From an uncultured Gammaproteobacteria bacterium (GTDB lineage: Bacteria; Patescibacteriota; Microgenomatia; CAZETR01; Amesbacteraceae), in the NCBI GenBank assembly GCA_964360495.1, contig CAYHWU010000004.1:1-27160 (forward strand): 27,160 nucleotides of DNA, written 5' to 3'. A program made the position numbers and the translations under genes. Numbering within the stretch: the stretch's first letter is position 1; every line of letters starts with the position of its first letter. Shown here piece by piece: positions 1 to 27,160 of this stretch. The notes beneath the pieces were generated by a model. The model made no database searches and was not told where the DNA came from. It worked only from the letters and a program-made list of their open reading frames with translations.

Positions 1-44
1 CAGGCCTTGATTCGCCTCCTAAATAAAATTCCTTAAATTTAATT

Positions 45-321
45 TGGTTGCGGGGCTGGGAGTCGCGCCCAGTCTGAAAGATTATGCTTGTTCTGTATTC
101 TTGAGTTACCCCAAGTGTCGGACTATATCATCTCCCGATTAAATCGGGAGTTTGGCGTGTAGTCTCTACGGACTCTCTGGTTTCCCAGGTTGCCTCGGTA
201 TTGTCCCGCATAGCTTTACGCGACGTGGGATGTCCACCGATACAGCCAAATTTTCATTCCTACATTACTGTAAGACGGGCCCATACTACTAGCCTTTCGT
301 GCAGCTCTACACTACCCCGCA
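45..321 (-). tRNA. Initiator-like tRNA-Met (CAT), split by a group I intron; exons 321-291 and 86-45
   Basis: The spliced sequence TGCGGGGTAGTGTAGAGCTGCACGAAAGGCT^CATAATCTTTCAGACTGGGCGCGACTCCCAGCCCCGCAACCA folds into a 73-nt cloverleaf with encoded CCA. The acceptor arm GCGGGG/CCCCGCAACCA matches bacterial tRNA-fMet. Confidence 0.88.
87..290 (-). ncRNA. Group I self-splicing intron (204 nt, no ORF) inserted after U33
   Basis: The 5' exon ends GGCU and pairs with IGS GGCC (U.G at the splice site); the intron ends in G. P2 has a GUAA loop (259-274), P3 is UUUGGC/GCCAAA (245-250/151-156), P7 uses GAGACUAC (159-166) and GAUAUAGUCC (120-129), P8 is a hairpin (132-150), and P9 has a GUAA loop (100-115). 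Confidence 0.93.
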
Positions 322-341
322 TGTTTTGAATGAACTCATAT

Positions 342-350
342 ATTATACCA
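342..350 (-). promoter_or_regulatory. Extended -10 promoter (TGG-TATAAT) for the intron-containing tRNA
   Basis: TGnTATAAT lies on the minus strand about 20 nt upstream of the tRNA 5' end. Confidence 0.55.
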
Positions 351-376
351 AATTGTATCTGTCATAGCGAACGTAA

Positions 377-442
377 ATACCTCACCCCTGCCCTCTCCTA
401 AATTAGGAGAGGGGGATCCATCATCAGATGGAAGGTGAGGTA
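377..442. repeat. Gene-less copy A of the ACCTCACC/CCCTCTCC palindromic element
   Basis: Outer inverted repeat TACCTCACC (378-386)/GGTGAGGTA (434-442); inner hairpin CCCTCTCCTA/TAGGAGAGGG (391-413); second hairpin TCCATC/GATGGA (417-432). Confidence 0.85.
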
Positions 443-465
443 CTGAAAAATTCAGGGTGTCAACA

Positions 466-474
466 TGTTAAAAT
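466..474 (+). promoter_or_regulatory. Extended -10 promoter (TGT-TAAAAT) for tRNA-Met
   Basis: TGnTAAAAT ends 10 nt upstream of the tRNA start at 485. Confidence 0.5.
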
Positions 475-484
475 TGTACTTATT

Positions 485-558
485 GGCTACGTAGCTTAGG
501 GGTCTAAAGCACTTGTGTCATAAACAAGGGATCGCTGGTTCAAATCCAGCCGTAGCCA
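485..558 (+). tRNA. tRNA-Met (CAT), elongator type; CCA not encoded
   Basis: Acceptor stem GGCTACG/CGTAGCC (as in E. coli elongator tRNA-Met), anticodon arm CTTGT-GTCATAA-ACAAG, T arm GCTGG-TTCAAAT-CCAGC. Confidence 0.92.
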
Positions 559-888
559 CAAATCCCACCATTTTCTCCAGTTGGGAATCTCACGCTCTTC
601 TACTCTCTTGCTCTCCTGCTCTGGTAACACAATTAAAACTTCCCCCGGTCTCGCATACCCCAACTTGGTTCTGGCCTCCTCTATCACAAAGTCATCAGTC
701 TGGACTTTGGCCAATTGTTTCTTCAATTCCTCGTTCTCTTCCCTCGCCTCTTGGGCATTCTTTTGGGCCAAGATTATTTGGTCTCTGGCTTTATAAACTT
801 TCCAAATGCCAAAGGCCGTCCGGCCAGCCAAAATGAGGCCAAAAATAACGATTAACCACCCCCGAGTAGCCGATAGTTTGTTTTTCAT
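496..888 (-). CDS. ftsB: Septum formation initiator, FtsB/DivIC family
   Basis: N-terminal TM helix, coiled coil, then 'EEARTKLGYARPGE', typical of DivIC/FtsB. The C-terminus runs antisense into tRNA-Met. Confidence 0.8.
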   Translation of the reverse strand: MKNKLSATRGWLIVIFGLILAGRTAFGIWKVYKARDQIILAQKNAQEAREENEELKKQLAKVQTDDFVIEEARTKLGYARPGEVLIVLPEQESKRVEEREIPNWRKWWDLWLRLDLNQRSLVYDTSALDP

Positions 889-946
889 ACTTGTCTCTTA
901 GCTCATTATCGTGTACAATTCGGCAGCAAGCAAGTAGGCCTGTAGT

Positions 947-1819
947 ATGAATAATTTACCAGATCAAATCAGCTTCACTATTGCCCGAGAGAAGTTTCTA
1001 GTTTATTTAAAAACTCAAAAGCGTTCATCCGCCACTGTTGTCGCATACGCTAGCGATCTTTCTCAGCTTGGAGAACATTTAAACAACAAGCGAATAACTC
1101 AGGCAACAACTGTTACCCCAGACCATCTTCAAGAATTTGTGACTCAAATTTCGACCAATGGCTATATTGCCAAGTCCATTTCCAGAAAGATCAATTCTAT
1201 GAAGACATTTTTTAAATATTTACACCAAGAAGGATTGGTTCCTGCAAACCCCACTTTGGCCATTTGCCACCCCAAAATTGAAAACAAGCCTCCTCGCATC
1301 TTGGCCCCAGTTGAGTACAAAGCCCTCCAGGAAGCTTGTAGACTCGATATTCGGCTTTGTGCAGCCGTAGAAGTCCTTCTGCAGACGGGTATGCGCATTG
1401 GAGAACTGGCCAATATTGATATTGTCGATATTCGCAAAAACGAAGTCTTGGTCAAACCTTATGAAAACAATTTAGAAAGAGTAGTTCCTCTAAACAAAAA
1501 GGCTGTTTCGGCTCTAAACAATTATTTAGCAGTTAGACCCCAGGTCAAAGAAACCAAATTATTTATTACCAAAACTGGTAGACCGCTTTTGATCAGAAAT
1601 CTAAGAGCGGCAATAGATCGCTACTTCAAATCAGCCAGCATCAAAGGAGCTAAAGTCAACGATCTGCGTCACACTTTTGTGGCCCATCAAATGCAAGCTG
1701 GAGTTGATATGGAAGTCTTGGCCAAGGTTCTTGGTTTCAAGCGCGGAGCTTCTATTTCCAAATATCTTTCCTTCGTTACTCTCCCAGAAACAAAGATCAA
1801 TAAATTGGTGGAATTATAA
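947..1819 (+). CDS. XerC/XerD-family tyrosine recombinase with divergent catalytic residues
   Basis: N-terminal core-binding (SAM-like) domain, TGMRIGEL, NDLRHTF, and LGF...SKY with Tyr at the expected +9 position. Confidence 0.88.
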   Translation: MNNLPDQISFTIAREKFLVYLKTQKRSSATVVAYASDLSQLGEHLNNKRITQATTVTPDHLQEFVTQISTNGYIAKSISRKINSMKTFFKYLHQEGLVPANPTLAICHPKIENKPPRILAPVEYKALQEACRLDIRLCAAVEVLLQTGMRIGELANIDIVDIRKNEVLVKPYENNLERVVPLNKKAVSALNNYLAVRPQVKETKLFITKTGRPLLIRNLRAAIDRYFKSASIKGAKVNDLRHTFVAHQMQAGVDMEVLAKVLGFKRGASISKYLSFVTLPETKINKLVEL

Positions 1820-1820
1820 G

Positions 1821-1892
1821 TGGGCGGAGAAGGATTCGGACCTTCAACCTCGATTGTATAAGAATCTTGCACTACCGTTGTGCTATCCGCCC
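1821..1892 (-). tRNA. tRNA-Ile (anticodon TAT/UAU); CCA not encoded
   Basis: GGGCGGA-TA-GCAC-AACGGTA-GTGC-A-AGATT-CTTATAC-AATCG-AGGTT-GAAGG-TCCGAAT-CCTTC-TCCGCCC-A. The 7-nt loop centres on TAT; C4:G69 and A73 fit Ile identity. Confidence 0.85.
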
Positions 1893-1908
1893 GGTAGATA
1901 GCATTTTA

Positions 1909-4251
1909 CTACAGCTGTGACCTTTCAGCTATTTCAGATTCGACTAGTCTGACATCTCTTCCATACTTAAGTCTCGAAAGTTGTTTGATTGCCTCAGCCA
2001 ATTTCTCATTCTTTTGAGCTTTTTCAGCTTTAATATCTTTGGTAATATCCATGGAAAATGGCTGGACTGGCTCATTGTTTACAATGGTCTTAATATAAAC
2101 ATGATATTTGTCGATGTTTAGTAAATCTGATTCATTGAAGACTGGGGTAAATTCGTGTTGCAAATAATTGGCGTCAGAAACGCCAACTCTAAAGGTCATC
2201 ACCGTACCAACATTTCCAAAAATAGCATTTTTGACCTCTTCCTCCATTTGGCCAATAAATTGGTTGGCAACCGCCAGATTTAATTTATACTTACGTGCTT
2301 CAGACAGAATAGTGGCAAAGTCAGGAGTGGCAAAATTTTGGAACTCATCGACATACAAATAAAATGGTCTTCTTTGGCTTTCAGGAATATCGGCTCGCGA
2401 CAGGGCAGCCATCAAAATTCTTGGAACCAAAATTAATCCTAGGAAGTTAGAATTCTCTTCACCAATACGGCCTTTGTTTAAATTAATAATCAAGATCTTA
2501 CCCTCGTCCATAATTTTTCTAAAGTTGATGACCGTGTTTCCCTGGCCAATAATTACCCGCATCATTTTGTCTGTGACAAAACGGCCAAATTTAGAGACGA
2601 TATAATCTAGAACTTCAGACTTGTGAAAGTCGCTGGTTTGAGCAATTTGATCTGTCCAATACCTACGTACAATTGGGTCTTTTACTTTGGGCAGCATGTC
2701 TTGGACAAAGTCCGGTCTTTGCAGGGCCTGGACGACTTCAATAAATGTCCCATTGGGAATGGCATCAAGGACTGTCAACATGGCGTTACGAATAGCATGC
2801 TCAAACCGCGGACCAATAATACCGGTCTTATGTGGATCGTACAGTTTATACATCAAACCAATAATAGAACTGGCTATAAATTGTTTTTCTTTATCATTAT
2901 TGGCCTCGATCATGTTGAGCCCTATGGGGCGTTCTTGATCACCGGGGTCAAAATAAATAACATCCTCGGCCCTTTCAGGAGGAATGTAGCCCAAAATATC
3001 TTCAGCCAAATCATGAGGATCAATGAGACAAACTCCCCGACCCTCACGAATATCCTGAAGAATCATATATTTTAGAAGTTCCGATTTTCCAGTTCCCGTA
3101 CGACCAATAATATACATGTGACGTTCTCGGTCCGACTCACCCATAAAGACTGGCTTAGTCAAACCTCGATAAACACTTTTTCCCAAGTACAGACCGTGGT
3201 CAGGAATTTGTGACGGTGCTGGGGCTCGTTTGGCATTTAACCAATGAATATGTGGAGTTTCAATAGTTTTGTTTGGGAAATGATAGATAGTGGCCAACTC
3301 TTCACTGTTTAAAATTGTCTGGGCTCCCCACCAAACCAAAGGCTGATATCTATAAATAAAGTCAGAAATAAAACTGCTCTGAAATCTTAGCTTTTTGCCT
3401 TTTAGGCCATTGTTGTCACTATTGTATTGCTCAAAGGCGGCTCGAATATTGCTCATATGAGCCTTGGCTGATTCCCGGCTTTGGGCACTGACCACCAAAC
3501 GAATAGTTGTCTCAAAACCATTTTTAGAAACTTTATTATCGACTGCTTCCAAAACTTTGGGGTCTACTTTGTAACTGGCTTTTTCTGGGTCAGATTCTGA
3601 TTTCTTGGTTTTGCCAATCCAAGATCTACCCTGAGATTTCCACTTAGAATCAGCCGGGGCAATCATTATTTGGATATGCGCTCCTTCACCATCCCCCATT
3701 TTGGCAAGTGAGGAAGTAAGCGAAGCCAAAGGATCTACAGATAAATTTTTGTAAACCTGAATTGGCTTGTATGGGACATTGCGCATCACAAGCCAAGAGT
3801 ATTCGACGTTACCATCCTGCGTAAAAATATTTGGCTCTTCTACTATTTTGATATCAGCCCCTGGGTAACTACCGTGAATCTGTTTTTCGACCAAGTCTCG
3901 AAGTTTGTTGGGAACCACAATATAAAAACGGATATCTTCTTTAATAGCCACTATTTCAAAACTAATCGCTGGTTGAGCCTGCAAGAATGAAAACCAACCA
4001 AAAGGTCCCAAGCCTCCTTTTTTGATGGCTGACAAACTATTGAAGACTTGTTCCATGGCATCAGTTTTTATCTCATTGTCCCGGGGAACCGCGACCTGCA
4101 AACAAACCATATCCAAAGATTTCTTTTCCCGGTCACGATGGCGATATAGAGCAATGGCCATGTAGACTCCAAAAAAGACCAAAAGAAACAATGTTCCAAA
4201 TAGCGTTAGCAAGATTACCAACGAAACAAATAGTGACGTTATATCAATCAT
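1909..4251 (-). CDS. Membrane-anchored VirB4/TrwB/HerA-like P-loop ATPase (T4SS coupling-protein-like, CPR type)
   Basis: N-terminal TM helix, Walker A GRTGTGKS, Walker B LYVDEFQNF, 'ILSEARKY..L..ANQ'. Confidence 0.85.
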   Translation of the reverse strand: MIDITSLFVSLVILLTLFGTLFLLVFFGVYMAIALYRHRDREKKSLDMVCLQVAVPRDNEIKTDAMEQVFNSLSAIKKGGLGPFGWFSFLQAQPAISFEIVAIKEDIRFYIVVPNKLRDLVEKQIHGSYPGADIKIVEEPNIFTQDGNVEYSWLVMRNVPYKPIQVYKNLSVDPLASLTSSLAKMGDGEGAHIQIMIAPADSKWKSQGRSWIGKTKKSESDPEKASYKVDPKVLEAVDNKVSKNGFETTIRLVVSAQSRESAKAHMSNIRAAFEQYNSDNNGLKGKKLRFQSSFISDFIYRYQPLVWWGAQTILNSEELATIYHFPNKTIETPHIHWLNAKRAPAPSQIPDHGLYLGKSVYRGLTKPVFMGESDRERHMYIIGRTGTGKSELLKYMILQDIREGRGVCLIDPHDLAEDILGYIPPERAEDVIYFDPGDQERPIGLNMIEANNDKEKQFIASSIIGLMYKLYDPHKTGIIGPRFEHAIRNAMLTVLDAIPNGTFIEVVQALQRPDFVQDMLPKVKDPIVRRYWTDQIAQTSDFHKSEVLDYIVSKFGRFVTDKMMRVIIGQGNTVINFRKIMDEGKILIINLNKGRIGEENSNFLGLILVPRILMAALSRADIPESQRRPFYLYVDEFQNFATPDFATILSEARKYKLNLAVANQFIGQMEEEVKNAIFGNVGTVMTFRVGVSDANYLQHEFTPVFNESDLLNIDKYHVYIKTIVNNEPVQPFSMDITKDIKAEKAQKNEKLAEAIKQLSRLKYGRDVRLVESEIAERSQL

Positions 4252-4654
4252 GTTTAGATTTTAATATATCTATCTGTCTTGTACACCAGACAGCGAGCCA
4301 TCGAATAGCTTCCCAAACGTGATGATGTAAACCTTTTTTGATTTGATCATCAGTCAGAGGTAATTTTATTTTGGGATTTTGGGGATTGGCAGATTGGACC
4401 AATAGAGCTTGGCCAAAGTCACCCATGACAGGGGTTTTTAGCTCAGCTGCAGTCTCTACTCTTTCAATGTGGCCGCTCTCTACCAGTTCTTTATTTGGCT
4501 CTTCCTCGATATGAGTTGGAATCTCTTTTCCAATCTTAATTGGCTCTCTTTCTTTGCCACCAAATTCAGCCACAATTTCCTGAGACAAGGTAGGCACAGG
4601 GTTTTTGGTCAAAAAATCCAAATCAGCAGCAGCTTTTTGGGCAGCATCATCCAT
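4244..4654 (-). CDS. Hypothetical protein
   Basis: 136-aa ORF with TACCAT -10 six nt before the ATG; overlaps the ATPase start, as in an operon. Confidence 0.75.
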   Translation of the reverse strand: MDDAAQKAAADLDFLTKNPVPTLSQEIVAEFGGKEREPIKIGKEIPTHIEEEPNKELVESGHIERVETAAELKTPVMGDFGQALLVQSANPQNPKIKLPLTDDQIKKGLHHHVWEAIRWLAVWCTRQIDILKSKHD

Positions 4655-4733
4655 ATCTATATGGTATCAGTTGACAACCTTAACAACAACTAACATCTAA
4701 TTATGGATGATCTAGGTGGCGGAGGTAATTAAA

Positions 4734-5189
4734 CTAAAATGAATTAAGCGTTTCGGCTTTCAGGTTTGTTATTCCTGAAAAATCTTTAGTGTTTTCTGTC
4801 ACAAGAGTGTGTATTCCATTTGACAATAGTGTAGCTGCAAGAAAAATATCGTGAATTTTTTGACCTTTGGGTTTATTCTTCATTATCAAGTCAAAAAACG
4901 TTTTTCCTGTACTTGTCGTCGGTAGTATTAACTTAATATTTTTGTTCCCCAAAAGATTTTTAATCACCTTAACTGCTTGGCTGGCAGCCATGAATCCCGG
5001 AAATCTTTTTTTATCAGTTGCTACAGCGTAAAGCTCTGATAAATTTTGCCAAGTAATTACCCCCAGTATTCTCTTTTTTGATAAATTGTTTATAAATTCT
5101 TTTGCCTTCTCATGATAAATGCTTTCACTGTTTAATGAATACACCAATATGTTTGTATCAATGCCTATTTGAAAATCGTCAAAGTTCAT
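4734..5189 (-). CDS. vapC: PIN-domain (VapC-like) toxin
   Basis: IDTNILVY...SELY...IHDIFL...TENTKDF carries the PIN acidic residues. Start taken at ATG 5189, which overlaps the antitoxin stop. Confidence 0.88.
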   Translation of the reverse strand: MNFDDFQIGIDTNILVYSLNSESIYHEKAKEFINNLSKKRILGVITWQNLSELYAVATDKKRFPGFMAASQAVKVIKNLLGNKNIKLILPTTSTGKTFFDLIMKNKPKGQKIHDIFLAATLLSNGIHTLVTENTKDFSGITNLKAETLNSF

Positions 5190-5406
5190 AAGCGTCGGCT
5201 CGTTTGAAAACATAGTTCGGATTACCCAATTTATGTGTTTTCAGTACAAACTCTTTCTCGGGTTTTGTTTTTATTTTCAGTTTGTCTTCCAACCCCTCTC
5301 TTACAAAGCCAGTCAAAGTATTTCCCATGCTTAGTGCGTGGACTTTAGCCAATGCTATTAGATCAGCAGGAAGATAAACTGTGGTTCTTACCATTTGTGT
5401 ATTCAT
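5179..5406 (-). CDS. Ribbon-helix-helix antitoxin (VapB-like)
   Basis: 'VRTTVYLPADL' beta-strand plus two helices; lies directly upstream of the PIN gene. Confidence 0.82.
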   Translation of the reverse strand: MNTQMVRTTVYLPADLIALAKVHALSMGNTLTGFVREGLEDKLKIKTKPEKEFVLKTHKLGNPNYVFKRADAYEL

Positions 5407-5441
5407 AAGTTTATGTTAACATAATAACATAATTATGTCAA
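5407..5441 (-). promoter_or_regulatory. TA promoter TTGACA-17-TAACAT with palindromic operators
   Basis: -35 at 5436-5441, -10 at 5413-5418; palindromes ATGTTAACAT (5413-5422) and ACATAATTATGT (5427-5438). Confidence 0.75.
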
Positions 5442-5911
5442 GACCAGGTCACTTCTGCTATGCCTGCTTGTTTACTTTTTGTCCTAGCCATTACAAAAAG
5501 CGCATCCGACAATCTGTTCATGTATTTTAAAATATTTTTTTCTTTAATTTCCAACTTAACAATCTCTCTTTCTGCCCTACGGCAAACGGTTCTGGCAACT
5601 TGCAGAAAACCCACTGGATAAATAAAGTTTTTAAGTTCTGGCAAGTCACGGGTCAATTTATCAATTAATTTTTCTAGGTGAGTTGTCTCATAACTTCCAA
5701 ACTTATGTTTTTTGGATCCAGCCAAAATAGAATTAATGGCCATGAGATTAGTTTGAATTCTCTGCAGCTCCTTATCTTGTCCACAAATCCCAAGCCAAGA
5801 ATTTAGTTCGTCGACGGTTCCAAGTGTAATTGCCAGTTGATCACTTTTACTTATCCTTCCACGAAATGTTCCCGTCTCCCCTTTGTCACCTTTCTTTGTA
5901 TAAATCGGCAT
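5438..5911 (-). CDS. PduO-type ATP:cob(I)alamin adenosyltransferase
   Basis: MPIYTKKGDKGETG, GTVDELNS, ARTVCRRAER, YMNRLSD. Start at 5911 is supported by TATAAT-6-ATG. Confidence 0.9.
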   Translation of the reverse strand: MPIYTKKGDKGETGTFRGRISKSDQLAITLGTVDELNSWLGICGQDKELQRIQTNLMAINSILAGSKKHKFGSYETTHLEKLIDKLTRDLPELKNFIYPVGFLQVARTVCRRAEREIVKLEIKEKNILKYMNRLSDALFVMARTKSKQAGIAEVTWS

Positions 5912-5918
5912 GGCCAAA

Positions 5919-6311
5919 TTATACCTCACCCTTTTTATTTCCCTCTCCTGCTACAGGAGAGGGAATATTACCTTTAATAATTAAAATTACTTTTTCTAAA
6001 TCATTTTCAATTTGGTTGTTCCAAAAACGAAGAATATTTATTCCAAGAGATTTTAAATACTTTGAACGAAAAATATCATATTCAGTATTACTTTTATGCT
6101 GTTGACCATCCAACTCAATACCCAAGCTTGCTTCTGTCGAATAGAAATCTAGTATGTATGGACCAACGCTATATTGGCGTTTGAATTTTACTCCAAGTTT
6201 ATTGTTTCTCAACTCTTCCCAAAGTATGCTTTCCCATTTAGTTAATTTCTTTCTCAGATAGAGTCTTCTGGTTTTCATTTTACTGGAGTTGAATAGAATC
6301 TCTCTCCACAT
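5919..6311 (-). CDS. DUF559 / Vsr-like PD-(D/E)xK endonuclease-domain protein
   Basis: 'LRKKLTKWESILWEELR...KFKRQY..GPYILDFY....LGIELDGQQH...LGINILRFWN'. TAATAT lies 6 nt before ATG 6311; the C-terminal PSPVAGEG is encoded by the repeat hairpin. Confidence 0.9.
   Translation of the reverse strand: MWREILFNSSKMKTRRLYLRKKLTKWESILWEELRNNKLGVKFKRQYSVGPYILDFYSTEASLGIELDGQQHKSNTEYDIFRSKYLKSLGINILRFWNNQIENDLEKVILIIKGNIPSPVAGEGNKKGEV
5921..5964. repeat. Left half of the element: ATACCTCACC plus CCCTCTCCTG-cta-CAGGAGAGGG hairpin
   Basis: Hairpin arms 5940-5950/5954-5964. Confidence 0.88.
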
Positions 6312-6325
6312 ACCTATATATTACT

Positions 6326-6363
6326 CCCCTCTCCTGAGGCAGGAGAGGGGCTGGGGGTGAGGT
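6326..6363. repeat. Right half of the element: CCCCTCTCCTG-agg-CAGGAGAGGGG hairpin plus GGTGAGGT
   Basis: Hairpin arms 6326-6336/6340-6350; terminal motif 6356-6363. Confidence 0.88.
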
Positions 6364-6365
6364 CT

Positions 6366-8558
6366 TTAACACTCACTATAACCACAGCCATAGCATTTTT
6401 TACATCCTTCTTCAAAAGCAAAGGTTGCCTCTCCACACTTTGGACAAAGGTCACGATGAATAGTGAGTTGTTTTGGTGTTTCAGATTCAGGCTGATAGCC
6501 GATCATTCCAAAATGCATGCCCAGGGCACGGGCCACGGCATCTGGTAAACTCTTAATTTTGTTGGGCCCAAAACCGACAGATTTGCCTCCACCAATACCT
6601 TGGAGTTGCTGCATAATTTCTCGCGCCCGTTCACGGGCTGGCAAGTGATTGCCAAATCTCAAGGTTGTCGATATCAGTCGACCCAAGGCTTCTGCCATGG
6701 CAGCCACTTCACTGCCTGCTTTGCCAATAATCACAAATACTTCAAAAGGATTGCCATCGGGATCTTGGTTTACAGTAATAAACGATACCCCCAGAGGAGT
6801 TTCTATGCGATATGTAGCCCCTTCCACCTTAGCTGGTCTAGGCTTAACAGTTGGTGTAGTATCTTCTACGACATCAGATGGTTTGAAACCACAAGTCACA
6901 CACATTTTCTCTCCATCTTTCATAAACAAAATTGCATCACATTTTGGACATTTATCTCTTATTTTTTCTTTAGCATCCAGCACTTGTACTTGTCTACTTC
7001 CGTCTCTGTAAACCGTAATACTTTTGCATCCAGTTTCATATGCCATCCAATAGGCTTTATCTACGTCTTCAACTGTCGCATTGTTTGGTAAGTTGATAGT
7101 TTTAGAAACTGCATTATCTGTATATTTTTGGAAGGCAGCCTGATGTCTAACATGCCACTGCCAATCTATTTCCATTGAAGTTTTGAATATTCGTTTAATA
7201 TCGTCAGGAATATCCATGTTTTGAATGGATCCTTCTTTGGCAATTTTTTCTATCAATTCATCACTGTAGAAACCTCTCTTTTGAGCAATATCTTTAAAAA
7301 TCCAATGGGCATCGCGGAAGGATCCAACATAAGTATTCTTCATGGTCACAATCCCAAAGATCGGCTCTATGCCTGAAGAACAGCCTGCCAACAAACTAAT
7401 TGAACCAGTTGGAGCAATCGATGTCAGGGTGGTATTTTTACGTTTCCCCCCACCCAAGGAAATTGATTCCTCCTCGGCGGTATCGTTGATAAACTTCATT
7501 ACTTTCTCGCCTAATGTAAGGGCTTCTTCTGAATCATAAGGGATACCCAAAAGTAAAAGCATGTCTGCCCAGCCCATAATTCCCAATCCAATATTTTTGA
7601 AAAGGTTTGTTCTTTCTTGAATCTTTTTCACTGGCCAAAAAGCGACATCAATAGAGCCATCCAAGAAACGAACACCTGTGCGAGTGGCTGCTTCTAGTTC
7701 TTTCCAATCAATTTCGCCATTTGTTACAAATCTAGACAAATCTAAAGAGCCTAAATTACAAGAAACATGTGGAGGAAGCATTTGTTCACCGCAGGGATTA
7801 CATGCCTCCACTGGTTCTGGATATTTATTTAGTCTGTTAACAGTATCGATAAAAATAATTCCAGGATCACCATTATTCCAGGCATGTTGGACTATATAGT
7901 TCCAAAGATCACGAGCTTTAATAGTCTTGAACACCTTGCCTCCAAACTGTAAATCCCAATCAGCATCATCTTTTACTGCTTTCATAAACTTGTCAGTAAC
8001 TGCAACTGAAATATTAAATGTCCAGAAAGCACCCTCTTTATCTTTACACTGGATAAACTCAAAGATGTTTGGGTGATCACAATTGAGAATTCCCATTTGA
8101 GCTGCATGTTTTTTACCTGCTCTGTGAACCACTTCCATGGCATTATGGAAAAGGCCCATGAACGACACAGGACCACTAGCCTCCCCACCACTGGTACTAA
8201 TAAGATTTCCTTGAGGTCTCAAGTGACTAAAGTTGTAACCAGTTCCCCCACCATATTTTTGCACCTGACAAGCATCATTCAACGCCTGCATAATGCTGTC
8301 CAAACTATCGCCTACTGGAAAGACAAAACAACTGGAAGCAAATGGGTGCGCTGTGCCCATGTAAGCCATGCGTGAGGGAAAGAATTTCCCAACTTTTATT
8401 GCATCAAAGAATTCTTGAACCCTTCCAGTTTTTTCTCCTGCGTGCCCAGCCACTCTTTTCACCACGTCATCCCAAGTCTTCTCATCACCTTGGGTGTATC
8501 TTTTAACTAAAAGACTTTGGTTAACTTCTGGACGTGATATTGGAAATAAGTTTGGCAT
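6366..8558 (-). CDS. nrdJ: Class II (adenosylcobalamin-dependent) ribonucleotide reductase with C-terminal TSCPD-like and Zn-ribbon domains
   Basis: SSCFV, GGGTG, NPCGEQ, SCNLGSL, SIAPTGSIS, SSGIEP, AVSKTIN, YRDGSR and two CxxC..CxxC ribbons; no evident ATP cone. Confidence 0.93.
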   Translation of the reverse strand: MPNLFPISRPEVNQSLLVKRYTQGDEKTWDDVVKRVAGHAGEKTGRVQEFFDAIKVGKFFPSRMAYMGTAHPFASSCFVFPVGDSLDSIMQALNDACQVQKYGGGTGYNFSHLRPQGNLISTSGGEASGPVSFMGLFHNAMEVVHRAGKKHAAQMGILNCDHPNIFEFIQCKDKEGAFWTFNISVAVTDKFMKAVKDDADWDLQFGGKVFKTIKARDLWNYIVQHAWNNGDPGIIFIDTVNRLNKYPEPVEACNPCGEQMLPPHVSCNLGSLDLSRFVTNGEIDWKELEAATRTGVRFLDGSIDVAFWPVKKIQERTNLFKNIGLGIMGWADMLLLLGIPYDSEEALTLGEKVMKFINDTAEEESISLGGGKRKNTTLTSIAPTGSISLLAGCSSGIEPIFGIVTMKNTYVGSFRDAHWIFKDIAQKRGFYSDELIEKIAKEGSIQNMDIPDDIKRIFKTSMEIDWQWHVRHQAAFQKYTDNAVSKTINLPNNATVEDVDKAYWMAYETGCKSITVYRDGSRQVQVLDAKEKIRDKCPKCDAILFMKDGEKMCVTCGFKPSDVVEDTTPTVKPRPAKVEGATYRIETPLGVSFITVNQDPDGNPFEVFVIIGKAGSEVAAMAEALGRLISTTLRFGNHLPARERAREIMQQLQGIGGGKSVGFGPNKIKSLPDAVARALGMHFGMIGYQPESETPKQLTIHRDLCPKCGEATFAFEEGCKKCYGCGYSEC

Positions 8559-8563
8559 ATTTT

Positions 8564-9013
8564 TTAAATTGTCATTTTATCAATTAATTTTTCGTATTCA
8601 GTTATGTCTGAGACCTCCAAATAAACGGTTGAGAATCTCAGCCAGGCAACTTTGTCGATATTTTTTAGTCTTTTGAGAACCATCCTTCCAATTGTTTTGG
8701 ATGAGATCTCAGATGACTCCTTGCGCCGGACTTCCCTTTCGACATCTTCAGCCAATTGCCGAATCAGATCGATTGAGAAAGGCCTCTTGTCAAAAGAGCG
8801 AATAACCCCAGAGACAATTTTTTCGCGGTCAAAGGCTTGGCGACTGCCATCGCGCTTGATGACATAGATCGTTGGTCCCTCAACTCTTTCAAAAGTGGTA
8901 AAGCGCTTTTGGCACTTGTTACACTCTCGTCTTCTACGCAGCGATTGACCATCCTCAGCTACTCGCGACTCGAGTACCGAGATGTCAGCATTTGAACAAA
9001 ATGGACACTGCAT
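8564..9013 (-). CDS. nrdR: Transcriptional repressor NrdR
   Basis: MQCPFC...RRRRECNKCQKRFTTFE, an ATP cone, and 'DKVAWLRFSTVY'. Confidence 0.97.
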   Translation of the reverse strand: MQCPFCSNADISVLESRVAEDGQSLRRRRECNKCQKRFTTFERVEGPTIYVIKRDGSRQAFDREKIVSGVIRSFDKRPFSIDLIRQLAEDVEREVRRKESSEISSKTIGRMVLKRLKNIDKVAWLRFSTVYLEVSDITEYEKLIDKMTI

Positions 9014-9052
9014 ATAGTGACGCTCTTAACAATAGAACACTAAATATAGGGG
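9005..9052. promoter_or_regulatory. Tandem NrdR boxes overlapping the nrdR promoter and start codon
   Basis: ACACTGCATATAGTGA (9005-9020) and ACACTAAATATAGGGG (9037-9052) each match 13/16 of acaCwAtATaTwGtgt and lie 32 bp apart. Promoter TTGACC-17-TATTGT on the minus strand. Confidence 0.8.
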
Positions 9053-9072
9053 GTCAACTAGCAATTAGTGGA

Positions 9073-9654
9073 TCAGAGGGTCTCACTTATGCTTTTTGAG
9101 AGAGAAGTATTTATTTCAATCATGCGATCAACAGCAGCACCCTGTTCACCACTCAAACTTTTTTTGAAATCCAAAAGAATTTGATTATGTTTTTGGATAG
9201 AGACCGCTTGTTTTCCAAGCAAACTTTTGACGTCGCGACCAGACTTTTGAAGCCCGACTGTACGATTTACAGATTGCTCAAGATATTTTTCAGCTTTAGT
9301 GGCAGTTGTTAGACCCAGGTTTGATTTTCCACCCTCAATAAGAGCGACAGCAGCATTGATTCGCTTATCCGCCAAAAAGAGTTCTTTTTCGGCCTTGCTT
9401 TCGGGATCGAAAGTAAACCAGGTGGATACGATATCACGAGCGGCTTTGATACGATAAAGAGGACTATCAGGAAGAATTCCGGGGTAAGGTAGGTAGTAGT
9501 TTACATGAGCAGAAACTGTCGACGGTTCGGCTGCTTTTGGGCTAGTTGTAGCCAAAACTGAAAAGAAGAGAACCGCCAATCCAAAGACTACTGCCAAAGA
9601 AGAACCAATGATCGCGTTACGGATACTTCCCCAAGTATTGGTAATTTCATTCAT
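9073..9654 (-). CDS. DUF5667-type membrane-anchored helical protein
   Basis: TM helix followed by 'YYLPYPGILPDSPLY..K..RD'. Start uncertain (ATG 9654 versus TTG 9678). Confidence 0.75.
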   Translation of the reverse strand: MNEITNTWGSIRNAIIGSSLAVVFGLAVLFFSVLATTSPKAAEPSTVSAHVNYYLPYPGILPDSPLYRIKAARDIVSTWFTFDPESKAEKELFLADKRINAAVALIEGGKSNLGLTTATKAEKYLEQSVNRTVGLQKSGRDVKSLLGKQAVSIQKHNQILLDFKKSLSGEQGAAVDRMIEINTSLSKSISETL

Positions 9655-9682
9655 AGGGTGAGTACAAGTATGACACAATCTG

Positions 9683-10150
9683 TCAAACTCTGCAACCCGC
9701 TAGGGCTTTTGCCATGCTTTCTGTAATCAGATTTATCTTTTCGTGAGCTTCCTGTCTGGTCGTCATCTTGGCATGTTCTGGATAATAGTGAAAGACCATG
9801 TTACGACATTGCTTCCATGCTTCCCAGAGTAGCAAGGGGGTGTTGGTTCCTCCACAGTAATCAGTCAACTTGTCAAAAACCCAGTCATGCTGGTAACGTT
9901 TGGGTAAATTAGGATTGAGGGCTTTGCCAATTCTAAAACGATCGCCCTGATATTGTTGCTTGGTAATAATTTCCAAATTGTAAAAAAGCTTTTTCAAAAA
10001 ACCCTCAAAAGCTTTGGCAGCAGGGAAAACCACAAAACCATAATCATGGTAGTTATTATCAATCTTTAGAAGGTCTATGCTTTCGCGTATTAAATCCCGC
10101 ATTGGTTCATCCATGTATGCCCACCAATTTGTCTTCTCAATATCTTCCAT
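9683..10150 (-). CDS. HEPN-domain RNase, RnlA/RNase LS-like
   Basis: 'DYGFVVFPAAKAFEGFLKK' and an intact Rx4H motif (RNMVFH). Confidence 0.75.
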   Translation of the reverse strand: MEDIEKTNWWAYMDEPMRDLIRESIDLLKIDNNYHDYGFVVFPAAKAFEGFLKKLFYNLEIITKQQYQGDRFRIGKALNPNLPKRYQHDWVFDKLTDYCGGTNTPLLLWEAWKQCRNMVFHYYPEHAKMTTRQEAHEKINLITESMAKALAGCRV

Positions 10151-10151
10151 A
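10124..10151. repeat. 28-bp direct repeat, copy 1 (5' end of the HEPN gene)
   Basis: CCAATTTGTCTTCTCAATATCTTCCATA; 27/28 identical to 12081-12108. Confidence 0.92.
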
Positions 10152-10152
10152 G

Positions 10153-10383
10153 TTATTCTTTACAAATCTTACCTTTCTTTATTATCAAACTCAATTCCTT
10201 ATTACAGTTATCGCAATATGAATGAATTTCAGCATCCATGCCCTTGTTCAAGTCATAGTGTTCTAAAACATTGTCCACTGGATAAATATCATCAATTACT
10301 AAGTTTTTAGTCTGCCATTCGTCAATTTTTCCACCACATTTCGGACAATCAACTTTCACTTTAATGACATTAAACATTCCCAT
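10153..10383 (-). CDS. Small putative Zn-binding protein
   Basis: MGMFN...CPKCG...WQTK...CDNC (two CxxC motifs); TAGAAT 7 nt upstream. Confidence 0.75.
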   Translation of the reverse strand: MGMFNVIKVKVDCPKCGGKIDEWQTKNLVIDDIYPVDNVLEHYDLNKGMDAEIHSYCDNCNKELSLIIKKGKICKE

Positions 10384-10438
10384 TAATTTAATTCTACCCT
10401 ATTTGTACACAATACCCCATCGACAATTATACTCATTT

Positions 10439-10852
10439 CTACTTGATCAATTCCCTATTTTCATCCGTATCACTTAACAATTGAGCAGCAGCGATTCCCG
10501 TCAGTTTAGAATCAAATCTTATTATATCCTTTGAACCAAGAATTGAATTTGACAAATCAAATATTCTTACCGCTGCAGCTTCAACTGCTGGGGCATGGTT
10601 TCCTTCATAGTACATCTTAAGCAATGTTGCAAAAGTAGCAATGCTTGGCTCCACAGCCAATCTATCTGTAAACGGGGCTCTAGTAGCAAAATCAATCTTT
10701 TCTTCTAAATCCGGAACGGTATTTTCAAGCTGAATAAGCAATGAATTCTTAGCTACTTCTTTAGGGGTTTCCCCCAATTTCCTCGATCTAGCTTCTCTAT
10801 AGTTAGAAGCCATCCTATTATTTTTGGTTACCAAAGGTTCAATATCACTCAT
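10439..10852 (-). CDS. Hypothetical protein
   Basis: 137-aa ORF filling the intergenic space, co-oriented with its neighbours. Confidence 0.6.
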   Translation of the reverse strand: MSDIEPLVTKNNRMASNYREARSRKLGETPKEVAKNSLLIQLENTVPDLEEKIDFATRAPFTDRLAVEPSIATFATLLKMYYEGNHAPAVEAAAVRIFDLSNSILGSKDIIRFDSKLTGIAAAQLLSDTDENRELIK

Positions 10853-10885
10853 GATATGATCACTTATACTCTCTCTCTCTGAAAG

Positions 10886-12037
10886 TCAAGTTTTTATACG
10901 AAAAAGACTATTTATTTCCGTAACGGGAACAACTGAAATCTTTTCTCTTGTTTGTTCATTTTCACCTGCGTATACCAATATTCCGCGATCCAGGCTGGAA
11001 AACCCAAGAAAATAATTTAAGTTTTCAAAAAACTCGCCGTCTACCGTTGCACTAGATTTTATTTCGATAGGAACTATTTTTAGTGATTTTTCAATTATCA
11101 GATCAACTTCTCGCCCACTTTTGTCTCTCCAAAAATAAGCCCGAGGGTCTTCTCCGCGGTTGTAACAATATTTAAAATATTCTCCAATCACAAAGGACTC
11201 AAAAATAAATCCGTATGCTGGATGAGTTTTTAATTGCTCCACAGTATCAATACCCAGCAGTTTACAAGCCAAACCAGTATCGACAAAAAACATCTTGGGA
11301 GATTTGACAAGACGTTTGTTAAAATTTTTATAAAATGGTTCAATGGTATTAACAATAAAGCTTGTCTTCAAAAGAGAAATCCAGGATTTGGCTGTATTGT
11401 GGGAAATACCAGCATGGGTAGCCAAAGACGATAAATTTAGCTCTTGTCCAGTTCTACCTGCACAGAGTCTAATAAAATTTTCGAAGGTCGTTAAATCCCC
11501 CACTTTTGAGAGAGTTCTAATATCCCGATCTAAATAGGTTTGAATGTAGTTTCCATACCATTGAGATGGAGAAATATCAGAATCATGTAATTTTGGATAT
11601 CCTCCTTTCAAAATTAACTCAGATATTTTGTGTTCCCCTACTTCTTCTAAAGAAAGTGGCAGTAGTGTATGCAAAGCGATTCTACCTGCCAATGATTGAC
11701 CAATAGATTCCATCAATAAAAAGTGTTGTGATCCCGTCAAGATAAATCTTCCGTTTCCTTTATGATCATCAACATAAACCTGAAGATATGATAATAATTC
11801 TGGAACTCTTTGCACTTCGTCAAAAATGACATTTTCTGAATACTGGTCTAAAAAACCCCGTGGATCTTCCTGTGCGAATCGACGCAAATCTGGAGTTTCA
11901 AGATTTACATATTTATAGTCTGGAAAAACACTTTGAACCAAAGTCGTCTTTCCAGATTGACGTGGACCAACTATCCCAACTATTGGGTAATTATGAGCCG
12001 AATCCTTTATTATTTCAGCTATTTTTCGAACAATCAT
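10886..12037 (-). CDS. AAA_14 + DUF4143 ATPase
   Basis: GPRQSGKTT, IFDEVQ, LTGSQ, KSPKMFFVDTGL, YFWRDKSGREVDLI; promoter TTGACA-17-AATAAT-6-ATG. Confidence 0.9.
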   Translation of the reverse strand: MIVRKIAEIIKDSAHNYPIVGIVGPRQSGKTTLVQSVFPDYKYVNLETPDLRRFAQEDPRGFLDQYSENVIFDEVQRVPELLSYLQVYVDDHKGNGRFILTGSQHFLLMESIGQSLAGRIALHTLLPLSLEEVGEHKISELILKGGYPKLHDSDISPSQWYGNYIQTYLDRDIRTLSKVGDLTTFENFIRLCAGRTGQELNLSSLATHAGISHNTAKSWISLLKTSFIVNTIEPFYKNFNKRLVKSPKMFFVDTGLACKLLGIDTVEQLKTHPAYGFIFESFVIGEYFKYCYNRGEDPRAYFWRDKSGREVDLIIEKSLKIVPIEIKSSATVDGEFFENLNYFLGFSSLDRGILVYAGENEQTREKISVVPVTEINSLFRIKT

Positions 12038-12068
12038 AAGCTCATTATTGCACTAATTGGACAAATTG

Positions 12069-12107
12069 TCAATCGCATTGCCAATTTGTCTTCTCAACAT
12101 CTTCCAT
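12069..12107 (-). pseudogene. Truncated original 5' end of the HEPN gene (MEDVEKTNWQCD*)
   Basis: The first 9 codons match MEDIEKTNW; preceded by TATAAT-6-ATG. Confidence 0.7.
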
Positions 12108-12108
12108 A
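12081..12108. repeat. 28-bp direct repeat, copy 2
   Basis: CCAATTTGTCTTCTCAACATCTTCCATA. Confidence 0.92.
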
Positions 12109-12114
12109 AGGAAA

Positions 12115-12381
12115 TTATACTGCCAATCCTGCCCCTTTGATAATCCACTGCTTGATTAGAGACTGATATGGGGTATCTTGGCGGTGAGCGCGAACCTTAG
12201 CCAGTGAGATGATAGATTCTGGCAAACGGATAGTTACCGGCTTAGATGAAAGTTTGAGGTTTGGAAAAGCCCAACGCTGCATTTTGGAAAAATCCACGTA
12301 AAGACTCGCGTCGGCTTTTTGCCAAAAAGCTCTTTCTGCCTTCTCAGTCTTAAACTTTGGTATTCTTTTTAGTTGACTCAT
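12115..12381 (-). CDS. brnA: BrnA/CopG-type antitoxin
   Basis: 'IPKFKTEKAERAFW..' and C-terminal RHH 'VTIRLPE...PYQSLIKQWI'; downstream of a BrnT gene. Confidence 0.85.
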   Translation of the reverse strand: MSQLKRIPKFKTEKAERAFWQKADASLYVDFSKMQRWAFPNLKLSSKPVTIRLPESIISLAKVRAHRQDTPYQSLIKQWIIKGAGLAV

Positions 12382-12661
12382 ATCGTTCCACCTCCTCTCT
12401 GTGCATCCGTCGCGCGGAGATGATACGCACGGATTCTTTTCGAATTGTAAAAACTACAAATAACCAGACTTCGGCAATTGTTTTTCCAAGTCCAATATAT
12501 CTGGGCTCGGACTGAGAATGAGCAATATCTTCGACTACAAAAAACTCTTCACTGACAAAGATCTCTTCGGCTTCTTTGTGAGTAATACCGTGTTTTTCGT
12601 AACTTTTGTCCAGATTTCCCTTATCCCATTCGAATTTAAGAATATCTGGAAGATACCTCAT
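12350..12661 (-). CDS. brnT: BrnT-family (DUF497) toxin
   Basis: FEWDKGN...KHGI...EPRY..LG...VVFTIR...VRIISAR. Start at 12661 from TAATAT-6-ATG (alternative 12667). Confidence 0.9.
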   Translation of the reverse strand: MRYLPDILKFEWDKGNLDKSYEKHGITHKEAEEIFVSEEFFVVEDIAHSQSEPRYIGLGKTIAEVWLFVVFTIRKESVRIISARRMHREEVERYESTKKNTKV

Positions 12662-12697
12662 GTACATATATTACATGTACACTCCTATAAATGTCAA
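12662..12697 (-). promoter_or_regulatory. BrnTA promoter TTGACA-18-TAATAT with an inverted-repeat operator
   Basis: Inverted repeat GTACAT (12662-12667)/ATGTAC (12675-12680) flanks the -10 box. Confidence 0.7.
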
Positions 12698-12727
12698 TGG
12701 TTGTTTCTCGATGATACAATTACTTTA

Positions 12728-13154
12728 ATGGCTGCTATGCCTAGCAGTATGCAAAAGAATTCTGAACCAACATTCCGCCCCCCCCAGAATCACCTGGTAT
12801 CATGTTGGTGATTTGTGGGATGGATATTATTTCACATCCATGTTGTATTGGGCAATAACTATTCCTACTTTGTTTTTGCCAGAAAAAGTGCAAAAGTTTA
12901 CTCCTGAACAACTTAGACTTGCGATTGCTTTTGCATCAGTGGTGGGGGCTATTTCTTATGTTGAGGCAAAAGACCCATTAGATATTCCAGCCGGAGTATT
13001 GGATGCAACTATATTTGTAGTTTCTCACTTGGGTAGAGAAAAAGCAGTTAAAGTGGTAAAGAAAATTGGCAATAAAGCGATTGGAGAACTTCCAAAGATT
13101 GCTGAAAAAATCAAATCACTTTCAGCCCCAAAGGTGAAACAGTCCGCCCACTGA
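12728..13154 (+). pseudogene. Small membrane protein gene apparently frameshifted in a C8 tract (12778-12785)
   Basis: TACAAT precedes ATG 12728 by 7 nt. That frame stops at 12811, but removing one C fuses it with the open frame of ORF 12813-13154, which has hydrophobic helices. Confidence 0.5.
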
Positions 13155-13274
13155 AAGCAAAATTCCTAGTCCCAACCAGCCCAAAACAAAAATGACAATG
13201 GCGTTTAAGATCCAATCCAACATCTTTTCTTCTTTTGGATCGAGCTGGTCACTTGTTACTTTTTTGGTGGCCAT
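13122..13274 (-). CDS. 50-aa single-pass membrane protein (not in the ORF track)
   Basis: MATKKVTSDQLDPKEEKMLDWILNAIVIFVLGWLGLGILLSVGGLFHLWG*; TATATT-6-ATG. Confidence 0.6.
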   Translation of the reverse strand: MATKKVTSDQLDPKEEKMLDWILNAIVIFVLGWLGLGILLSVGGLFHLWG

Positions 13275-13311
13275 TGCTCAAATATAAAACTTATTACGTT
13301 ATAATTCAACT

Positions 13312-15423
13312 ATGAACATCAAAACGTTAGTAAAGAAATATAAACGACGGTTAATACTAATTGGGATTTGTGGCTTGGGATTTGGGATTTGGATCTTCTG
13401 GGGTTTGCCCAACCCCATGCGTCTGACCACCAACCCCTCACCAGCTTCAACCAAAATTCTAGATCGAAAAGGAAAATTAATCTACGAAGTTTTTTCCGAC
13501 CAAAGACGCACCCCGGTGTCTCTCAAATCTTTACCTATTCATGTGGTTCGTGCCACCTTAGCAGCCGAAGACCGCGACTTTTATACCCACTCGGGTTTTT
13601 CCATTCGCGGAATCGCTCGGGCTTTTTTGAGTACTTTTTTCAAAAATAACGTTCAAGGAGGATCAACTATTACCCAGCAGTTGGTCAAAAATGCCCTCTT
13701 AACTTCAGACAGGACAGTCAGACGCAAAATTCGAGAATTTATTTTGAGCGTTACCGTCGAAATAGCTTATTCTAAAGATCAAATTTTGGAGATGTATCTT
13801 AATCAAGTACCTTATGGTGGAACTGCCTACGGTATTGAATCAGCCGCCCAAACTTATTTTGGTAAATCGGCCGATAAATTGGATCTGGCTGAAGCTGCCC
13901 TTTTGGCCGGACTTCCTCAGGCCCCATCCTATTATTCCCCCTTTGGTTCCCACCCCGAGGAAAGTAAAAACCGGCAAAAATATGTTTTGGGTCAGATGAA
14001 AGACAATAAAATGATCTCTGAAACAGAATACGATTCTGCACTAAACGAAGATCTAAAGTTTATTATTGCCGACTCCATCAAAGCCCCCCACTTCGCTCTC
14101 TGGGTCAAAGATTTGTTGGTCTCCAAATATGGTCTACAAAAAGTTCAAGAGAGTGGGCTTATGGTGACCACTACTTTAGATTTGGAGATTCAAAAATTCG
14201 CTCAAGACGCAGTGGCCACCGAAGTGGCAAAGCTTAAATTGGAAAGAGTTGGTAATGGAGCAGCTCTGGTCACGGCACCCAAGACTGGTCAAATTTTGGC
14301 CATGGTTGGCTCTAAAGATTATTTTGATATCAAAGCCGATGGTAACGTCAATGTCACTCTAGCCAGCAGGCAACCTGGGAGCGCCATCAAGCCTATCAAC
14401 TATGCTTTAGCTTTGGACCGTAAACTAATTACCGCCGCTTCAGTTTTGGCTGACAAGCCCACCTGTTTTACTCAGCCCGATCAAAAGATGTATTGTCCAG
14501 TTAATTATGATAACCAATGGCACGGACCAACCCAAGCCAGATTTGCCTTGGCCAATTCTTTCAACATTCCTGCGGTCAAAACCTTAGTTATTAATGGCCT
14601 GACCGACTTTGTGGCTTCGGCTTCGGCTTTTGGAATTACGAGTTTTAAGGATCCGACTAAATATGGCCCGTCTCTGACATTGGGTGGGGGTGAAGTAACC
14701 ATGCTTGAAATGGCAACCGCTTATGGTGTTTTGGCAAACGCTGGACAGCGCGTAAATCTCAATCCAATCCTTGAAATTCGTGATCTCAAGGATGAGATCC
14801 TTGAAAAAACTCCAGTGTTACCATCCAATAAGCGGGTGATTTCAGCCGGGGCCGCTTTTATTACCTCTCATCTACTATTTGATAATGGGGCTAGAACTGC
14901 CACTTTTGGTCCGAGTTCGTATCTCGTCGTCAATGCTCACCCCGAGGTTTCAGTTAAAACCGGAACTACTAACGACAAGCGCGATAATTGGACCATTGGT
15001 TATACCCCAGATTATCTGGTGGCGGTTTGGGTGGGCAACAACGACAACACACCTATGAGCAATGTGGCCTCTGGTGTCACTGGCGCCTCCCCCATTTGGA
15101 ATAAAGTCATGTCATCTATTCTCAAAGATAAGAGTATTCATTGGCCTACCCAACCCCCAGAAGTGGTCGGGGCCATGGTCTGCTCGCTTTCTGGCCAACG
15201 AGCCTCTGACCCTCCACCAGCTAACTGTAGCCCACGTTATGAGTATTTTTTGACAGGGACACTACCAGCATTTCAAGTTGACGATCTCAGACGGGACCTT
15301 GACGGTCAAAGTCACTTGGTGATTTTTGACGCCCTGGGCCTGCAATTGTGCTTAGACTGCGCTGGAGGCTACGGTGAGGCTGATATTATCAAGCTGGATC
15401 GAAATGGCCGTGGACATCGTTAA
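13312..15423 (+). CDS. Class A penicillin-binding protein (PBP1A family), copy 1
   Basis: Transglycosylase motifs EDRDFY, GGSTITQQLVKN, RKIRE; transpeptidase motifs SAIK, SFN, KTG. Confidence 0.95.
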   Translation: MNIKTLVKKYKRRLILIGICGLGFGIWIFWGLPNPMRLTTNPSPASTKILDRKGKLIYEVFSDQRRTPVSLKSLPIHVVRATLAAEDRDFYTHSGFSIRGIARAFLSTFFKNNVQGGSTITQQLVKNALLTSDRTVRRKIREFILSVTVEIAYSKDQILEMYLNQVPYGGTAYGIESAAQTYFGKSADKLDLAEAALLAGLPQAPSYYSPFGSHPEESKNRQKYVLGQMKDNKMISETEYDSALNEDLKFIIADSIKAPHFALWVKDLLVSKYGLQKVQESGLMVTTTLDLEIQKFAQDAVATEVAKLKLERVGNGAALVTAPKTGQILAMVGSKDYFDIKADGNVNVTLASRQPGSAIKPINYALALDRKLITAASVLADKPTCFTQPDQKMYCPVNYDNQWHGPTQARFALANSFNIPAVKTLVINGLTDFVASASAFGITSFKDPTKYGPSLTLGGGEVTMLEMATAYGVLANAGQRVNLNPILEIRDLKDEILEKTPVLPSNKRVISAGAAFITSHLLFDNGARTATFGPSSYLVVNAHPEVSVKTGTTNDKRDNWTIGYTPDYLVAVWVGNNDNTPMSNVASGVTGASPIWNKVMSSILKDKSIHWPTQPPEVVGAMVCSLSGQRASDPPPANCSPRYEYFLTGTLPAFQVDDLRRDLDGQSHLVIFDALGLQLCLDCAGGYGEADIIKLDRNGRGHR

Positions 15424-15430
15424 ATTGAGC

Positions 15431-15459
15431 TTGCAATACATCCCATAGTATTGTAAAAT
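15431..15459 (+). promoter_or_regulatory. Promoter TTGCAA-17-TAAAAT for PBP copy 2
   Basis: The -10 box ends exactly 6 nt before ATG 15466. Confidence 0.7.
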
Positions 15460-15465
15460 GCCCCG

Positions 15466-17616
15466 ATGCTTACGAAACTTCTGGTGGCTATTGGCAAACC
15501 TATTTATAAAGGTCTGACTTGGTTTTTTAAAAAACGCTCAACTTTGCATCAACTCCTCCGCAGTTTATATTTAGTCAAAATAAATGGCCCTGTGGGTGTT
15601 AAACCAAAAACAGGACATAGATACCTCATTTTGGCATTTATCATTTTGTCATTTGTCATTTACTTATACGTTTTTAAAGACTTACCATCACCCACCACAC
15701 TTACTACCCAACCAGTTCCACTAACCACTCACATTCGTGATCGCAATGGAGTCACCCTATATAAATTTTATAAAAATCAAAATCGTACTTTAGTTAAACT
15801 CTCAGACATGCCAGAATATCTCAAACAGGCTGCCATTTCAATTGAAGATAAGCAGTTCTATAGTCACGCCGGTTTTTCAATTACTGGAACTATACGGGCC
15901 TTTTTTAGAACTACTTCTGGAAAACAAGTCGAGGGTGGGTCAACTATCACTCAACAATTGGTCAAAACAGCTCTGCTCTCACCAGAGAGAACCTTGCAAC
16001 GTAAAGTGCGTGAATTAGTTTTGGCAATGGCTGTCGAAATCTTATATTCCAAAGATCAGATTTTAGAGATGTATTTAAACAGAGTTAGTTATGGAGGAGA
16101 AACTTATGGAGTTGAAGAAGCTTCTCAGATATATTTTGGTAAACCAGTCAAAGAATTGACACTGGCTGAAGCGTCACTTCTGGCTGGGCTTCCCGCTTCT
16201 CCGACAACATATTCCCCATTTGGATCAAAGCCAGAGCTTGCCAAGAACCGTCAAAAAGAAGTTCTCCGTCGGATGGTTGAGGATGGTTATATCACTTGGG
16301 ACCAAGCCCAAAAAACAAGCAACGAAGAATTGAAATTCATGCCCCAAACAGTAGATATTAAAGCTCCTCATTTTGTCATGTATGTTCGAGAACTTTTGGC
16401 TGAAAAATATGGAGCCGACGTTGTTGAACAAGGAGGCTTGGACGTAACCACATCTCTTGATTTGAGTATTCAAGACCAAGCAGAAAAAATAGTTAAAGAT
16501 GAAACAGCCAAAGTGGCCTATTTGCATATTGGCAATGGAGCCGCTTTAGTTACCAATCCCAACACTGGAGAAATCTTGGCCATGGTGGGATCCCGCGATT
16601 ATTTTGATACCAAGGCCGATGGCAACGTCAACGTGACCCGGGCTCTAAGGCAACCCGGAAGTTCGATCAAGCCTGTTAACTATGCTCTATCTTTTATAAA
16701 TAATTTTACCCCGGGATCTTTGATCGACGATTCACCCATTACTTACAATGTGGCTGGTCAACCCAGCTATTCTCCAGTCAACTACGATGGAAAGTTTCAC
16801 GGAAAAGTCACACTACGAACAGCCTTGGCTTCGTCTTACAATATTCCCGCGGTTAAGTTACTGGCCGCCAATGGTATTGATAAATTTATCAATCTTGGCC
16901 AAAAAATGGGTATCACCACCTGGGATGATCCCTCCCGTTTTGGCTTGTCGCTGACTTTGGGTGGTGGCGAAGTGACCATGCTCGATATGGCCAAAGTCTT
17001 TGGAGTTTTTGCCAATACCGGACTGAGAACTGATCTTCAATCAATCCTTTTGGTCCGAGACGCTAAGGGTAAGGTTTTAGAAAAAATGGAAAGTGTCAAA
17101 TCAGAGCGAGTTATGGATACAAGAATCGCCTATCTTATTTCCGATATTTTGTCAGACAATTCTGCCCGGGCTCCAGCTTTTGGCTATAGTTCTGACTTGT
17201 TCATTCCAGGACAAATGGTAGCTGTCAAAACCGGAACCACCAACAATTTAAAGGATAACTGGACAATTGGTTATACTCCAAATCGAGTAGTGGCTGTCTG
17301 GGTCGGCAACAATGACAATTCTTCCATGAGTTATGTGGCCTCAGGTGTTACTGGAGCTTCTCCAATTTGGAGAAAGATTATGAATGCTATCTTGGACAAA
17401 CAAGCACCTACTGTTTTTACTCCCCCATCAGATCTAATTAAAGTAAATATTTGTATTATTACTGGAGAACTCACTTGTGCAGGTTGCCCTACCAAAGCCG
17501 AATTCTTTATTCCTGGAACTCAGCCCGCTCGAGCTTGTAATCCTGACGCAATCAAAAAGATTCAAGAAGACAAAGAGCGCGATAAAATCCTCAATGGTGC
17601 TAAAATTGGTCAGTGA
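15466..17616 (+). CDS. Class A penicillin-binding protein (PBP1A family), copy 2
   Basis: EDKQFY, GGSTITQQLVKT, RKVRE; SSIK, SYN, KTG. Confidence 0.95.
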   Translation: MLTKLLVAIGKPIYKGLTWFFKKRSTLHQLLRSLYLVKINGPVGVKPKTGHRYLILAFIILSFVIYLYVFKDLPSPTTLTTQPVPLTTHIRDRNGVTLYKFYKNQNRTLVKLSDMPEYLKQAAISIEDKQFYSHAGFSITGTIRAFFRTTSGKQVEGGSTITQQLVKTALLSPERTLQRKVRELVLAMAVEILYSKDQILEMYLNRVSYGGETYGVEEASQIYFGKPVKELTLAEASLLAGLPASPTTYSPFGSKPELAKNRQKEVLRRMVEDGYITWDQAQKTSNEELKFMPQTVDIKAPHFVMYVRELLAEKYGADVVEQGGLDVTTSLDLSIQDQAEKIVKDETAKVAYLHIGNGAALVTNPNTGEILAMVGSRDYFDTKADGNVNVTRALRQPGSSIKPVNYALSFINNFTPGSLIDDSPITYNVAGQPSYSPVNYDGKFHGKVTLRTALASSYNIPAVKLLAANGIDKFINLGQKMGITTWDDPSRFGLSLTLGGGEVTMLDMAKVFGVFANTGLRTDLQSILLVRDAKGKVLEKMESVKSERVMDTRIAYLISDILSDNSARAPAFGYSSDLFIPGQMVAVKTGTTNNLKDNWTIGYTPNRVVAVWVGNNDNSSMSYVASGVTGASPIWRKIMNAILDKQAPTVFTPPSDLIKVNICIITGELTCAGCPTKAEFFIPGTQPARACNPDAIKKIQEDKERDKILNGAKIGQ

Positions 17617-17634
17617 GCAATTACAAAAATACTC

Positions 17635-18465
17635 TTATTTTGATTCTGGTGTTGGCGATGGTAGTGGCGATTGTAATCTCTTTACGCGTTCTGATTCATA
17701 ATCCCAAACTTTTTTAGCAATTGTCTGCAGAGCAGTTGGAGCCTGATCAAAGTCTACATCTTTATTCATGACCACCAATATAAATGAATTGTCACTTTTA
17801 ACTATTCCGGAATCGGCCCACATTTGATCATTGTTGGCAATTTTATGAATGAACTCTATATCTTTGGGCAAAGCTGGACGAATTCGATCCTCAAAAATAG
17901 AGTCTTCCAGATATGGCCACAATTCTGGTATTTTATAAACTTCTCTCCACATCATTGAAACATCATGGGCAGTTGTAGTATTCTCTGCAAACGAAGAGCT
18001 CTTCATCCCCATTTGTCTAAGCTTGACTTCGATATTTCCCCGACCCACCAGATTAGACAAAGTGACCGGTGCATCATTGTCTGAGTATTTACCGATGGCT
18101 ATAAATAAATCCTCATGGTCTTTATTTAAACCAACCTCCAAAGCCTTGATGAGAATTGGCACTTTCATAAACGATGCTGCTGGCATGCTAATATTTTCAT
18201 TTAAACCATAACCCTTACCCTCCCCTAGTCGAAAAATTGAAACAGAATATATGCCTTCTAGACTTGAAGTATATTCACGCAGACTAGCAATGAAGTTGGC
18301 AGTTTCTCGAGACAGGTCTTGATCTTGAGGCCCTAAAATATAACTCACATTAAAAGTTGACAGAGTAAAACTCGCTTTCTTGGGATTTTGATAAAACCAA
18401 AACAGACTACTAACCAGACCACAGGCCACAAATAAAATTAAGATTAAAAATCGGTTTTTATCCAT
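17635..18465 (-). CDS. Membrane-anchored class A beta-lactamase-like serine hydrolase
   Basis: AASFMK (SxxK), YSDN, HKIA in place of KTG, 'WADSGIV'. Confidence 0.8.
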   Translation of the reverse strand: MDKNRFLILILFVACGLVSSLFWFYQNPKKASFTLSTFNVSYILGPQDQDLSRETANFIASLREYTSSLEGIYSVSIFRLGEGKGYGLNENISMPAASFMKVPILIKALEVGLNKDHEDLFIAIGKYSDNDAPVTLSNLVGRGNIEVKLRQMGMKSSSFAENTTTAHDVSMMWREVYKIPELWPYLEDSIFEDRIRPALPKDIEFIHKIANNDQMWADSGIVKSDNSFILVVMNKDVDFDQAPTALQTIAKKVWDYESERVKRLQSPLPSPTPESK

Positions 18466-18469
18466 CTGC

Positions 18470-19357
18470 TTATTTTACGGCAGAAAGAGGCGGTTTACCT
18501 GAGAAAACAGCAATCAAATTATCGCAAGCCAGTTTACCCATGGCCAATCTGGCAGATTTAGTAGCTGAAGCAATGTGGGGAGTCAAAATAACATTAGGCA
18601 TTTCTACTAGTTCTGGACGAGGTTCCGGTTCATTTTCCCAGACGTCTAGAGCAGCCCCAGTCAGAGAGCCATTTTGCAACAATTCCAATAAGCCAGCTTC
18701 GTCGACTACTGGACCACGAGCCGTATTAATTAAAATTGCTCCCGGTTTAAAGACAGTTTTACTGTCAATCATATGTTTGGTTTCTGGTGTAAGAGGGACA
18801 TGAAGGGAGACCACATCTGAAGTAGAAATTACTTCTTCAAGTTTGGTGTTGCTGGTTCGAGAGTGTGTGATTACTTTCATTCCAAAGGCTTCAGCTTTAG
18901 CAGCGACAATACTGCCAATTCGTCCAGCCCCAATCACCCCCAAAGTTTTACCCTTTAAATCCGTCCCAATAAAGATATCTGGCTGCCAACCTTTGTAGCC
19001 AACATTTTTGGCAAAGTCAGCAGCCGGTTCAAGTTTACGGCTCAATGCCAAAATAAGTGTCCAGGTAAATTCAGCTACAGCTTCGTTGACTTCATCACAG
19101 GGGGTGTTGGTAACTATAATATTTTTACTCTTGGCATAATCTACGTCGATGTTGTCAAAACCCACTGCGTAATTGGCAATTATTTTTAATTTAGTGGCTT
19201 TTTCTAAAACTGTTTTTGTTACTTTATCAGTTAGTAAACACAGCAAACCATCATATGTCTCATCTAAATCCTCTAGCTTCCCCAAGACAACATCGTTTTT
19301 AATCGGCTCCACTACCTCATCCCAAAAAGGAATTTTATTGGTGACAAGTATCTTCAT
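18470..19357 (-). CDS. D-isomer-specific 2-hydroxyacid dehydrogenase (glyoxylate/D-glycerate type)
   Basis: ANYAVGFDNID, GAGRIG, INTARG, DVWENEP, TPHIAS. Confidence 0.92.
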   Translation of the reverse strand: MKILVTNKIPFWDEVVEPIKNDVVLGKLEDLDETYDGLLCLLTDKVTKTVLEKATKLKIIANYAVGFDNIDVDYAKSKNIIVTNTPCDEVNEAVAEFTWTLILALSRKLEPAADFAKNVGYKGWQPDIFIGTDLKGKTLGVIGAGRIGSIVAAKAEAFGMKVITHSRTSNTKLEEVISTSDVVSLHVPLTPETKHMIDSKTVFKPGAILINTARGPVVDEAGLLELLQNGSLTGAALDVWENEPEPRPELVEMPNVILTPHIASATKSARLAMGKLACDNLIAVFSGKPPLSAVK

Positions 19358-20292
19358 TGATTTATTTTATCAAATGTTAACAAACCTTTTTGTGGACCGA
19401 CGAAGCCAAGGACTGAAGCTGAATTTTTAGATCCCCAAACTAGGGCTTCTTCGACAGATTCCCCAAGCATAACGCCTCCCATAAAACCAACCGCAAAGGC
19501 ATCCCCCGCTCCAGTGCGTTCAACTACTGGGGCGTCGATGACTGGTGCAAAATAATCTTTTTTTCCATCAAAACAATAGGCCCCTTCAGGTCCATTGGTC
19601 ACCACAACTATTTTTGGTCCATGCTTGGCCAACTCTCTGGCTAGTTCCGGACAACCTAAATCAGTTTTGAGCAAATCATTACCCTCTTCACGATTTACAA
19701 ACAAAATCTCAGTCTGAGAAAGAGCTTGGCCAATTTTGTCTAAACCGTCTTTAATTTGCCTGGTTCCTGGGTTAAAAGCAATTTTAGTGTTGTGTGGTTT
19801 TGACCACTCTAAGGCTTGACCATAAAAGTCTTCATAACCCTTACCCATCGATGTTAGATACATCCAGTCAGCAGCAAGTTCAGGATCCTCTGGGAAACAA
19901 CACAAAGCATCGGGATAATATGAGAGAATTGTTCTTTCTTCTTGGTAATTAATGACGACACCAAAGCCATTTTGACCTTTGTTGATTTCAATATATTTTG
20001 TTTCTACTTTTTCTTCCTTTAAAACATTTTTTGCTTGGTTGTCCATCCAACCATCCCCCATAGCGCAGATTAGAGCAGTGCTCAGACCCAATCGCCCCAA
20101 ACCCACAGCGTTGTTACCAGCATTTCCACCAATGGCAAAATCGACACTTTGGACAGAAATCTTTTCACCAAAACCCATTTCGATGATACATCTCTTTCTA
20201 TCGATCGAACATTTTTCAGCCACAGAATCTTCTGGCAATTTTACAAAAACATCCATTCGAGCGGGACCAAGTGAGAGACAATGGTATTTCAT
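19354..20292 (-). CDS. PfkB-family carbohydrate kinase
   Basis: GGNAGNNA, FVNREE, VTNGPEG, VERTGAGDAF. Confidence 0.92.
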   Translation of the reverse strand: MKYHCLSLGPARMDVFVKLPEDSVAEKCSIDRKRCIIEMGFGEKISVQSVDFAIGGNAGNNAVGLGRLGLSTALICAMGDGWMDNQAKNVLKEEKVETKYIEINKGQNGFGVVINYQEERTILSYYPDALCCFPEDPELAADWMYLTSMGKGYEDFYGQALEWSKPHNTKIAFNPGTRQIKDGLDKIGQALSQTEILFVNREEGNDLLKTDLGCPELARELAKHGPKIVVVTNGPEGAYCFDGKKDYFAPVIDAPVVERTGAGDAFAVGFMGGVMLGESVEEALVWGSKNSASVLGFVGPQKGLLTFDKINQ

Positions 20293-21002
20293 TTGAATAT
20301 AATCTGCGCTAATTTCTTAGATAATTCAACAGGTTCTTTGCTTTGCCATATATTTCGTCCCACTGCCATACCTAATGCACCAGCGGACATAATTTCTTCA
20401 GCTTCTTTTAAAAATTCTGCTTCTTCTTTTTTAGTCCCACCCTGAGCGAGAACTCCAGTTTTGCCAGCAGCCTTCACTACCCAAGAAAAGCTTTCGACAT
20501 TTCCGGTATATGGGACTTTGACATAATCGGCTCCCAATTCGAGTCCGAGTCTGGCAGCATAGGCCACAATATCTTTTGAAGTTTCTTGACCCTTAACTGA
20601 TTTACCTCTGGGGTACATCCAAGCAATTACGCCTAAATTATTTTTATGAGCTTCGTCTTCGATTGCTGAAAACTCCTGCATCATTTTTGCTTCATGCTCA
20701 CTGCCCACAAAAATGGTGTAACCGACCGATTTGGCTCCTAGTTCGATCGCTTTGGCGACTGTGCAGAGTTGTGGAGAATAAGGATCCTCATCGGGGTGCA
20801 ATTTTGTCTTGCCATTCAACTTAATTATTAACGGTAAAGTCGTTTTATATTTTTCGGCAATGCCTTCGTGATAAATAATGCCTGTAAATACTCCGGCTTT
20901 TTCTCCAATATCAATTATTTGCTGGGGGTCAACATTGTCATCATTAAAATCTACCGGCCCATGCTCAAACCCTTGATCATAGGCCAGTAGAAATTGTTTC
21001 AT
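20289..21002 (-). CDS. Class I (DhnA/archaeal-type) fructose-bisphosphate aldolase
   Basis: AYDQGFEHGP, WMYPRG, ELGADYVKVPY (Schiff-base Lys), GRNIWQ. Confidence 0.88.
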   Translation of the reverse strand: MKQFLLAYDQGFEHGPVDFNDDNVDPQQIIDIGEKAGVFTGIIYHEGIAEKYKTTLPLIIKLNGKTKLHPDEDPYSPQLCTVAKAIELGAKSVGYTIFVGSEHEAKMMQEFSAIEDEAHKNNLGVIAWMYPRGKSVKGQETSKDIVAYAARLGLELGADYVKVPYTGNVESFSWVVKAAGKTGVLAQGGTKKEEAEFLKEAEEIMSAGALGMAVGRNIWQSKEPVELSKKLAQIIFK

Positions 21003-21024
21003 GAAATAAGTATATCACCCAGGA

Positions 21025-21258
21025 TTACTCATTTCCGAGTAAGAAATATAAAGCTGCGACAACGGAAAGGACACCAACTACCATTTGGACCGAGACTCCA
21101 TAAAGACTATATCCAAGTACTGGTCCCATCTGAGTAGGTAGCATGTGACCTAGGCCTCCGAGGAGGAGTAATGCCCAAGCGGCGGTTGCCCACTTACCAG
21201 AACAGGTACATCCACAAGCTTCACATTGTTTTGCTGTCATTGTTTTTTTAGCTGCCAT
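21025..21258 (-). CDS. Small Cys-rich two-TM membrane protein
   Basis: CEACGCTC followed by two hydrophobic helices; overlaps the transketolase stop. Confidence 0.7.
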   Translation of the reverse strand: MAAKKTMTAKQCEACGCTCSGKWATAAWALLLLGGLGHMLPTQMGPVLGYSLYGVSVQMVVGVLSVVAALYFLLGNE

Positions 21259-22198
21259 TAATAATCACCACCTTCCGAGAAATCGCTCTTTTAACTGCTT
21301 CTTTTATTTTACTCGTAGACATCCCATATTTGGCAAGTAGTTCCTCTGGCTGGCCTGATTCCCCAAAATGATCTGGCATACCTACAAATTCCATTGGGGT
21401 AGGATAGTTCATGGCTAATAGTTCAGAGATTGCAGAGCCCATTCCCCCAGCCATCTGGTGCTCTTCGACAGTGACAATAGCCCCACAATCGCGAGCAGCT
21501 TTTAGAAGTGTTATTTTATCTAGTGGTTTTATGGTGTGATTGTTGATCACCATAGTTTTAATTCCTTCATCATTGAGTTCTCTTGCAGCAAGAAGTGTTT
21601 GATAAACCAATGGTCCACAGGCAACCAGAGCAACATCGTAACCAAAGTTTTCCAAGATCTCTGCTTTTCCCAGAGTAAAAGAACAATTTATAACTGGCGT
21701 CTTCTCCCGGGTTAATCGCAAATAACAAGGACCGGCAATGCCTGCGATTTCCAGCGTTGCCTGCTTTGCCTCCCCAGCATCACATGGCACAACCACCGTC
21801 ATATTTGGCAGGACCCGCATCATGGCCACATCTTCCAGCGCCTGGTGTGTAGCTCCATCAGGCCCAACTGAAAGACCAGCATGGCAACCTATCACCTTGA
21901 CTGGTAAATTGGAGTAGCATATGGAAACTCGGATCTGATCCCAATTTCGCCCAGGCGAGAATACTGCATAAGAAGAAATAAAAGGAATTTTGCCAGCGGC
22001 AGCAAGACCTGCAGCAATGCCGGCCATATTTTGTTCTGCTACACCACACTCTATAAATCGCTCAGGAAATTTCTTGGCAAAGTCGGAAACTTTGGTACTG
22101 TCAGCAAGATCAGCTGTAAGAACAACAATATTTTTGTTTTGTTCACCCAGCTCCACGAGAGCTTCTCCATATCCCTCACGAGTTGCCAAATTATTCAT
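21248..22198 (-). CDS. tkt: Transketolase, C-terminal (pyrimidine-binding) subunit
   Basis: ADLADST, GVAEQNM, VGPDGATHQALED, KPLD, VEEH. Confidence 0.95.
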   Translation of the reverse strand: MNNLATREGYGEALVELGEQNKNIVVLTADLADSTKVSDFAKKFPERFIECGVAEQNMAGIAAGLAAAGKIPFISSYAVFSPGRNWDQIRVSICYSNLPVKVIGCHAGLSVGPDGATHQALEDVAMMRVLPNMTVVVPCDAGEAKQATLEIAGIAGPCYLRLTREKTPVINCSFTLGKAEILENFGYDVALVACGPLVYQTLLAARELNDEGIKTMVINNHTIKPLDKITLLKAARDCGAIVTVEEHQMAGGMGSAISELLAMNYPTPMEFVGMPDHFGESGQPEELLAKYGMSTSKIKEAVKRAISRKVVIINGS

Positions 22199-23024
22199 AA
22201 TTTATTTTACCTCCAAGTGTACGCAAGTCTCGCAGGGCTTCCACCGCATCCATCCAATTTGGTGGTTTGCCGTGCCAAGTGTAATCACCTTCCATAAAAT
22301 CGACGCCTTTACCAGGAATGGTGTGAGCAATAATCACGGTTGGGTTTTCGAAGATGGCTTTGGCTTTGTTAATGGCATTTATAATTTCAGCAATATTGTG
22401 ACCATCAACTTCAATGACTGACCAGTTAAATGCTTTAAATTTATCAGCCAGAGGTTCAAGAGGCATAACATTTTCAGTAAAACCATCAATCTGGATATTG
22501 TTGCGGTCAATAATGGCAGTTAAGCGAAACAAACTATTTTTGCCAGCAAACATGATGGCTTCCCAATTTTGACCTTCCTGCAATTCCGCATCGGACATCA
22601 GGCAAATTGTTCGATAATCAGCATTATTAATCTGTCCAGCCAAAGTGACACCAATGGCTTGGGATAATCCTTGGCCCAAAGGGCCACCGGTGTTCTCCAC
22701 CCCAGGAAGTTCTCGGTAATGAGGATGACCTTGAAGTCTGGTTCCGATTTTTCGCAAAGTTAAAATTTCATCATGGTTAAAGTAACCAGCTCTAGCCAAT
22801 GTCGCATACCAAACTGGACAGATATGGCCATTACTTAGTAATACTCTGTCGCGATTGGGGTCCCAAGGATTCTTTGGGTTTAAATTTAAGGCTTGGGAAA
22901 AATAGATGGCGGTAAAAACATCGGCCATTCCCAGTGGCCCTGCACTGTGTCCAGAACCTGCTGCCACAAGCATGGCGATTATATCTTCACGGATCTTGTT
23001 GGCAATTTCTGAAAGATCGGTCAT
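22191..23024 (-). CDS. tkt: Transketolase, N-terminal (ThDP-binding) subunit
   Basis: GSGHSAG, DRVLLSNGH, LQGHP, SDAELQEGQNWEA...DRN, WHGK. Confidence 0.95.
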   Translation of the reverse strand: MTDLSEIANKIREDIIAMLVAAGSGHSAGPLGMADVFTAIYFSQALNLNPKNPWDPNRDRVLLSNGHICPVWYATLARAGYFNHDEILTLRKIGTRLQGHPHYRELPGVENTGGPLGQGLSQAIGVTLAGQINNADYRTICLMSDAELQEGQNWEAIMFAGKNSLFRLTAIIDRNNIQIDGFTENVMPLEPLADKFKAFNWSVIEVDGHNIAEIINAINKAKAIFENPTVIIAHTIPGKGVDFMEGDYTWHGKPPNWMDAVEALRDLRTLGGKINYE

Positions 23025-23629
23025 ATCTGAAAAGCTTTTTCGGCAGGATTAAAAGCTTTGTGATCATGCTTAAGCATAAATTCAAAGACTTCTAGTGATT
23101 CCACTACCTCTTCGGGAGTGGTCGCTATGCGATAGACCTGAAATTCTTCGGGGCGCATGCGCATATTGGCCATAAAGGTGGCCATAATATTTTCCCAAAA
23201 TTTTCCATACAATATTAGGGGTTTATGATGACCCATATACAAACGGGCTAGTCCCCAAGCCATACCAAATTCAGAGATGGTCCCTGTCCCCCCCTTAAAA
23301 ATCACATAGGCCTGAGCAATTTCCAAAAGTTTAAGCGTTCTGGTTAAATAATCATCGGTTTTGATTTCTTCATCAAACTGATTATTTTTATCACGGCCTT
23401 CAAAATTGGCTACATCTTTGGGATAGAAAGTTACACCAATGGTATGTCCTTTGGCTTTTTTAGCACCTTCTGTGGTTGCTCGCATTACCCCAGGTCCGCC
23501 ACCATTGGCCACAATAAATCCTGCTTTGGCTAAAGCTTCACCCACATCGTAGGCGTCTTGATAGAGTTTTTCGCCTGGAATAGCGTCGGCATATCCCAAA
23601 CACGAGACAGTTTTAATCCTCTTGAGCAT
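23021..23629 (-). CDS. LOG-family (Rossmann-fold) nucleotide phosphoribohydrolase-like protein
   Basis: GGGPGVMRA..EGA and KGGTGTISE (PGGxGTxxE-like). Confidence 0.85.
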   Translation of the reverse strand: MLKRIKTVSCLGYADAIPGEKLYQDAYDVGEALAKAGFIVANGGGPGVMRATTEGAKKAKGHTIGVTFYPKDVANFEGRDKNNQFDEEIKTDDYLTRTLKLLEIAQAYVIFKGGTGTISEFGMAWGLARLYMGHHKPLILYGKFWENIMATFMANMRMRPEEFQVYRIATTPEEVVESLEVFEFMLKHDHKAFNPAEKAFQI

Positions 23630-23644
23630 TAATTAATGATACCA

Positions 23645-23917
23645 TCATATTACGCCCATTGTCTTAAGCTTCTCCATCAACCACATTCGAGCCAGGGTAG
23701 ATGATTGGGTCCCCATGTCTTGAGCAATCGAATTGAGCTTAACTTTTAAAAGAGGCTGAAGACGAACAGTCAGAATACTCTCCTTTTTATTTTGAGCCTT
23801 AGAAAAATTTAATACCACTTTTTGCTTGGGGTCAAAATAATCAGTGGCGTCATGTGAGTCCCAAAATACCGCTTCTTGAGTATGTGATTTAAATTTTGGA
23901 ATTTTATTCTTAGTCAT
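23645..23917 (-). CDS. BrnA/CopG-type antitoxin, second copy
   Basis: 'IPKFKS..EAVFWDSHD..DYF' and 'LTVRLQP...LARMWLMEKL'. Confidence 0.85.
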   Translation of the reverse strand: MTKNKIPKFKSHTQEAVFWDSHDATDYFDPKQKVVLNFSKAQNKKESILTVRLQPLLKVKLNSIAQDMGTQSSTLARMWLMEKLKTMGVI

Positions 23918-24179
23918 TTTTGATCCACCCCCTTTCCTTACGGCTAGTGTCTCTAGCAGTAACTACATAAAATGTGTTTTTAGATTTTTGGACAAGAACT
24001 ATTGTTAGTAATCGTCCTTTAATAGTACGTTCTATAATTAAATAACGGTTTGAATAAGTTGACCATGCCGTTACTTTTTTCGAACAAATCGATTCAACTT
24101 CTTCTGTAGTTACCGAATGTTTTTGAATATGAGAGGAATTAAATTCGTCCCAAACCAACTCTTTTACTCGAATAATCAC
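23910..24179 (-). CDS. BrnT-family toxin, second copy (GTG start)
   Basis: LVWDEFNSSHIQKHSVT.EEVE...RYL...GRLLTIVL...VVTARD. Confidence 0.85.
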   Translation of the reverse strand: MIIRVKELVWDEFNSSHIQKHSVTTEEVESICSKKVTAWSTYSNRYLIIERTIKGRLLTIVLVQKSKNTFYVVTARDTSRKERGWIKND

Positions 24180-24214
24180 ATCTGAATTGTATTACTATGT
24201 AATACACTTGTCAA
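24180..24214 (-). promoter_or_regulatory. TA promoter TTGACA-17-TACAAT with an inverted-repeat operator
   Basis: Inverted repeat TGTATTAC (24188-24195)/GTAATACA (24199-24206); -10 six nt before GTG. Confidence 0.8.
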
Positions 24215-24234
24215 CTATTTATTCAAATTGCCTA

Positions 24235-24276
24235 TTGACAATGAAATGATTTTTTATTATTGTCATACAATGACAA
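24235..24276 (+). promoter_or_regulatory. Promoter TTGACA-17-TATTGT with inverted repeat TTGTCAT/ATGACAA over the start site
   Basis: -35 at 24235-24240, -10 at 24258-24263, ATG at 24270. Confidence 0.7.
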
Positions 24277-24512
24277 CTAATGAATTGTGGGTGGAAAGAC
24301 AAGCTGATCCTTTCTTAAATGCCGTAAGGCTAAGCAAAGTACTGCAAGGTTGAGTAGCACTCCGGCGGGTAATTTCTGACGAGCCGAGAAAACAACCAGC
24401 CCACAAAAATTGGTTGCCATTTGAGTCGGTCCCACTACTGCGGAGGCTCCATAACTTGGGAGAGTAGGTTAAGAGGAGGAGAGAAGTCTCCAAATCAAGA
24501 CATTTCTCCCCT
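24270..24512 (+). other. Unassigned transcript: 27-aa sORF (24270-24353) and/or structured RNA
   Basis: Strong promoter; long-range stem 24285-24294/24396-24406; GCC-GTAA-GGC hairpin; 3' hairpin 24477-24512. Confidence 0.4.
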
Positions 24513-24552
24513 GCTCACTATTGACTAACTTTGTGTATATTTTTGATGAGCA

Positions 24553-24990
24553 CTATTCCAATAGTCTGTCGGTAAAGTCATGAGGAAATTTAACCTTTAA
24601 TAACTCTGCTGCATCTTTTGGAGTAAACCATTCGTACTTAATATGTTCATCACTGATTTTGATTTCGACTCCATCTTTTACTTTTACTTTATAAACAAAC
24701 AGAGCAAGTCCTACCACGCCGTCTTCAGTCGGTATTTCAATATTTGCGATTGATGCATGAAAGAAAGAAAAATCCACCGTCTCTTTTATTCCAGTTTCCT
24801 CTAACATTTCCCTTTTTAGTGTTTCTTCAACACTTCCGCCTTGTTCTATTCTTCCTCCAGGAATGTCCCAATAAGCACCCAAATCTTTATTTTTTAGTTT
24901 ATCTACGTTAACCTGAAGCAACAATATTTTACCTTCCGAGTTTGTAATTAAGGCTTTAATTCCAATATGGAACTTCTTATGTTTATCCAT
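24553..24990 (-). CDS. NUDIX hydrolase
   Basis: WDIPGGRIEQGGSVEETLKREMLEETG; SDEH..YEW. Confidence 0.9.
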   Translation of the reverse strand: MDKHKKFHIGIKALITNSEGKILLLQVNVDKLKNKDLGAYWDIPGGRIEQGGSVEETLKREMLEETGIKETVDFSFFHASIANIEIPTEDGVVGLALFVYKVKVKDGVEIKISDEHIKYEWFTPKDAAELLKVKFPHDFTDRLLE

Positions 24991-25006
24991 TATGCTATTT
25001 TAGCAC

Positions 25007-26894
<1,888 letters not shown>

Positions 26895-26908
26895 ATTAAT
26901 CAACCGCT

Positions 26909-26937
26909 AGTTTACAAATCAATACAACTATTGTCAA
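26909..26937 (-). promoter_or_regulatory. groES promoter TTGACA-17-TAAACT
   Basis: -35 at 26932-26937, -10 at 26909-26914. Confidence 0.75.
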
Positions 26938-27050
26938 GACCCAGGATGAAAAAAGGCGTAGCCTAGACCGACTCGCTCAGAAGTCATCTTTGATTTCATA
27001 TATAAATATTGTAAAACAAACAGGATGTAATTTAAAATTTGAATGCCAAA

Positions 27051-27138
27051 ATACCTCACCCTCGATCCCTCTCCTACTTGGCTAAAGCGATTCGACAGAA
27101 TCGAATTAGGAGAGGGAAGCTTCAGCAGGGAGAGGTAT
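27051..27138. repeat. Gene-less copy B of the palindromic element
   Basis: Outer inverted repeat ATACCTCACCCT/AGGGAGAGGTAT (11/12); inner CCCTCTCCTA (27067-27076)/TAGGAGAGGG (27107-27116); nested CGATTC/GAATCG hairpin. Confidence 0.85.
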
Positions 27139-27160
27139 ACTGTTGGCAAATACTCTTTCA

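Follow-up and report, generated by a model that had tools for sequence, protein, structure and literature searches.

A DUF559 nuclease gene between inverted repeats of triplex-motif architecture: a probably selfish cassette inserted beside nrdJ in a patescibacterial genome

Why should an intact nuclease gene, enclosed by inverted copies of a structured repeat, sit between two genes linked to vitamin B12, those for a ribonucleotide reductase and a cobalamin adenosyltransferase? The question is raised by a stretch of 27,160 nucleotides, referred to below as the window, which corresponds to contig C4 of a 738-kb genome assembled in 93 contigs with a mean GC content of 38.8%. By the names of its homologues, the genome falls among Patescibacteria of Hainich groundwater that resemble Candidatus Amesbacteria. 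Read along the minus strand, the genes come in the order nrdJ, a 130-aa DUF559 gene and a PduO-type cobalamin adenosyltransferase gene; NrdR is found upstream in copies of the nrdJ locus. A preliminary description of this DNA had proposed a new mobile system, consisting of an autonomous element, in which the DUF559 gene is packaged inside a palindromic repeat family, and of gene-less derivatives. The features of the locus are as follows.

5438–5911, minus strand: PduO-type ATP:cob(I)alamin adenosyltransferase gene (PF01923, E 5e-42)
5919–6311, minus strand: DUF559 (Vsr-fold PD-(D/E)xK) nuclease gene, 130 aa (PF04480, E 2e-30)
5923–5965, minus strand: right (3') repeat end, with a perfect 12-bp hairpin at 5965–5939, a 7-nt spacer and the arm GGGTGAGGT at 5931–5923 (repeat model R1, E 1.6e-5; fold z −7.2)
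5924–6364, minus strand: whole inserted cassette, 441 bp, comprising left repeat end, DUF559 gene and right repeat end (borders from the empty junctions in L067, L068, L070 and L071 and from a contig of run X13 that joins 5911 to 6366)
6318–6323, minus strand: TAATAT hexamer whose end lies exactly 6 nt upstream of the DUF559 ATG, a candidate −10 box for a leaderless mRNA (sequence, and genome-wide enrichment of TAnnnT at a spacing of 6)
6326–6363, minus strand: left (5') repeat end, with the arm ACCTCACCCC at 6363–6354, the 3-nt spacer CAG and a perfect 11-bp hairpin with a 3-nt loop at 6350–6326 (sequence; repeat model R1, E 3e-9)
6366–8558, minus strand: nrdJ-type (class II) ribonucleotide reductase gene, 730 aa (Pfam Ribonuc_red_lgC, E 7e-121, and TSCPD)

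The cassette carries terminal inverted repeats: one intact DUF559 gene lies between inverted copies of a three-block repeat, in which an outer arm (ACCTCACC) is followed by a short spacer and a perfect hairpin of 11–12 bp (CCCTCTCC/GGAGAGGG). The nrdJ stop codon (TAA, 6368–6366) is separated from the cassette by 2 nt (AG), 14 nt lie between the left hairpin and the DUF559 ATG at 6311, and the true start of the adenosyltransferase gene, the ATG at 5911, comes 7 nt after the DUF559 TAA. At the right end gene and repeat overlap: residues from approximately 116 onward are repeat-encoded, and the last 15 codons cross the 12-bp hairpin, the 7-nt spacer and the arm, with the stop codon (TAA, 5921–5919) lying largely in the host flank, ∼1 nt past the inferred cassette border. 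Watson–Crick folds of the single strand have z-scores between −6.6 and −7.3, apart from the left end by itself, which is weaker (−2.6). The arm–hairpin–DUF559–hairpin–arm layout, its start 2 nt after the nrdJ stop, the splitting of nrdJ from the adenosyltransferase gene and the repeat nature of the last codons had all been put forward in the preliminary description, and all are borne out by the sequence. The same applies to the AT-richness (15 G+C among the 60 nucleotides at 6001–6060). The composition looks foreign, as the gene core has 30.3% GC, which places it at the 2.4th percentile of genome windows.

An own −10 box had also been claimed for the gene. Across the genome, TAnnnT ends exactly 6 nt before 16.4% of the first ATGs of long frames, as against 2–6% at other spacings, a five-fold enrichment. 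The TAATAT hexamer fits this pattern, although a scan with the sigma-70 two-hexamer consensus called no promoter for DUF559. The cassette has its own candidate −10 box, 6 nt and ATG, and the identical promoter–start module of its neighbour has been left intact: the adenosyltransferase gene retains TATAAT, 6 nt and ATG, a module that begins at the last base of the cassette arm.

That the 441 bp entered this junction as one unit is shown by relatives in which the junction is empty, a check that the preliminary description had proposed. The closest relatives by adenosyltransferase (85% aa identity) are L067, L068 and L070, which were obtained from a different well in the same aquifer and from a separate public run. 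Their nrdJ stop overlaps the PduO ATG and there is no cassette; nucleotide identity in the aligned flanks is 79–88%. In the slightly more distant L071, nrdJ and PduO are separated by a spacer of 114 nt, and agreement with the host sequence (TATAATTT) extends as far as the edge of the cassette. This spacer closes with TATAATTT and four more nucleotides before the ATG, matching the host bases that come after GGTGAGG in the window, and the same TATAAT-6-ATG module precedes the adenosyltransferase gene of L071. This match to the host flank defines the inserted stretch as 5924–6364, bounded by the two outer arms, and leaves the DUF559 stop largely in the host flank. The contig from X13, an unrelated groundwater run, comes from a relative at ∼90%. 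Direct adjacency of nrdJ and the adenosyltransferase gene is found in at least six genomes across the class. The cassette is one unit, placed precisely after the nrdJ stop and ahead of the adenosyltransferase −10 box, at a junction that is empty in close relatives. In G018, from a different genus, this junction holds a gene-less repeat of the variant proper to G018, interpretable as a landing site or as a scar; in G003, from yet another genus, a repeat and a truncated DUF559 gene lie downstream of nrdJ. In assembled Logan contigs, where rare events are not visible, no excision, inversion or new junction was seen, nor any empty allele within the strain.

The gene inside the cassette belongs to one of the commonest uncharacterised nuclease families. 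Its PF04480 match reaches 105.2 bits against a cut-off of 20.6 and spans profile positions 5–105 of 109; DUF559 and MTES_1575 are its only Pfam matches. The NCBIfam model NF007294 is also hit (E 6e-23, 81 bits), below the equivalog cut-off of 218 of that model. The protein aligns with the solved DUF559 structure PDB 3HRL (E 2e-17), by which the fold of the family is already known. Within the active-site region of this alignment D55, E66, D68, H72, D79, R82 and R95 are identical to the 3HRL residues, and the predicted nuclease of the cassette is intact, with conserved catalytic residues. A homologue, P0004, is 93% identical to the protein. Anti-phage defence annotation with PADLOC returned no match.

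What kind of repeat encloses it? Rather than repeating the hairpin arm directly or in inverted form, the outer arm mirrors it, A and T being exchangeable, as established on 43 units from 17 genomes including that of the window. With A/T wobble allowed, 35 of the 43 units score 9/9 in the mirror model; the mean for permuted partners is 7.3, and 0.05% of random windows attain 9/9. A direct-repeat model of the outer arm, based on slipped pairing, attained 9/9 in none of the 43 units and was set aside in favour of the mirror model. A stem C is paired with an arm C in 250 of 256 instances, and a stem T with an arm T in 68 and with an arm A in 50. To our knowledge, mirror repeats are not read by duplex-binding proteins; they are the hallmark of intrastrand triplexes of the purine motif (G.G:C, A.A:T, T.A:T). 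A mirror copy with A/T swaps places the repeat in the BoxC/PIT/intrastrand-triplex-motif (TM) class, known since 1992, present in hundreds of genomes and able to form triplexes in vitro; for these repeats we know of no function, origin or mobility mechanism. The literature on BoxC/PIT/TMECO is said to include work by Bergler in 1992 and by Hoyne and Maher in 2000 and 2002. The published consensus is CCCTCNCCC N3-6 GGGNGAGGG N3 GGGNGAGGG (PMC4666352).

The likeness to this class is close. A pyrimidine block is followed, across a loop of 3–6 nt, by a complementary purine block and, after ∼3 nt, by a third block that mirrors the purine block; the cassette stems, perfect over 11 and 12 bp with 3-nt loops, are the pyrimidine/purine hairpin of the class. 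The words are nearly identical (GGAGAGGG ... GGGTGAGG here, GGGNGAGGG N3 GGGNGAGGG in E. coli), and the copies are dispersed, multi-copy, mostly intergenic and located at variable loci. By its sequence architecture, therefore, the repeat is a member of a published class, and the notion of a new repeat family has to be abandoned. There are also differences. A spacer of 3 nt is the commonest, being found in 25 of 42 units as well as at the cassette's left end, but the right end of this cassette has one of 7 nt (10 nt between the conserved core words), and gene-less copies have 12–18 nt on one side. Gene-less copies here are armed on both sides. The triplex has been demonstrated in vitro for the published class, whereas in the present case the architecture is known from the sequence. 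According to Holder et al. 2015 (PMC4666352), no transposase, integrase or other mobility function has ever been found near the motifs, whereas at the present locus both inverted ends of a nuclease cassette consist of the repeat.

The window contains two gene-less copies. Both had been recorded in the preliminary description, as recurrences of the same termini and hairpin, and they do belong to the same family.

378–442, no strand assigned: gene-less copy whose two outer arms enclose a single central hairpin, a further small hairpin lying in the right spacer; a tRNA-Met gene is 43 nt away (sequence, repeat model, fold)
27052–27138, no strand assigned: gene-less copy armed on both sides, with a degenerate right arm (GGGAGAGGTA) and a nested hairpin inside its 30-nt loop (sequence, repeat model, fold)

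Three DUF559 genes are present in the genome (on C4, C10 and C72), mutually 44–49% identical and all bracketed by such hairpins. The C10 cassette has the same repeat variant on both sides, C4 nearly the same, and the two ends of C72 differ. Perfect hairpins with an all-pyrimidine GC-rich arm number only 11 in the 738 kb: four flank two DUF559 genes, one flanks the third and the rest are gene-less copies, in a census that missed the downstream hairpin of the third gene, although its stem is perfect over 12 bp. With a covariance model of the repeat unit, ∼13 elements are recovered, corresponding to three cassettes and ∼9 gene-less copies. Stems differ within the genome, with CCTAA/TTAGG in gene-less copies versus CCTG/CAGG in the cassette. 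A T...A beside the arms is readable either as a TA duplication or as part of the mirror arm and is absent from the left flank of the cassette (AG); no target-site duplication was definable at the copies compared.

Is the pairing of gene and repeat peculiar to this genome? DUF559 was searched for in 40 relatives, 24 of the same family and 16 of other families in the class. It is present in 15 of the 24 (16 of 25 with this genome), at 1–6 copies per genome, some of them pseudogenes, and in one of the 16; over family and phylum together, copy numbers range from 1 to 7. Hairpins on both flanks, which the preliminary description had proposed to look for, are almost always there: nearly all intact DUF559 genes of 15 related genomes have one pyrimidine/purine hairpin 25–60 nt ahead of the start codon and a second one spanning the stop codon. 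Stem sequences vary from locus to locus. The two ends of one locus are usually similar, with clearly different subtypes in several cases. DUF559 loci do not share a common frame across the hairpin, which identifies the repeat as a feature of the nucleic acid rather than of the protein. The family genomes that carry DUF559 reach a median of 41.5 matches to the repeat model (range 10–131), and those without it have 0, 0, 0, 0, 1, 7, 8, 9 and 42 (median 1). Repeat abundance therefore tracks the gene, as had been suggested, with a Spearman coefficient of 0.76, or 0.67 after removal of each gene's own flanks; the repeat model was trained on DUF559 flanks, and the related genomes are not independent of one another. 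A sample of 151 genomes distributed evenly across the phylum, 28 of them with DUF559, gives a 2×2 table of 18/12/10/111 (odds ratio 16.7, p 5e-9), with the co-occurrence spread over many families. Among 12 DUF559 loci from other families of the phylum, 11 have a hairpin on at least one side and six on both, and in these loci the third block often faces the gene rather than away from it.

The association extends to the level of variants. On a tree of nuclease cores from which the repeat-encoded tails had been removed, repeat type changes seven times, as compared with 13.9 for shuffled labels (none of 200 shuffles was as low), whereas host-genome labels change 21 times on the companion tree, which uses all kept columns. 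Gene and repeat co-occur across the phylum, and the variant is inherited with the nuclease lineage; judged from these trees, it follows that lineage and not the host genome. The C10 gene of the genome under study (G000:C10) and that of G021:C11, from another genus, are 71% identical and have the same repeat variant down to the loop, with no flanking synteny. Other cassettes lie in conserved synteny and are inherited vertically (L040, L045). The co-inheritance of gene and repeat, taken with one non-syntenic and one syntenic pair, argues that cassettes move as units, and rarely.

The reading that best accommodates these observations is that of a small selfish cassette, composed of a leaderless DUF559 endonuclease gene and inverted three-block repeats, whose nuclease acts on its own ends. 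The cassette is real and probably selfish; for the reading as a whole, in which we infer the action of the enzyme on its ends, the chances seem about even. The nuclease would recognise the repeat at its own ends, either folded (as hairpin or triplex) or as duplex, and would nick or cut there, after which host recombination or repair synthesis could copy or move the cassette in a homing-like manner. Such a route is more natural than cut-and-paste, because a hydrolytic PD-(D/E)xK enzyme cannot rejoin DNA. If the landing site were a gene-less copy, repeat arms and hairpins (∼30 bp on each side) might serve as homology. Conversely, deletion between the two 23–25-bp hairpins would convert a cassette into a two-armed gene-less copy, and gene-less copies may represent non-autonomous copies, former cassettes after gene deletion or landing sites. 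Whether the nuclease is also responsible for the gene-less copies is, within this selfish-system reading, a matter of pure inference and rather doubtful.

A broader proposal concerns the class as a whole. DUF559 is a plausible partner enzyme of the repeats, somewhat short of an even chance. In a more specific and more tentative form, it would be the missing partner of BoxC/PIT/triplex repeats, recognising the folded hairpin-plus-third-strand or the duplex, cutting it and so copying, moving or homogenising the repeats and its own gene; in that form we regard it as possible, on the unlikely side. In E. coli K-12, which has 23 TMECO loci, the one DUF559 gene, ycjD, starts in a 13-bp hairpin and has an incomplete motif copy at its end; a complete TMECO follows ∼170 nt downstream.

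Several observations counsel caution and lend weight to another explanation, according to which the repeats spread and rearrange without DUF559, through an unknown enzyme or structure-induced recombination, and the nuclease gene is cargo or an addiction-type gene. In G001, which is 95% complete, no DUF559 is detectable even at E≤10, yet 42 repeat-model matches (∼23 elements) persist. Nearest-neighbour identity among its repeats is 0.77, against 0.78 in the congener G023 with two DUF559 genes; copy divergence being equal, the comparison lends no support to recent nuclease-dependent spread. The three genomes with 7–9 matches and no gene point the same way, as does the general pattern of many variants and few genes per genome: in G023 most gene-less copies are of variants other than those flanking its DUF559 genes. 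An ordinary transketolase gene of G002 lies between identical gene-less copies, and in G001 repeats lie in frame inside argS-like, glycosyltransferase and other genes, so that gene-less copies would appear to spread alone or to leave scars, whatever lies between them. The DUF559 copies themselves are old by sequence comparison: the best cross-genome pair is 71% identical, near-identical paralogues were not seen among the copies compared, and there appears to be no sign of recent transposition. Of the autonomous element with derivatives envisaged in the preliminary description, what holds is that gene and ends form one unit and that gene-less copies are of the same family; the low identity of the paralogues, the mismatched variants of G023 and the gene-free repeats of G001 give no support to the remainder. 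Finally, Holder et al. tie the repeats to local rearrangement in the absence of any mobility gene (PMC4666352).

On the other side, G001 keeps an arm and half a hairpin where G023 and G018 have a cassette, a deletion remnant which indicates that G001 once had the gene. No other gene family was seen to be repeatedly bracketed in an unsystematic look, whereas bracketing of DUF559 is near-universal across many families, most loci having similar variants at both ends. A mere passenger would also sit uneasily with the strong co-occurrence at the genome level and with a repeat type that tracks the nuclease tree. An independent spread of the repeats is accordingly considered unlikely, while remaining the most serious competitor of the selfish cassette.

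A host function is less probable still. DUF559 would in this case be a domesticated Vsr-like nuclease for repair or for the processing of structures, and the hairpins would regulate a potentially toxic gene as insulators, terminators or mRNA stabilisers. Such a role agrees with an intact gene and its conserved catalytic residues, with vertical inheritance in synteny of the cassettes named above and with the terminator-like call of the right-end hairpin, a call that holds only for the strand opposite to the gene. It is difficult to reconcile with the patchy distribution of the gene in family and phylum, with copy numbers of up to seven that include pseudogenes, with a junction that is empty in close kin, with the occurrence of the same cassette lineage in unrelated contexts, with the AT-rich, foreign-looking composition and with a hairpin reading frame that is not conserved. 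Earlier work on PIT elements found no promoter or terminator activity in E. coli (PMC4666352).

An accident or mis-assembly at repeats can be dismissed: the assembly is fragmented and two repeat copies lie at contig ends (the only real cases of hidden copies among 186 ends), but the juxtaposition of hairpins and gene is not due to chance, since the layout recurs in dozens of genomes and a number of independent assemblies, from several samples and runs, all show the identical DUF559 protein in one and the same context, which effectively refutes an artefact.

Among known systems, the probably selfish cassette resembles REP/REPIN–RAYT, reportedly described by Nunvar in 2010 and by Bertels and Rainey in 2011, whose layout is a proven nuclease–repeat partnership. 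In both, a single nuclease gene lies between inverted copies of its own palindromic repeat, gene-less copies are numerous and dispersed, and each gene lineage has its own variant. The RAYT partner, however, is an HUH Y1 transposase, whereas the cassette enzyme is a hydrolytic nuclease of PD-(D/E)xK/Vsr fold, which is therefore incapable of covalent strand transfer, and the cassette repeat has a mirror third block. The genome under study also offers an internal parallel, as three of its six Y1_Tnp (RAYT/IS200-like) genes are bracketed by their own variant of another hairpin family (T[TC]CCACC...GGTGG[GA]A) with gene-less copies. IS200/IS605 elements combine the HUH enzyme TnpA with subterminal hairpins and a fixed tetra- or pentanucleotide target; the cassette has no HUH enzyme, and its flanks share only the T/A beside the arm already discussed.

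Homing endonuclease genes provide a second point of reference. Those of Vsr fold, such as I-Bth0305I (PDB 3R3P), reportedly treated by Dassa et al. in 2009, fall into one superfamily group with Vsr and DUF559 in a survey of PD-(D/E)xK enzymes, and like the cassette they are small selfish genes with presence/absence polymorphism at a conserved junction. The cassette differs in having no intron, intein or known cleavage site, in its insertion between genes and not within a target gene, and in its borders, which are structured inverted repeats found on their own as well. Like the repeat, Rickettsia palindromic elements (RPEs) and bacterial MITEs are short, palindromic, gene-less and dispersed, with terminal inverted repeats, and the repeats of G001 resemble RPEs further in being translated in frame within protein genes. 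In contrast to these elements, the present repeat has no DDE transposase partner and no definable target-site duplication, and in the window it is intergenic and carries a gene.

In the work of Milman et al. 2023 (PMC9881135) on predicted programmed-inversion targets, an uninterpreted table row lists 'DUF559 domain-containing protein' as 14-fold enriched in the set of genes with inverted repeats on their flanks, an enrichment that the cassette layout would produce. The programmed-inversion targets of that study differ from the cassette, for which no inversion was seen in assembled contigs. As far as the DUF559 literature was examined, in a limited look, no description of a partnership with repeats was found. 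The repeat is of a known class and the enzyme of a known family of unknown function; their partnership would be, by analogy, a counterpart of REP/RAYT without an HUH enzyme.

A systematic link between DUF559 and these repeats, if true, would assign a testable role to each of them. It would represent a second, non-HUH counterpart of REP/RAYT, extending from Patescibacteria to E. coli, and would explain why DUF559 genes turn up as false 'inversion targets'. It would also account for insertions at intergenic junctions and, in relatives, within coding frames, in the tiny genomes of uncultured Patescibacteria. The DUF559 family thereby becomes a testable candidate for the missing partner of the repeats.

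A single intergenic site, compared in three related genomes, is occupied by a DUF559 cassette in G023, is empty in G018 and carries an 889-bp insert in G001:

L143:2855-3744 (G001:C13:12875-13764), 889-bp insert flanked by CCCACCTCTCGGGTGGG hairpins

The product of this insert, judged by eye, looks like a putative Y1/RAYT protein, and the same junction would have been used by two different hairpin-bounded nuclease cassettes. The genome under study (G000) itself contains six Y1_Tnp (RAYT/IS200-like) genes, among them the following:

L144:1297-2041 (G000:C13:15096-15840), Y1_Tnp locus
G000:C2:8511-9212, Y1_Tnp locus
G000:C9:7669-8404, Y1_Tnp locus

Half of the genes (3/6) are bracketed on both sides by matching T[TC]CCACC...GGTGG[GA]A hairpins, whose loop variant differs for each of the three and which number 21 across the whole genome. 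Together, the Y1_Tnp genes and hairpins of this patescibacterium have the look of a classical REP/RAYT-like system.

Other features were noted in the nrdJ-adenosyltransferase operon, which holds the DUF559 cassette of the window, and in its counterparts in relatives:

4734-5406 of the window, (-), 75-aa gene and PIN-domain gene, with the adenosyltransferase gene on one side and a 136-aa gene on the other
L071:2387-2500, CxxC...CxxC...CC ORF
L010:1188-1355, CxxC...CxxC...CC ORF
L009:1395-1565, CxxC...CxxC...CC ORF

The 75-aa and PIN-domain genes, a toxin-antitoxin-like pair, are a second small insertion in this operon; in the close relative L067 the adenosyltransferase and 136-aa genes are direct neighbours with no such pair between them. 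In some relatives the nrdJ-adenosyltransferase spacer harbours the small conserved ORF listed, which ends in ...KDPCCE and overlaps the end of nrdJ. This ORF is absent from the corresponding spacer of the window, where the DUF559 cassette is found instead.

DUF559 loci in other families of the phylum (L125-L136) often show the third block of the triplex-type repeat towards the gene, in the order hairpin-arm, gene, arm-hairpin, which is the opposite of the window cassette. Many DUF559 matches in these families form part of open frames that span 400-1300 aa, suggesting that the cassettes are in frame there. Gene-less triplex-type repeats are also encountered in frame within ordinary genes of G001 (L084-L087, on C33, C42, C29 and C14), the hosts being argS-like, glycosyltransferase, membrane protein, 5'-3' exonuclease-like and MerR-like genes. 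The repeats are translated into PPLNLRGG-like peptides and in this resemble the Rickettsia palindromic elements, likewise translated within protein genes.

Within their spacer or loop, the window's gene-less copies contain additional small hairpins (420-436 and 27089-27105). As similar nested hairpins recur in the relatives L004 and L103, these elements are modular or nested. A further gene-less repeat of G000 (C10:2623-2681, within L050:2590-2730) has on either side a ∼33-nt imperfect direct repeat (ATTGCCCCTTCGGCTTGGT...AATTAT), which may be a long duplication from insertion or a second repeat family.

Elsewhere in the window, positions 99-300 (minus strand), beside tRNA genes at the contig start, match a group I intron in Rfam with 52.5 bits, and two stretches within 14249-17382, ∼76% identical and 2.27-2.28 kb apart, indicate tandem paralogous genes.

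Two genes of the window share an upstream signal:

5912-5923, TAnnnT plus 6 nt before the ATG of the adenosyltransferase gene
6312-6323, TAnnnT plus 6 nt before the ATG of the DUF559 gene

Genome-wide, TAnnnT ends exactly 6 nt upstream of 16.4% of the first ATGs of long open frames, compared with 2-6% at other spacings, an excess that points to widespread leaderless mRNAs in G000.
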